Shown: positions 1-64,000 of the stretch, one piece after another
Numbering within the stretch: position 1 is the first letter of the stretch
Layout of the letters: each line of letters opens with the position of its first letter
Source: Planctomycetota bacterium
Lineage (GTDB): Bacteria > Planctomycetota > SZUA-567 > H5-PLA8
Length of the DNA: 64,000 nt
Reading direction: 5' to 3'
Assembly: GCA_038227875.1 (NCBI GenBank)
Contig: JBBRPR010000013.1
Coordinates: forward strand, 1-64,000
The notes under the pieces: model-generated
What the model was told of the DNA's origin: nothing
The model's database searches: none
The model's input: only the letters and a program-made list of their open reading frames with translations
Translations under genes and position numbers: made by a program

Positions 1-181
1 CCCCGCCACAACCTTCCGCACCACTCCACGCAACCAGACTCGAAACGTGTCTCCCGCTGCCTGCGGCCCCATCCTGCCAACCTCTTCCACTATTTCGTCA
101 CTTTCCATTTTCATCGCTCCCATACCTTTCTTCATCGGCACAGGACGCTCTTCAATTTTCAACAATCAGTGGGACGCTTCC
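1..181 (-). mobile_element. Probable left end of an IS256-family insertion sequence with transposase N-terminus, running off the window edge
   Basis: A minus-strand frame from ATG 108 (or 114/123) reads MESDEIVEEVGRMGPQAAGDTFRVWLRGVVRKVVAG to position 1, resembling IS256 transposase N-termini. The putative terminus GGAAGCGTCCCACTGATTGTTGAAAATT (minus strand from 181) resembles IS256-type terminal repeats. The other end is not visible. Confidence 0.55.
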
Positions 182-212
182 AGATAGACTGGAGGATGCT
201 TTTCTTCTGGAA

Positions 213-794
213 TTGGACGACGATGAATATGACGAGAATTCATTCGCCACAATCAACGGAATTAACACAGTCTTACGTCCGAAGCTCAAGCACGATACGG
301 AGCGCTGGCGAGTCATCGGTCAAATCGCAGATGCGTTTCGAAATGTTCAGCTAGAGGATGGAGTCTCCTTGCATGAGGCCGAAGTGATTGACGGGTATGG
401 TGGACCGGAAGAGCGTACGGCAGCGCGTGAGCGCGACAAAGACAAGAAATGGAAAGATGTACAAGACTCGGATATTGCAATGCACTACTCAATCTTTCCG
501 TTTCTTGATACGAAGGGATTCAGATACTACATTCCCGCCTACATGATTTGGAAATTGAAATATCATGGAGAAAAAATTAAGTCGAATACTAAGGAGTGGT
601 TAATTTATGCGCTTCTTTTGAGCGACGACCCATCGTTAGCAGAAGTTAACCGCAAGCACTTCGAGCAACTGAACATTAAGCAGTCCAGAGCGATTTGCGC
701 ATTCCTTGAATTCGAGGCCCTTATTCAATTTGGCATGAGGAAAGAGGCCAGAGAAGCACTTGAAAAATATTGGCACAGGTTCAAATCAGGGTAA
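213..794 (+). CDS. DUF6714-like hypothetical protein, possibly 5'-truncated by the IS
   Basis: Motifs LEDGVSLHEAEVIDGY and FLDTKGFRYYIPAYMIW match my recollection of DUF6714. The frame stays open upstream of the TTG into the IS end. Codon usage is AT-richer than the core. Confidence 0.6.
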   Translation: MDDDEYDENSFATINGINTVLRPKLKHDTERWRVIGQIADAFRNVQLEDGVSLHEAEVIDGYGGPEERTAARERDKDKKWKDVQDSDIAMHYSIFPFLDTKGFRYYIPAYMIWKLKYHGEKIKSNTKEWLIYALLLSDDPSLAEVNRKHFEQLNIKQSRAICAFLEFEALIQFGMRKEAREALEKYWHRFKSG

Positions 795-839
795 GCCCGC
801 AAGACTTGCTTCAGGATGCGTTCCTGTGGAAAATTCAAT

Positions 840-935
840 TGGCGGGAGCGCATCGGAATCGAACCGACCTATCCCCCTTGCGGAGGACACAACGGCTTTG
901 AAGGCCGCGAGCGTCACCAGGCGCTATCCACTCCC
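840..935 (-). tRNA. selC: tRNA-Sec (anticodon UCA)
   Basis: Minus strand reads GGGAGTGG-AT-AGCGCC-TGGT-GACGCT-C-GCGGC-CTTCAAA-GCCGT-TG-TGTCCTCC-GCAA-GGGGGATA-G-GTCGG-TTCGATT-CCGAT-GCGCTCCC-G-CCA. It has a long D stem with 4-nt loop, UCA anticodon, long variable arm, G73 and encoded CCA. Confidence 0.95.
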
Positions 936-1032
936 CTACTTCCCTGCGGCGTTGCGGTGTTGCGGTGTTCAAAGTAGTCCCGTTTTTGCGGAATGACAAG
1001 CTCGATTTAGAGCTCGACGCGTCCTGCGAATC

Positions 1033-1060
1033 CAGCATGGGGACCATGGTCCCCATGCTG
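1033..1060. repeat. Perfect 28-bp palindrome (REP-like)
   Basis: CAGCATGGGGACCATGGTCCCCATGCTG is its own reverse complement. Confidence 0.9.
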
Positions 1061-1338
1061 ACGTTTGAACACTCCACAATTTCGATACGCGTTCAAAATG
1101 GAAGTGGTGTCGCTTCGCCCGGCCAACAGGGGTTGTGTGACGCCTGCGTGTCCGGCAAGGTTGGCCCCCTTTTTTCAAGGGGGAAGAATGGGCCACTCTC
1201 GCGGGGAAAGGCGGCGACTTGGCTTTATTCACGAATTTGAGAAACGGCTATAACCGGCGCATAAGCGCACACGCGTTCAATTCTTGAACGGTCAGTCACT
1301 CAACGGTTGCCGTAAATTGTTACTGAAGGGATTAAGAA

Positions 1339-1959
1339 TTAGTTCAGTTCGGGCTCGGCGGGATCACTGAAATCACCGGGATTCAGCGATAGCCCTCCGA
1401 TACTGCTACGCACTGGCTCAGGAGCGAGGTCTTTGAGGCTTTCTCGCAACGCAAGCAAGGCCTTGTGGTAACTGGCTTTAGCTCCGCCTTCGGTGATGTC
1501 CAGCAGCGCGGCGATTTCGGAGAAACGGAGCTCGTTGTACTGCTTTAAAGCGAAAATGGCGCGCTGGCGGGGAGGCAGGGCGCGGACGGCCTCGTCGATC
1601 GCGGCCATGATTTCCGTGCCGAGAACGGATGTCTCCGGTGAGTTGGCCAGCTCCGGTTCGGGCAGGTGCGCGCGGATCTTGCGCTGCTTCTCTTCGGCTC
1701 GAATCCGTTCAAAACAGACGTTGAGCGCGGTGCGGTAAAGCCATGTGCTGAAACGGGCTTCGCCACGCCAGCGGGGCAGTTCCTCGTAGGCGCGGAGGAA
1801 GACTTCCTGAGCCACGTCGAGCGCGGATTCCTCGTTGCGGAGGATCTGCAAGCCCATGTGCACCACACGGTTCTGATGGGCTTCCAACAGCGTACCAAAC
1901 GCGACCTCATCGCCTCCTTGGAAGCGCGCAATTAAGCCTCGTTCGATGTCGTCGGTCAT
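1339..1959 (-). CDS. ECF sigma-70 factor
   Basis: Region 2 (DVAQEVFLRAY, FSTWLYRTALN) and region 4 (LPPRQRAIFALK, FSEIAALLDITEG). Start placed at MTDDIERG. Confidence 0.92.
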   Translation of the reverse strand: MTDDIERGLIARFQGGDEVAFGTLLEAHQNRVVHMGLQILRNEESALDVAQEVFLRAYEELPRWRGEARFSTWLYRTALNVCFERIRAEEKQRKIRAHLPEPELANSPETSVLGTEIMAAIDEAVRALPPRQRAIFALKQYNELRFSEIAALLDITEGGAKASYHKALLALRESLKDLAPEPVRSSIGGLSLNPGDFSDPAEPELN

Positions 1960-2067
1960 CTCTGAATCACCCAATGGACGATGACCCTCGATGCAAACCC
2001 TGTACCGCACGGCGGAAGACCGACGGCAGGTGTTTTAGCACAGCTTTGTGAGAAAGACAGAGGGAAC

Positions 2068-2209
2068 AGACGGATGGCATCGGGGATCAGGCATCAGGCA
2101 TCGGATCGGCTCTAACGCCTGCGATCCGCTGCCGAAGCGGTGCTCATTGTACGGCCTGGGAATGTTCGAATCGACCGATGTCATGCCCGATCCCCGATGC
2201 CATCCGTCT
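2068..2209. repeat. Intergenic inverted-repeat element built of 7-bp units (GGCATCG/GGGATCG type)
   Basis: Arms at 2068-2094 and 2183-2209 are reverse complements with one mismatch. Confidence 0.85.
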
Positions 2210-2428
2210 CTGTCACTAATTAACCGACGCGCCACGTTTCTCCACACTGCGGGAATCTCTGCGAAAACCACTAATTCCTGATTACAAAAGAAGTTCTGGA
2301 TTGTAAGCCCAATGCGCACTGCTTTACTGGCACTTTGAAGTTCGGCACGCTATATTCAGTTTACCTTGACCCTTGGGCCCCGAGTCCTGGGGGTCGGCTG
2401 CTCTGCTCCCCCTCTTGGAGGGTTGACC

Positions 2429-2650
2429 ATGCACTCTCTCTTTAACCGACACCCGCGCGGCCAATCGCTGCTGCGGATTATTCTGATCGTCGCGGCGGTA
2501 CTCTTCTTTGGGAACATGCTGCTGGGGATGCTGATGAAGATTGCCTTCGGCGCGATCTCGCTGGCGATCAACGTGGCGCTGTTCCTGCTGATCGTGGGCG
2601 GGATCTATTATTTCATTCGCGTCGTCTCTGGGAACACGGAAACCAAGTAG
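2429..2650 (+). CDS. Small membrane protein (about 2 TM helices)
   Basis: GGAGG RBS before ATG 2429. Hydrophobic product that ends 3 bp before the next gene. Confidence 0.7.
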   Translation: MHSLFNRHPRGQSLLRIILIVAAVLFFGNMLLGMLMKIAFGAISLAINVALFLLIVGGIYYFIRVVSGNTETK

Positions 2651-2653
2651 CGT

Positions 2654-4231
2654 ATGAGTGACCGTGCGCCGTCGGACGCACCTTCCAATTCAGCGCCGCC
2701 CACGTTGCTGGTCGTCGAAGACGACCAGGCGATGCGGCAGATGTGTATTCAACTCTTCGAACGCCGCGGCTTCCGCGCGGAAGGCGCCGGAACAGCAGCC
2801 GACGCCATCGCGCGCATCAAAGCGGCGGATCTTCCGCCGATCGAGCTGGTCCTCTCCGACATCCGCCTCGGCCGCGACAAATCTGAAAACGGAATCGAAC
2901 TGCTCCGCTCGATCAAAGCGCTGCGGCCGGAACTGCCGGTGCTGCTGATGACCGGCTACGCGACCGTACAGGACGCGGTCGAAGCGATGAAAATCGGCGC
3001 GGCCGATTACGTCACCAAGCCGTTCGAACGGACGGAGCTGATCGGCAAAGTCGAATCGCAATTGAAAGTGCGCGCGCTGGAGACGGAAGTCAAAGTGCTC
3101 CGCGATGCGCTGGAGGACCGCTACGGGATCAAGGGCTTCATCGGCATCAGCGCGGGGATGCGCGCGGTCTGTGAACGGATCGAAGCGGCCGGCCGCGCGG
3201 CGACGACGGTGCTGATCACCGGGGAAAGCGGCACGGGCAAGGAACTGGTCGCGCGCGCGATTCATTTGAAAAGCAACCGGCGGGACAAGCCATTTGTGCC
3301 GGTCAACTGCGCGGCGCTGCCGGAAAATCTGATCGAGTCGGAATTGTTCGGCCACGAAGCGGGTTCATTCACAGGTGCAGCGAAAGAAGGGCTGGGATTG
3401 TTCCGCGCGGCACATTCGGGCGTGATCTTTCTGGACGAAGTCGCCGACATGCCCAAAGACGTCCAGGCGAAGCTGCTGCGCGTGCTCCAGGACCACCGCG
3501 TCCGGCCCGTAGGATCGACCAAGGAGACTGCCGTTGACGTCCGGGTAATCGCGGCCACCAACTGGAATGTTGAAAAAGCGCGAGAAGAAGGCATTTTACG
3601 CAGTGACCTTTATTTTCGTCTGTCGGTAATACGAATCGACATTCCGCCCCTGAGAGAGCGGATGGATGATCTCCCGCTGCTGATCCGGCATTTCCTGTCG
3701 AAGCACGGCAACGCCGAACGGCGGATGCGCCGGGTGGAAACGGAAGCGCTGAACGCGATGCTTGCGTATCCGTGGCCGGGGAACGTCCGCGAGTTGGAAA
3801 GTGTGATCGAAAGCGCGTACGCGCTGGGCCACGACGAGAGCCTGACTGTGAACGATCTGCCCGCACATATTACGCATCCCACGCCTGCGGCAGGCTCGGG
3901 GTGGCGCGCGGCGCGGGAAGGTCCGGCGGCGCAGCGCGACGCGGCGGTGGTGAGTGTGCCGACGGCGACTTCAGCGCAGCCTTCAGAAATGGAAGTGCCG
4001 GCGCTTCCGGAGACTGAAACGCCAGTCGCGCAAACGGGAGCTTCAACGCTGGGCAGCGGGATTTTCAGCCTCGATGCGATCGAGAAAGACGCGCTGGTCC
4101 GCGCGCTGCAGGTCGCGGCCGGCAACAAAAGCCGCGCGGCGCAACTGCTGGGCGTCTCGCGCAAACGGCTCTACCGGATGCTCTACGATTATGGCATGGC
4201 GACACCGGAGAGCGCGGAGATCGACGGATAA
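2654..4231 (+). CDS. Sigma-54-dependent response regulator (NtrC/AtoC family)
   Basis: Receiver domain (LVVEDD, LSD), AAA+ domain (GESGTGKELVA, ESELFGH, GSFTGA, FLDEV, WPGNVRELES) and a C-terminal Fis HTH. Confidence 0.95.
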   Translation: MSDRAPSDAPSNSAPPTLLVVEDDQAMRQMCIQLFERRGFRAEGAGTAADAIARIKAADLPPIELVLSDIRLGRDKSENGIELLRSIKALRPELPVLLMTGYATVQDAVEAMKIGAADYVTKPFERTELIGKVESQLKVRALETEVKVLRDALEDRYGIKGFIGISAGMRAVCERIEAAGRAATTVLITGESGTGKELVARAIHLKSNRRDKPFVPVNCAALPENLIESELFGHEAGSFTGAAKEGLGLFRAAHSGVIFLDEVADMPKDVQAKLLRVLQDHRVRPVGSTKETAVDVRVIAATNWNVEKAREEGILRSDLYFRLSVIRIDIPPLRERMDDLPLLIRHFLSKHGNAERRMRRVETEALNAMLAYPWPGNVRELESVIESAYALGHDESLTVNDLPAHITHPTPAAGSGWRAAREGPAAQRDAAVVSVPTATSAQPSEMEVPALPETETPVAQTGASTLGSGIFSLDAIEKDALVRALQVAAGNKSRAAQLLGVSRKRLYRMLYDYGMATPESAEIDG

Positions 4232-4296
4232 AAATTGAAATTAGTTTGCGATAAGCGTGTCTCCACTTCGTACTACGACACAGAGGTCCACGAGTA

Positions 4297-7227
4297 ATGA
4301 AAACGATACGAATGGGACGTTGCTTAGTCGCTCTGCTGTGCCTCTTTTATGTCGTTGGAGGCGCCTCTGTCCTCTCCTATCGTGCCGTAGCCGGTGAGGC
4401 CGCCGGAGACGATCCCGCACTGAACAAGGAAGACGCGGAGAAGAAGAAAAAGGAGAAGGAAGAGCGCGATAAGAAGGAACCGCCGTTCAAGTGCTCGGCG
4501 TGGTGCGCGTTCAAAGACATCTCTGTTCAACTCGCGGCGCCGCGCGTCGATCCCAACGCTCCACCGTCAGACCAGACGCAGCTCCAGTCCACTCAATGGG
4601 AAGGTTTCGGCCGACGCGGGCAGTGGGCGACGGTGATTGTCGAACTCTCCAACCTGACCAAGGACGTTACCTTTAAGGGGTACGTCGCGGTGAACTTGAA
4701 CGCGGTCGGCGAAAATTCGGTCGGCCAGATCCCGTACAAAACAAACTACCGCAAGGAATTTGAAGTCGGTCCCGGCGGCGGCGTGGACACGCCCAATATT
4801 CAGCGCATCCGCTTCAGTGTGCTCTGCAAGGAAGACTGGAACGAAGCCGGCGAACAGTTGCAGATTGAAATCAACGCGGGCAGCCAGTCGAAAGTGCGCG
4901 TGGTCAATCTCAAGAACCTCGACGCGACGGGCGAACCGTTTGTGGTCGTGGTTTCGGATAACGAAGGCGCGCTGCGTTACCTGACCAATCAGAAACGCAT
5001 CAATCCCGACGACGTGGACCTCGATGCCAAAGCCAAGACGCGCCAGGTGGCGTCGGTGCGCCCCGCGGACTTTCCGACGCGCTGGCACGATCTGACGCTG
5101 GCCAACCTGATTGTGTTCGAAGGCCCGCCGAACGACAAACTCTCCGACGCGCAGTTTGATGCGCTGAAGTCGTACGTCCAGGCCGGTGGACACGTGCTGC
5201 TGATGGCCGGAGAAGATCCGTCGCGCCTGAAAGGACCGTGGGAGGAGTTGGCGGGCATCACGGTCAAAGGTTCGACCACCATTCAGAGCATCGATGAGAT
5301 TCACCCGGCGTATCAAGACCCGAGCAAGACCTGGACGCTGCCGGTGATCGACGTTCAGATCAAGGACGACGCGCGCCGCAATTCGCTGGTCAAGCGCAAC
5401 CACAAGACCGGCTGCGTCGAAATGTGCCGGCGCTTTTACGGCGCCGGATCAGTCACGTTCATCCCCTTCTCGCTCAACAATCCGGCCTTGAAACTCTGGC
5501 CCGGCCGCGAAACGGTGCCGGCACAGATCATCGACCGCGGCGCGGTCTCGACGCTGTTCGGCCAGGCCAACTCCACCGACATCGAAAATTCGCGCAACCG
5601 GCCCACGGGCTATAACTGGCGCGGCAAAAGTCAGGAAGCACAAATCGAACGCACCGGCCTGGTCAATCTGCGCAACACGCTCGACAATTCGTTCGTCAAC
5701 GACACGCCCGTGCAGATGCAGAAGCTCAACACCGTCCTCTCCTTCCTGTTGCTGTACCTGCTCTGCGCGGTGCCGGGGAATTACTTCCTCTTCGGCTGGT
5801 TCCGCCGGCGCGAAGTCGCGTGGCTGGCGATTCCAGTCTGGGCGGCGAGTTTCAGCGTGATCGCCTACGCGGTCGGTTACATGGGCCAGACGGGAAAGCT
5901 GACGGTCAACGAGCTCTCCGTAATCGAGGCCGGGCCACGCGAGGACGTGGGGATTTCGCGCACGTTCTTTGGCGTCTATGCGCCGCAGCGCGACGATTAC
6001 TCCGTGGAATTCCCCACCTTTAAACGCAACGGAGCGGAGTTCGACGTACAGGCCGCGCCGGGACATCTGGTGAATTCCAGCAGCGAGACGTCGCGCGAAG
6101 ACACGCCGGCCTTGCAGATCGTCGACACGGATCAGGGGCTGCTCGTCAATAAGCTGCTGGTGCAGCAGCGTTCCACCCGCCGCCTGGAAGTGGTCCACCG
6201 CGCGAAGCTCGGCGATGGCCTGGACGTGAAGGTGAAGCCCAACGCGGCCGACGACAAGGGCTTCGACATCGAGATTGAGAACAACACCGGTTACGAGCTG
6301 CTCAACCCGGTCTTCGTTCACGAAGGCAACGCGATTGAACTCTCCGCCACGCCGCAGATGCTACCCGGGGCGAAGAACAGCTTGTTGGGCGTGGGCTCTA
6401 CCGGCGGCATCGCGTGGAAAAACAAGGCCGACGCGTTCTTCGGCAAAGCGGTGGCATTCCTGTCGGTGCGCGGCAAGCAGTCGGATAACCGCACTCAGGC
6501 GCTGAAGGAATTTCTGCGCGACCGCGTCGATCAATTCCGCAACGGCGTCGTCTGCGCGTGGATTGAAGAAAAGCCGCTGCCGGCCAATATCTACAACAGC
6601 AGACATCAGAAAATGGAGATCGGCAAGTTCGAAGGCCTGACGCTCCTGCTGGTGCCGGTGGGCATCAAGCACGGCGGGCAGTCCTCCGCGCAGTCGCTGA
6701 AGACCGGGCCGATTCCAGTCCGCTACGCGCTCAATTATATCCAAAACGGCAGCACTGCCGCGCGCTGGCAGGCGGCCAAGCCCGCGATTCCGCTGCAGCT
6801 GGCGAAGGCCAACACACCGGAGACGCAGGGCACGAACACGTCGATCGTCACGCTGCAGTTCAGCCCACCGACGAATGCCGCGGAACTTCACAACGACGGC
6901 TGCTACCTGCGCATGCACTTCAAGCTGGCCATCTCCAGCGTGGAGGATTCCGATGCACCCATCATCAAGACGCTCAGCGGCACTCTGAGCATCTCCGTGG
7001 AAGCGCGCGCGGATAACAACTCCATGGTCTGGCAGGAACTGACCAACACCATGATCACCGGTCTGCAACCGGACAAGCCCTTCAAAGCCGATAGCATTGA
7101 TATTCCGCTGGGCGATTACAAGCTGGTCAAAGACAATACCATGCGCGTGCTGATCAAGACGGATACCACGGAAGCACCCATGGCACTGGAACTCCGCAAC
7201 CTGGACATCAGAGTGGTGGAAGAGTAG
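4297..7227 (+). CDS. Large exported/membrane accessory protein of the ABC system, with a central GATase-like domain
   Basis: N-terminal signal sequence, LKSYVQAGGHVLL flavodoxin/GATase-like segment, two TM helices (FLLLYLLCAVPGNYFL, AWLAIPVWAASFS). Directly upstream of the ABC ATPase. Confidence 0.75.
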   Translation: MKTIRMGRCLVALLCLFYVVGGASVLSYRAVAGEAAGDDPALNKEDAEKKKKEKEERDKKEPPFKCSAWCAFKDISVQLAAPRVDPNAPPSDQTQLQSTQWEGFGRRGQWATVIVELSNLTKDVTFKGYVAVNLNAVGENSVGQIPYKTNYRKEFEVGPGGGVDTPNIQRIRFSVLCKEDWNEAGEQLQIEINAGSQSKVRVVNLKNLDATGEPFVVVVSDNEGALRYLTNQKRINPDDVDLDAKAKTRQVASVRPADFPTRWHDLTLANLIVFEGPPNDKLSDAQFDALKSYVQAGGHVLLMAGEDPSRLKGPWEELAGITVKGSTTIQSIDEIHPAYQDPSKTWTLPVIDVQIKDDARRNSLVKRNHKTGCVEMCRRFYGAGSVTFIPFSLNNPALKLWPGRETVPAQIIDRGAVSTLFGQANSTDIENSRNRPTGYNWRGKSQEAQIERTGLVNLRNTLDNSFVNDTPVQMQKLNTVLSFLLLYLLCAVPGNYFLFGWFRRREVAWLAIPVWAASFSVIAYAVGYMGQTGKLTVNELSVIEAGPREDVGISRTFFGVYAPQRDDYSVEFPTFKRNGAEFDVQAAPGHLVNSSSETSREDTPALQIVDTDQGLLVNKLLVQQRSTRRLEVVHRAKLGDGLDVKVKPNAADDKGFDIEIENNTGYELLNPVFVHEGNAIELSATPQMLPGAKNSLLGVGSTGGIAWKNKADAFFGKAVAFLSVRGKQSDNRTQALKEFLRDRVDQFRNGVVCAWIEEKPLPANIYNSRHQKMEIGKFEGLTLLLVPVGIKHGGQSSAQSLKTGPIPVRYALNYIQNGSTAARWQAAKPAIPLQLAKANTPETQGTNTSIVTLQFSPPTNAAELHNDGCYLRMHFKLAISSVEDSDAPIIKTLSGTLSISVEARADNNSMVWQELTNTMITGLQPDKPFKADSIDIPLGDYKLVKDNTMRVLIKTDTTEAPMALELRNLDIRVVEE

Positions 7228-7269
7228 TCGAACGTGACGGTGATGTGAACGAACGCTAAGGATAATTGC

Positions 7270-8196
<927 letters not shown>

Positions 8197-8299
8197 GCCG
8201 CGCAAGCGCGGAGGGGTCAGGAGAGAACGCAGTTGGCAGGTACGACGGGCAGGTTGGTGGAAGTCGCAGAATTGGCACGGGCAACTTTGGGAATTATTT

Positions 8300-9994
8300 A
8301 TGGCGGAACAGGCGATCAGTACTGAGGTTCCCGAACCGAAGAAGGCTTCGCAGCCGGACGTGCGGGAAAATCTGCACTTCGCGGACCGGATCTTCCTCGC
8401 GATTGAAAATCCGGTGTTGCGCCGCGAGCTGCTGACGGCGCTGCGCTCGAACAAGGCGTTTATCCTCCACTTCTTCTTCCTGCTCGCGCTGGGATTTGTC
8501 GTCTATCGCATCTGGCCGGCCGACGACAAGGAAATCACCAGCAGCGACGTGCTGACACGACATCTCTTCCATATCTTCGGGCAGAGCCAGCTGGTGCTCG
8601 TCTCGATTCTGGCTCCGGCTTTCTCGGCCAGCTCCATGACCATCGAAAAAGAACGGCGCTGCATGGACCTGCTCCTGACGTCGCCGATCCGGCCGGGCAC
8701 GATCCTTTTCGGCAAATACTTATCCTCCGTCGTCTACATCTTCCTCCTTGTGTTATCCACCGCGCCCCTCGTCTCCGTCATCCTCTGGCTCCCGGGCCTG
8801 GGACCGACGGAAGTGATGGGACTTTACATATTGCTCATCTCCGTCGCGGCCTGCTTCGGGATGATCGGCCTGACCTGCTCGACGTTCTTCCATCGCTCGC
8901 AGTCGAGCCTCGCGATCACGTACATGATCGTGCTCCCGCTCTCGTTGCTGTTGCTGGTATTCGCGCTCGAGATCGACGGCTTCTTCCTGCTGGAAAGCGC
9001 GATCTGGCCGTCGGCGCTGCTGCTGGCGGCGACTCTGGCGATGTACCGTGCCTGCCACGCGCGTCTGCGCCGTCCGTTCGATCCGGTCTTCAAGGCCGCC
9101 GAAGAAGAAGACGTCGCGACGCAGACCGGACTGGTGCTGGTCCAGGACCGCTTCCCCGACAATCTGCTCGCCCCGCCGCGCACGACCGAACTGCTGCCCG
9201 ACGGCGTGAACCCGATCTACCAGAAGGAAATCCGCAGCGAAATCTTCGGCCGCGGCACGCTCTTCCTGCGGCTGATCATCCAGATCAGCATGTTCCTCTC
9301 CGTTGTCTTCCTGACTTTCCTGTACCTGGGCAAAGAGTATGTCTTCGTCGATTACCTGATCCTCTTCACGATGCTGATCTCGCCGGCGTTCGCGTGCAAT
9401 ACGTTCACGCAGGAACGCGAGCGCGGCACGCTGGATCTGCTGATGACGACGCTGATCCGGCCGGGCCAGATCATCACCGGAAAGTTCCTGTCGTGTCTGC
9501 GCCTCTCGATCTTCCTGACCGGCCTCGTCGGCGTGACGATGTGCTTCTATCTCTTCGTCGGCAGCGACCCGATGCTGCAGCGCATCGGCAACCTGCTGGT
9601 CTACCTCGCGATTCTGCTGATCACGATCACGTTCGAAATTGCGCTGGCGATGTTCTTCTCGCTGATCTTCCGCAGCACCGTACAGAGCATGATCGGCACG
9701 TACACGATCCTGCTGCTGCTCTTCGCCACACCGGTGGCCGCGTATCAACTCCTGAGCGCCGTGGTGGACAAGTTCAGCCGCGATCAGATTTCGTACGTGC
9801 TGTTCATGAGTCCCTTCGAAGCCGTCTATTCCGTCTCGACAAAGTTCCAAGGCTCCAGCACCACGCAGATCGAAGCCACCCCACAGCTCTGGCCGTGGTT
9901 CCTGGTCTCGTATGTGATCTTGAGCGGACTACTGATGGGCTACGTCTTCAGCGCGTTTGAGCGGCAGGCGTTGGAGAGTAATAAAGTACGGTAA
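8300..9994 (+). CDS. ABC-2 type permease with two tandem membrane domains
   Basis: Two halves, each with an NPxxxxE motif and an E(K/R)ER...DLLxT..I...GK motif. Many TM helices. Confidence 0.9.
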   Translation: MAEQAISTEVPEPKKASQPDVRENLHFADRIFLAIENPVLRRELLTALRSNKAFILHFFFLLALGFVVYRIWPADDKEITSSDVLTRHLFHIFGQSQLVLVSILAPAFSASSMTIEKERRCMDLLLTSPIRPGTILFGKYLSSVVYIFLLVLSTAPLVSVILWLPGLGPTEVMGLYILLISVAACFGMIGLTCSTFFHRSQSSLAITYMIVLPLSLLLLVFALEIDGFFLLESAIWPSALLLAATLAMYRACHARLRRPFDPVFKAAEEEDVATQTGLVLVQDRFPDNLLAPPRTTELLPDGVNPIYQKEIRSEIFGRGTLFLRLIIQISMFLSVVFLTFLYLGKEYVFVDYLILFTMLISPAFACNTFTQERERGTLDLLMTTLIRPGQIITGKFLSCLRLSIFLTGLVGVTMCFYLFVGSDPMLQRIGNLLVYLAILLITITFEIALAMFFSLIFRSTVQSMIGTYTILLLLFATPVAAYQLLSAVVDKFSRDQISYVLFMSPFEAVYSVSTKFQGSSTTQIEATPQLWPWFLVSYVILSGLLMGYVFSAFERQALESNKVR

Positions 9995-10023
9995 CGGCGT
10001 GGCGATCATTTCTGGGCAAAGAA

Positions 10024-10193
10024 ACAGATGGGATCGGGGATCGGGCATCTGGCATCGGTCAGTGGGAGCGCGCTGAGTCGCGGCAATGATCAGTATTTAA
10101 TCGTAACCGCTACAACTGCGCACTGATCTCGAAGCCGCGTACGCCCACTGACCGATGCCTGATGCCCGATGCCCGATCCCCGATGCCATTTGT
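10024..10193. repeat. Heptamer-unit inverted-repeat element between convergent genes, same family as 2068-2209
   Basis: Arms at 10024-10066 and 10144-10193 are complementary apart from one extra 7-bp unit and a few mismatches. Shares GCATCGGGGATCGGGCAT with the 2-kb element. Confidence 0.85.
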
Positions 10194-10200
10194 CCGGCCG

Positions 10201-12231
10201 TTAAATCCGCTTCAGTATCTTCCCGATCTCCGTCTTGATCTCCTCCGTCTCGGCGAAGGTGGCTTTGACGAAGGGGTCGTCTTTGGCGGGGAGATGCACG
10301 CCGGCGTAGTCGGGGATGATGCGGACGCCGCGGAAGTTGTCTTTCTCTTTGGAAAGCAGCGTGTCGGCGGCCATCTTCTCGTAGGCGACGACGAATTCTT
10401 CGAGCAGCTCGCGGACGCTCTTGCCGGGGAACTCGGATTTGAGCAGCGCCAGTTCGTGTTCGTAGCGCGGATCTTCGATCGTGCCGCTGACCAGCGCGCT
10501 CTGGGCATCGCGGTCATGTTCGAGACAGAAGCGGACGGCGAAGTAGATGCCCTTCAGCGCATAGAAGCGGATGTAGAAGGTGTACGCGCCGATGCCTTCC
10601 AGGCGCGCGGTCTCCTTCATGAAATTCTTGCCCAGGCCGGGGACGTCCTTGTCGGTGTAGACCAGCGGCTTGGCGGGCTGGCCGGGTTTGAGCGCGGTCG
10701 CGCGGGCTTGCGTCACTTCCGTGTCGAGCTTCATCAGCGCGGCGCGGGCGTGGACCATCATGTCGACGATTTCCGGGCGGAAGACTTCGTGGTCGCAGGA
10801 TTCGCGGCGGGACTTGTTGCGCGTGACGAATTTCCGTTCGTTGCGGCGGACAATGTAAATGTTGTCACTGAGCACCCAGCCGGGCAGGATCTCGTTGAAG
10901 GCCGGGGAGATACCTTCGAAAATCTCGGCGCGCTGATTGATCAGGCTGAAGGGCATCTCCACGCGCTGGGGCAGCGTGGCGATGCCGCTGGCGACGATGA
11001 TGTACGGCGCGTGCGAGAAGTCCGTGGGAAACTTGATACTCGAACCCATGCCGAAGAACGCGCCTTCGCCGGGCCAGATTTCCTGGTCGGGCGCCTTGCC
11101 GGTGTGGTTGGAGCCGACGTTGGCGCCGTAGCCGACGTTCCCCTTCCCTTCCGGCCAGTACGCGGCGATCAGCAGCGCCTGGTGGTTGAAGCCGACGAAC
11201 GGCCCCATCAGCGAATTGCGGCACTCGCCGGCGCTGACGCCGGAGTTCGGGCCGACCAGCGAGTGGATCACCGAGCCGTGCGCGTCGACAAAACTGTGCT
11301 CGCAGCAGACGGACTGTTCGACCAGGCCGTGCGTTTCAACGCGCGAACCCCATTGAATGATGGAATCCTTGACGATCGCGCCGGAAGTGATGCGCGTGAC
11401 GTCGTCGCGCGTGCTCAGGATCGTGACGTTCTCCAGCCACATCGCCGAATCGACGACGGCGTGGGAACCGATGTAGGCGTTGAGCACCTTCGGCGTGTTC
11501 TTGACGGTGGCGTTTGCTTCGATGATGCCGATGGACGAGCGCGCGCGGCGGCGGTATTCGGCGATCAACGTCGCGTACGCGGCGAGCGTGGATTCGGATT
11601 CCTTGTGCCGTGCCGCGATTCTGGCGGCGACGTCGACGGTGATTTCAGCGTAGAGACCCGTGTCGCGGCCGGGAACTTCCAGGCCCAGCGAGACCTGCTG
11701 GCCGTTGCCGAAACTGGTTTCGCCGGTGCAGACGACGCTGCCGCAGCCGCGCACGATCGCGCCGGAACCGATGATCATGTTGGCGATGATGTCGTTATTG
11801 CAGAGGTACGCGTCGTCGCCGACTGAGACGTTGGAGAGATCGCAGTTGTAGACGCCGGAGCCGACCGTGACGCCGGTTTCCACGGTGACGCTGCGCTGGA
11901 ACGAACCGAGCTGAATGTCGCCGGTGAAATAGCAGCCGACAACTTTGTGCGGGTTGAAGCCCGGCGCGACCTGCACGCGCGACCAGTCTTCGGCGGCGTT
12001 GTGCTGGGATTTCAGCGTCTCGATTTCCGAGGCCGACAGCGGTCTCAGGATGCGGGTCTGAGCGGTCACTGCGCGCGCGGAGGCGATGCTGCGCAGGAAG
12101 TGGCTCTCTTCGATGGCGCTGCGGAGCTCATCGGCGGGACCGGGCTTCTCCGTGGTCAAGGCTGACACGGCGCTGTCTCCTGTTTCTACTTCTGCTCGTT
12201 CGCGGCACTCTGCCGGGAACGTCTCGATCAC
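10201..12231 (-). CDS. DUF4954 family protein (left-handed beta-helix)
   Basis: RPLSASEIETLKSQHNAAEDWSRV N-terminus, hexapeptide-like repeats, GPFVGFNHQALLIAAYWPEGKGNVGYGANVGSNH. Start uncertain. Confidence 0.75.
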   Translation of the reverse strand: MIETFPAECRERAEVETGDSAVSALTTEKPGPADELRSAIEESHFLRSIASARAVTAQTRILRPLSASEIETLKSQHNAAEDWSRVQVAPGFNPHKVVGCYFTGDIQLGSFQRSVTVETGVTVGSGVYNCDLSNVSVGDDAYLCNNDIIANMIIGSGAIVRGCGSVVCTGETSFGNGQQVSLGLEVPGRDTGLYAEITVDVAARIAARHKESESTLAAYATLIAEYRRRARSSIGIIEANATVKNTPKVLNAYIGSHAVVDSAMWLENVTILSTRDDVTRITSGAIVKDSIIQWGSRVETHGLVEQSVCCEHSFVDAHGSVIHSLVGPNSGVSAGECRNSLMGPFVGFNHQALLIAAYWPEGKGNVGYGANVGSNHTGKAPDQEIWPGEGAFFGMGSSIKFPTDFSHAPYIIVASGIATLPQRVEMPFSLINQRAEIFEGISPAFNEILPGWVLSDNIYIVRRNERKFVTRNKSRRESCDHEVFRPEIVDMMVHARAALMKLDTEVTQARATALKPGQPAKPLVYTDKDVPGLGKNFMKETARLEGIGAYTFYIRFYALKGIYFAVRFCLEHDRDAQSALVSGTIEDPRYEHELALLKSEFPGKSVRELLEEFVVAYEKMAADTLLSKEKDNFRGVRIIPDYAGVHLPAKDDPFVKATFAETEEIKTEIGKILKRI

Positions 12232-12322
12232 TGTATCCTGCCGCGCGCGCTTGGGAAGTCAGCGCCCGAAATTTGCGGCCGGGGACCTTATGGCCAATTG
12301 GTCACATGGTTAAAATCGGACA

Positions 12323-14167
12323 CTACCAGCGCTGTTCCACGAACGCTTCCAGCGCGTGGTAGAACGGCAGTCCCAGTTCGTAGTAGCGGCGCGCAGTGCC
12401 GGTGTTGCGGTCGTCGACGCGCTGCCAGAATTCGCGCTGGTCGGGGCCGGGGAACATCGCGCGATCTTTTTGCGACTGATGTTTGAAGATCGCTTCCTTC
12501 TTTAAGTGAAGTTCGTGTTCCGTCAGCGGCACGAGAATATCGGCCTGTTCCAGCGGCCATTCCTGCCACGCGCCGCGGTAGAGCCAGACGATCGGGCGCT
12601 TCTCCGCCGGCATGCGCAGCACGGCGGATTTGATGATCCACAGACAGACGCGGTGCGTACCGTGCGGATCGGAGAGGTCGCCGGCCACAAGGATGCGCTG
12701 CGGGTTGATCAGATTGAGCATCTCCAGCGTCTGCGCGATATCGCGTTCGCCGGGCGGATCTTTTTCGATCGCGCCGGTCTGGTAGAAGGGCAGATTCATG
12801 AAGATGCATTTTTCGCGCTTCAAGCCGACATGCATGGCGCCGCTGGTCGCTTCCGATTCGCGGATGAAGCGCTTGATGTAGCCGACTTCCGGAATGTCGA
12901 GATCGCCGGGCTTCTTCTGGCTCAGGAATGTCTCGACGCGGTCGCGCATCTTCGTGTGTTCGGAGACCGGCAGGTTGTTGGCGCCGAGGTACTTCTCGAC
13001 GAAGTCGATGTAGCGCAGCACATCGTGATCGAAAACGGCGATGTTGCCGCTGGTCTGGTAGGCGGCGTAGACGTCGTTTTTGTTCTCCACCAGTTTGCGG
13101 AAGATGCCGCCGGCGGAGATTACGTCGTCGTCGGGATGCGGACTGAAAAGGACGATGCGTTCGTTCTTCGGCAGCAGGTCGTGGTCGCGGACTTTCGCCA
13201 TCAGTTCTTTGCAGCAGGTGCGGTTGATTTCGTCGGTGTCCTGCGCGAGCGTCAGCGCGGCGAGGCCGCTTTCGATGTAGTCGTCCTGCGAGATGCGCTG
13301 AATCGGCTTTTTGGTGTGCTGCGCCAGCCAGATTACGGCACGGAGGACTTCGCGGTCCTTGCCGTCGTTGCCTTTGAAGACGTGGTTGTCCTGGATGCGC
13401 CAGGGCGTCTTGACGCGCATCAATTCAGCGGCGGAATCGACGTCCAGGTGCATCGTCGCGTTGGGGTGGCGCTGGAGCAGCGAGGCCGGGACGTCGACGG
13501 TCTCCGGTCCTTCCACCGCGCGCTGGACGATGGCGGATTTGTTTTCGCCCAGGGCCACGAGCAGGATTTCGCGCGCCGCGAGAATGGCCGCGCAGCCCAT
13601 CGTGATCGCTTCGCTCGGGACGTTCTCTTCGCCGAAGAAGTCGGCCGCCGCATCGCGCCGGGTAAAGGGATGGATGCGCACCAGCCGCGTCGGCGCCGTC
13701 GGTGGCGTGCCCGGTTCGTTGAAGCCCATGTGCCCGGTGCGGCCGATGCCCAGTAGCTGCAGATCGATGCCGCCGAGCGCCTGGATCTTCGCGTCGTATT
13801 CGGCGCAGTGCGCGGCGACTTTCTCGCGCGGCAGGTCGCCGCGGGGAATGTGGATATTCTCCGGCTTGATGTTGACGTGCCGGAAGAAATTCTTGTTCAT
13901 GAAGCGGTGGTAGCTCTGCAGCGCGTCAATCGAGATCGGGTAGTACTCGTCGAGATTGAACGTCACCACACCGGAGAGATCCAGCCCTTCACGGTGGAGC
14001 TTGATCAGCTCGCGGTAGACGCCTTTGGGCGTTGAGCCGGTCGGCAGTCCGAGGACCGCGTTGGGCTTTTTCTTTACCACTTCGGCGATGCGTTTGGCGA
14101 CGGTGACGGCCAGCGCAGTGTGATCGTCGTGGATGACCAGCGGAATCTTGGCGGGATCTACAATCAT
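12323..14167 (-). CDS. nagB: Glucosamine-6-phosphate deaminase fused to a PIG-L-like deacetylase domain
   Basis: LGLPTGSTP, TFNLDEY, GIGRTGHMGFNEPG. C-terminal domain has FSPHPDDD, DPHGTH and KHQSQ. Confidence 0.93.
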   Translation of the reverse strand: MIVDPAKIPLVIHDDHTALAVTVAKRIAEVVKKKPNAVLGLPTGSTPKGVYRELIKLHREGLDLSGVVTFNLDEYYPISIDALQSYHRFMNKNFFRHVNIKPENIHIPRGDLPREKVAAHCAEYDAKIQALGGIDLQLLGIGRTGHMGFNEPGTPPTAPTRLVRIHPFTRRDAAADFFGEENVPSEAITMGCAAILAAREILLVALGENKSAIVQRAVEGPETVDVPASLLQRHPNATMHLDVDSAAELMRVKTPWRIQDNHVFKGNDGKDREVLRAVIWLAQHTKKPIQRISQDDYIESGLAALTLAQDTDEINRTCCKELMAKVRDHDLLPKNERIVLFSPHPDDDVISAGGIFRKLVENKNDVYAAYQTSGNIAVFDHDVLRYIDFVEKYLGANNLPVSEHTKMRDRVETFLSQKKPGDLDIPEVGYIKRFIRESEATSGAMHVGLKREKCIFMNLPFYQTGAIEKDPPGERDIAQTLEMLNLINPQRILVAGDLSDPHGTHRVCLWIIKSAVLRMPAEKRPIVWLYRGAWQEWPLEQADILVPLTEHELHLKKEAIFKHQSQKDRAMFPGPDQREFWQRVDDRNTGTARRYYELGLPFYHALEAFVEQRW

Positions 14168-14394
14168 CGTGTCAGCGGTTCCAAATTGGGGGTGAGTTCA
14201 ACGTTGAAAAGTGTAGCGATTGGGCCTCATTTATAAAGTTCAGCTTTGGAGCTGATCGTGCAGCGTCGCCAGGGGCTCTGGGTCTAAAGATTCTTTCACC
14301 TCTATTAAGGAACTTGAGCCACGCCGCGCACCGGCACCGGCTGCTCCTTGTGAAATTACCTTGGCACAGCAAATGCAGAACACGTGGTATTCCT

Positions 14395-15342
14395 ATGAGG
14401 GTCAGGACCTTGAAATGCGCCATTCATGTTGATCAGCCTTGCGTTGAAGCCTGTCGCGGCTGCGGCCGGCTGATCTGCGACACGTGCGATGTTCGTTACG
14501 CGGGCAAGCACTATTGCAAGGCCTGCGTCGCGACCGTGGCGCGACCGCTCCAACGCTTCGATCCGCGGCCGCTCCCGTGGAGTTCGCGGGCGATCAATCT
14601 AGCTAGCAAGCGTTGGTACGCGCTGCTCCCGCTAGCCAGCGGGCTGCTGGTTTTGTTCACCGCGCTGGCGGCCCTGAGTGCAGCCAGCCAGTCCTGCGCC
14701 AGCCAGTTCAACTACGATTCCCCTTTCTACGGTGGAAGCAGCAGTTCATTCTCCAGCGGACTGGTCTTCTCGAAGGCCACACTCTCTGTCTGGATTCAAA
14801 TCGGCGCGGCGCTCGTGTTGCTGGGTATCTACCTGTATGTTCGGCGCTTCTCGTTGCGCTGGCTGATGACCGGCGTGATCGCCGTCGCCGCGCTGGGTGC
14901 CTATCCATTTCTGCGCATTTCGGGAAACCCGGAATTGACGGAGGTCCTGCACGTCTCCGGTCCTCGTGCCCTGACTCAAACGGACGTCGAACACCTGAAG
15001 TCCTTGCTGCAGCCGCAAGCCGCCATGAGGACGTTGCCACTGACGATGGTACGGGAACTCGAGCTGGATCGTATGAACTGCGTGCGCAGCGTTGACGTAT
15101 CCGGTGCGGGGAACGGACGAGGCATCGATTGCCACGTGGAATTCTCGCCGGATCTGAAAGACGAGCAGCGTGCCACACTCGAAGCTTTTTACCAGCAGTA
15201 CGCGGTCGAACTCCTGTGCGGAAAATCGACCAGCATTTGTGGCGCGCCGGGCCGCTCGCACTGGGCTCGCTACGCCGGGCAATGGCAGGCCAATCTCCCG
15301 CCGCAAAACGTTCCGGCCGCCGCCAGCGGCAATTCGTTCTGA
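14395..15342 (+). CDS. Hypothetical membrane protein with an N-terminal B-box-like zinc finger
   Basis: CAIH...CRGCGRLICDTC...YCKAC followed by about 3 TM segments. Start placed at MRVRTLKC. Confidence 0.6.
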   Translation: MRVRTLKCAIHVDQPCVEACRGCGRLICDTCDVRYAGKHYCKACVATVARPLQRFDPRPLPWSSRAINLASKRWYALLPLASGLLVLFTALAALSAASQSCASQFNYDSPFYGGSSSSFSSGLVFSKATLSVWIQIGAALVLLGIYLYVRRFSLRWLMTGVIAVAALGAYPFLRISGNPELTEVLHVSGPRALTQTDVEHLKSLLQPQAAMRTLPLTMVRELELDRMNCVRSVDVSGAGNGRGIDCHVEFSPDLKDEQRATLEAFYQQYAVELLCGKSTSICGAPGRSHWARYAGQWQANLPPQNVPAAASGNSF

Positions 15343-15346
15343 CGAC

Positions 15347-16717
15347 TCACTTCAGCGGCTCAAAATGCGCCGTGAAGTGGCGCAGCATCGGCGCTTGGAA
15401 CGTCAGGCGCAGGCCCTTCACCGTGTCGCGCTTCTGGTAGAGTTCCAGGATGCGCTCGGCAATGTAGTCGACATGGCTTTGCGTGTAGACGCGCCGCGGA
15501 ATCGCCAGGCGCACCAGGTCCATCGGCGCGAAGGACTCGACGCCTGCCGCGTCGCGTTTGCCGAACATCGCGCTGCCCACTTCCACGCCGCGGATGCCGC
15601 CGATCTGGTAGAGCGCGCAGACCAGCGCCTGGCCGGGGTATTGCTCGACGGGAATGTGCGGAAAGAACGCGCGTGCGTCGATGTACACGGCGTGCCCGCC
15701 GGGCGGTTCGACGAACTTCACGCCGCCACCGCGGATCTTGTTGGCGAGGTACTCGATGCAGGCGTGGCGGTACTCGAGGTAGCGTTCGTCGAGCACTTCG
15801 GTCATGCCGACGGCCAGCGCTTCCAGATCGCGCGCTGCCAGGCCGCCGTACGTGGGGAACCCTTCGGTCAAGATCAGCAGGTTGCGCGCGTGTTCGGCAA
15901 GCTTGTCATCGTTGAGCGCCAGAAAGCCGCCGATGTTCGAAAGCCCGTCCTTCTTTCCAGAGAACGTCGCGCCATCGCAGTACGAGAACATTTCGTGGGC
16001 GATCTCGCGGGGCGTCTTGTCCGCGTAACCGGGCTCGCGCATTTTGATAAACCACGCGTTCTCGGCGAAGCGGCAGGCGTCCATGAAAAATGGAATGCCG
16101 TGCTTGTGGAGCATCTGGCTGACAGCGCGGATGTTCTCCATCGAGACCGGCTGCCCGCCGCTGGTGTTGTTGGTCGCCGTGAGCATGCCCAGCGGCATGT
16201 TCTTCGCGCCGACGCGCTGGATGGCTGCTTCGAGCTTGGCGGTGTCGAGATTGCCCTTGAACGGGTGCTGCGAGGAAGGGATGCGCCCTTCGTCGATCAC
16301 CAAATCGAGCGCTTCGGCGCCGGTGTATTCGATGTTCGCGCGCGTGGTGTCGAAGTGATTGTTGTTGGGCACCACCTTCCCCGCTCCGCCGGTGAGCTGA
16401 AATAAGATGCGCTCCGCCGCGCGGCCCTGGTGCGTGGGAATGATGTGTTTGAATCCAGTGAGTTCCCGGACGACCTTCTCGAATTTATAGAAACTGCGGC
16501 TGCCGGCGTAGCTTTCGTCGGCGACCATCATCGCGCCCCATTGCGCGGCGGACATGGCCGACGTGCCGCTGTCGGTGAGGAGGTCGATGAGAATATCTTC
16601 GGCGTGGATCAGGAACGGATTGAAGTGCGCCGCTTTCAGGATTTCCGTGCGCTGCTCGGGTGTGGTGAAGCCGAGGGGTTCGACCATTTTGATTTTGAAG
16701 GGTTCGATGATGGTCAT
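15347..16717 (-). CDS. tnaA: Tryptophanase (PLP beta-eliminating lyase)
   Basis: EPFKIKMVE, IDLLTDSGT, THQGRAAE, SGKKDG (PLP Lys). GFPTYGGL and LRHFTA fit tryptophanase better than tyrosine phenol-lyase. Confidence 0.88.
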   Translation of the reverse strand: MTIIEPFKIKMVEPLGFTTPEQRTEILKAAHFNPFLIHAEDILIDLLTDSGTSAMSAAQWGAMMVADESYAGSRSFYKFEKVVRELTGFKHIIPTHQGRAAERILFQLTGGAGKVVPNNNHFDTTRANIEYTGAEALDLVIDEGRIPSSQHPFKGNLDTAKLEAAIQRVGAKNMPLGMLTATNNTSGGQPVSMENIRAVSQMLHKHGIPFFMDACRFAENAWFIKMREPGYADKTPREIAHEMFSYCDGATFSGKKDGLSNIGGFLALNDDKLAEHARNLLILTEGFPTYGGLAARDLEALAVGMTEVLDERYLEYRHACIEYLANKIRGGGVKFVEPPGGHAVYIDARAFFPHIPVEQYPGQALVCALYQIGGIRGVEVGSAMFGKRDAAGVESFAPMDLVRLAIPRRVYTQSHVDYIAERILELYQKRDTVKGLRLTFQAPMLRHFTAHFEPLK

Positions 16718-16922
16718 GGGGCGGCTCTTAGCTCCTGGCTCTTGGCACTTGGTACGCAAGCGGACGGGTGAGTTTAGCGGGAAGGTGGCTGCGGGTGAAA
16801 GGTAGAGATGCGTTTTTAATCTCGCGCAAAGACGCAATGGCGCAAAGAACGGCAAGGAATTTCGATGTTGTCCAGTTACCGGGCGCAGCTTCGCGCCCCC
16901 GAGTAGCCGTACCGACTTGCTT

Positions 16923-16950
16923 GACCTTTGTGCCTTTGGGCACAAAGGTC
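16923..16950. repeat. 12-bp-stem hairpin
   Basis: GACCTTTGTGCC-TTTG-GGCACAAAGGTC. Confidence 0.85.
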
Positions 16951-16967
16951 TGGTCGGCGCTGCCGCA

Positions 16968-17050
16968 TGTAACATTTGGGTCGATTGCACGGGGTGAAGT
17001 ACAACAACTTTCTCATAGGCAAATGTTACAGAATGTTACAAAATGTTACA
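16968..17050. promoter_or_regulatory. Three tandem 10-bp repeats RAATGTTACA plus one inverted copy; putative protein-binding array
   Basis: AAATGTTACA-GAATGTTACA-AAATGTTACA at 17021-17050 and TGTAACATTT at 16968-16977. Confidence 0.6.
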
Positions 17051-17423
17051 GTTTTCAGGGTTTTGGTTATTTCCCGTACAACAGCGGTGTGGTACTTGAG
17101 CGCAATGTGTTCTGACTGGCGGAGTTGCACTGCGTGAGCGGGACGCGGTCGTCGTCGGCGCTCGGAGGCCCAAGTTTTCATGGGTCAAGGAGTGCCGACG
17201 TCCGGGCAGGCCTTGGGCTCGGCGGTACTGATGGGGCTCTTCGTTTGTCACAGAACAAGGACTATCTCAGCATTAAACAAGATACCGCGTATTAGGGGAA
17301 TGTCAAGTAGTTCTGTGTATTTAATTATTGAAAGATTGGTTTATGGTGTATAGTTGAATCGATTTTTGAAGGATCGTTATTACGACTTTGAATCACATTG
17401 CGTGAGGAGGTTTCAATTTTTTA

Positions 17424-17453
17424 TTGACATGTTTCATCCATTTACGGCATAAT
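17424..17453 (+). promoter_or_regulatory. Putative sigma-70 promoter of the AT-rich islet
   Basis: TTGACA-N18-CATAAT, 25 bp upstream of ATG 17479. Confidence 0.55.
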
Positions 17454-17478
17454 ATATCATCTCTCTCTAGCGTGAAGC

Positions 17479-17781
17479 ATGCTTGATCTCCAATCCATCC
17501 TAACTGCTGTGCCGCCAAAAGATCGAACTGATCAATACAAGATTCTCGCCGCGCTATATACGCTTAACGCGCATGTGACACCAACTACCACAAGTGAAGT
17601 GACAAGGTTGTTGGCCCTAAAACTGACGCGAAAGGAACTGCCCACGAATGTTTCCAGCAGTCTTAGAAAGTATGTAGCGTTTGTAGAAGCTACGCAGAAA
17701 AGTCCATATAAATGGACTCTGACGTTCAAAGGCTTGGAGTTTCTACGGCAAGTTAGCGGCTGGCGCTCTCGACGCCCGTGA
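17479..17781 (+). CDS. Winged-helix-like protein; probably the N-terminal part of a frameshifted wHTH-PNP gene
   Basis: Helical pattern ending in wing-like KWTLTFKGLEFL. A -1 shift at about 17760 joins it to the PNP frame. Confidence 0.65.
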   Translation: MLDLQSILTAVPPKDRTDQYKILAALYTLNAHVTPTTTSEVTRLLALKLTRKELPTNVSSSLRKYVAFVEATQKSPYKWTLTFKGLEFLRQVSGWRSRRP

Positions 17782-18590
17782 AGCAGTCGGACTATGGAAG
17801 TGATGTAGGAATCATTTGCGCTCTACAACATCCAGAGCAGGAGGCGTTTATTCGAGCAGTTGGGATAGATCGGTGGAGCCAAACGGGAGAAACACGCTTC
17901 ACCCATATTTATCAAAAAGCAAAACTTTCTCTTCCTTCAAACAAGACAATTGAAATTGTCAGCACCACAGCAACTTCAATGGGATTGACAGCAGCTGCGA
18001 TTGCAACCACTCAATTAATCCTTCAGTTTCGTCCTCGCCTTGTGATTATGGTCGGAATTGCCGCGGGTACAAGAAGCGCCGATAAACAATTCGGCGACGT
18101 TTTGGTAGCCGATCCCAGCATCGACTACAACACTGGAAAAGTGATTCAATCTAACGGCATCAGAGAATTTCAGCCAGATCCATATCCAATTGGACTCAAT
18201 CCAAAATTGAGAAACATACTTCACAAGTATCGCGCCGAACATCCTATTTTTAATTCGATTCGAACGAAATGGAATTCTCCTATTCCATTTCTTAATCGAC
18301 TACATGTTGGGCCTCTAGGAGCGGCCGATCAAGTAATTGACGATCCAACTCGTATTATTGAAATTCAAAGGAGTTGGCGAAAGCTAATTGGCGTCGAAAT
18401 GGAAACCTATGGGGTGTATCGCGCGTGCAATGAGGCTCCCGAACCAAAACCTCGTTTTGTTTCATTCAAGTCTGTTTGCGATTTTGCAGCTGAGAAGACA
18501 GACTCGTGGCAACCATACGCTGCATTCATGGCGGCAGAATTTACCGTGGAGTTCCTCAAGAACGATTGGGAGGCATTATGTCTAGCATAG
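17778..18590 (+). CDS. PNP/MTA-SAH nucleosidase-superfamily domain (PNP_UDP_1), defence-effector type
   Basis: GIICALxxxE, MGLTAAA, IMVGIAAG, GDVLVAD..DY..GK, GVEMETYG, KSVCDFA..K...WQPYAA. Confidence 0.9.
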   Translation: MKQSDYGSDVGIICALQHPEQEAFIRAVGIDRWSQTGETRFTHIYQKAKLSLPSNKTIEIVSTTATSMGLTAAAIATTQLILQFRPRLVIMVGIAAGTRSADKQFGDVLVADPSIDYNTGKVIQSNGIREFQPDPYPIGLNPKLRNILHKYRAEHPIFNSIRTKWNSPIPFLNRLHVGPLGAADQVIDDPTRIIEIQRSWRKLIGVEMETYGVYRACNEAPEPKPRFVSFKSVCDFAAEKTDSWQPYAAFMAAEFTVEFLKNDWEALCLA

Positions 18591-19225
18591 AAAAGGGTAA
18601 CCCTACAGAAAACTCTAATGAACCCGATCCGGAGATTTTAGCCATTACGGCAGTGTATTCAGCGCTTAGAAATCTTAAGCCCGAGGCACAGTCGCGTGTG
18701 TTAAAGTTTGTTGTTGATAAGATTGGCGCCGACAAGTCGATGTTATCTGCAGTTGCGGATCAGTCACCAAGAACTGTTGAGTTAGAACCGGGTCCGGTAC
18801 CAGTCAGTACTCATTCCGAGATAAGCACAAGTATTAGTCCAATTGCTCAAAAATGGATTAAAAGAAATAATCTTTTAATAGATGATTTATCAAAAATATT
18901 TAGCGTTGGTGGCGAAGAAATTGACCTGATCGCTAAAGCTATTCCAGGAACATCAATTCGAAGTCGTATGTTCAATGTATTTCTTCTAAAATGCATCGCT
19001 GCTTATTTGAGTAGTGGTAATTCCCGTGCTCCTCACCAGCAATTAAAAGAGACATGCCTTCACTATAACGCCTACGATGAAAGTAACTTCGCTGCCTATA
19101 TAAAGCACTTCAGTTCTGAATTTTCTGGGTCTAAAGATGTCGGATACCAACTGACTCAGCGGGGACTTTCTTCTGCAGCAGATCTCATTAGGTCGATGGT
19201 TTCGACCGACTCATCAAAAGACTGA
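18578..19225 (+). CDS. Hypothetical protein with a C-terminal winged-helix-like segment
   Basis: GGAGG RBS then ATG 18578, overlapping the PNP stop. Motif YDESNF...GYQLTQRGL. Confidence 0.75.
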   Translation: MSSIEKGNPTENSNEPDPEILAITAVYSALRNLKPEAQSRVLKFVVDKIGADKSMLSAVADQSPRTVELEPGPVPVSTHSEISTSISPIAQKWIKRNNLLIDDLSKIFSVGGEEIDLIAKAIPGTSIRSRMFNVFLLKCIAAYLSSGNSRAPHQQLKETCLHYNAYDESNFAAYIKHFSSEFSGSKDVGYQLTQRGLSSAADLIRSMVSTDSSKD

Positions 19226-19511
19226 GGTACCATTTCTGGCTCTTTCACCGTGTCACGCGGTGATTGCTCACACCACTATAAAACAGCAACGTGATCCAAA
19301 CGATCGGCTGGCGGCGCGATGAAGTGGACGCCAGCCAGAATCGTGCTGATTCACCCAGATCGACGACGCGAGTTTACGGGAGGCGAGTTCGGACGCTTCC
19401 GCCGGCTGGCTCCCATCCGATTCAATCTGCGGCGAGGAATTCGCAATAAAATCGTCTGGAATTCGTGCCTAATGCTATGCTGTACGCGCCTCTTTTCAGC
19501 AAAGGGCGCCC

Positions 19512-19737
19512 ATGTCCAACGGAACGACCCACCACGGACCGATGCTACGCCGCGTGCTTCAGCACCGCACGGCGCTGTATGCCTATATCTTTGCCTGCGT
19601 GCGCAAGCACAGCGAGGCGGATGATATTTTGCAGGATGTTTTTGTCGCGGCGGTCGAAAGTATCGATCAGATCAAAGATGAAGCCGGCGTGCTCCCCTGG
19701 CTGCGCGAGATTGCACGGCGGCGCATTCTTGCGCACG
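19512..19737 (+). pseudogene. Truncated ECF sigma factor (region 2 only)
   Basis: LYAYIFACVR...ADDILQDVFV...PWLREIARRRIL, then similarity is lost and region 4 is absent. Confidence 0.75.
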
Positions 19738-19983
19738 GAGTGGCGGAACGGCGGACTATCGCAATACTTCGGCAATCACGGCATCGCTCAATGGAAAGCG
19801 TTATCAAAAGTCGCTGCGCCTAAATTGAAGTCCTTCCCCGCGTTTGCTAAGGCAGTCAACCAAGCTATTGGAAGATCGAAGGATCCGTATGAGGCCACCC
19901 TAAATTCGTCGCAGGCGCTCGACTCCCTCTATTTTAAAACTCAAACTCGGCTCGTGAGAGAATTAAAGAAGGCGATAAGTTAA
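19738..19983 (+). pseudogene. C-terminal fragment of a DMP19/DUF4375-like protein
   Basis: EWRNGGLSQYFGN resembles the DMP19 NGGxxQYFxN motif. Different frame from the sigma fragment, with no start of its own. Confidence 0.5.
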
Positions 19984-20380
19984 CCCCGTCCTTCGCCGGT
20001 TGCATTGGGGAATTTGCGACGTCTGCAGCGAGCTCTGCGAACAAGCGTCGTCGAACCTGGTGATACGTCTCGCCGCGAAAGCCTTCCTGTATTCGAATCA
20101 GTCCGGTCGGCACGTGCCTTGACGCTGACGAATGTGCCGCGATCACATCGTCCGACACATAACTCGATTTCATCATTTGAAAACGGATAGACGACGCGCT
20201 GCCGGTTTCAAACGTTCCAGTCACTGCCGCCGGGTTTTGGTCATACGCACACCTCCCTTTCAGGCACTTTACCCCTTATTAGCATCCATCATTAGCATCC
20301 ATCGCAAATTTCGCCCGGTTTAGCCTCACGTCCGTTCCGTCTTTTCGTGCGTTCCGAAGGTGCCATTTTGAGTGCAAAAA

Positions 20381-20416
20381 GTTGATTAATTAACATTTGA
20401 CTGTTGATTAAATAAG
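20381..20416. promoter_or_regulatory. Putative operator pair upstream of the GntR gene
   Basis: Near-palindrome GTTGATTAATTAAC at 20381 and a related copy GTTGATTAAATAAG at 20403, 22-bp period. Confidence 0.5.
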
Positions 20417-20432
20417 CATAAAAACGACCTCA

Positions 20433-21659
20433 ATGAAAAACAACAACCCCTCCGATCACGGCGTGCGCAAATACCCGAAGGTTCGGGACTCCATTCAGAA
20501 GCTGATTGAGTCCGGGCAGTACCCGCCGGGCGGGCGGTTGCCGACGGAGAGCGCGCTGGCCCGGAAGCTGAAGGTCAATCGCATGACCGTCAGCCGCGCG
20601 TTCAATGACCTCTCGCAGCTCGGGCTGGTCGTGCAGCGGCGTGGCAGCGGAACGTTCGTGGCCGACAACACCTGTCCGCCGTTGATTCGGGGCCGGCATC
20701 TGCGCATTGGGCTTTTGTGGTTTACTTCCGTGGTTGAAGGCGACGCGGAAGCCGCGTTTCTGTGGCAGATCGCACGCGGTGTGCTGAATGAATTTCATCT
20801 CGAAAACGCCCTGCCGGCGTTAACGGCGAAGAGCGAGAAGGATGTGACACGCGCGATCTGGACGCGACCGGAACTGGGCGTGACGGTGGAGTGCGTCGGC
20901 GAGGCGTGGGCCAGCAAAGAGCGTCATCCGCCCTTGCGCGAGATTCGTACCGGCGGTTTTGACGGCCTGATGACGCTGGGCATCGTCGAGCAGGATTGGC
21001 TGAGCGAGGTGCTGGGGCTGGGGACTCCGACGGTCATTGTCGACTACCCCAACGATGTGTTTCTAAAGAGCGCCGATCATGTCTTCGTCGATCCGATGCC
21101 GGCATATCGCGCGGCGGTCCGGCACTATGTCCAATCCGGGTTCAAGCGCATTCACTTCGTCGGTTCGTTGCGCTGGAATCCCGCGTCCAACGACAACGTG
21201 GACTTTGCCGAATGGCTCAAGACGCGCACGACCCAGGGCCTCGATCCCGACAGTTTCCTGCGGCTGTGCGCGTACAAGCAGGAAATGGAGTCCATGAAGT
21301 TGCCCGTACCGGATCAATGGATTCATACCACCACATACAACGCCAAAGACATTGCGCAGCTGGTTGACTCGCTGGCCCGCTTGCCCGACGACCAGCGCCC
21401 CGAGGCGGTTGTTTGCCATTCGGTGGGCCTGGCCGAGAGCATCATTGCTGGGTTTGCGGCGCGGGGGCTGCGCGTGGAAGGCGCAGGAGCGACGTTTATG
21501 CCGTATGCCGGCGCGGCACTTCCCGTGCGCGCGGACGCCACGATGCTTGGCGCGTCGGCTGCGGCGCTGCTGCTGTCGCGCTTGCAGCGCGTTAACCGGC
21601 CCACGCTGAACGTCGGCGTACCGATGGAATTTGCCGCACCCGCAGTCCTCTCAAAATAA
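20433..21659 (+). CDS. GntR-family regulator with a LacI/periplasmic-binding-like effector domain
   Basis: GRLPTESALARKLKVNRMTVSRA...GLVVQRRGSGTFV. C-terminal GFKRIHFVG and PEAVVC. Confidence 0.9.
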   Translation: MKNNNPSDHGVRKYPKVRDSIQKLIESGQYPPGGRLPTESALARKLKVNRMTVSRAFNDLSQLGLVVQRRGSGTFVADNTCPPLIRGRHLRIGLLWFTSVVEGDAEAAFLWQIARGVLNEFHLENALPALTAKSEKDVTRAIWTRPELGVTVECVGEAWASKERHPPLREIRTGGFDGLMTLGIVEQDWLSEVLGLGTPTVIVDYPNDVFLKSADHVFVDPMPAYRAAVRHYVQSGFKRIHFVGSLRWNPASNDNVDFAEWLKTRTTQGLDPDSFLRLCAYKQEMESMKLPVPDQWIHTTTYNAKDIAQLVDSLARLPDDQRPEAVVCHSVGLAESIIAGFAARGLRVEGAGATFMPYAGAALPVRADATMLGASAAALLLSRLQRVNRPTLNVGVPMEFAAPAVLSK

Positions 21660-21692
21660 TTCTGCCGTCGTGAAAGTCACAGGAGATTGACC

Positions 21693-24686
21693 ATGAAAGT
21701 GACGGGACTACCGATCGTGGCGGTGCTTATCCTGATCGCGGGCCACGTCGCACGTGCCAGCGACCTGGACGAACTGAAAATCAAACGGAAGGAAGTTTTT
21801 GCTTTTACGCAGGAGCCCCGGGTCGTGCGGCAGGGTCGCGACTTTGAGATCGAGTTTGCCGTTCAGGATTACTGCGATGCCACCGTTGTGGTCGAAGGTC
21901 CGGACAAGAAAATCATCCGCCATCTGGCGGCCGGAGTACTGGGCCAGAATGCGCCGGAGCCCTTCCAGCGGGGCACGCTGAAGCAGTCGCTGCTTTGGGA
22001 TGGCAAGAACGATCGCCAGGAATACGTCGAGCACGTCGACGACTGCGCAATTCGCGTGTCACTGGGACTGAAGGCGGAATTCGAGCGCACACTTTTCTGG
22101 GAACCCAAAAAGCGTATTGGAGCCGGACTGGGTTCAGGCATTGGGACCTCGTTCAACACGCCTGCGCAATTGCTGGCCGCGGCGCCGGAGGGTGTTTACG
22201 TTTTCGAAGGACACGGCGTGGACCAGCTGAAACTTTTTGGCCACGACGGAAAATACCTGCGCACAATCTATCCATTTCCCTCCGACAAATTGAGCGCGGT
22301 GCAAGGCCTGAACATGGTCGATTTTCCGCAGGACGACAAGAAGCTGCCGTACAAGTGGGGCTGTCAACGTTCGACACTTTTAAGCTCCGGGTCCACGGCT
22401 CAGTATGGCGTCTACATCCAGGCTCAATGGGGCACGGGGTCGGAACTGCTGGCCGTCCGCGGCTCGCGTCTCGCGCTGGGTCTTACCAAATTGAATCGGC
22501 TATCGACGGACGGTTCTTCAGGCGGATTGAATCTGACCGGTCCAAAAATCAGTTACCTGGCGAACATGCTCAACTCGAATCGTCCGAAGAACGATGTGCT
22601 TGATGTGGGCCCGCTGGTGGGCGCATTCAGCCCCGATGGAAAATACCTCTACCTGACCGGATACATCTGGCGCGATGGCGTCCCCGGCCGGTCGCTCTGC
22701 AGGGATGCGTTCAATTGCGTGACGAAACTGGAATACGACAAGGACACGATCCCGCAACTTTTCCTGGGCAGCGACAAGCAGGACGAAACGGGCTCGGGCG
22801 ATAAGCAATTGAAAAGCCCGGCGTCGGTCGCGTGCGACAAGCAGGGGCGAGTTTACGTCGCCGATTATGGAAATAATCGAATTCAGGTCGCCAGCCCGGA
22901 CGGCCAGATACTGAAAAGCATTCCCGTTTCTCATCCCGTAAAAGTGTGCGTCGATCCGGTATCGGATGAAATTCATGTCTTTTCGTGGCTACTGCAAAAC
23001 GACAGCCTGTTGAAAGGCGATGCCAACAGCGCCATCCCGGCGACGTACACGCGACTGGGTACGGTGGACCATCCGGGGAAGACGGCGCAGTGCGCGCTGC
23101 CCTTGCCGGGGTATCAGGATCGCGTGTCGCGAATGGCGAAGTGGGGTGGCCTGGAGTATCGCGTGGAGGTGGACTTCTGGTCGAATCCTCCCACCGTTTG
23201 GATTGCGGCGAACAGCGGCGGCACCATCGAGAGTTTTACCGGCGGAGTGGATAACTCCGTCGGCGCCGAAGCGGCCACGGGCGGCTGGGCCGAGAAGAAC
23301 GTTCGTGTGTACAAACCTGCCGACGGAAAACTGGAGTGCCTGCACGACTTTGGCAGCGATGTGGCCAAGTCGATCGTGCGCTCGCGGCCACCGTTCTTCC
23401 AGCGTCAGCGGCTGTATGTCAGTCCAAAGACGGGGAAGTTGTACGTGGGAGAAGGCGATCCCACGCGCTGGTTCAAGGCGTTTCAGCAGTTGGTCGAAAT
23501 TGATCCAGCGAATGGCCAATGCCGGCTGGTGGATCTCCCGCTCAGCGCGGAGGACATGGCGTTCGACAACGACGGCCTGATGTACTTGCGCACCAACACT
23601 GCCATCGCGCGTTTCGATCCGGAAACCTGGCGCGAAGTACCGTTTGATTACGGCGAGGAATTCAAGGACTTCACCTTTTCGGATCAGAAGAACGGTCCGC
23701 GCATCGACTTGATGAGCGGGCTGCCACTGGGCGCGGAGACGTACGTCTCGCAATGGCACAACGGCGGGCTCAGTGTCTCTCCCAAAGGTTATATCGTGGT
23801 TCCGTCCATTGTGGACAAGGCGGGCTTTCGCACCTGGACGGGCAAAGATGAAAAGAGTGCGAATGCAGCCGCACCGGCTGGCGGCGGATACGAACCGCCG
23901 CTCTATCCCGGGCGCGCCCGCTTTGGAGAAGTTCATGTTTACGACAAGCATGGAAAACGCATCTACCAGGACGCGGTGCCGGGGATCCGGTACATGCTCG
24001 GAATCGCGATGGATAGTCACGACGATATATACGTGCTGACGCATGAAACGCGCATGTACAACGGCGCGCCGTACTTCAATGTGAAAACGGGAACGCTTCT
24101 GAAATTGCCGCCGTGTCTGGGAAAATTCATGACTGACAAACCGGGCGGCGTGAATCCGCCGGTCCCGCTGACCTCGACGAGCACACCCAAGCGACCTCCA
24201 GAGCTGATGAAAGGCGACGAAAAGTTCTGGGTGGACGGCGTGAAGTGGTTGTTTGGAGGCGTCGGTTTTGCCGGCAAGGGCGATCCGGTTTCAGGCGGAG
24301 GATGTTCCTGCTGGAACGCGCGTTTTGCACTCGATTATTTCGGCCGCTCGTTCGTTCCGGAGATCGATCATTACTCCGTCGCCGTGCTCGACAGCGCCGG
24401 AAACCTGATGATGCGCATCGGAAAGTACGGTAATGCCGATGACGGCAAGCCGCTGCAACCCGACGGTGGATCTCCCGTCGCCCATTCCATTGGTGGCGAC
24501 GAGGTGGCGCTGTTCCACGCGGCGTATCTGGCGGTGGATTCGGATAACCGGCTCTTTATCGCCGACGCCGGCAACAGCCGGATTTTGTCGGTGAAATTAG
24601 TCTACAACACGAACAGCCGCACCCGGATCAGCGACATCACGAGCAAGAATCTGGAGGCCCGAGCGCCGTTGCGGACGGAGCACTAA
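21693..24686 (+). CDS. Large secreted protein with a FlgD-Ig-like N-terminus and NHL/beta-propeller repeats
   Basis: Signal peptide, IIRHL...WDGKND, PASVACDKQGRVYVADYGNNRIQV, LFIADAGNSRI. GGAG RBS before ATG 21693. Confidence 0.8.
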   Translation: MKVTGLPIVAVLILIAGHVARASDLDELKIKRKEVFAFTQEPRVVRQGRDFEIEFAVQDYCDATVVVEGPDKKIIRHLAAGVLGQNAPEPFQRGTLKQSLLWDGKNDRQEYVEHVDDCAIRVSLGLKAEFERTLFWEPKKRIGAGLGSGIGTSFNTPAQLLAAAPEGVYVFEGHGVDQLKLFGHDGKYLRTIYPFPSDKLSAVQGLNMVDFPQDDKKLPYKWGCQRSTLLSSGSTAQYGVYIQAQWGTGSELLAVRGSRLALGLTKLNRLSTDGSSGGLNLTGPKISYLANMLNSNRPKNDVLDVGPLVGAFSPDGKYLYLTGYIWRDGVPGRSLCRDAFNCVTKLEYDKDTIPQLFLGSDKQDETGSGDKQLKSPASVACDKQGRVYVADYGNNRIQVASPDGQILKSIPVSHPVKVCVDPVSDEIHVFSWLLQNDSLLKGDANSAIPATYTRLGTVDHPGKTAQCALPLPGYQDRVSRMAKWGGLEYRVEVDFWSNPPTVWIAANSGGTIESFTGGVDNSVGAEAATGGWAEKNVRVYKPADGKLECLHDFGSDVAKSIVRSRPPFFQRQRLYVSPKTGKLYVGEGDPTRWFKAFQQLVEIDPANGQCRLVDLPLSAEDMAFDNDGLMYLRTNTAIARFDPETWREVPFDYGEEFKDFTFSDQKNGPRIDLMSGLPLGAETYVSQWHNGGLSVSPKGYIVVPSIVDKAGFRTWTGKDEKSANAAAPAGGGYEPPLYPGRARFGEVHVYDKHGKRIYQDAVPGIRYMLGIAMDSHDDIYVLTHETRMYNGAPYFNVKTGTLLKLPPCLGKFMTDKPGGVNPPVPLTSTSTPKRPPELMKGDEKFWVDGVKWLFGGVGFAGKGDPVSGGGCSCWNARFALDYFGRSFVPEIDHYSVAVLDSAGNLMMRIGKYGNADDGKPLQPDGGSPVAHSIGGDEVALFHAAYLAVDSDNRLFIADAGNSRILSVKLVYNTNSRTRISDITSKNLEARAPLRTEH

Positions 24687-24689
24687 AGT

Positions 24690-25664
24690 TTACTCCACCT
24701 TTTTTGTGGGCTTGATCATGTGCACGATAAACGGCAGTCCGATCCACACCATCACCGCGGTTGGAAGGGCGCTCCAGCCGGACATGAAGCGACCACGGGT
24801 GATAACGACAAAGACGATGCCGGCCAGAATCGTGCTGACGACCCAGACGGTTGGCGCGGGTTTGCGGGCGGCGAGTTCGGGCGATTCTGCAGGCGAAGGT
24901 TTCGACTGACGCGCGCCGCGCGGACCGGGACGCGCACGTCCCGCGACCGGTTTGCGCTGGGGCTTGCCGGACTTCGCAGCGAGTTTGTCTTCCTCCTCAA
25001 TCAGGCGCATGGCTTCGTCCAGGTCGGACAGGTATTGAGCCCGCTCCTCTTTGGACTCCTGTGTATCAAGGGAACACGGCCGCTGGGGATTCACGAGGAA
25101 GTAATTGTATTCTCCTTCGTTCAGACGTTCGACCAGGGCTCGCTCGCCGCTCTTCTTGAGGAACTCGCATTCCTCTTCAGTGATCAGCACCGGCACGGAA
25201 AAATTGACTTCGCCAGCGGCCGTCTTTAACGGGAAGAATGCGGGATCTTCGATCAACGGCGGCAAGATCAAGGCAAACGGAAAGTTAAAGTAGACCGGGG
25301 GCCGTGTCTTTTCGGTGTGTACAACTTCGCCCGGGCAGAGAACGTTTGAACCGTCACGGATGTAATTCAAGGCGAAGTACAGGAACAGGCAGGGCCATGT
25401 GGATGGCGATTTCCGGTCACTCAGATCGATCGCCCAATCGCCCGGCAGGTAGGTGATGAATTCCTGGCGGCGATAATTTTCAAAGCCCTTCTTTGTCTTC
25501 ACATCGATGTCGCTCAGGCCGATCGTGGCGACGGTGTGAAAGTCGCGTTCGCCGCGAGCGGGAAAGAGCAGGAGTGCTTCCGGCGCGCCGGGTTCATTGT
25601 TCTTCCAGATGACCTTACTGGGTCCCAGATATTTTTCATAATGTGCCAGCACGTCGTCGCGCAT
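24690..25664 (-). CDS. Suppressor-of-fused (SuFu) domain protein with C-terminal TM helices
   Basis: HYEKYLG, TVATIGLSD, VNFSVPVLITEEECEFLKKSG..AL. Two hydrophobic helices at the C-terminus. Confidence 0.75.
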   Translation of the reverse strand: MRDDVLAHYEKYLGPSKVIWKNNEPGAPEALLLFPARGERDFHTVATIGLSDIDVKTKKGFENYRRQEFITYLPGDWAIDLSDRKSPSTWPCLFLYFALNYIRDGSNVLCPGEVVHTEKTRPPVYFNFPFALILPPLIEDPAFFPLKTAAGEVNFSVPVLITEEECEFLKKSGERALVERLNEGEYNYFLVNPQRPCSLDTQESKEERAQYLSDLDEAMRLIEEEDKLAAKSGKPQRKPVAGRARPGPRGARQSKPSPAESPELAARKPAPTVWVVSTILAGIVFVVITRGRFMSGWSALPTAVMVWIGLPFIVHMIKPTKKVE

Positions 25665-25742
25665 AGGGCCCTCTTGAAGTTGTCGAATTTTCGAAGTCGT
25701 GGAAGATATTGGAACAGAGCAATTCTTGCAAAGTACTTGAGA

Positions 25743-27179
25743 CTACCCGCGAATCTGTCCGAACGCTGCCAGCGCCGCTTCGCGGGCTTCCTTGTGATCG
25801 ACGATCGGTTTGGGGTAGGTCTTGCCGAGCGTCACGCCCGCAGTGCGGAGAATCTCGACCGGCGCCTCGGATGGGTTGTGGATGTGGGCGTCCGGGAGCT
25901 TCGACAGTTCGGGGATCCAACGGCGGACGTACGTTCCGGACGCGTCGAACTTTTCGCCCTGCGTCGTCGGATTAAAGATGCGGAAGAACGGGGCGGCGTC
26001 GGCACCACAGCCGGCGGTCCACTGCCAACCGAGCGTGTTGCTGGCCAGATCGGCATCGACCAGCGTGTCCCAGAACCAGCGCGCGCCTTCTTGCCAATCA
26101 AGCAGCAGGTCCTTGATCAGAAACGACGCGACGACCATGCGTACGCGGTTGTGCATCCAACCTGTCGTCCAAAGTTCCCGCATGCCGGCGTCGACGAGCG
26201 GAAAACCGGTCTGGCCGCGCTGCCAGGCTTTCAGGCCTCGCGCATTGCGTTTCCACGGGAAGCCTTTGAAGTCGGCGCGCAACGGTTCGGTGGGCGTCGT
26301 CGGAAAATGGTAGAGCAGGTAATGCGCGAATTCGCGCCAGCCAATTTCGCGCAGGTAGCATTCTTCACCGCCGGAAGCCTGTTCGATATCCCGATGGTGC
26401 TGGCCGCTGAGCGCATGCCAGATCTGGCGCGGGCTGATTTCTCCAAAATGGAGGTACGGCGAGAGCCGCGACGTGCCCGCGACGCCGGGGATGTTCCGCG
26501 CGTCGGCGTAGGCGCCAACTTCCTTTCTGAAGCGTTTGAGCAGCGCCAGCGCGCCGGCGGCACCGGGCGTCCACTCCTTCTCCATCGTCGCGGTCCAGTG
26601 GATCGTGGGTTCGAGTTTGAGTTCGGCCAGCGGCAGAGATTCGAGTTTGCAGGCTGTCGGCGGCGCGGGAATTTTACTCGGCGCGGCCGTGGCTTTCGCG
26701 GGCTCGGGATACGTCAGGCATTTGCGCCAGTATTGCGTGAAAACTTTGTACGGTTTGCCTTCGAGATTCTTGATCGCGAGCGGCTCGAAGAGCAGCGCGC
26801 CGTTGAAGCTGACGGCTTCAATGCCGCGGGTTTTCAGCGCGGATTTCACGGCGGTATCGCGGGCGATCGCGGCGGGTTCGAAGCGGCGGTTCCACGTCAC
26901 AAACGTGGCCTTGGTTTTCGCGCAGAGGTCGGTGAGAACCTCCAGCGCCCTCCCCTTCGCGATGATCAGCGACGAGCCACGCTTCGCCAGATCGTTTGCG
27001 AGAGACTTCAATGACTGATGCAGCCACCAGCGCGAAGCTCCGCCCGCCGGCCACGCGCCTTCTTCTTCAGGACTCCAGATAAAGACCGGCACGACCGCTC
27101 CGCCCCGCGCGAGCGCGGCGTTGAGCGCCGGATTGTCTTCCAAGCGCAGGTCTTGTCGAAACCAGATGATGCTTGTCAC
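25743..27179 (-). CDS. phrB: Deoxyribodipyrimidine photolyase (class I CPD type)
   Basis: WFRQDLRLEDNPAL, TSRLSPYLHFGEISPR, GQTGFPLVDAGMREL, MHNRVRM, RIFNP. Confidence 0.93.
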   Translation of the reverse strand: MTSIIWFRQDLRLEDNPALNAALARGGAVVPVFIWSPEEEGAWPAGGASRWWLHQSLKSLANDLAKRGSSLIIAKGRALEVLTDLCAKTKATFVTWNRRFEPAAIARDTAVKSALKTRGIEAVSFNGALLFEPLAIKNLEGKPYKVFTQYWRKCLTYPEPAKATAAPSKIPAPPTACKLESLPLAELKLEPTIHWTATMEKEWTPGAAGALALLKRFRKEVGAYADARNIPGVAGTSRLSPYLHFGEISPRQIWHALSGQHHRDIEQASGGEECYLREIGWREFAHYLLYHFPTTPTEPLRADFKGFPWKRNARGLKAWQRGQTGFPLVDAGMRELWTTGWMHNRVRMVVASFLIKDLLLDWQEGARWFWDTLVDADLASNTLGWQWTAGCGADAAPFFRIFNPTTQGEKFDASGTYVRRWIPELSKLPDAHIHNPSEAPVEILRTAGVTLGKTYPKPIVDHKEAREAALAAFGQIRG

Positions 27180-27280
27180 GGCGGCCTTCGGCCGAGGGGC
27201 CAGGGGTCAGGGTCAGGGGTCAGAGATTGGCGCGAGCACGGGCATAGCATGTGTTGTTGCGCGGTCTAGGGCAGAAGCTT

Positions 27281-27441
27281 TGTGCCATGGATGTGCGGAT
27301 TTCGGAGCGTAGCGAAGCAATCCGCTCATCCGTGCGTTGCGCTCGCGAACTCGAGCATTCTTGCGCGTCCGGTAGAGCGCGTCCCGGCATGGATGAGCAG
27401 CCGCTTTCGCTACACTCAAGCGTCTGCCCATCCATGGCACA
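27281..27441. repeat. REPIN-like doublet: two ~55-bp self-complementary units in inverted orientation
   Basis: TGTGCCATGGATG...GTAGCGAA...GCTCATCCRTGC at 27281-27335 and its imperfect reverse complement at 27385-27441. Confidence 0.8.
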
Positions 27442-27450
27442 CCCGCGTCG

Positions 27451-27500
27451 AAATACTTAAAGATTATTGTTGATATCTATGAATACTTATGGATACTAAA
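27451..27500 (+). promoter_or_regulatory. 10-bp-phased direct repeats overlapping a putative promoter
   Basis: AAATACTTAA (27451), TGATATCTAT (27471), GAATACTTAT (27481), GGATACTAAA (27491). TTGATA-N16-GATACT places +1 near the ATG. Confidence 0.55.
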
Positions 27501-27504
27501 GGAC

Positions 27505-28641
27505 ATGAACGAGACAATGAGCTTCGATGAGGCCCGGGAGTATCTGAAGACCACGCGGTCGACGTTATACCGCTGGCTTCACGAAGGGACTATTCCGGCG
27601 ACGAAACTGGGGCGGCAGTGGCGCTTCTCGACGCGGGAGCTCGATGCTTTTCGAAATGGTGGTAACGACCGCGCCAGACTCAGCGCTCAATTGAGAGAGC
27701 TGGGCGCATTCCTGAATACACGGGACCCCCGGGCCAAGGAGAAACGTGTGATGGAACAGGCGACTTTGGAATCCCCCGACGAGATTGCGGAAGCGATTGT
27801 GTGGGACGCGTACGAACGGCGCGCCAGCGACGTGCATATGCAAACGCGCAGCGATGGCGTGCATCTGCTGTACCGCGTCGGCGGCAAGTTGGAGGAGATC
27901 CGCGTGCTGGACCGCGGCGTGGCGGAGGCGATTCAGAAGGCGTGGATCGGCCAGAGCACCAGTACCGACGACACCGGCGCGCACCGCTTGTTCCAGAGCC
28001 GCACGCTGGAAAAGCGCGGCGTGAAGGAAAGCGCCAATCTGCAGGTGCTCTACCAGAGCATCGCGACGCTGCAGGGCCCGCGCGTGACGCTGCGGATTCT
28101 GCATTCCGGCTACATTCTGGATCTCGCGCATGTCTGCAACAAGAAGGACGATCGCGAGATCTTCGAGCGCTGGATGAGCGCGCCGAAAGGCCTGGTGCTC
28201 TTTGCGGGCAAGGCCGGCTCGGGAAAGACCACGACGCTGCTGTCGTGCCTGAATCATCTCGCACGCGACAAAGGCAAGGCGGTCTTCAGCATCGAAGACC
28301 CGATCGAAATCCTGCTGGATGGCGTCGACCAGATCCAGGTGAACACCAACGACATCAACGCCGTCGAGCGCGCGTATCTGCAGGTTCAGCGTTCCGATCT
28401 GGATGCGCTGGCGGTAAGCCTGCTCTGCCCGACCGCGGCCAAGGGATCGCTGGGTATCGCGCGCGGCGGACATCTGGTGTTGCAGCAGGTTCACGCCACG
28501 TCCATTGAAGATGCGCTGAAGCGTTACGAAGCGATGGTCGAAGAACCGATCCGTGATGTACTGCTGGGCGTGTGCTACCAGGAACTGGTGCCCAACGACC
28601 GTGGCGGGCGCAAGGCGGTCTATCACTTCATGAATGTATAA
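27505..28641 (+). CDS. Excisionase-type HTH fused to a PilB/GspE-like ATPase domain with degenerate Walker B
   Basis: HTH: EAREYLKTTRSTLYRW..EGTIPATKLGRQWRF. ATPase: ASDVH, GKAGSGKTTTL, SIEDPIE, GHLVL..VHA. Confidence 0.85.
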   Translation: MNETMSFDEAREYLKTTRSTLYRWLHEGTIPATKLGRQWRFSTRELDAFRNGGNDRARLSAQLRELGAFLNTRDPRAKEKRVMEQATLESPDEIAEAIVWDAYERRASDVHMQTRSDGVHLLYRVGGKLEEIRVLDRGVAEAIQKAWIGQSTSTDDTGAHRLFQSRTLEKRGVKESANLQVLYQSIATLQGPRVTLRILHSGYILDLAHVCNKKDDREIFERWMSAPKGLVLFAGKAGSGKTTTLLSCLNHLARDKGKAVFSIEDPIEILLDGVDQIQVNTNDINAVERAYLQVQRSDLDALAVSLLCPTAAKGSLGIARGGHLVLQQVHATSIEDALKRYEAMVEEPIRDVLLGVCYQELVPNDRGGRKAVYHFMNV

Positions 28642-28848
28642 AATAGCTCTGCCGCAGCGAAAGCATGCGCCTCCGTCAACCGCTTCTATTCCCGGCCCGG
28701 GGTCCCAGCGGCCGGAGGCGCATGTCGTTTTTTGAGCACTGAGCACAGACACCAGAATTAAATATAATGTCAGACTTGATTTTTTCGTCTCCTATGATAA
28801 ATCATTCGTAACGAGACAATTTTACGACTTTAGAGGAGTTTAACTTTC

Positions 28849-30234
28849 ATGGCCAACCGCACGTTCCCCACGCAGCCGAAGACGGTCAAGCCGGTGAAGA
28901 CGGCGTTCCGGGTGATCAAGACGCAGATTCCCGTGCCGGAATCGGTGCCAATCCTGGAGAGCTTGCGCGCGCACGAGCCGCTGTCGATGTCCGGTCAGCC
29001 GGCGATCCTGTGGGAGAGCGCGCAGGGCTGCGCGGTCAAAGACCGCTGGGGCAACCAGTGGCTGGATTGGTCTTCGGGCGTGCTGGTCACCAATGCCGGG
29101 CACGGCCGCAAAGAGATCGTCGATGCGATCGTGAAGCAGGCGACCTCGCCGCTGCTCCACAATTATTGCTTCCCGAACGAACCGCGCGCGGAGTTGGCGA
29201 AGTACCTGACCGAAATCGCGCCGGCCCCGCTGAAGAAGTGCTTTCTGCTCACAACCGGCGCCGAGACGACGGAGTGTGCGATCAAGCTGGCCAAGACGCA
29301 CGGATTGAAAGTGGGCGGAGCAAAGAAAGACGTGATCGTGACGTTCGAACACGCCTTTCACGGACGGACGATGGGTTCGCAGCTGGCCGGCGGCATTCCG
29401 GCGCTGAAGACCTGGATGGGCAACCGCGAGCACGGAGATTTCGTGCAGGTGCCGTTCCCGGGCGACTGGCGCTTGAAGCCCGAGCAGCAGACGTTCGCGG
29501 CCTTCGAGAAAGCGCTGGCGGCCAAGGGCGTGACGCCGGAGCACATCGCCGGCGTGATGTCCGAGACGTACCAGGGCGGCAGCGTGGGATTCCTGCCGGT
29601 GGAGTTCGCTCAGGCTCTGCGCAAGTGGACGACGCAGCACAGCATCGTGATGATCTGCGACGAAGTGCAGGCGGGCTTCGGCCGCTGCGGAACGCTCTTT
29701 GGTTTCGAACACTACGGCATCGTGCCGGATTTGATGTGCTGCGGAAAAGGCATCAGCTCATCGCTGCCGATTTCCTGCGTGCTGGGCAAGCCGGAGATCA
29801 TGGACCTCTACGGCCCCGGCGAGATGACGTCGACGCATTCCGGAAACCCGATCTGCTCCGCGGCGGCGCTGGCGAACGTGAAGCTGATCGTCAACGAAAA
29901 ACTGGCTGAGAACGCAGCGGCGCGCGGCGAGGAGATGCTGACGGGACTCGACAAGATTCGTTCGAAGCATTCCGACCGCCTGGCCGTGGTGAAGGGAAAG
30001 GGTCTGGTTGCCGGCGTGCATTGCGTCGTGAAGGGAACGACCGATCCCGATCCTGAGCTGGCGTTCAACGTGGTCGAACGGGCGATCGAGAAGGGCTTGC
30101 TGCTGTTCGGGCCGGTGGGATTCAAAGGCGGCACGATCAAGATCTGCCCGCCGCTGGTCATCACGCGCGAGCAGGTAGCGGATGGATTGGTGGCGCTGGG
30201 CGAAGCGGTCGACGAGATCACGGCGGCGAAGTAA
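28849..30234 (+). CDS. Class III PLP aminotransferase (GabT/ArgD-like)
   Basis: AFHGRT, ICDEVQAGFGRCG, PDLMCCGKGI, STHSGNP. Confidence 0.92.
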   Translation: MANRTFPTQPKTVKPVKTAFRVIKTQIPVPESVPILESLRAHEPLSMSGQPAILWESAQGCAVKDRWGNQWLDWSSGVLVTNAGHGRKEIVDAIVKQATSPLLHNYCFPNEPRAELAKYLTEIAPAPLKKCFLLTTGAETTECAIKLAKTHGLKVGGAKKDVIVTFEHAFHGRTMGSQLAGGIPALKTWMGNREHGDFVQVPFPGDWRLKPEQQTFAAFEKALAAKGVTPEHIAGVMSETYQGGSVGFLPVEFAQALRKWTTQHSIVMICDEVQAGFGRCGTLFGFEHYGIVPDLMCCGKGISSSLPISCVLGKPEIMDLYGPGEMTSTHSGNPICSAAALANVKLIVNEKLAENAAARGEEMLTGLDKIRSKHSDRLAVVKGKGLVAGVHCVVKGTTDPDPELAFNVVERAIEKGLLLFGPVGFKGGTIKICPPLVITREQVADGLVALGEAVDEITAAK

Positions 30235-30302
30235 GCAGGCGATTCGTTTGAACTCCGGGGCGCTCGGATTAAAGTCGGGCGTACTTCATCAGGAGAATCG
30301 CC

Positions 30303-30590
30303 GTGGCCATTACGAAAGAAGACGTCGCCAAAGTCGCCAAGCTTTCCCGCCTGTCGTTGTCGGACACGGAATTGCAGATGTACAGCGAGCAACTCGGCAA
30401 GATTCTGGGCTACGTCGAGAAGCTGAACGCGCTCGATACCTCCAAGGTCGAACCGATGATCACGGCGGCGGCGGATGGCAACGTATTTCGTCCCGACGAG
30501 GTGCGACCGGGCCTGAAACGCGAGGACGCGTTGAAGTCGGCGCCGGCTCACGACGACGAATTTTTCCGCGTACCGCCCGTGATTGAATGA
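30303..30590 (+). CDS. gatC: Asp/Glu-tRNA amidotransferase subunit C
   Basis: ITKEDVAKVAKLSRL...ILGYVEKL..LDT..VEP...FFRVPPVIE. Confidence 0.95.
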   Translation: MAITKEDVAKVAKLSRLSLSDTELQMYSEQLGKILGYVEKLNALDTSKVEPMITAAADGNVFRPDEVRPGLKREDALKSAPAHDDEFFRVPPVIE

Positions 30591-30971
30591 GCTTAAATCG
30601 GTGCAAGAAATTAGAATAAACGCAATGGTTATTTAATTCTGTATCAACAATGAGACGTCGAATTGCGGCATCAAACCTCGACGCACACGTGATTTGCATC
30701 GGCCGTTAATCCTATCCAAATTCCATTCTTCTCAAAACGCCAGAAATCGTGCTTCCTCATAGAGAGTTCCGGCTATGGAACGATGTGATTCAACACGTGC
30801 GCACAGCGCTTGTTGCAGCGGCGAATTAGTGTCATTTTGGCCTCGCTCCAAAACCTACCCGATTGACACGCTGTCCTAATTCTGTTCATACATGCTACGT
30901 AATGAGCAAGATGGTTGCTGACTTTAGACAACCTGATCACTGAGCTCTTGTGAAGTTGAAAAAAATTTGGG

Positions 30972-31550
30972 ATGAAGCACATGAACAACAGCTCAACCCA
31001 CAGAAAGCACAAGAGCGCCGGCTTCACGCTGGTGGAGATGCTGATGGTCCTGGGCGTGATTTCATTCCTCGCGGCGGCGTTGTTCGTCGGCACCAACAAA
31101 CTGCGCTCACGCGCACGCATGGGCGCGACGAACGTGCTGATTGAAAAAGTCCGCGACGGTCTGGAGGCGTATAAGCTTTTCTACCGCGCCTACCCCACCC
31201 CGATGCCGCGGACCGGGATGACCAACAATGAATCGCTGTACTACTACCTCACCACGTCCTTCCGCATGGCGCCCAACCTGGCCAACGGCGAAGTCGCTTC
31301 GACCTTGAATGCCGGGCCGCTCTGCCCCTTCAACGAACAGGAATTGCTCGACGCCAGCAAGACCGGAAGGATGTCGATCATCGACAGCTGGCGCATGCCG
31401 CTGCAGTTTGTCTACACGATCAAGATGGGCGACGCGGATCCGCGCGCGGGGTGGACGCAGACGCAGACGTCAATTCCATTGCTGTATTCGTTCGGTCTGA
31501 ACAAGAAAGACGAGAACGGTGCCGGCGACGATGTCGTCGCGGGAAAATAG
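30972..31550 (+). CDS. Type II secretion/type IV pseudopilin, GspG-like
   Basis: AG|FTLVEML cleavage motif; DSW..P and SFG..KKDE..GDD typical of GspG-like heads. Confidence 0.85.
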   Translation: MKHMNNSSTHRKHKSAGFTLVEMLMVLGVISFLAAALFVGTNKLRSRARMGATNVLIEKVRDGLEAYKLFYRAYPTPMPRTGMTNNESLYYYLTTSFRMAPNLANGEVASTLNAGPLCPFNEQELLDASKTGRMSIIDSWRMPLQFVYTIKMGDADPRAGWTQTQTSIPLLYSFGLNKKDENGAGDDVVAGK

Positions 31551-31563
31551 AAAGCAGGGTAGC

Positions 31564-32400
31564 ATGACGCAGACGAAAAAGCACCTCTCGAATCCTAACA
31601 GCGCGCGGCGCGGCTTCACGTTCGTTGAAATTCTGCTCGTGCTGACGATTATCACCATGCTGGCGACGATGGCCGCGCCGGCGTTCTCGGCGTTTCAGAA
31701 AAGTACGCGCGTGCAGCAGACGGCCCGGACCGTGCTTTCCGCGCTGAACCAGGCGCGTGCGGAATCACAGCGCTACCGCACCCTGGTGGCCACATTTTTC
31801 GGCGACGACACCACCAGCCTGAGTGTGAAGCCCAAGAATGGCGTGCTGCCTGCTTACGGGCAAATCGAAGTCGCTGCGATCAACCAGGGCTACAATGACG
31901 GATGCGGCTGGATCAGCTACCGGCCCTTCGCACCCGAGTACGGCTATTACAACACGCCCAATTGGTACCCCTGCGTTTCCAAAAAGAAGACGCTCTCGAT
32001 GGAATTCCCTACGTTTCCGTCGGGAGTGCGGGTGATTGCCTGCGATTTCAAACGCTCCAACGGACAGAACATCCTCGCGTTCCCCCGCTACAAAAAGTCC
32101 GGCACGTGGGAACCGGCGGTGGGAGAACTCAAGCGGCACTGCTGCGCGTACGACAAGCGCGGCGCGGCGGCGGGCGAGGCATCGCAGTGCAACTATCAGT
32201 ACGTGATCGTCTTTGACGTCACGACCGGCGAGCACGTAGTGATCCAGATCGGAGTTTTTCAGAACAACGCGCGGCCGCGTATCCTGCCGTTTCAGCTCAC
32301 GCATATTCAATTGCCGGGACAGGCGCCGAAGGTGCTCGACCTGAAAACGCTTAATGACCAGATCAACAACTACCCTGACGCGGAGGCGTGGACCGATTGA
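31564..32400 (+). CDS. Minor pseudopilin, GspH/FimT-like
   Basis: RG|FTFVEIL; LNQARAES. Confidence 0.82.
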   Translation: MTQTKKHLSNPNSARRGFTFVEILLVLTIITMLATMAAPAFSAFQKSTRVQQTARTVLSALNQARAESQRYRTLVATFFGDDTTSLSVKPKNGVLPAYGQIEVAAINQGYNDGCGWISYRPFAPEYGYYNTPNWYPCVSKKKTLSMEFPTFPSGVRVIACDFKRSNGQNILAFPRYKKSGTWEPAVGELKRHCCAYDKRGAAAGEASQCNYQYVIVFDVTTGEHVVIQIGVFQNNARPRILPFQLTHIQLPGQAPKVLDLKTLNDQINNYPDAEAWTD

Positions 32401-32408
32401 AGCAGCGC

Positions 32409-32972
32409 ATGCGCCACCCCTTTCGCGTTTCCACGCACCCGCGGGGCATGACCCTGCTGGAAGTGTTGATTGCGATGTTCATTTTCCTGATCGGCGTGCT
32501 GGGCGCGCTGGCAGCGATTCCGGCGGGCGTAAGCGCCGCGAAGCTGGTGATCTTTCAGGATGCGGCGATCCACCTGGCGCAGTCGAAATTCGCGGAGTTC
32601 CGGCGCGACCGTGTGGACCCGGCCGTGGATCTCGCCGGCGGGTACCTTAATGGTTCCGGACAACTCGCCAGCGGCCGCCAGGCCGGCATTCAGGAGCCGC
32701 TCAATGGCAGCGGCGTCTGGCACGACTTCGCGCACGGCGCCGGCGAGACCTACGAGAGCTTCGACGATATCGATCAGTACGAATGGAAAGTCGATCAGGC
32801 CCAGTTGAAGGCGATTACCGCCTCGGGGCTCGACGCGAAAAACAACAAGGCGCCTCTGGATACCGGCGGAACCGCGATCGGCCTGACGCAGGTGGCCGTC
32901 GTCATCCATCTCAAGAACACGACCCGTGAATTCCGCTTTACGCAGTACATGGCCGCGTGGGACGCCAACTAG
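32409..32972 (+). CDS. Minor pseudopilin, GspI/PilV-like
   Basis: RG|MTLLEVLIAM; AIHLAQSKFAE. Confidence 0.82.
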   Translation: MRHPFRVSTHPRGMTLLEVLIAMFIFLIGVLGALAAIPAGVSAAKLVIFQDAAIHLAQSKFAEFRRDRVDPAVDLAGGYLNGSGQLASGRQAGIQEPLNGSGVWHDFAHGAGETYESFDDIDQYEWKVDQAQLKAITASGLDAKNNKAPLDTGGTAIGLTQVAVVIHLKNTTREFRFTQYMAAWDAN

Positions 32973-32981
32973 GAGAACAGG

Positions 32982-34103
32982 GTGACGCACGCGAAACGAA
33001 AAATCGGTCGAGGCTTTACGCTCGCGGAAGTGATGGTCGTCCTGGCCGTGGGCTTGAGCATGACCATTTTCATCGCGATGATCTTCAAAGTCAGCACGCG
33101 GACGGTACAGAATGTCGAACGCAAACTGGCGGTCTACGAAGCGGCCCGCAATATTCTCGACATCATCCACGCGCAGATGATCACGGCGCTTTCCAACGAG
33201 CGGGGTGAACAATTCTCGATCAAATCGGCGTACTTCATCGACAACGATCCGTTCACGCCAGACAATGCCGATCCCACCGCGCGCTATGGCACGACTTCGC
33301 GCCGCGAAGCCGACGCGCTGAACTTCCGCGTGATCAATGCGGGCGCCAACGTCTACCGTGACGCGTCCTACATTCCCGGCAGCTATGTCTTTCCGATTTC
33401 GTACCAGGGGCTCTACTACACGTTCCCCGAATGCTACAAATTTTCGCTGCGCTCCTCCCTGCTCTACCCCAAGCTCGACGACTGGGACGCATCGAGCCAG
33501 TACCAGGTCAATGCGAACACGGGCAATTTTCTCTCGACGCCCACGCAAATTCGCACCGACCAGAAGAACGACGTTTCACAGATTGAACTGACCGGGCTGC
33601 TGGTTTCCACCAATAACGAATGTTCCGAAAGCTGGAACGGTCCGAACTGGTGGAACTACATTCTGCAGCCAAAGGATCAGGCTCCGAATTTCTTCGCGCC
33701 GGGTAACGAGCCAAAGCTCTCGACGCCGATTTCCAGCGACGTTGGCCGCAAGAATCAGGCGCGCTTCAGCGGCTTCCACATTCTGGATCTCGACATTGCG
33801 TATTGGGACGAGAAGGCCAAGCGCTACGTCGATCCGCCGGACCAGTCGGTGCTCTATTTCGCACCGCCGCCGAAGTCGGTGCGCATCACCATCACCGTCT
33901 GCGATATCGAGAAGCGCTCCACGGTGACGCTGCGGCGCGTAGTCCAGGTGATGACCGGCTCGAATCCGGCGTCGGGAACGGCCAGCAACACGTTCATCGT
34001 GCCCGACGACGGCGTCTACACCGTGCCGCTGCCGGTCAATCAGCCCAAAAGCTTGAAGACGCTGCAGAACGCGGGCATCGAACCGATGCTCAATTTGCCG
34101 TAG
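32982..34103 (+). CDS. Minor pseudopilin, GspJ/PilW-like
   Basis: RG|FTLAEVMVV; C-terminal PKSVRITITV. AGGAG RBS before the GTG. Confidence 0.82.
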   Translation: MTHAKRKIGRGFTLAEVMVVLAVGLSMTIFIAMIFKVSTRTVQNVERKLAVYEAARNILDIIHAQMITALSNERGEQFSIKSAYFIDNDPFTPDNADPTARYGTTSRREADALNFRVINAGANVYRDASYIPGSYVFPISYQGLYYTFPECYKFSLRSSLLYPKLDDWDASSQYQVNANTGNFLSTPTQIRTDQKNDVSQIELTGLLVSTNNECSESWNGPNWWNYILQPKDQAPNFFAPGNEPKLSTPISSDVGRKNQARFSGFHILDLDIAYWDEKAKRYVDPPDQSVLYFAPPPKSVRITITVCDIEKRSTVTLRRVVQVMTGSNPASGTASNTFIVPDDGVYTVPLPVNQPKSLKTLQNAGIEPMLNLP

Positions 34104-34128
34104 GCAACCCTCGACAGAACGGAAGGCT

Positions 34129-36849
34129 GTGCGCATGTTCAATCGCGTCAAACAGACGATCGGATCGAAGCCACCGCGCCGCCGCGGGTTTCTGCTGCTC
34201 ATGGTCGTCGGCCTGCTGGCGGTGATGCTGGTGCTGGTTGTCGGCTTCGTTTCCTACACACGCACGGAAACGCAAGCCGTGGGCACCATCCGCGACAAGG
34301 TCGATGGGATGATGCTGATGCATTCCGTGCTCGATTGGACTGTCGCCAGCATCTCCACGGATCTCTTCGACGCTAACGGCCAGCCACGCGCCGGAGCAGG
34401 CTTGGGCGGCGACAACGATCCGAAGGGCCTCGTCTCCAGTGTCCTCGCCCCGAACGATCCCTGCTTCAAGTGGTGGTACCGGCCGTGGGAGCCAAATTAT
34501 CAGGTCGCCGCGTGGTTGAATGGCGAGATCTACGCGCCGTACACGTCGACGAATTTTCAGGCGCAGTGGACGGACATTCCGGCCAGCTATTTTCCATCGG
34601 GCGGAGTCAAGGCCCGGTACGCCGTCCAGGTGCTCGACGCCAACGCGTTCATCAACCTCAACGATTGGAATGAAGACTGCAATCCGACGCAGTGCCAGAT
34701 GAGCCACATGGTGATGGAATCGCTGGGCGACACGTGGCTGGAGAATTTTTACGGCTGGCGCGACAGCGGCCAGTGGGGCGGCAACACGTTCAACGCCGCG
34801 CCGCTGCGCTACGACAATGCGTGGCGCGCCGCGACGCAGACCACGCGCTCGACGGTCTGGCCGAACAACACCGGACTGGCGCAGGTCACCGATACCGTCT
34901 CGCCGAACTGGGTCACGCGCAATTCCACATGGACGACGCTGCAGGGTGTTGATCTGCAGTGCCTGCGCACGGAAACGAGCGCCAAGGGCATGGTGATGCG
35001 CGACCAGCAGGTCTGGCAGACGCTGGGCCCGGGCAACTACTACCCGCCGACGCAGCGCGAAGGTTTCAAGACCGGCAGCTTCAGTTGGGGCTGGGATTAC
35101 TGGGGCACGTACGCGGCGGTCGCTCCAGATTACTTCGGCGACTGGAATCTCAACGCCAATTTCCTCGTCGGCCGTCTGCCTTCGACGTTCTGCTACGCGC
35201 TCCATTCCAACGTGGATCCCGATACCGGCCGCAGCCCGATCAACGTCAATACGTGTTTTCGCTCCGGCGAAATCATTCCCAACAACACACAGTTCACCAT
35301 GCCCCGCGCGTTCACGATGGAATCGGTCTTCAACGTCGAATCGCTGCGCCGCATCGTCAAGATCGGCGACTTCTACTTTCTGAACGGCGCCAACATCTCG
35401 ACGAAGTGCAATGCCTCGGACTCTGCCAGCCCGGTGTTCATCGGCAACCTCAGCGCCGCCGACAAAGCGCTGGCGTGGCGCAAACACGAACAGCTCCGCA
35501 CAAAACTGGCCTGCCAGTATCAGGAAACACTCTGCCGCTACTTCACCGCCTCCTACTACCACCCGGCGATTTACTGTCAGAACAACACCTGGCTGAAGCG
35601 CAAGTACCCGCCCTTCAATGCCGGCCAAGGCACCTACGCGGCCGTTTACGGCAATGGCATCGGACTACAGTGGTATTGCAAGAGCAACAATCATTCGCAG
35701 ACGCCTTTTCCGTTTGGACTGCGCACGTTTCGCAAGAATGTCGCGGATGACTTGAAGAAAATGTCGGGCGGGATGCCGGTGATTGTCTCCGTCGACAATG
35801 CCGACAACTTCAACGTGGCGCAGGGCCGCATGGACATGCGCACGGCCAACGCGGTCTTCGACAACATCGTCCCCGGCAAAGCGCTGATCTACGCCTCGAC
35901 GTACAAGACTGGGACACCCGCCACCAACGACTACCTTGATCCCTTGCAGGAGCTTTACGACCTGCAGCTCGGCCGCGACGAGACGGCCGACGACATATTC
36001 AACGCGCAACCGAACTCCAAAGACAACAACACCGGCGCGTGGACCGACAACGCTGCGTTGTTCGATTCCGGACTGACCGCCGTGACCGGATTCCCCGCGA
36101 AGAGCACACCGCTGCCGGCGTCGCGAATTACGCTGCGCGCCAAAGGGCTGGACATCGCCCCGGCCACCACCGTCAACGGTCCGACGCCGGAAGGACCGTA
36201 CTCCACGAAGTACAAAGATTCCGCGGGCACGCCGAAGGACATCCCCAGCGTGCCGTGGCGGCAGCAGTGCTTCGGACCCGATTGGTTCTCCACGGAACTC
36301 ACCACGACCAGCACGGCGTTCTACGTCATCATCACCGTGCAGATGCAGGACACCGCCACGAATAACGACGTCTATGTCGGACAGTGGGGCGCGGTGGTGG
36401 AACTGGCACCCGATGTCGTCACCGAAACAGACTCGTCGTACGACCCGTCTTACAAAGGCGTGAACGGTACGCAGTGGCCCAAAGGCGCGGCCGGCAACGC
36501 GCCGGGCACGATGGGCCTCGGTTTCTACCGCGGCGGTTGGCCGAAGTTACTCAAGTCGGCCAAGCAGGGCGATCCGTATGCAGCCACGTACAGCCAGGAT
36601 GCCTTTCCCGACGGCACGGTGAAGTCCTACCGCAGCGAAAGCGCGTCGCAGGGCACACAATGGACGGCGACGTCGACCAACAACTGGGCCGACTGGCGCG
36701 GCACAACCACGAATCCGAACATGACCAACGATCCGCTGCACTGCGCCAATTTTTATCAGGACACCAATCCGGCAGACTCGAAACGATCGCAGACCAAGAA
36801 GCAGGTGCGCATCAAGGCGCTCTGGAGTCTGAACGGCGGGACGTACTGA
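34129..36849 (+). CDS. Large GspK/PilX-like tip pseudopilin
   Basis: RRG|FLLLMVVGLL with no Glu5; VLDANAFINLN, PINVNT and LTTTSTAFYVI resemble K-type features. Confidence 0.75.
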   Translation: MRMFNRVKQTIGSKPPRRRGFLLLMVVGLLAVMLVLVVGFVSYTRTETQAVGTIRDKVDGMMLMHSVLDWTVASISTDLFDANGQPRAGAGLGGDNDPKGLVSSVLAPNDPCFKWWYRPWEPNYQVAAWLNGEIYAPYTSTNFQAQWTDIPASYFPSGGVKARYAVQVLDANAFINLNDWNEDCNPTQCQMSHMVMESLGDTWLENFYGWRDSGQWGGNTFNAAPLRYDNAWRAATQTTRSTVWPNNTGLAQVTDTVSPNWVTRNSTWTTLQGVDLQCLRTETSAKGMVMRDQQVWQTLGPGNYYPPTQREGFKTGSFSWGWDYWGTYAAVAPDYFGDWNLNANFLVGRLPSTFCYALHSNVDPDTGRSPINVNTCFRSGEIIPNNTQFTMPRAFTMESVFNVESLRRIVKIGDFYFLNGANISTKCNASDSASPVFIGNLSAADKALAWRKHEQLRTKLACQYQETLCRYFTASYYHPAIYCQNNTWLKRKYPPFNAGQGTYAAVYGNGIGLQWYCKSNNHSQTPFPFGLRTFRKNVADDLKKMSGGMPVIVSVDNADNFNVAQGRMDMRTANAVFDNIVPGKALIYASTYKTGTPATNDYLDPLQELYDLQLGRDETADDIFNAQPNSKDNNTGAWTDNAALFDSGLTAVTGFPAKSTPLPASRITLRAKGLDIAPATTVNGPTPEGPYSTKYKDSAGTPKDIPSVPWRQQCFGPDWFSTELTTTSTAFYVIITVQMQDTATNNDVYVGQWGAVVELAPDVVTETDSSYDPSYKGVNGTQWPKGAAGNAPGTMGLGFYRGGWPKLLKSAKQGDPYAATYSQDAFPDGTVKSYRSESASQGTQWTATSTNNWADWRGTTTNPNMTNDPLHCANFYQDTNPADSKRSQTKKQVRIKALWSLNGGTY

Positions 36850-36852
36850 CCC

Positions 36853-38262
36853 ATGCCGGAGCTTCAACCGGGCCTGTCCAACGGGCCAGAGAAAGGGAAA
36901 GACATGTCGATCGAAGCGCCTCCCGCACCGCCGGCCCCATCTTCGGCGAAATTGCAGCCGGCCTCGCCGGAAGCTGCGCCTGCGCCAGCGGTCAATATGG
37001 CGCAGCGCCTTCGCGACACGGGCAAGACGGCCACGTATCTGAGCTCCGGCACACCTCAAAAATCGCCCACGCCGTCGGCGCTGTCGGCCGTCAAGCCGCC
37101 TTCGATTCGCCGCACGTCCGGCGCGCAGATCCTTCCGCGCACGGCCACTCCGTCAGTCGTGAACGCCGTTCAGAATCCTGCCGCAACGCTCCACGCTCGC
37201 CGTGTGTCCGATCGCGAAGCGCTGACGCCTCCCGGCGCGTCCGGCCGCATCCAATCACCGATGCCAGCGCTGGGAACGCTGCACACCGCCCCTGGTGCTT
37301 CCGGGACGCGGCAGATCTCCCAGGCCAAATGGCATTGCGAACGCTGCCAGGCTCCCGTTGACAAGGAAGGCGTCGTCAACGGCACATGCAAACTCGTAGG
37401 CGGTCAGTTGTATTGCGTGAAGTGCTTCAAGAAGCGCATCGCCACCCGCAACCTGCGCCTGACGCTGTGGGGTGTCGGCGGCGTATTGCTGGTGGGGCTG
37501 GCGGCATCGGCGGTATTTCTCACGCAGCCGTTGTTGATTCTGCTGATTCCCATCGGCGCCTTGGCGGTGCTGACCGGCATCATCGGCGGCGGCTTGGATG
37601 GTTCCGCGCGCCTGGCCTTCGTGGCGGCGGGACTGGCGGCGATCGTGGGCAGTTGCTGGGGGACCGGGCTGGTCAGCGAGCGCTCCGAATCACGGCAGGC
37701 TCAGCAGGTTCTGGAAAAACAGGCCATGCAGGTGACGGAACTGATCGAGAGCAAAAATTTCGCGCAGGCCGACGCCCGCATCGAAGCGCTCACGGCCCAG
37801 AGCAAGGACCGCACCGGCCGCTATCTCTCGCCGGAGCAGGAGAAGAAAATCGAAGCCCTGCGCGCGCAGTTCGACGCACAACTCCGCGCCAAGTACGGCG
37901 AACTGACGCCGCACGAGAACCACGTGCTGATGACCTTGATCCGCGCCTTCCCGGACGATTCCGACAACGGCGCGGAGCGGTTTCGCGCCGTTCACATGAC
38001 GGACACGAAAGTTTCCGTCACTGTCGAGAAGGCTCGCGAAATGCTGTCGGAGAAGGACATCGCCATGGGGCCGATGGGCGACCCCACCACGCTGCAGGCG
38101 CGCACACTGGCGCTGTTCCTGTTCGACAGCTATCCGTTTTTGAAGGACGTCGAGATTGAAACGCTGGGCGAAAAGTCACAGCATCTGGCGTACAACCGCG
38201 AACAGATCACGCAGTTGCGCATGGGTGGAATGACGGCGCCAGCTTCAATTCGAGAACACTGA
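36853..38262 (+). CDS. Hypothetical membrane protein with Pro/Ala-rich N-terminus, CxxC...CxxC zinc finger and about 3 TM helices
   Basis: CERC...CVKC, a hydrophobic block and a helical periplasmic C-terminus. Confidence 0.7.
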   Translation: MPELQPGLSNGPEKGKDMSIEAPPAPPAPSSAKLQPASPEAAPAPAVNMAQRLRDTGKTATYLSSGTPQKSPTPSALSAVKPPSIRRTSGAQILPRTATPSVVNAVQNPAATLHARRVSDREALTPPGASGRIQSPMPALGTLHTAPGASGTRQISQAKWHCERCQAPVDKEGVVNGTCKLVGGQLYCVKCFKKRIATRNLRLTLWGVGGVLLVGLAASAVFLTQPLLILLIPIGALAVLTGIIGGGLDGSARLAFVAAGLAAIVGSCWGTGLVSERSESRQAQQVLEKQAMQVTELIESKNFAQADARIEALTAQSKDRTGRYLSPEQEKKIEALRAQFDAQLRAKYGELTPHENHVLMTLIRAFPDDSDNGAERFRAVHMTDTKVSVTVEKAREMLSEKDIAMGPMGDPTTLQARTLALFLFDSYPFLKDVEIETLGEKSQHLAYNREQITQLRMGGMTAPASIREH

Positions 38263-38271
38263 ACGCTGCGA

Positions 38272-39354
38272 TCAAGGTGCGTCAGGCATGTCCCCGTCGC
38301 GACCGTAATTCCACGCCGTCTGTTCCCAGCCCGGCGCGGAATAGAACGTGTTGCCTTCGACGGCGAGATTCAGGACTTCTTCAACATTCTCGTTGTCGAC
38401 CAGTGCCGGGGTCTGGTGCCAGAAGCAGCGCACGATCGGCAGCCATGCTCCGGGATACCCGTGCTGCGGCGACGAGTAGGTTGTGCCGCCGTTCACATTC
38501 GTGTAACCGAGGAAGATCATGTCGGCCGGATCGAGCTGCCAGCCATCGGAATCGAAAATGTTGAACCAGCCCACCGGAAACGCGCCGTTATCGCCGGGAT
38601 AGGCCAGGCCCGTGCAGCAGATGTCGCCCTTTTCCTTCTGCCAGAATTTCGCTTCCTGCCAGGTGATGATGCCCTGGTTCGACGGCGTTGCGGGGTTCGT
38701 CCACCACTGATCGGTGAGGCCGAAGAGACTCATGTGTGAAGGACTGGGCGACGTGCCGGTAATATAACCGCTGCCAATGGCATCGTTGTACGCGGTCGGC
38801 AGTGGCGGATCGTAGGAAACGTCGTTGTACCATTCGACCAGGAAGTCTGAGGCCCAGCCGCCGTCCCACGTGTCGTTGGTCCGGTCGTAAGTCTCGCAGA
38901 TGCGGGTGCTGAATTCATACAGGTACGAGCAATTGCGCTGGGGCCGGGTGTCTCCGGGCCAGGCGGGCGCTGACGTCACGCGTTCTGCCCAGTCGTACTT
39001 ATTGTCGATGGGACTTCCCGGCTTCAGCGAATTGCCCGTGGCGTGCGACAAATCCATCGGACACACAAACAGGCGGTCGTCGTTGACATAGAGATGTGTC
39101 GGATCGGCCAGATGAGTCAAACGTTCGGGAAACGCGTTCTGCTGGCGGCCTTCGAAACTCTGGTACATCACCAACGCGGCGCCAAGTTGCTTGAGATTGT
39201 TGGCGCACTGAACTTTGCGCGACTGCGTCCGCGCTCTGGCCAGTGCCGGAATCACAAGGCTCGACAGCACAATCAGGATGACGACCACGACCAGGATCTC
39301 CAGCAGCGAAATGCCCGCTGGCCCCCGTGACGTATGACGCGCTCTTGTTTTCAT
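38272..39354 (-). CDS. Prepilin-type N-terminal cleavage domain protein (DUF1559-like)
   Basis: AG|ISLLEILVV...PALARAR...CANNLKQLG; FVCPMD. Confidence 0.88.
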   Translation of the reverse strand: MKTRARHTSRGPAGISLLEILVVVVILIVLSSLVIPALARARTQSRKVQCANNLKQLGAALVMYQSFEGRQQNAFPERLTHLADPTHLYVNDDRLFVCPMDLSHATGNSLKPGSPIDNKYDWAERVTSAPAWPGDTRPQRNCSYLYEFSTRICETYDRTNDTWDGGWASDFLVEWYNDVSYDPPLPTAYNDAIGSGYITGTSPSPSHMSLFGLTDQWWTNPATPSNQGIITWQEAKFWQKEKGDICCTGLAYPGDNGAFPVGWFNIFDSDGWQLDPADMIFLGYTNVNGGTTYSSPQHGYPGAWLPIVRCFWHQTPALVDNENVEEVLNLAVEGNTFYSAPGWEQTAWNYGRDGDMPDAP

Positions 39355-39641
39355 GATCGATCCCACGCCCGCGATGTGCTGCCTTATAATGTATTAAAAC
39401 GCCAAACCACCCGTAGAGTCACCAGGTACAACACCTGATTGGGCAGAATAATACGACGTTTTTCGCCCAGAAGTAGCGAAATGACGGAGTTGGCCCAACT
39501 TTGCGGCGGTAGGCGCAATACCCTGTGTTTAACCTGGGCAACAATTGGTGCCCAGCAGGTAGACACGCGAAATACCAAGGTGCATTGAAGGAATCCAACT
39601 TTTCCTTCAGTTGGCGTACCATTCCAGCCGAATCTTTCGCC

Positions 39642-41570
39642 ATGACTCCTCATTCGCTCGCCGTTTCCGGTGCGGCTCTTCTCGACGAACAGCCGCGTCG
39701 CGTCCTCCCGCGACCGTCTGAGCGTATTCTGCGCTCCGGCGCATTTTTGAGTCACGCGCGTCCGCTGCGCCTCGCCGAGTTGCTCCGGCCGTTCCTACAA
39801 TCTAAGGAGCTCAGCCCCGAAGCGTGGGTGATGAGCGCCGCGACGGAACTGGCCGCGCGGTCCGCCCGTCCGGTTCCTGCTGCCTGGTTGGAGAAGCTGG
39901 CGACTGCACTGCAGGTTTCCCCCACGTCCCTGTCGCGTCCGGATTTTGAAGCGCTGCCGAAAGCGATCTGGAACGAACCGGCGTTGCTCGGTGGTTTTCT
40001 TTCGAACGCCCGCCACCGGGCGGAGTCTGAACGCGTGGGCCGCACGGGCCGCGTCAGCGAAGGCTCGGTGTACACGCCGTCGTCGGTTGCGCGAGCCATC
40101 ATTACGGAGCTAAAGGTAGGCAACCGCCGCGTGGTCGATCCGGCCTGCGGCGCGGGTGCGTTTTTGCTCGAAGCGTTTCAGCGCGGTTATCGCCGGCGGC
40201 TGGAAGGTGGCGAAACGGCGCGCAACGCAGCGCAAGCGGTCCTTTCCAATGAGCTGACCGGGATCGACATTGACGCCAAGGCGCTGGCTGTCGCGGAATT
40301 CTCGCTGCGCATGTCGGCGCTGCGCAGCGCGGCGCTCGACGCCACGGTGCCCATCGATTTACGCCACGCTGATGCGTTGAAGCCGTTGAACGGTCTCGAG
40401 AGCAGCTGCGAATGCGTCGTCGGCAATCCGCCGTTCGTGGAGGGACGCGGACTTTCGCCCGATGAGCTCGATGGCTTGCGCGAGCGATTTCACTGCGCGG
40501 CGTCGGGCAAGGTCAATCTCTTCGCGGTCTTCATCGAACGTTCGCTGGAATTGCTCAAAGACAACGGGGTGATGGCGCTGATTGTGCCGGCGACGTTCCA
40601 GCGCAACGCGCGCTATCAGCTCCTCCGCGAATTCCTGCTCAAGCACACCCTCGAATCGATCAAGCCGCTGGAGAAGGAACACTTCGACGGCCACGCCGTG
40701 GAGACGGTCATTCTGCGCGTGCGCAAGCGGCCGCCAGTCGTCTCGTCGCGCGTGAAACTCAGCGGCGGCGCGGTGCTTCAGTCGCATTTACCGCTCGGTC
40801 CGGTGTTGCGCTTCTGCGATCATCTACCGCGCGCGTTACGACGTCAGATCGAACTGATGGAACGCCACGGCGCGCCGCTGGGCGATACGTTTGAAGTCCG
40901 CGACGGCATCTCCACCGGCTTCCAGCCCTTTCCGCAGAAGCTGCTGGGGCGCGTCGACGGCGGAAAATTCCTTGCCGCCGACGGCAGTGCTCACGCCTTT
41001 GACCCACAGATTCACCGCAAGGTCATCGACGGCTGCGAATTCAATGCGTTCATGCCGGTCGAATGGCAGGGCCGTTACATTGCATACAACAAGGCTCACG
41101 AACACACCCCGCCCCACCCCGGCCGCCCCTTTAACTGCCAACTGCGCGACGCGGCGCTCTACGACCGCGGGGAGAAGATTCTGACCCGCCAGACCGCGCG
41201 CGGATTGCTGGCGACCGTCGATCGCGAGCGGTATTTCGTGCGCAATTCCGTGCACGTGACCTTTCAGAAACCGGAGCACGCCGGGCTGTCGCTCGATGCG
41301 CTCTGCGCGTGCATGAATTCCAAATTCTACACCGACTACTTCCTCGCGGTGACCGGCGAGAATGGCGACGTTTTCCCGCAGGTCCACATCGCGGACATCA
41401 AGCGCCTGCCGATCCTCCCCGGCCTGCTGCGTGCCGATGCGCCGCTCGCGAACTTCGGGGCGGAGCTGCTCGAACTCCACAAAGCTCCAAACTACAATGC
41501 AGCGCGCATTGTTGACGTTAAGGCTTTGATCGAAAACGAATTGGCCGCTGCGTTCGGCATTCACGGTTGA
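39642..41570 (+). CDS. N6-adenine DNA methyltransferase (gamma type, TaqI/Eco57I-like with C-terminal TRD), orphan
   Basis: GSVYTP, VVDPACGAGAFL, GIDID, VVGNPPF; TRD-like KILTRQT...MNS...FPQV..DIKRLPI. Start uncertain. Confidence 0.88.
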   Translation: MTPHSLAVSGAALLDEQPRRVLPRPSERILRSGAFLSHARPLRLAELLRPFLQSKELSPEAWVMSAATELAARSARPVPAAWLEKLATALQVSPTSLSRPDFEALPKAIWNEPALLGGFLSNARHRAESERVGRTGRVSEGSVYTPSSVARAIITELKVGNRRVVDPACGAGAFLLEAFQRGYRRRLEGGETARNAAQAVLSNELTGIDIDAKALAVAEFSLRMSALRSAALDATVPIDLRHADALKPLNGLESSCECVVGNPPFVEGRGLSPDELDGLRERFHCAASGKVNLFAVFIERSLELLKDNGVMALIVPATFQRNARYQLLREFLLKHTLESIKPLEKEHFDGHAVETVILRVRKRPPVVSSRVKLSGGAVLQSHLPLGPVLRFCDHLPRALRRQIELMERHGAPLGDTFEVRDGISTGFQPFPQKLLGRVDGGKFLAADGSAHAFDPQIHRKVIDGCEFNAFMPVEWQGRYIAYNKAHEHTPPHPGRPFNCQLRDAALYDRGEKILTRQTARGLLATVDRERYFVRNSVHVTFQKPEHAGLSLDALCACMNSKFYTDYFLAVTGENGDVFPQVHIADIKRLPILPGLLRADAPLANFGAELLELHKAPNYNAARIVDVKALIENELAAAFGIHG

Positions 41571-41728
41571 AAAATTTCCACGCGTGCACCTGCATGGGGA
41601 CCCTAGTGACAGCTGTCACCAGTGTCTATTAGTCACTATTTCAATTTTTCAACGCAAGGTTATTCCACGCATCCCGTAAGCCCTTCAGAGCACGTCGGGT
41701 AGTCAAAATTATTCGAGGAGCGGTTGCG

Positions 41729-44700
41729 ATGATCAAAAACATCGGCGGTGGTCTATTGTCTTCACGCATTCCGTTGGCAGTACTTTGCGCAACGCTGCTG
41801 GGCGCTGGAACCGTCCGCGCCGAGGCTGATTACGAGTACGCAAAATCGCTGCTCGAGCGCGAAGACCCGACATTTCGCACCGTCGATCTCGTGAAGCATC
41901 TCATCGCGCAGCTCGAAGCCGATCCGAGAACCGTTAGCGAAGCCAATCTGATTCACGCCCTGCTCGACCGCCACGAAGCCCGCACGGCGACCGTCGGCAC
42001 GCGCGCAAAGTTCCTCGCCGACGCCGAAAAACAGTACGCGAAAATCCTGACCGGCCCGAAGACCTTCGCGCACTACGCCCTAGCCGAACGCGAAGCTGGG
42101 ACGCTGGATTACGAATGCGCCCGCGCTCTAAAGAAGAGCGCCACCGAAGAGCCCGCCAACGCCGCACAGTATCAACGCGAGGCGGCCGCGCTGTTCGCGA
42201 AGATCGCGGAGAAGTACAAGGCCGCCGCGGACAAGGCGTATCCACCGTTCGACAGAGCGTGCCTCGAGATCGATGCCTGGATTCAGAAGAACGATCCGGA
42301 CATGGAAGGCAAAGCGGTTCCGCCCGCGCTTCTCGCCGCTGCGGAGAAGACGTTCGAAACGTGGCTGGATCCCGATCAGCGCTACGTCGTCACGCTGCTG
42401 GATCAGCTCGACTGCATTCCGGAATCCGATGCCGCGCGCAGCACCTTCGCCGCGGACATCGTGAAGATCTGCGAGGCGCGCAGTAACAACGACCACCTGT
42501 TCAAGCAGGAAACCACCGTCGCGTGGTACGAGATGATGGCCGGCAAGACCTTCGCGCTGCAAGGCAATTCCGCAGAGGCTGAGACGCACTGGACGGAGGC
42601 CTGGCGAGCGCCGGCGTTGCAGAAAGCGATCACGCGCGAACGCATTCGCCTCAGTATGAAGCTGAAGAAGTACGCCGATGTCATCCGCCGCGTCGAAGAG
42701 CTCGACGGCGAGCTCTCGCAGATGCTCAGCGACGACGCGGGCAAGGAAATTCTGGAGACGTACACCCGCGCGCTAACGCTGGTGCCAGATGCTACGGCCG
42801 ACGACTATCAGCGCTCGATTCGCGTACTGCAGACGCTGATCGATCACGAGAGCGCCGGCGGTGCGGTCTCGCCATGGAGCAACCAATTCAGTGCCGCGAT
42901 GTCCGAAGTCGTCACGGCCGCGCGGCAAAAGATGATGCTGCCTGCGTTGCGCCCTGCCGAATGGTTCAGCGCGGCCACAGGATATGAACTCCACGCCGAC
43001 TACGAACACGCGCGCTACACAGAAGGCTTGCGCATTACGGATTTGCAGCGCACGGAACGCGATCAACCCCGTGCGCATCTGGCCATTTCCGTCGCCGAAT
43101 ACGAAAAGGCAGCGGAGTGCTTCCGCCACGCGATCACCGCCGCGCATTCCGCGCCGCCCGCGATGCGGTTAAGCGTCGAACCAAAAGCGTGGCTGCAATT
43201 AGGACGCTGTTATCTGCGCACCGAGGACTACGGCGAAGCGCTGGTCGCCTACCGCGCGTTCAAATCGCTTTACGCGCCCAAGAATCGCACGTGGCTGCCG
43301 GACCCGGCGAAATCGGAATCGCGCGCGTTCTATACGCGACAGGTCAACGCCAGCATCGCGGACCTCGGACCCATGCTCGAGAAGAGCGAAGCCGCCGCAA
43401 AATATGCGCTCAACGAAGCGGTCCGGCGCAGGATTTTACCGCGAGCAATAATTGACGAGGTCGGCAGCCCGAGCGCCGACCGCGATTTTCAGCGCGCTCG
43501 TGCGGAAGCGAAAGTCGCCATCGATTGCCTGGAGACCGCGCGCAAGCAATTGAGTTCCGCGCCCGCCGACGCCGCAGCCAATTTCGCGCAGGCGGCGGAA
43601 GCGTATGACAAAGCGGCGGAGTCCTTCGCGAAAGTGAAGCCGGCGAGTCCGGACTACGAAACCGCGCTGCTCAGCGTTGCCCGCGCCTATGCCGCGGAAC
43701 AGAATCTGTTTGCGACGGAGCGTTTGAAGGATCTGAAGCCTGAAGACCAGAAGAAGCGCGCGCACGACTATGCGCAGAAGGCGCTCGACGCATTCCAGCG
43801 CTACGACGATTACATCGCGCAGACGGCGGCGGCGACGGACTCCATCACCAGCGAGCGCGAAAAACAGCGCGGCTCCTTGCTGTTGACCCGTTCGTCGCTC
43901 TGCTGTGCGGTCGGAGCGTACGCACCGGCGTTGCGGCACGTTGAAGCGTATCTGACGTGGCAGCGGGCCAATCCCGCGTCGCAAGATGGGATGGACGCGG
44001 CGCTCTTCAACAAGTTTCGCGCGTTGATCGAACTCGCTGCGGGCCCAGCCGGTCCGGAGCAGGAAAAGTTATTCAGCGACGCGACCGACACCATGGCCGC
44101 CTGGCACGCGCGCAAACCGGCCGACACCGCGACATATGGCTACATGCTCACGCGGTTGGAACAGCGGCTGGAAGCCATCGCGGCGGAAGCCGCGACCGCC
44201 AAGAATGCCGATGCCGTCGCCAGCTGCTACGCGAAAATCGCGGAATTCGAGGAACAGCGTTTCGCGCTCTACAAAGCCGGCGAGCCAACGCTCAAGGATT
44301 TCAGCTACCTGCTTTACGCGCTGAAGCGTGCCAATCAGACCGCGAAGGCCATTGATGCGGGCAAGAAGCTGCTCGACACGTTCGACCCGAAGGGTACCGG
44401 CGTGCACATCGCCGACGAGCCCGCGCCATGGCAGCAACTCCTGACGCGCATGATTGGCGACGCCAACGCCGGCGTGAAGGGCATGATTCGCTTCAACGAT
44501 CTGAACAAATGGGATCGCTGCAAGCAGGATCACACGCTGCTGATCGACTACATGTACGACTCGCCCAACGCCGCGCAGTATCCCAACGGCGACGCGCACC
44601 GCCCGGCGGCCGATCGCTTCAACATGGACATGGAAAAAGCGCTCGCGCAGGCGCAGACGATTCGCCGCAATTATCCCGACTGCGCAACGCTCAAGCCGGA

Positions 44701-45199
44701 ACTCGGCGACAACGGCAAATCGCTGCTGACGATCATCGAAGAGGAGATCGATTACCGCCGCAAAATCGCCGCGACGCGCGTGCTGGTGATCGAACTGGCG
44801 ACAAAGCAGTGCGAGGAGCTCGATCGAGCCGGCAAGTCAGACGAGGCCAAGGCCTACCGCTCACTCGCCAGCGACCTGCTGCAGAAGGAGATCGACGCCG
44901 GCCACGACACGGACGAGATTCGCCTCAAGAAAGCCGGCCTGGATGCGATCCTCGAGAAGTACGAAGAGGCGCTGACGCTGCTGAACGCGCTGCGTAATGA
45001 ATCGCCCACGGATTCGACAATGTACTTCGACGCGTCGAAACTGCGCTCCACCATCTACGCCAAGCAGCAGAAGTGGCGCGACGCGATCGAATACCCGGCG
45101 TTCCTCGAACAGATCGTCGGGTACGACGGCAAGATGGTCACAGAACGCTGGCCGGAAATGAAGGCGTTTTTGAAGGAGTGCCGCGATCACATCAAATGA
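41729..45199 (+). CDS. Large exported alpha-helical/TPR-like protein
   Basis: Signal peptide ending VRA; TPR-like segments such as AWLQLGRCYLRTEDYGEALVAY. GAGGAG RBS. Confidence 0.75.
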   Translation: MIKNIGGGLLSSRIPLAVLCATLLGAGTVRAEADYEYAKSLLEREDPTFRTVDLVKHLIAQLEADPRTVSEANLIHALLDRHEARTATVGTRAKFLADAEKQYAKILTGPKTFAHYALAEREAGTLDYECARALKKSATEEPANAAQYQREAAALFAKIAEKYKAAADKAYPPFDRACLEIDAWIQKNDPDMEGKAVPPALLAAAEKTFETWLDPDQRYVVTLLDQLDCIPESDAARSTFAADIVKICEARSNNDHLFKQETTVAWYEMMAGKTFALQGNSAEAETHWTEAWRAPALQKAITRERIRLSMKLKKYADVIRRVEELDGELSQMLSDDAGKEILETYTRALTLVPDATADDYQRSIRVLQTLIDHESAGGAVSPWSNQFSAAMSEVVTAARQKMMLPALRPAEWFSAATGYELHADYEHARYTEGLRITDLQRTERDQPRAHLAISVAEYEKAAECFRHAITAAHSAPPAMRLSVEPKAWLQLGRCYLRTEDYGEALVAYRAFKSLYAPKNRTWLPDPAKSESRAFYTRQVNASIADLGPMLEKSEAAAKYALNEAVRRRILPRAIIDEVGSPSADRDFQRARAEAKVAIDCLETARKQLSSAPADAAANFAQAAEAYDKAAESFAKVKPASPDYETALLSVARAYAAEQNLFATERLKDLKPEDQKKRAHDYAQKALDAFQRYDDYIAQTAAATDSITSEREKQRGSLLLTRSSLCCAVGAYAPALRHVEAYLTWQRANPASQDGMDAALFNKFRALIELAAGPAGPEQEKLFSDATDTMAAWHARKPADTATYGYMLTRLEQRLEAIAAEAATAKNADAVASCYAKIAEFEEQRFALYKAGEPTLKDFSYLLYALKRANQTAKAIDAGKKLLDTFDPKGTGVHIADEPAPWQQLLTRMIGDANAGVKGMIRFNDLNKWDRCKQDHTLLIDYMYDSPNAAQYPNGDAHRPAADRFNMDMEKALAQAQTIRRNYPDCATLKPELGDNGKSLLTIIEEEIDYRRKIAATRVLVIELATKQCEELDRAGKSDEAKAYRSLASDLLQKEIDAGHDTDEIRLKKAGLDAILEKYEEALTLLNALRNESPTDSTMYFDASKLRSTIYAKQQKWRDAIEYPAFLEQIVGYDGKMVTERWPEMKAFLKECRDHIK

Positions 45200-45206
45200 C
45201 GTCGCG

Positions 45207-46157
45207 TTACAAGCCGTGGTGGACGAGGTAGCGTTCGACTTCCAGCGCGGCTTTGCAACCCATGCCGGCGGCGGTGATGGCCTGGCGGTAACGGCGGTCG
45301 TGACAATCGCCGGCAGCGTAAACACCAGCCACGTTCGATTCCTGCCGGTCGTTTACTTTGATGTAGCCGTCGGCGTCGAGTTCCACCTGGTCGCGCAGCA
45401 GGGTCGTCGTCGGAATGTGGCCGATGGCGACGAAGACTCCGGCGATCGGCATTTCTTTGGTCGCGCCGGTCTGAATGTGTTTCAAGCGCACCCCGGTGAC
45501 GATTTTCTTTTTTTCGTCGCCTAAGATTTCATCGACGACCTGGTTGAGCTCCCACTTGATCACGGGATTGGCGTGCGCGCGGTCGATCATCACTTTCGAC
45601 GCGCGAAATTCTTCGCGGCGGTGGATCACGGTGACCGACGAACACATCTTGGCGAGGTACGTGGCCTCTTCCATCGCGCTGTCGCCGCCGCCGACAACCA
45701 CCACGGGCATCTTGCGATAGAAACTGCCGTCGCAGACCGCGCACGTCGTCACACCGCTGCCCTTCGGCGGTGAATACTGCTCTTCGCCCTTCACGCCCAG
45801 CCAGCGCGGCGCGGCTCCGGTCGCATAGATCAGCGTGTGCGCGCGGACTATCTTCCCGCCGCCGTAGGTCACGGTGACCGGCTGCGATTTGGTATCGATG
45901 TGTTCGACGGCCTCGAAGACCAGCTTGGCGCCGCAGTGCTTGGCCTGCGCCATCATGTCTTCCATCAATTGCGGTCCCATCACGCCAGCCTTGAAGCCCG
46001 GGTAGTTTTCGACTTCGCTGGTCTTGGTCAGCTGCCCGCCGGGCGTCGCTCCGGCCAGCAGCAGCGGATTCAAATTCGCGCGCGCGGCGTAGATCGCGGC
46101 GGTCAATCCCGCGGGTCCGGAACCGACGATCACGGTTTTCAGAATTTCATCGGCCAT
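45207..46157 (-). CDS. trxB: Thioredoxin reductase
   Basis: GSGPAGLTAAIY, GGQL, CAVCDG, GGGDSA, YRQAITAAG. Confidence 0.96.
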   Translation of the reverse strand: MADEILKTVIVGSGPAGLTAAIYAARANLNPLLLAGATPGGQLTKTSEVENYPGFKAGVMGPQLMEDMMAQAKHCGAKLVFEAVEHIDTKSQPVTVTYGGGKIVRAHTLIYATGAAPRWLGVKGEEQYSPPKGSGVTTCAVCDGSFYRKMPVVVVGGGDSAMEEATYLAKMCSSVTVIHRREEFRASKVMIDRAHANPVIKWELNQVVDEILGDEKKKIVTGVRLKHIQTGATKEMPIAGVFVAIGHIPTTTLLRDQVELDADGYIKVNDRQESNVAGVYAAGDCHDRRYRQAITAAGMGCKAALEVERYLVHHGL

Positions 46158-46162
46158 GGCAT

Positions 46163-46972
46163 TTACTCCATTTCAAGGATCAGTCCGTCGTACGCGAGCC
46201 GCGTTTCCGGCGGCAGCTTTGCTTCGAACGAGCGGTGTTCGATTTCGTGAGCAATGTGGCCGAAGAACGTGCGTCGCGGTTCGATCCGGCGGATCGCGGC
46301 CTGCGCCTCTTCAAAATTCATGTGGGTGGGATGCGACTTTTCGCGCAGCATATCCAGCACCAGCGTATCCGCCCCTTTAAGTGCGGCATACGCGGGTTCG
46401 GGGATGATCTTGACGTCCAGACAGTACGCCAGCGCCCGGCTGCCGCGCGAGCGGATGATCAGGCCCAACGATTTGATGATGGTATGGTCGAGTTCCAGCG
46501 GCAGGAACTCCAGCGCGCCGATCTGAAACGGAGTGCCATACGTAATTTCGCGTCCTTTCAGGCACGGCAGTCCGAAGCGCAGCGCATCCTGTTCGACCAG
46601 CACGTAGTCGAAGCTGTGCTTGATCTGCTTCAACGTCGCCGCGGTCGCGTAACAATCGATCACTCGGTTCTGCAGCGTGTTGAAGCGGCGCACGTCGTCG
46701 ATGCCGACCACGTGATCGGCGTGGTAATGCGTGATCAGCACCGCGTCGATGTGCTTCACGTTGGAGCGCAGCATCTGCGTGCGGAAATCGGGCGTGGTGT
46801 CGATGACGACGGTCGTGTCGTTGCGGCCGCTCTCGTCGTAACTGCGCACCAGGATGGAGGAGCGCAGACGTTTGTTCAGCGGATCGGTCGAGAGGCAGAC
46901 GGCGCAATCGCAGCCGATGGTGGGCACTCCCACGGACGTACCGCTGCCGAGAATTTCGACGCTGAATTTCAT
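46163..46972 (-). CDS. PhnP-like metallo-beta-lactamase-fold hydrolase
   Basis: LGSGTSVGVP..GCDCAVC, THYHADH. ATGA overlap with the pyrK stop. Confidence 0.9.
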   Translation of the reverse strand: MKFSVEILGSGTSVGVPTIGCDCAVCLSTDPLNKRLRSSILVRSYDESGRNDTTVVIDTTPDFRTQMLRSNVKHIDAVLITHYHADHVVGIDDVRRFNTLQNRVIDCYATAATLKQIKHSFDYVLVEQDALRFGLPCLKGREITYGTPFQIGALEFLPLELDHTIIKSLGLIIRSRGSRALAYCLDVKIIPEPAYAALKGADTLVLDMLREKSHPTHMNFEEAQAAIRRIEPRRTFFGHIAHEIEHRSFEAKLPPETRLAYDGLILEME

Positions 46973-47826
46973 CGCCATCCAGCCAGCTCCGCGGTGTCGA
47001 AGACCGGGCCATCCTGACAGACGGTGCGACGCATCAGGCCTGTTTTCGGATGCGGCGTCACGCCGTCGACGACACACGCGCGGCAAACGCCGACACCGCA
47101 ACCCATGCGTGCTTCCAGCGAGACGCGCACGGGCAGATTCAGTTTCGTGCCGATTCGCGCGGCGGCTTCCATCATCGGTTCCGGACCAGCGGCGTAGAGG
47201 CCCACGCGCTTTCCTTTGAGCTCCCCGGCCAGCAGCGCTTCCACGGCTTGAACGGCGTTGCCGCGGAAACCGGCGGAGCCATCATCGGTTGCGCGGTGGA
47301 GCGTGCCCGGGGCGCGGATCAACTCTTCGCGGACCAGTTGGTCGGCGTTGCGCGCGGCGAGGATCAGATGCCAAGACCCGCTCGTGGCGGCCTTGCGAAA
47401 AAAGAAGACCAGCGGCGCGACACCACTGCCGCCGCCGAGCGCCACGTGGACATCGACGTTCGGGATCGGTTCGAATCCCCGGCCGAGTGGACCGATGATG
47501 CGCAGACTTTTCGGAAGTGACGAAAGTATGGATGCTTCGGCGGTGGCGCGGAGGACTTCGGTGCCGAATCCGGCCACGAAGTAGAGCAATTCGATCTCGT
47601 CGCCGCGCGCATCGAGAATCGCCAGGGGGCGTGGGAGCAGCGGTTCGGAGCGTCCGCCGATGTCCGGCGCGCAGGCGATCATCACGAACTGGCCGGGCTG
47701 CACGCGGCGCGCGATCTCCGGGCAGCGCAGCCGCAGCAGGTAATACCGCGATGACGCCGGTTCCTGATGCGTCACGGTGGCCGTGGTCTGGACGAAGGTT
47801 TCTCTGGAGCAGGCGTGATCTGTCAT
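46969..47826 (-). CDS. pyrK: Dihydroorotate dehydrogenase electron transfer subunit
   Basis: PGQFVM, GPLGRGF, GGGSGVAP, TDDGS, SLEARMGCGVGVCRAC...VCQDGPVF. Confidence 0.88.
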   Translation of the reverse strand: MTDHACSRETFVQTTATVTHQEPASSRYYLLRLRCPEIARRVQPGQFVMIACAPDIGGRSEPLLPRPLAILDARGDEIELLYFVAGFGTEVLRATAEASILSSLPKSLRIIGPLGRGFEPIPNVDVHVALGGGSGVAPLVFFFRKAATSGSWHLILAARNADQLVREELIRAPGTLHRATDDGSAGFRGNAVQAVEALLAGELKGKRVGLYAAGPEPMMEAAARIGTKLNLPVRVSLEARMGCGVGVCRACVVDGVTPHPKTGLMRRTVCQDGPVFDTAELAGWR

Positions 47827-47871
47827 GCTGAGCCAATACTATGAGCAAGCGTTTTGCCGCGAAAGTGAAAG

Positions 47872-48261
47872 CTATCGTTCGCGGTAGGTCGCCGAGCAGC
47901 CGGGAGATTCGAAGACCTGGACGCTGCTCATCTTGACGACCGGCGGCAGACGCTTGCCGATGCGCTGGTAGAGCACCATGGCGATGTTCTCGGCGCTGGG
48001 CGAGATGTTTCCGCCAGTTGCTTTGAATTCTTCAACGTTCTCGTTGAGGAATCCGTAGTGCAGGCGGCCAACCTCTTCTTCGATCACGGGCTTCAGATCG
48101 AGAAAATCGATCGCCATCCCGGCGCGGTCCACGCGTTCGCCGGTCACGGTGACGATCACGCGAAAGTTGTGGCCGTGAGTGGGCTCAGTCGTGCCTTTGT
48201 ATTCACGCAGCGCGTGCGCGGCGCAAAAGTGGGTTTCGATGCTGACGTCAAAGTAGGGCAT
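47872..48261 (-). CDS. 6-pyruvoyl-tetrahydropterin synthase family protein (QueD fold) with ExxHGH motif, PTPS-III-like
   Basis: FCAAH, EPTHGHNF, IDF, PSAENIA, VFES. Lacks the CxxxHGH cysteine. Confidence 0.85.
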   Translation of the reverse strand: MPYFDVSIETHFCAAHALREYKGTTEPTHGHNFRVIVTVTGERVDRAGMAIDFLDLKPVIEEEVGRLHYGFLNENVEEFKATGGNISPSAENIAMVLYQRIGKRLPPVVKMSSVQVFESPGCSATYRER

Positions 48262-48353
48262 GGGAACTCCGGAATGGCCAAGGTCGAAGGACGAATGTCG
48301 AAAAAGGAGTCTAGCGAAGGCATCGCTCGCCGCTAATCCAATATGAGCCAGTG

Positions 48354-48379
48354 ACCCTATGGACTACAGTCCATAGGGT
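48354..48379. repeat. REP-like palindrome
   Basis: ACCCTATGGACT-AC-AGTCCATAGGGT. Confidence 0.85.
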
Positions 48380-48554
48380 TGTCGGGGCGTTTTCGTTACG
48401 AATCCCGAATCCCCATTCCCAAATCCCGCAATTTCGAGTCAGTTTCGAATAATACAACACTTTGATCACCCCATCCATTTACCTCTTTCAGGCTTCAGGA
48501 TAGAGTCCTTCCTGTGTGACGAGCACAGTTCTCAACTCAAACGAAGGAGTAACA

Positions 48555-49340
48555 ATGAAAGCCCTGACGACCGAGCAGTGCGAATTTTACAAGGAAAACG
48601 GGTACCTGATCATTGAAGACTTCCTCAAGAAGCCCGAGATCGACGGGTTGCTCAACGCACTGGACCGCGTCGTCGAAGAGAAAGCGCGGGATCTTTCCAA
48701 GGACAAGGGCGACTTCAATCTCGAGAAAACCAGCGGCGGCTTCAGCGGCGATGTGGTCGCGCCGGGTCTACTGCGCAAGATTCAGAGCATCGTGGATTAC
48801 TCACCAGAGTTCGCCGGACTGTGCGAAAGCGACAAGATGCTCAACGCCGTCGAAGATCTGATCGGCTCGACCATCTACTACCATTCATCCAAGCTGATGT
48901 TCAAGCCCGCCAAACACGGCGGCATCAAGCCCTGGCACCAGGACTACGCCTACTGGGCCAGCACCAAGCCCGAGCAGATCACCTGCTGGCTGGCGCTGGA
49001 CGACGCGACGCCGGAGAACGGCTGCATGCAGCTGGTTCCCGGTTCGCACAAGTACGGACTGGTCAAGCACGGCCAGGAAGAATTGCAGATCGATCTGAAG
49101 AACGTGCCGACCGAGAAGATTAAGGTCGCGCCAATGAAAGCCGGCTCAATCCTGCTCTTCCATGTGTTGACGCTGCATCATTCCGGCCCGAATCGTTCCG
49201 ACAAGAGCCGCCGCGCGTTCATCGTCGATTACGATCCGAATAAGCGCCCGGAGAACAGCAAGGATCTGGCGGGGGATCGCCTGTTGCGCCTGAACGGCGT
49301 GCGCGCGGGTTCGGTGATTCCGCAGGCGGTGAATGCTTAA
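48555..49340 (+). CDS. Phytanoyl-CoA dioxygenase (PhyH) family Fe/2OG dioxygenase
   Basis: WHQD, WLALDDATPENGCM..VPGSH, HHSGPNRS..SRR. AAGGAG RBS before ATG 48555. Confidence 0.92.
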   Translation: MKALTTEQCEFYKENGYLIIEDFLKKPEIDGLLNALDRVVEEKARDLSKDKGDFNLEKTSGGFSGDVVAPGLLRKIQSIVDYSPEFAGLCESDKMLNAVEDLIGSTIYYHSSKLMFKPAKHGGIKPWHQDYAYWASTKPEQITCWLALDDATPENGCMQLVPGSHKYGLVKHGQEELQIDLKNVPTEKIKVAPMKAGSILLFHVLTLHHSGPNRSDKSRRAFIVDYDPNKRPENSKDLAGDRLLRLNGVRAGSVIPQAVNA

Positions 49341-49377
49341 CGGACGGGATTCGGGATTAGGGATTCGGCAATCGAAA

Positions 49378-49407
49378 AGAAACGCCCCGCTTATGCGGGG
49401 CGTTTCT
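49378..49407. terminator. Probable bidirectional intrinsic terminator
   Basis: AGAAACGCCCCGC-TTAT-GCGGGGCGTTTCT between convergent genes, flanked by GGGATTC/GAATCCC heptamers. Confidence 0.8.
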
Positions 49408-49432
49408 GTTTCGAATCCCGAATGCCGGCCGA

Positions 49433-50968
49433 TCAGTTCCCCTTATCCTTCGTCTTATCCACGGGCTTGGGCTTTTCCTTCTCCTTCGCGTCCTTGTCTT
49501 TTTTGCGGAAGACGAATTCGAAGCGCGTGCGGCCGGTGACTTTGCCGAGGATGCCGGAATCGTATTCGACAGAGGCCTGGTATTCTTCGCTGACGTCGCG
49601 GGCGCGGCGGACGACCACGTCTTTCAAATCGCCATCGGGCGTGACGTCGTAGCGGCGCTTGCCGCCGATGTCCTGAATGTATTCAATCTTCATCTGGTCC
49701 TGGTAGACCTGGCCCAGGAACGCCCAGACGCTGACGGTTTTGAAATTCTCCGGGAAATATCGCTCGCTGCCTTCGCCGGAGAGCGTGGGCTTGTGGATGT
49801 AGACATCCTGGCCATCGGAATCGCATTCAACCTGCGCCGTGACCTTGCCACCGTACTTCGGCAGCGTGTTCTTGTCGCCGGGCAACACGGAGAAGCTGGT
49901 CTTGTCGCCCTTCTTCAGATAAATGATTTCCTTCCCGCGTTCGAATACTCCAAAGACCAGGTCGTACGCGCCGGGCGGAACTTTCATCGTCGGGCGGCGG
50001 TCGTTGAAGGAGAATGAACTGTCGGCGTTGCGAATGATCATCACGTCGATTTTCGATTCCTGCGCCTTCTGCGGCCACTTGAAGGCGTCGACGACGTTCA
50101 CGGTACCCAGGTCCATCTTCGGCGCGGGGCGCATTTCAACGGTCATGCCCGCGGGGTGAACGAGGATCTCGTAAAAGTCGTCGCCGATGGGGACGTACTT
50201 GCCAAGGAACGTCACCGGCGATTCGCCGGCAATCAGCGCGTCTTTTTCGACATCGTCAAACTTCCCATTTCCGTCGTCGTCGATCAGGGTGAATTTCTGG
50301 CCTTTGAAATCGAACTGGCGCGCCATGCAGCGCACAATCGCGTACTTTTCTTTTTCAACAACCTGCTTGAAGCGGAACGCGTAGTCGCCGGAGGTGCCGT
50401 CGTCGTAATGCAATTCGCAGGTGAACGGTTCGGTGTAGCCGTCGGGGCCGACCGGCGATGTTTCGCCACTGCCGGGTTTGCCGTCGCCGTTGAGGTCCAC
50501 CCAGATCACGCCGGCGGCGTAGCGGGCGACGAGTGCGGGATAATCCTTACCGGATTTATCTTTGCCGGAGTGCGGAAGTCCCAGTTCAACCGGGCCGCTT
50601 TCCTTGGGAAATGTGATGACGTGCTGCAATTCCGGATCGAGCACGCCGGCGGTCAGAAACTGGCGCGGGTTGGGCATGGGCAGCGCTTTGGCGTCAAGTT
50701 TTTGCCAGGCATTGTTGTTAGCCGCAGCGGGCACAACGGGCGGCGCGGGAACAGCGGGGGCCGCGGCTGGTCCGGGACCCGGACCAGGACCGGGCGGAAC
50801 GGGTGGAATCACCGGCGGAATAGCAGGGCCAGCATCGGCGCGCGGCGGCGGCACCGGACGCACCGGACGCGACGCGTCCTGCGGGACGGGCTCAGCCGCA
50901 AATAAATGGCCCGCCAGGATGCCCGAGATACCGCATAGGGCCAGCGCGGTCAGTGACTTACGCATCAT
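49433..50968 (-). CDS. Exported hypothetical protein with Pro-rich N-terminus and DxNGDG/DDDGNG Ca-binding-like loops
   Basis: Signal peptide; WVDLNGDGK; LIDDDGNGKFDD. Confidence 0.75.
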   Translation of the reverse strand: MMRKSLTALALCGISGILAGHLFAAEPVPQDASRPVRPVPPPRADAGPAIPPVIPPVPPGPGPGPGPAAAPAVPAPPVVPAAANNNAWQKLDAKALPMPNPRQFLTAGVLDPELQHVITFPKESGPVELGLPHSGKDKSGKDYPALVARYAAGVIWVDLNGDGKPGSGETSPVGPDGYTEPFTCELHYDDGTSGDYAFRFKQVVEKEKYAIVRCMARQFDFKGQKFTLIDDDGNGKFDDVEKDALIAGESPVTFLGKYVPIGDDFYEILVHPAGMTVEMRPAPKMDLGTVNVVDAFKWPQKAQESKIDVMIIRNADSSFSFNDRRPTMKVPPGAYDLVFGVFERGKEIIYLKKGDKTSFSVLPGDKNTLPKYGGKVTAQVECDSDGQDVYIHKPTLSGEGSERYFPENFKTVSVWAFLGQVYQDQMKIEYIQDIGGKRRYDVTPDGDLKDVVVRRARDVSEEYQASVEYDSGILGKVTGRTRFEFVFRKKDKDAKEKEKPKPVDKTKDKGN

Positions 50969-51261
50969 CAATCCCTTCGTCCCCCACCCCATATAGTAAC
51001 CTATGATGTACTTCTAAGACTCGAATCCCGAAATTTCATTTCATCTAAATCGAATTTCAAAGCATTTTCTCTGTGTACTGGCTGCTTGTGCACTGTCCGG
51101 TCATAGGGGAAAGCAACTCTACCACTATAAGGGTGTACGCACGCGCAATGTTTGTGACTGCTTCGTCGACTCAAGGTGCACGTATAAGGTCGCTGTTGCC
51201 GTTCTGCGCTCTGGGTGTAAGATAGATCAGAGTACGGTAGGTCCCTTGAGGATTAACATCC

Positions 51262-51555
51262 ATGCCCACGTATGTTTACGGCCCGAACCCCGTCGGCGAG
51301 AAGCGCGATTGCGACGTCTGCGCGGGAACCTTCGAGACGACGCAGCGGATGAGCGAAGATGCGCTCACGAAATGCCCAAAATGCGGCAAGGAAATTCAGC
51401 GCATCATCATGGCGCCCAATCTTAACGGCGCCGGCGCGATGAAGAAGCCGAGCGACGACCGTCTGGCCAAGGCGGGATTCACGCAGTACAAGAAGAAGGG
51501 CAAAGGATATTACGAGAAGACGTTTGGTGGCGGGCCGTCGACGCTGGCGCCGTAA
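51262..51555 (+). CDS. FmdB-family zinc-ribbon protein
   Basis: MPTYVY...CDVC...[27 protein letters not shown]. Confidence 0.88.
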
Positions 51556-51564
51556 TTCTTAGTT

Positions 51565-51702
51565 TCACGCAAAGCCGCGAAGACGCAAAAAAACGGGATT
51601 CGGGATTTGGGAATCGGGATTCTCCGCATCCAGCTTCGCGACGAATCCCGATTCCCCATACCCGAATCCCGTTGTACTTTGCGTCTTTGCGGCTTTGCGT
51701 GA
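51565..51702. repeat. Composite inverted-repeat element between convergent genes
   Basis: TCACGCAAAGCCGCGAAGACGCAAA followed by GGGATTY units, mirrored by RATYCC units and TTTGCGTCTTTGCGGCTTTGCGTGA. Confidence 0.85.
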
Positions 51703-51712
51703 GATGAGCCGT

Positions 51713-52915
51713 TTACTTCACGGCCTTGACCACCTTCTCCGCTGCTTCGCTCAGCGTGGATGCGCTTTGAATGGGCAGGCCGCTTTCGGCGAGCTTCTTT
51801 TTGCCGAGTTCCACGTTGGTGCCTTCCAGGCGGACGACCAGCGGGACTTTCAGGTTCACTTCCTTCACGGCGGCGATGACGCCTTCGGCGATGATGTCGC
51901 ACTTCATGATGCCGCCGAAAATGTTGACGAGGATCGCCTTCACCTTCGGGTCGTTGAGGATGATCTTGAACGCGGCGGTGACTTTCTCCTTGGTCGCGCC
52001 GCCGCCGACGTCGAGGAAGTTGGCGGGCTGGCGGCCGTAAAGCTGGATCACGTCCATCGTCGCCATCGCCAGTCCGGCGCCGTTGACCAGGCAGCCGATA
52101 TCGCCGTCGAGCTGAATGTAGCTGAGGTCGTACTTCTTCGCTTCGATCTCGTTCGGGTCTTCTTCGTTGAGGTCGCGGAGTTCTTCGACGTCCTTGTGGC
52201 GGTAGAGCGCGTTGTCGTCGAAGTTAATCTTGGCGTCGAGCGCGACGACCTGACCTTCCTGCGTGACGACCAGCGGATTGATTTCAGCCAGCGAGCAATC
52301 CAGTTCGGCGAAGGCCTTGGCCATCGCGATCAGGAACGAGACGCCGCTCTTGAAGGCATCGCCGGAGAGGCCGAGGAAAAACGCGATGCGGCGCGCGGCG
52401 TGCGGATAGAGGCCTTCGCGCGGATCGAAGTGAACTTTCAAAATCTTCTCGGGATGCTTCTCGGCGACTTCTTCGATGTCCATGCCGCCTTCGGTACTGG
52501 CCATGATCACGGGCAGGCCGACGGTGCGGTCGATCACGATCGAGAGGTACAGTTCGCGGGCGATCTTGCTGCCGGATTCAATGTACACGCGCTTGACGAT
52601 GCGTCCGCCGGGTCCGGTTTGCTTGGTGACGAGCAGATTGTTGAGCAATTTGGTGGCGTAGTCCTTGGTCTCGGCCGCGGACTTGGCGATCTTGACGCCG
52701 CCTTCCATGATCAGCTTCGAATGGTCTTTCGGATCGAACACCTTGCCTTTGCCGCGGCCGCCGGCGTGGATCTGGCTTTTCACGGCGCAGATGGCGACGC
52801 CCAATTCGTTGTAGGCGCTCTCGGCTTCCGCCGGGGTGTAAGCAACTTTGCCCTTGGGGACGGCGACTCCGTATTTCGCGAGGAGTTGTTTTGCCTGGTG
52901 TTCGTGAATGTTCAT
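51713..52915 (-). CDS. sucC: Succinyl-CoA synthetase beta subunit
   Basis: [47 protein letters not shown]. Confidence 0.97.
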
Positions 52916-53224
52916 GCCGGTCTCCGAAAACGTTGATGTCTCTACGCGCTAATGCGATTGGTGCTCACCATAAGATGAAGATTGTAACTGCGCAAGCTCA
53001 TAGGCGCGCACGGGCAAAGTAGTGCGGTTGCGAGTTGTGATCCAGTCCAGATCCTCAGGAAAATTTTCCTTATGTTGACTTTTGACCACTACGAGAACCT
53101 CCCTGGCGATCTGGGGGTCCGATTCCCAACCCAATTTCAATATCTCAATACTTTTGTAGGAAAATATGACAGTTAAAACATATAAGTTATTGTAGTTTTT
53201 GCTTCAATCCTGTGAAAAACATAG

Positions 53225-55222
<1,998 letters not shown>

Positions 55223-55436
55223 CGGGGGCGCTCAGCGGATTCAGGGCATCGCGTATGATTCGTGTTTACCGCAAGTAATCTCTGTCCGGCTAAAAGTGGT
55301 CGGTCGTCGGTGCGGGGCTTGCATCGTATCTGAGGCGCAACGGCCAAATTCGCTTGAGCGTTTTCGCAATTTCCGTCCGGCTAATAGTTGTCGGTACTGA
55401 TTGGCTTAGCAGTCGCAGTGGGCGCGGCTGAAGCCA

Positions 55437-55532
55437 CAACCCTTACAGGGTTGCTCCGCGCGCTGGGGCATTTACCCAGGGTAGCGCTGCGGCGCAACCC
55501 TGGGCTTTATAGACATTAGCCCGTTGGGCTAA
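55437..55532. repeat. Three-hairpin REP-like element
   Basis: CAACCCT-TAC-AGGGTTG; CCCAGGGTAGCGC-TGCG-GCGCAACCCTGGG; TTAGCCC-GTT-GGGCTAA. Confidence 0.75.
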
Positions 55533-55776
55533 GTGGCTAAACGTGCTCGTCACTTCGCTCGATGGAGTTGCGGTATCGCGAAGCAACGTTTGCTCTCGCG
55601 GTAGAGATAGCGCCGAGCAGTTAAAGTATTCCGCACAGGAATTGGGGGTAGGCTGACCGGGCGAGACGCCCGGACTACAAAGGGCTCGCGAATTCCGCGT
55701 CCAATTTCCGCCGTTGCTGTTCTTTGCGTCTTTGCGGCTTTGCGCGAGATTTAAAAACCCGCGTCTTCGCGAGAGA

Positions 55777-57309
55777 TTAGAACTCCACCTGCAGGCTCAA
55801 GACCGCGCTGTTGTTCTTCACCTCGCGGACTTGGCGGTCGGCGTTGTCGACGTTCGATTCTTCGCGCGTCCAGTTGTAGTTGAGCTGGAGCTTGGTGTTC
55901 TCGCTGAGGTAGTAGTTCACGCCGGCCGTGTAGACTTCCGTCTTGAAGACGTCGAGGCGGCGGTCCGGATCGACGAGGTCGTGGTAGAAAAGGTTCTGCA
56001 TGACATCGTAGCGGAACGCGAATTCGAAGGGCTTGGCCCAGCACGCCAGGTTGTCGGCAAAGGCGCTCTGACTGAGGCGGTATCCGGCGGCGACGTTCCA
56101 GCCGTCGATGATGAACGGCGCGGGATCGACGGTGATCACGGAGAGGCCCGATTGCGCTTCGTTCGGCGCGAAACGGTCGCGGTACTGGCCCCATTCGCCG
56201 CGCACCCACATACCGCGGACGGGTCCGCCGGGATGGTACATCGCCCAGGCGTATTCCAGTCCGTGCGTCGTGCGGCGGCGGTCGAGTCCATTGACCGGAT
56301 CGGTTCCTTCCAACGGGCCGCCGGCTTCGCCACCGACGCCGTAAAGGATGCTGAATCCCAATTCCAACGTGCCCCATTTTTCCGGATCCCGGACGGCCAG
56401 CACTTTCAGCGTCGCGGCAATGTCCTTCTGATCGTTGTCGTCGGAGCGGTTGGCGCGGTGCTGGAAGGCGGTGCCGGCATCGTCGAAGACGCCGACCCAG
56501 TAGTTGATTCGGTCGTCGAGCCAGTAACCGTGAACCTGGAGACCCAGGTCGCGCAGATCCGCCAGTTGCGTGATCATGGCGCGCTCGACAAAGTCGAGGT
56601 TGCCGCTGTCGCGCGAGCCTTCTTCGCCCAGCTGGCGGCGCATTTCGCCGATGCGAAAATCGTGGTGCGGGACGAAGTCGTGGTAGTCGATCCAGGCTTC
56701 CTGCAACAGGCGGTTATTGGTGCCGACGCCGGAGTAAAAATTGCGCGGATCGGAGAACGGTGCTGCCAGCGTCGCGTCGCAATTGCAGGGCGAATAGAAC
56801 AGCGCCGAGCCGTCCGGACCGCTGGCCTGATTGGTGGGAAAGCCAGGGAACGCGGTGGCTTCGTTGGACGGGTCCATCATCACGTGCGCGCGGATGTTGC
56901 AGTCGAGGTCGTAGTCGAAACGGAGTTCCGAACGGCGGATGCGGAAGGAATCGTTGTCGGCCGTCGAATTGACAATGACCGTCCCGCCGCGGGGATCGGC
57001 CTGAACCTGTTGCGCGTCGACCCAGTTCTTGCGATCGTTCTGAATCGAATAGGCCCAGACCTGGAGCAGTCCACCGATGGTCAGGTGGCCGCCGCGGGTC
57101 TGCACGTCCAGCGATTCACACGCTTCGTGAACGGCGATGCTATGCTCGACGGCCACGCCGACAGCGGGCTCGTTTTTGGCGACGAGTTCCTTGCGCAGGT
57201 CTTCAACTTCCTTGCGCAGATCCGTGATCGTGTCTTCTTCGGCGTTAACAGCTGGTGCGAGGACAGCAAACAACACTGCCACCATGGGCCACAAGAGACT
57301 TTTCAACAT
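55777..57309 (-). CDS. Outer-membrane porin (OprO/OprP-like)
   Basis: Signal peptide and coiled coil, FRIRRSEL, LDFVERA, RDLG, GVNYYL..NTKLQLNY, terminal LQVEF. Confidence 0.85.
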   Translation of the reverse strand: MLKSLLWPMVAVLFAVLAPAVNAEEDTITDLRKEVEDLRKELVAKNEPAVGVAVEHSIAVHEACESLDVQTRGGHLTIGGLLQVWAYSIQNDRKNWVDAQQVQADPRGGTVIVNSTADNDSFRIRRSELRFDYDLDCNIRAHVMMDPSNEATAFPGFPTNQASGPDGSALFYSPCNCDATLAAPFSDPRNFYSGVGTNNRLLQEAWIDYHDFVPHHDFRIGEMRRQLGEEGSRDSGNLDFVERAMITQLADLRDLGLQVHGYWLDDRINYWVGVFDDAGTAFQHRANRSDDNDQKDIAATLKVLAVRDPEKWGTLELGFSILYGVGGEAGGPLEGTDPVNGLDRRRTTHGLEYAWAMYHPGGPVRGMWVRGEWGQYRDRFAPNEAQSGLSVITVDPAPFIIDGWNVAAGYRLSQSAFADNLACWAKPFEFAFRYDVMQNLFYHDLVDPDRRLDVFKTEVYTAGVNYYLSENTKLQLNYNWTREESNVDNADRQVREVKNNSAVLSLQVEF

Positions 57310-57368
57310 CCCCCCCTTACTACTTCAATTTCTTGTCGAGTCGTCTGAGATTGACGTGCCGAACTATA

Positions 57369-57402
57369 GTCGGCTGGAACCTTGACACAAGTTCCAGCCG
57401 AC
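57369..57402. other. 12-bp-stem hairpin between the adhesin and porin genes
   Basis: GTCGGCTGGAAC-N10-GTTCCAGCCGAC. No U-tract on the coding strand. Confidence 0.7.
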
Positions 57403-57431
57403 ACTTGAGGACATTTTTTTACTTTTTGAAA

Positions 57432-60400
57432 TTAATGATAGAGCTGGCCGCCCACGTTCTTCCTGGCCTTATAGGTTTGCGGTGACCTTACGCCATAGGT
57501 GGAGGCGCCCAATTTGACGCTGATCTGAGCCGGGGCCAGCGCGGTCGCCTTTACGTCGGCATTGACCACGCCGGTCATGGAGTGCTGGATATCCATGTTG
57601 GAGAGCGTGAGCTGAACGCGCCAGTTCTTGCCGCTGCGCTGGACCTGGACGATTGCATTGCGCGTGCGGTAGCGGCCCTTGGCATCCAGCGTCGCATTGA
57701 AGATGTAGCCGTTGAGCCTGAACTGCGTGGGCAGGTTGGCAGGGTTGAAATCGGCGGGCAGCGCCAGTGTCGTCAGGAAGACCAGGCGATCGGCGTTGGC
57801 CTTGCGGAAGTTGAAGCGTGCGGCGAAGCACTGGACCGCGTTGACCTTCAGATCGCTGCCACCGGACAAGGAGACCATCGACAGGTCGTTCTGATCGATG
57901 ACGCTGTCGTTGGGCGTGGAGTTCGGGTCCATCTGGTCGGAGCTGGAGACCTGCGCCACGTTCATGATTTCACCTTCTTGAACCACCTTGGTGGCCAGCG
58001 TCAGGACTTTGACTTCACCCACCTTGACGGTGCCGACCGTCCAGATGCCGGTGTCGCTGGCGAAGGCGCCCTGCGTCGCCGACGAGGAGACGTACTCCAG
58101 GCCCGCGGGGAGTTGGTCGGAGACGGCGACATTCGTTGCGATATCCGGACCGGCGTTGGTCAAGGTGATCGTGTACGTCGCGATGCCGCCGAAGTCGACC
58201 TTGGTGCTATCGACGGTCTTGGTCAACATCAGATCCGCCAGCTGCGGCGTTACCGTGGCCGACGCCGTGTTGTCGTCTGGGTTGGTGTCGGGCTGGTCGC
58301 TGCTGGTGAGCGAGACGACGTTGGTCAGCGAGTTGATCACGGTCAGGTGCGTACCGACCGTCAGCGTCGCCGACGCGCCGTTGATCAGCGTGCCGAGCGT
58401 CCACTTGCCGCTGGCCGCGTCGTAACTTCCCTGCGAGGCGGTGGCACTGACGAAGTCCAGACCCACTGGCAGCAGATCCGTGTAGACGACGCTAGTCGCC
58501 GTGTTCGGCCCCTGGTTGGTGACCTTGATGGTGAAGGTCGCCAGGTCGACGCGGCTGGGATGATTGTTGTCCACCACCTTGGTGACAGCGAGATTCATCT
58601 TCTCGGCAAGCGTGGTGACGCTGGCCTGATCGTCTTCGGTCGGGACGTGGTTGTTGGGCGTGGAATCGATGTCCGGCTGGTCGCAGGCGGTGACTTCGGC
58701 GGTGTTGGTGATGGCGTTGACGGTGATCACCTTGGCCTGGATTTGGAGCGTGGCGTTGCCATTGCTGGTGAGCGTGCCGACCGACCAGAGACCAGTGCCG
58801 TTGACAAAGCTTCCCTGCGACGGCGTGGAGCCGACGAAGACGAGACCGGCCGGCAACACGTCGGTGACGTCGACATGAGTGGCCGTATTCGGTCCGGCGT
58901 TGGAGACCTTGACCGTGTAGGTAACGACATCGTTGAGGTTGGGCGTGCTGTTGTCGATGACCTTGGTCAGCGACAGATCCACGAGCTGAGCGGCGATGGT
59001 GGCGCTGGCCTGGTCGTCTTCCGTCGGCACGTGATTGTTGGGCGTCGAATCGCTATCCGGCTGGTCGCAGGCGGTGACTTCGGCGGTGTTGGTCACGGCG
59101 TTGACGGTGAGGACCGTGGCCTTGAGCTGCAGCGTGGCGTTGCCGTTGCTGGTGAGCGTACCGACCGTCCAGATGCCGGTGCCGCTGACGAAACTTCCCT
59201 GCGACGGCGTGGCGCTGACGAAGCCGAGCGCCGCGGGGAGCACGTCGGTGACGGCGACGTTGGTGGCGGTGTTCGGCCCGGCATTGGAGACCTGAATCGT
59301 GAACGTGACCACGTCGTTGATGTTGGGGTTGGTGATGTCGACGACTTTCGTCAGCGAGAGGTCCACGATCTGGCCGGCGATGGTGGCGCTGGCCTGGTCG
59401 TCTTCCGACGGGAGGTGGTTGTTGGGCGTCGAATCGCTATCCGGCTGGTCGCAGGCGGTGACTTCGGCGGTGTTGGTCACGGCATTGACCGTAAGGACCG
59501 TGGCTTGGATCAGCAGCGTGGCGCTGCCGTTTTTGGCGAGCGTGCCGACCGTCCAGATGCCGGTGCCGCTGACGTAGCTGCCCTGCGAGGGGGTCGAGCC
59601 GACGAAGCCGACTCCCGCGGGCAGTATGTCGGTGACAGCGACGTTGGTGGCGGTATTCGGTCCGGCGTTGGAGACCGTGATCGTGTAGGTGATCACGTCA
59701 TTGATATTCGGGTTGGTGATGTCGACGACTTTCGTCAGCGAGAGGTCCACGATCTGGCCGGCGATGGTCACGCTGGCCTGGTCGTCTTCTCCGGGAGCAT
59801 TGTTGCCGGGCGTCGAATCCGGATCGGGCTGATCGCAAGCGCTGACTTGGGCTGTGTTGGTCACCGCGCTGACCGTGAGCACAGTGGCCTTGATCTGCAA
59901 GGTCTTGTTGGCGCCGCTGGCGATCGTACCCACGGTCCAAATGCTCGTACCGTTGTTGTAGCTGCCCTGCGAGGCGAGCGACGAGACGAAGCTTATGCCC
60001 GCTGGCAGAACGTCGGTGACGGCCACGTTGGTCGCAGTATCGGGACCGGAGTTGAAAACGGTGATCGTGTAGGTGATCACGTCATTGATGTTCGGGTTGG
60101 GGATGTCCACGGTCTTGGTCAGCGAGAGATCGCAGGTGATGAAGTGCTTGCCGAAGAGGTAGTTGGCCGCCGTCACGCCGGCGGGCAAGTTGAGGTTGAT
60201 GTGATCGTTGGGCGCGCTGAAGGTCGTGCCGCCTTGCGTGCCAACGGTATTGATGCCGCTGCTATAGCCGGGGGGATTGGTGGGTTCCGTCAGCGTGTAG
60301 CCGCTGACGTCGCTGGGGCGCAGCCCGAGGAAGCTGAAGAACCCGTTGACGTCGGTGTTAATGGTCAGCGACACGGCATTGCCGAGGTCGTCGTTGCCGG

Positions 60401-63400
60401 TGAGGTTGATGGTGTTGCCCGACAGGCCGATTTCGGCACCGGTCTTCAAGCCGTCGTTGTTCGCGTCGTGGTAGACATAGCCATTGATGTTGGCGAACTG
60501 GCGTTCGCCAAAGTTGTTGTTGGTGCCAGTCACGTTTTCATTCAGCGTGATGTTGGAGATCGCATCGCCAGGCGGAGCTGTGACTGTACCGCTGCCCTGC
60601 GAGCCGACGTTGTCGAAGTAATCCGCGAAGGCCACGGGTTGAGTTTCAGTGATGGTATAGGTGCCCGGTCGCAGGCCCGTGAAGTTGTACGCGCCGGCTC
60701 CGGCGGTCGTCAGGACGACGCTGCCAATGGAGGCACCGGTGTCGTCAGTTCCGGTCAGCGTAACGATCACACCGTTGATGCCCACGTCACCGGCGTTGAA
60801 GGTCTTGCTGGCGTCGCGGTCGTCGTAGACCGTACCTCCGAGGCTGGACGGGAGAAGTTCGCCGAAGTTGTAGTTGATGCCGTTGCTGGTGGCACCCGTT
60901 GGGATCACGATGTTGGTGATCTGGTTGCTGCCAAACCCGCCGGAGGTGCCGCCCACAGGCGTGCCAGCCTTGTTCTTACCGTCGATGTAGCCGACAGGAT
61001 GCGTCACGACAATGGAGTACGTACCCGGACGGAGGTTGCCGAAAGTGTAGCCGCCCAGTGGCACGCCAGGATTGGTCGTGGTGGTGAGAGTGACGGGGTT
61101 GCCGAGGTAGTCGGTACCGGTCAGCGTCACGGTGACATTGCCCAGCCCCGTGTCTCCGACATCGATGTTGGCATTGTTGTTCACGTCGTGGAAGACAAAA
61201 CCCGAGATCGAATTGGCGCGGATGGTCAGCGTGTCGGTGCTGCTGACGGGCGGCTCGTTGCGTTCACCCGCGTCGACTCCCGGCAGCGTGGTCGCCTGCG
61301 TGACCGTGGCGGTGTTGGATACGACCTGCGACGGCGTCAAGGTGGTCTTCAGAGCCACCGTAAACGTAAACGTCGCCGTGCTGCCCGCGCCGGTGAAGGG
61401 CATCGTGCCACCGGTGTATTGGATCAGTCCGCCTCCGCTGATTGAGAATGTGAATCCGGCGGCTGTCGTAATGGGCGCCACCGACCCAATCACGAATTGC
61501 GTCGGATCCAGTTGATCCTGGATGATCGTATCGAACGAGGTTGATGTGCCGGTGTTGGTGACGGTCAGGCTGACGTTCACTGTGTCGCCGGCATCAGCGA
61601 CGGTCTGGACGATGTTCTTGACGATGCCCATCTTCGGTTCCACGCAGGTCGTGGTGACGCCGAAGGTGTTGGGCGGATTGTTGGGGTCGACCAGAATGGC
61701 GCTCGGTGCACCTGCTGGTTGGATGTTGCTGGTACCCGCGTTGGTCATCGTGGTCTGCGAGCCGGTGAAGCCGATGTTGCCCGGAACATCCAGCACCACG
61801 GTCTGGTAGGTGAAGAAGAACGTGTTGTCTTCCAGGCTGTTGTTGCCCGGGTTGTTGATCGCGCCAAAGTCGAAGTTGACGACTGTGCCGTTGACGAAGG
61901 GACCGCCCACTTCCGTCGGAGCCGAGACGGTGCCGGCGAAAGGCGTGCTGTTGGTGCGGTTGTTAATCCCCGGATGAGCGGCCGCGATGTTCGCCGGGCA
62001 GAAGGTGGAGAGCGCAATCGTTCCTGCCAGATACTGTTGGCCGGCCGGGATGTTGTCGGTGATGCGGAAATTGTTGATCGTGCCTTCCGGAACGCTGACC
62101 GTCAGGCGGTAGGTGATCTTTTCACCGATGGTCACGTTGGCGTTGGCGGTCGACGCTTCGCTTGTGGCGACGATGGCCTTCGAGACGATTACCTGCGAGA
62201 CCGAGGTCGTCGCAACCGTGGACGAGATGGCGTAGTTGTCGAGGAAGGCATTGTTGATCGTGCCCGAGACAGGATTCGGCACGCTCTGCCCCGTGCGTTC
62301 GTCGGGATTCGCGACTTTGGTTTGACTGGTGCTGGTCCAGAAAACATTGGCCGTATTGTTGATCTGCTGCCCCGGAGAAACGCTGGCGGAGAGCGAGCCG
62401 GAAACGGTAATTACCACGGATGTTCCCGTAGCCAGATCCAGCGTCACCGCGGGGTCGCTCTGCAACACCTGATTGGGTCCGACGGTGACGATCTGGAAAT
62501 TCGCGGTCGTAGCTGCGCCAGTGACGGAGTTGATGACCGGCGATGTCAATTCCACCGGCAGGGTGTCGCCAAGCTTGACGTCGTAGGCGGTCTGGCCGCT
62601 GACGTTGCCAATGGTGATGGTATAGGTGAGCGGGTCGCCTGCGTCGGCGGCCGGAGCGCTCACGTTTTTAACCACGGTCAGGATCGGCTCGACGATGGTG
62701 AACTGCGGATTGTTGGCGTTGTTGCTGTCGGCGATTGTCGCCGTGGAGCCGGTGTTCGGATTGGTGTAGTCCAGCGTGGCCACGCCCACCAGGTTCTGGC
62801 CCGTGCGGTTGGTGGTCACGTCTGTCGAGATCACCTGCATGCGGATGATGAACTGATTGTTGTTCGTCGCGTTGTCGGCGGTGACCACCACGTCGCCGAA
62901 GGTGAACTTCGGGCCGATGCCGTCGTTACCCAGCGTTCCCGAACCGCTGCCATTGCCCAGCACCACGGCACCGAGCGAACCTGGATCGGAGAAGTCGGCG
63001 GCAAGCTGTCCGCCAGACGAGGCGGCGGCTGTGATGATCTGGAAACCGGCGCCACTGTTGAACGTCTGATCGAAGCGCAGCCCGGCAGGCAGCAGGTCAC
63101 GAACGACCACGGCCTTGTTGGTACCTTCGGCCAGAGTCACGAGGATATCGTAGGTCGCTGCTTCGCCGACGACGATGCTCGCGCCGGTGCTGCTGGCGAC
63201 GTTGGTGTCGTCGTTGGTGATCGAGCCGTCCTTGTAGCGCGCGTCGATGGACGGGACGCCGAGCGTGGTGGAGACGCTCGCGGATTTTGCGTAGTTGTTG
63301 AGTTTCGCGGCGTCTGTGCCGGAACCATTGGAACCGTCGCGTTCGCCCGTCGCAGTGCCCGCTCCGCCGGGAGTTGGCGAACCGGTGGGATTGCTGGTCG

Positions 63401-64000
63401 TTCCGTTGGCACCGGGGAGACTGGTGAAGGTCAAATTCGCGGTGTTGGGGATGGTGAATCCCACCAGCGGGTTGTTGATAACCTTTGCCGTGACTGTGAT
63501 CGTCACCACAGAAGGTCCGGAAGCAATGTCTACGACGGGATCGAGGCGATCGATGACGATGTCGGCAGTGCCCCCGATGCCAGTGGTGGTGGCTGCAGTG
63601 GAAACGGTGGAGGCCGTTGGGGCTGTGACACTAACCGAGATCAGATTTAGATTGGCGTTGAGCGCGTCAGTAACGTGTACGTCGTAAGCGGGAAAGCGGT
63701 TGTTCAGCGTGGCAGTGTTAGAGAACGTGATGGTGTACGTAATGGTGTCACCCGCATCGGCATTGGTTGTGGGCACGACGGTCTTGGTGAAATTTCTGAT
63801 GAGCGGTTCGCAGACCTGCACATTAACGGTGTTCGATGTCGCGCTGATCGTGAGGCCGGTGTTCTTTACGACGAAATTGTTACCTAGCGTTGTGGTTACA
63901 AGTGTACCGGCCTGATTATCAAACGCCTGATTTGCAGTGACGTTCAGCACTACTGCGTTGAATTCAACGATGACGTATTCGACGTTGCCATTGACGTTGT
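57432..64000 (-). CDS. Giant surface adhesin, 5' partial: isopeptide/fimbrial-D2-like, SdrD-B-like and DUF11 repeats plus basic C-terminal domain
   Basis: The frame is open to the window edge. Contains DLSLTK...TYTITV.NAGP..AT.V.VTD.LP repeats and ISGFVFHD.N.N-type SdrD-B domains. Confidence 0.92.
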   Translation of the reverse strand, partial: NVNGNVEYVIVEFNAVVLNVTANQAFDNQAGTLVTTTLGNNFVVKNTGLTISATSNTVNVQVCEPLIRNFTKTVVPTTNADAGDTITYTITFSNTATLNNRFPAYDVHVTDALNANLNLISVSVTAPTASTVSTAATTTGIGGTADIVIDRLDPVVDIASGPSVVTITVTAKVINNPLVGFTIPNTANLTFTSLPGANGTTSNPTGSPTPGGAGTATGERDGSNGSGTDAAKLNNYAKSASVSTTLGVPSIDARYKDGSITNDDTNVASSTGASIVVGEAATYDILVTLAEGTNKAVVVRDLLPAGLRFDQTFNSGAGFQIITAAASSGGQLAADFSDPGSLGAVVLGNGSGSGTLGNDGIGPKFTFGDVVVTADNATNNNQFIIRMQVISTDVTTNRTGQNLVGVATLDYTNPNTGSTATIADSNNANNPQFTIVEPILTVVKNVSAPAADAGDPLTYTITIGNVSGQTAYDVKLGDTLPVELTSPVINSVTGAATTANFQIVTVGPNQVLQSDPAVTLDLATGTSVVITVSGSLSASVSPGQQINNTANVFWTSTSQTKVANPDERTGQSVPNPVSGTINNAFLDNYAISSTVATTSVSQVIVSKAIVATSEASTANANVTIGEKITYRLTVSVPEGTINNFRITDNIPAGQQYLAGTIALSTFCPANIAAAHPGINNRTNSTPFAGTVSAPTEVGGPFVNGTVVNFDFGAINNPGNNSLEDNTFFFTYQTVVLDVPGNIGFTGSQTTMTNAGTSNIQPAGAPSAILVDPNNPPNTFGVTTTCVEPKMGIVKNIVQTVADAGDTVNVSLTVTNTGTSTSFDTIIQDQLDPTQFVIGSVAPITTAAGFTFSISGGGLIQYTGGTMPFTGAGSTATFTFTVALKTTLTPSQVVSNTATVTQATTLPGVDAGERNEPPVSSTDTLTIRANSISGFVFHDVNNNANIDVGDTGLGNVTVTLTGTDYLGNPVTLTTTTNPGVPLGGYTFGNLRPGTYSIVVTHPVGYIDGKNKAGTPVGGTSGGFGSNQITNIVIPTGATSNGINYNFGELLPSSLGGTVYDDRDASKTFNAGDVGINGVIVTLTGTDDTGASIGSVVLTTAGAGAYNFTGLRPGTYTITETQPVAFADYFDNVGSQGSGTVTAPPGDAISNITLNENVTGTNNNFGERQFANINGYVYHDANNDGLKTGAEIGLSGNTINLTGNDDLGNAVSLTINTDVNGFFSFLGLRPSDVSGYTLTEPTNPPGYSSGINTVGTQGGTTFSAPNDHINLNLPAGVTAANYLFGKHFITCDLSLTKTVDIPNPNINDVITYTITVFNSGPDTATNVAVTDVLPAGISFVSSLASQGSYNNGTSIWTVGTIASGANKTLQIKATVLTVSAVTNTAQVSACDQPDPDSTPGNNAPGEDDQASVTIAGQIVDLSLTKVVDITNPNINDVITYTITVSNAGPNTATNVAVTDILPAGVGFVGSTPSQGSYVSGTGIWTVGTLAKNGSATLLIQATVLTVNAVTNTAEVTACDQPDSDSTPNNHLPSEDDQASATIAGQIVDLSLTKVVDITNPNINDVVTFTIQVSNAGPNTATNVAVTDVLPAALGFVSATPSQGSFVSGTGIWTVGTLTSNGNATLQLKATVLTVNAVTNTAEVTACDQPDSDSTPNNHVPTEDDQASATIAAQLVDLSLTKVIDNSTPNLNDVVTYTVKVSNAGPNTATHVDVTDVLPAGLVFVGSTPSQGSFVNGTGLWSVGTLTSNGNATLQIQAKVITVNAITNTAEVTACDQPDIDSTPNNHVPTEDDQASVTTLAEKMNLAVTKVVDNNHPSRVDLATFTIKVTNQGPNTATSVVYTDLLPVGLDFVSATASQGSYDAASGKWTLGTLINGASATLTVGTHLTVINSLTNVVSLTSSDQPDTNPDDNTASATVTPQLADLMLTKTVDSTKVDFGGIATYTITLTNAGPDIATNVAVSDQLPAGLEYVSSSATQGAFASDTGIWTVGTVKVGEVKVLTLATKVVQEGEIMNVAQVSSSDQMDPNSTPNDSVIDQNDLSMVSLSGGSDLKVNAVQCFAARFNFRKANADRLVFLTTLALPADFNPANLPTQFRLNGYIFNATLDAKGRYRTRNAIVQVQRSGKNWRVQLTLSNMDIQHSMTGVVNADVKATALAPAQISVKLGASTYGVRSPQTYKARKNVGGQLYH
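58610..60140 (-). repeat. Tandem 384-bp DUF11-coding repeats
   Basis: The GCTGGCCTGRTCGTCTTC anchor recurs near 58620, 59004, 59388 and 59772. Confidence 0.88.

Follow-up and report, generated by a model that had tools for sequence, protein, structure and literature searches.

A winged-helix-PNP fusion gene and its coupled partner as a candidate toxin-antitoxin-like or abortive-infection module, with a decayed copy in a planctomycetal low-GC islet

Several described systems resemble the two-gene cassette analyzed here. In Detocs, which consists of three genes, the effector DtcC has at its N-terminus a receiver domain, which carries a phospho-acceptor Asp, and at its C-terminus a PNP domain, and it is encoded together with the sensor histidine kinase DtcA and the stand-alone receiver DtcB. 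The effectors of the Cap17 clade (CBASS, Avs/NLR, pAgo, DRT8) likewise combine, in one protein, an immune-type PNP domain with a domain for sensing or regulation; in the case of CBASS this is a signal-binding domain, and the system includes a CD-NTase cyclase. In two-gene organization the cassette also recalls those type II toxin-antitoxin modules in which the toxin gene comes first, of the higBA and mqsRA kind. By Rousset et al. (preprint 10.1101/2023.01.24.525353), the isolated PNP domains of Cap17 and DtcC are described as toxic and as cleaving ATP and dATP.

The cassette is located in a low-GC islet (positions 17000..20400, no strand assigned) of the window, i.e. the whole stretch of 64,000 nucleotides of a Planctomycetota contig that was analyzed. 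The islet also contains a truncated ECF sigma gene, and its GC content is 0.39-0.53 as compared to 0.60-0.64 outside. Over positions 17000-19200 the GC content is 0.39-0.47 and that of both flanks 0.60-0.64, in agreement with a previous reading of this DNA based on the sequence alone, which had described an AT-rich islet with its own TTGACA promoter. The latter is present as a sigma-70-type promoter-like site on the forward strand (TTGACA, 18 nt, CATAAT; 17424..17453) with 11 of the 12 consensus positions; this is a consensus match alone, and the region contains five promoter-like sites when 4.1 are expected from shuffled sequences, which is no excess. No Rfam match at E≤0.1 was obtained for positions 16500-20600. 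Comparison of the islet DNA with the genomes of relatives yielded no match except for short repeats at its left edge. A search for the empty site in relatives revealed a beta-eliminating lyase gene as the sole syntenic gene (genome G001), and insertion boundaries were not found.

The sequence-only reading described a winged helix-turn-helix (wHTH)-like domain and a PNP-superfamily domain, and an ORF for each is indeed present. The first (17479..17781, forward strand) encodes a winged-helix-like N-domain of 100 aa and ends at a premature TGA; the PNP ORF as listed starts with a GTG at position 17778 and ends at 18590 (270 aa). The N-domain of the window aligns with residues 1-94 of relatives of 373 aa (38-62% identity), and nine listed relatives align end to end over both window ORFs. 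A total of 798 homologues of the fusion were found at E≤1e-3; the best 120 of these, the window's own ORF excepted, are 65-72% identical and mostly 371-378 aa long. Three-frame translation together with the alignment of the relatives places the loss of one base in a Gly codon between ...LRQVSG and LALSTP... (17758..17760, forward strand), from where the 3' half of the fusion gene extends over positions 17760..18590 of the same strand. To judge by these alignments the two ORFs are the halves of one frameshifted gene, which has ~373 codons in all relatives. The earlier reading, by speaking of an operon to be "repaired", had implied as much.

The frameshifted allele was also found, with zero differences, in a contig of run X1 (depth 12.6; possibly the source run) and, in run X3, on a 270-nt contig that spans positions 17593-17862. 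In addition, the effector of the window deviates at 17 of 186 conserved columns; among 50 relatives the median number of mismatches is 3 and the highest is 13. Since the one-base deletion splits the fusion gene, the effector of the window copy is most likely dead. The partner gene, with a single mismatch at 48 conserved columns, still looks intact. The PNP domain had been called intact-looking; its motifs VEMET and CDFA are kept, but the gene that encodes it is broken. Five relatives of the fusion gene are also disrupted; since four of them belong to a single MAG series, sequencing errors may account for their frameshifts. One decayed cassette, locus L035, contains an IS insertion.

The N-terminal domain was analyzed using the relative P0002. 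Its residues 1-100 are modelled as three successive helices, a beta hairpin and a further helix with pLDDT values of 79-94, a predicted structure that bears out the wHTH-like domain proposed before. Parts of the PNP domain within this same fusion model are weak (pLDDT below 50 at residues 200-240 and 282-307). The N-domain, which has a median pI of 9.8 in 50 relatives, gave no PADLOC or Pfam match at E≤1. It had further been proposed that the winged helices of fusion and partner end in similar wing motifs and make homotypic contacts. Both motifs, WTLTFKGL and YQLTQRGL, are present and hhalign pairs precisely these two segments, but with E 0.087 and a probability of 0.66% the homology of the two winged helices is not significant, and the match was discarded as evidence.

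The PNP ORF of the window matches PF01048 (Pfam, 7e-16), and its best match anywhere is the PADLOC model PDC-M60C (1.6e-65, 219.6 bits). This match covers profile positions 144-400 of 407, i.e. the PNP part alone; that of P0002 (4.3e-62) also begins at profile position 143-144. According to the rows for these models in supplementary file 5 of PMC11811056, PDC-M60 stands for Detocs and PDC-M60C for DtcC. The PADLOC model of the CBASS PN effector was matched at 1.1e-18. In contrast, scores against the MtnN equivalogs of NCBIfam are far below the cut-offs (NF004079, 52.6 bits versus 169; TIGR01704, 35.6 versus 73.8). While PF01048 proteins are present in all 14 control genomes, none of these genomes has a match to PDC-M60C at E≤1e-20. 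With a profile built from the family's own PNP domain, DtcC-like proteins with receiver domains scored 52-146 bits and the three other PF01048 proteins of this genome at most 11.5 bits. In a tree of PNP domains the family did not group with the DtcC-like rows; the deep nodes of that tree are weak, unstable and prone to long-branch effects. On the strength of the profile scores, the domain appears to be of the Detocs DtcC type and closer to the immune clade than to PNPs with a housekeeping role, so that its assignment to DtcC-type effectors rather than to MtnN stands. The best match among solved structures is MTAN. In an alignment to MTAN alone, the VEMET Glu and the CDFA Asp fall on MTAN active-site motifs (the latter on SD), and both residues are invariant in 50 out of 50 relatives. 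The catalytic Asp of immune nucleosidases is D353 in DtcC and D472 in Cap17.

The partner gene (18578..19225, forward strand) encodes 215 aa from its ATG. Direct reading of the sequence shows this ATG 13 nt inside the PNP ORF, after a ribosome-binding-like GGGAGG (18568..18573, forward strand), and the spacing of the two genes is tight in relatives too; these features agree with the translational coupling claimed for the 215-aa protein. The partner model (pLDDT 85.3) shows an acidic helical hairpin (pI 5.0), a disordered acidic linker (pLDDT 51-52; pI 4.3) and a basic C-terminal winged helix (pI 8.9). The median pI is 6.0 for the partner (n=23) and 9.0 for the fusion (n=50). In the VIA search, the only one that yielded winged-helix matches, residues 121-215 resembled the winged helices of MarR, PadR and F93 with Z scores of 8-9.6, a range rated as middling by that tool, and rmsd values of 2.4-3.4 over 80-85 residues. 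Foldseek with the partner model gave no match at E≤1e-3, and no fold match obtained with Foldseek or the VIA search covers the N-terminal hairpin. The partner has no Pfam, NCBIfam or PADLOC match. Matches in the ESM Atlas are exclusively clusters of "hypothetical proteins". The partner has 24 close homologues, and a profile search at E≤1e-3 retrieved 732 representative clusters (50% identity).

The pairing of the two genes is strict. Of 45 genome loci, 43 have the partner directly downstream of the fusion, and both exceptions end at a contig edge, so that the partner follows in 43 out of 43 cases in which downstream DNA exists. Conversely, the fusion directly precedes the partner in 75 of the 80 partner-anchored metagenome loci; the five exceptions start at most 84 nt from a contig end, which leaves 75 out of 75. 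The pair proposed from the window thus co-occurs elsewhere. There is no other conserved neighbour, as no further gene family is present in more than two of the 45 loci. The flanks are mostly housekeeping genes (DnaB, DNA polymerase III alpha and delta, GroEL, FtsK, UvrA, UvrD, ribonucleotide reductase, GltX). Genes that are clearly of the toxin-antitoxin, restriction, Abi or mobile type are found within two ORFs in only about 7 of 41 loci: PemK, HipA, two integrases, an XhoI restriction-modification system, an IS element, and DUF4062 together with AbiJ_NTD4. Of the 148 neighbours examined in 14 loci, 7 matched PADLOC models at E≤1e-8, and most of these matches were of a generic ABC-ATPase-like kind. 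Defence-island context, which the sequence-only reading had suggested searching for, is therefore weak.

According to their record titles, hosts of the cassette belong to Acidobacteriota, Verrucomicrobiota, Nitrospirota, Planctomycetota, Bacteroidota and Alpha- and Betaproteobacteria (six phyla, 60-75% identity), with listed identities of 51-79%. Within phyla it is sporadic: among 301 genomes from the phylum of the window, the partner family is present in one, namely the window genome itself, and it is present in one of 351 Acidobacteriota genomes, the centre genome only. Neither the fusion profile nor three distant partner proteins retrieved a relative among the IMG/VR viral contigs, and plasmids gave no match for two partner proteins. 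This patchy distribution across phyla, together with the low-GC islet, argues that the cassette is probably a horizontally mobile, self-contained two-gene module.

How does the cassette compare to the described systems? It shares with DtcC the layout, in which a regulatory domain at the N-terminus precedes a C-terminal PNP domain, and just as DtcB shares the fold class of the DtcC regulatory domain, the partner shares the winged-helix class with the N-domain. Unlike in Detocs, the receiver of the effector is replaced by a modelled winged helix, and DtcB is absent; the partner has no receiver match and comes from an unrelated, unnamed family. DtcA is also absent from the cassette and from the ten flanking and islet ORFs between positions 12323 and 24686, and no third gene is conserved among the 45 loci. 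These ten ORFs contain no kinase, cyclase, receiver or STAND domain, nor do the cassette proteins according to Pfam, PADLOC and NCBIfam models, and the earlier statement that cyclase, histidine kinase, receiver and STAND NTPase are missing was thereby confirmed. Pfam and PADLOC also revealed no CD-NTase, SAVED/SLOG, STAND, Argonaute or reverse transcriptase in the ten ORFs, and neither the cyclase nor the signal-binding effector domain of CBASS was found. With toxin-first type II modules the cassette has in common two small adjacent genes that overlap (13 nt), and a basic enzyme with an acidic partner that contains a modelled DNA-binding fold and a disordered segment; no known toxin-antitoxin family in Pfam, PADLOC or NCBIfam matches it, however. 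We found no named system for the fusion-partner pair in the literature searched, which included work on ATP nucleosidases, Detocs and Cap17, and the PNP-effector architectures named by Rousset et al. (10.1101/2023.01.24.525353, section 6) include no winged-helix fusion with such a partner. The only PADLOC match is that of the PNP part to PDC-M60C, so that the pair is, as supposed, not covered by a named system among those searched.

On balance, we lean towards the view that the cassette is a module not described before, of a toxin-antitoxin-like or abortive-infection kind and with a predicted ATP-nucleosidase effector, of which the islet holds a decayed copy. Its substrate, toxicity, trigger and the role of its partner are inferred as follows. 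Intact gene 1 would encode a 373-aa protein in which a basic winged-helix regulatory domain precedes a PNP domain of the DtcC/Cap17 kind, predicted to remove adenine from ATP and dATP and to act as growth-arresting effector. The coupled gene 2 would provide the acidic protein with its helical hairpin, disordered linker and own winged helix, which may restrain the effector in an antitoxin-like manner, either by direct neutralization or by repression of the operon. A trigger, for instance phage infection or loss of a labile partner, would free the effector or allow it to assemble, upon which ATP and dATP would drop and growth would stop, resulting in abortive infection or addiction. Of the two-component nucleotide-depletion system proposed earlier (defence or toxin-antitoxin), the pairing, the DtcC-type PNP domain and the lack of a named system for the pair are supported. 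The defence-island context, on the other hand, is weak, the searches of viral contigs and plasmids given above yielded no copy, and the copy in the window is broken.

Three other explanations were considered. The cassette might be a selfish addiction module that stabilizes itself in the chromosome and has no anti-phage role. A two-gene unit lacking conserved neighbours, inserted between housekeeping genes, encoding a basic/acidic pair with a disordered segment and often decayed (the IS insertion included), would fit this explanation. We nevertheless regard it as rather unlikely, because the PNP clade that the effector resembles has so far been linked to immunity, because the plasmids searched with two partner proteins did not contain it, and because locus L037 of the isolate Chryseosolibacter histidini PWU4 has its intact cassette between DUF4062 and AbiJ-type (AbiJ_NTD4) genes.

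Alternatively, the fusion could be a complete one-protein sensor-effector whose winged helix responds to a nucleic-acid cue and brings about nucleosidase assembly, in which case the partner would be a mere transcription factor that silences the operon. CapW and BrxR are regulators of this sort that adjoin other defence systems. The N-domain does occupy the place of the DtcC receiver or the Cap17 ligand-binding domain, and the C-domain of the partner is basic and modelled as a MarR/PadR-type winged helix. But the partner gene is downstream and translationally coupled instead of divergent, no operator or other motif common to the upstream regions of 31 relatives is obvious by eye, and the conserved acidic hairpin and linker would be left without a role; taken together, this makes the explanation improbable. 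Finally, membership of PF01048, MTAN as best solved-structure match, and the fold and Glu/Asp motifs shared with MtnN (MTA/SAH nucleosidase) would suit a regulated housekeeping nucleoside-salvage enzyme with an adjoining transcription factor. This is very improbable: the MtnN scores given above are far below the cut-offs, the additional N-domain sets the fusion apart from MtnN, the genome already has three other PF01048 genes, and the cassette is apparently mobile, sporadic across phyla and located in a low-GC islet.

The partner family may extend beyond this pair. While no effector swapping was seen among the close partner relatives (80 partner-anchored metagenome loci), two partner-like genes with a mutual identity of 60% precede two unrelated proteins: a DUF4145 protein in G697, which we take to be HEPN-like, and a 252-aa protein without assignment in G1260, where a low-GC islet is present too. 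It is possible, albeit doubtful at this stage, that the 732 clusters of the family mark modular two-gene conflict systems in which a partner-like protein is coupled to winged-helix-tagged effectors of varied chemistry, with the winged helices serving for docking or for the sensing of nucleic acids, and with the acidic partner as the common switch.

ATP-nucleosidase domains of the Cap17/DtcC type are a recently recognized immune effector common to bacteria and eukaryotes, and the sensors known so far to act upstream of them are of the cyclic-nucleotide, phosphorelay, NLR, Argonaute and reverse-transcriptase kinds. In the cassette, a modelled winged helix takes the place of the receiver, and the partner comes from an unnamed family of several hundred clusters. 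As a cultured isolate, C. histidini PWU4, has an intact copy (L037, about positions 6001-7745), the proposal can be tested without repairing the copy in the window. If it is true, the compact two-gene form would represent a new mode of control of an ATP-nucleosidase effector, and would offer a small, tractable system for studying how a nucleosidase domain is kept silent and then becomes activated.

The cassette lies in an AT-rich islet with a GC fraction of 0.39-0.53 (about 17000-20400 of the window), versus 0.60-0.64 on either side. A promoter-like site, TTGACA-18-CATAAT at 17424-17453, matches the consensus at 11 of 12 positions, so that the islet and promoter described in the sequence-only reading were both recovered. 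Downstream are ORFs of 100 aa (17479-17781) and 270 aa (17778-18590; PF01048 at 7e-16 in Pfam) and the 215-aa partner ORF (ATG at 18578, to 19225). The partner ATG is located 13 nt within the 270-aa ORF with GGGAGG just upstream, in agreement with the translational coupling proposed for the 215-aa protein. The 100-aa and 215-aa ORFs had no match in Pfam, PADLOC or NCBIfam. Ordinary genes flank the islet (a NagB/PIG-L fusion, a beta-eliminating lyase, a GntR-type regulator and an NHL-repeat protein), and at its right end lies a truncated ECF sigma gene retaining region 2 only (19512-19823; TIGR02989 at 7e-15, profile positions 4-86 of 158; PF04542). A search of the flanking and islet ORFs revealed no kinase, cyclase, receiver or STAND protein, as had been stated before for cyclases, histidine kinases, receivers and STAND NTPases.

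Several other features were observed. A 172-aa ORF (19465-19983) overlaps the ECF sigma remnant in another frame and has a sub-threshold DMP19-like score (21.6 bits, cut-off 25). At the left edge, about 130-175 nt (16923-17098) recur in at least 14 further copies in the same genome (72-90% identity) and include a perfect 12-nt hairpin (16923-16950) and three tandem AATGTTACAG-like units (17020-17051); the stretch may represent a MITE- or REP-like element. Stretches of 30-45 nt at about 16720-16860 match dozens of sites in related genomes (G001-G010; 83-97% identity), which suggests a family-wide intergenic repeat. The islet is bracketed by a 13-nt direct repeat (GGGTTTTGGTTAT / GGGTTTTGGTCAT, 17058-17070 and 20232-20244) and likewise by an inverted 12-mer pair at 17017 and 20391; these may reflect chance or an insertion scar. 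The sole tRNA gene in the window is tRNA-SeC (840-935, minus strand).

A search with the PNP ORF returned 798 proteins at E≤1e-3. The 120 matches listed, other than the window's own ORF, shared 65-72% identity and were mostly 371-378 aa in length. Nine relatives align across both window ORFs, their N-terminal 94 residues corresponding to the 100-aa ORF. Three-frame translation places the frame change at ...LRQVSG to LALSTP..., where the Gly codon at 17758-17760 lacks its third base. Judged from these alignments, the 100-aa and 270-aa ORFs are one broken gene, not two. The wHTH-like and PNP domains noted earlier are both present, as the halves of one frameshifted gene, which the earlier word "repaired" already implied. 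The same allele was found with zero differences in a depth-12.6 contig of sequencing run X1, from which the assembly may derive, and identically in a 270-nt contig (covering 17593-17862) of a second sample of the same study, X3. This makes an assembly artefact unlikely.

No member departs further from the conserved positions than the window effector, which has 17 mismatches in 186 conserved columns; among 50 relatives the median is 3 and the highest count 13. This comparison favours the relatives, since the columns were defined from them. The partner shows 1 mismatch in 48 conserved columns. No ribosome-binding site is visible upstream of GTG 17778. Given the frameshift, the divergence and this GTG, the effector is probably silent, and the partner gene looks intact. 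The window copy is an effector pseudogene with a preserved partner gene. Disruption was seen in 5 of 41 complete loci: an alphaproteobacterial MAG carries an IS4/5-type transposase pair (DDE_Tnp_1, DUF4096; L035:5108-5946) in the part coding for the fusion N-domain, and four loci (L002, L008, L041, L042) have frameshifts, which may be sequencing errors because all come from one MAG series.

In PADLOC, the window PNP domain matched PDC-M60C at 1.6e-65 (profile positions 144-400 of 407) and the CBASS PN-superfamily effector at 1.1e-18. Supplement file 5 of PMC11811056 has rows that equate PDC-M60 to three-gene Detocs systems; it follows that model PDC-M60C represents DtcC, in which a receiver domain precedes PNP. 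PF01048 proteins were present in 14 of 14 control genomes, none of which had a PDC-M60C match at E≤1e-20. The family PNP-domain profile scored 52-146 bits on proteins with clear receiver N-termini (L149-L152), 50-110 bits on other large PNP-bearing proteins, and 11.5 bits, 2.1 bits and nothing on the three other PF01048 proteins of the window genome. Grouping with housekeeping MtnN, the alternative named in the sequence-only reading, is contradicted by the PDC-M60C match and by NCBIfam equivalog scores far under the MtnN cut-offs. Among solved structures there were distant MTAN matches only (about 1e-7 in phmmer, about 1e-6 in Foldseek). Both MTAN-type residues, the Glu of VEMET and the Asp of CDFA, are retained, with no variation across 50 of 50 relatives. 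Two quick trees gave the family as a single clade with unstable deep nodes, and the placement consequently rests on profile scores. Rousset et al. (preprint 10.1101/2023.01.24.525353) showed toxicity and cleavage of ATP and dATP for the PNP domains of Cap17 and DtcC in isolation, and loss of defence when the catalytic Asp was mutated.

In the predicted model of a full-length fusion relative (P0002), residues 1-100 form three helices, a beta hairpin and a further helix (pLDDT 79-94), a pattern that in the model is a winged helix; the median pI of this domain among relatives is 9.8. Three parts make up the partner model (pLDDT 85.3): an acidic helical hairpin (residues 18-49, pI 5.0), a low-confidence acidic linker (pI 4.3) whose length differs among relatives, and a basic C-domain (pI 8.9), of which residues 121-215 match the winged helices of MarR, PadR and F93 (Z 8-9.6). 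Of the similarity claimed between the wing motifs WTLTFKGL and YQLTQRGL, hhalign does pair the two with each other, but not significantly (E 0.087, probability 0.66%).

When one genome from each of 185,579 species was scanned by pattern, 45 loci were obtained, a lower bound. The partner lay directly 3' of the fusion in 43 of 45, the other two stopping at a contig edge; anchored on the partner, the fusion was directly upstream in 75 of 80 metagenome loci, and the remaining five all start ≤84 nt from a contig end. Co-occurrence of the pair elsewhere is thus well established. When 528 ORFs of the 45 loci were clustered, no further family appeared in more than two loci. By record title, hosts are Acidobacteriota, Verrucomicrobiota, Nitrospirota, Planctomycetota, Bacteroidota and Alpha/Betaproteobacteria (51-79% identity). 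Within the window's own phylum, 1 of 301 sampled genomes (the window genome) carried the partner family, as did 1 of 351 Acidobacteriota (the centre genome) and 2 of 401 Pseudomonadota. Nothing was found in IMG/VR contigs with the fusion profile or three distant partner proteins, or in plasmids with two partner proteins.

Pfam analysis of 150 flanking ORFs (the two nearest per side, 41 loci) revealed mostly housekeeping genes. Near the cassette, genes clearly of toxin-antitoxin, restriction, Abi or mobile type were present in about 7 of 41 loci: PemK (L006), integrases (L007, L040), XhoI restriction-modification (L015), HipA (L026), the IS element (L035), and DUF4062 with AbiJ_NTD4 (L037). In the first 14 loci, PADLOC at E≤1e-8 matched 7 of the 148 neighbours, and most of these were ABC-ATPase-like. 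The search for the pair in defence islands, suggested earlier as a check, therefore gives a weak argument. In the cultured isolate Chryseosolibacter histidini PWU4 (L037:4818-8802) an intact cassette lies between the DUF4062 and AbiJ_NTD4 proteins; a preprint passage (10.64898/2026.09.04.749371) calls DUF4062 an immune NADase domain.

The partner profile, searched over 1.84 billion representatives, matched 732 clusters at E≤1e-3, 371 of them at E≤1e-10. Many members are about 190 aa, with the common C-domain and an N-terminal hairpin, and these had no Pfam or PADLOC match. Gene context was recovered for only two wider-family relatives. In G697 (L142:740-2040) a partner-like gene (hhalign probability 94% against the partner profile) lies upstream of, and is coupled to, the gene of a DUF4145 protein (4.5e-7). 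In G1260 (L161:6138-7461) a partner-like gene 60% identical to that of G697 overlaps the gene of a 252-aa protein that neither matches Pfam nor resembles the DUF4145 protein by BLASTP; this second pair sits in a 0.40-0.44 GC islet close to a SUKH_5 gene. With two cases, effector swapping by partner-like genes is a lead rather than a result.

The defining sensor parts of Detocs and CBASS were tested for and are absent from the cassette, so the module is a member of neither. The architecture is described in no paper found by literature search (the supplementary tables of the Rousset preprint, outside that search, might list it), in line with the earlier view that the pair belongs to no named system. 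On balance, our analysis leans slightly towards a toxin-antitoxin or abortive-infection pair with an ATP-nucleosidase effector as the closest likeness. The toxin would be a DtcC/Cap17-type ATP nucleosidase in which the winged helix stands in for a receiver or ligand-binding domain, and the acidic, partly disordered partner would restrain the nucleosidase.
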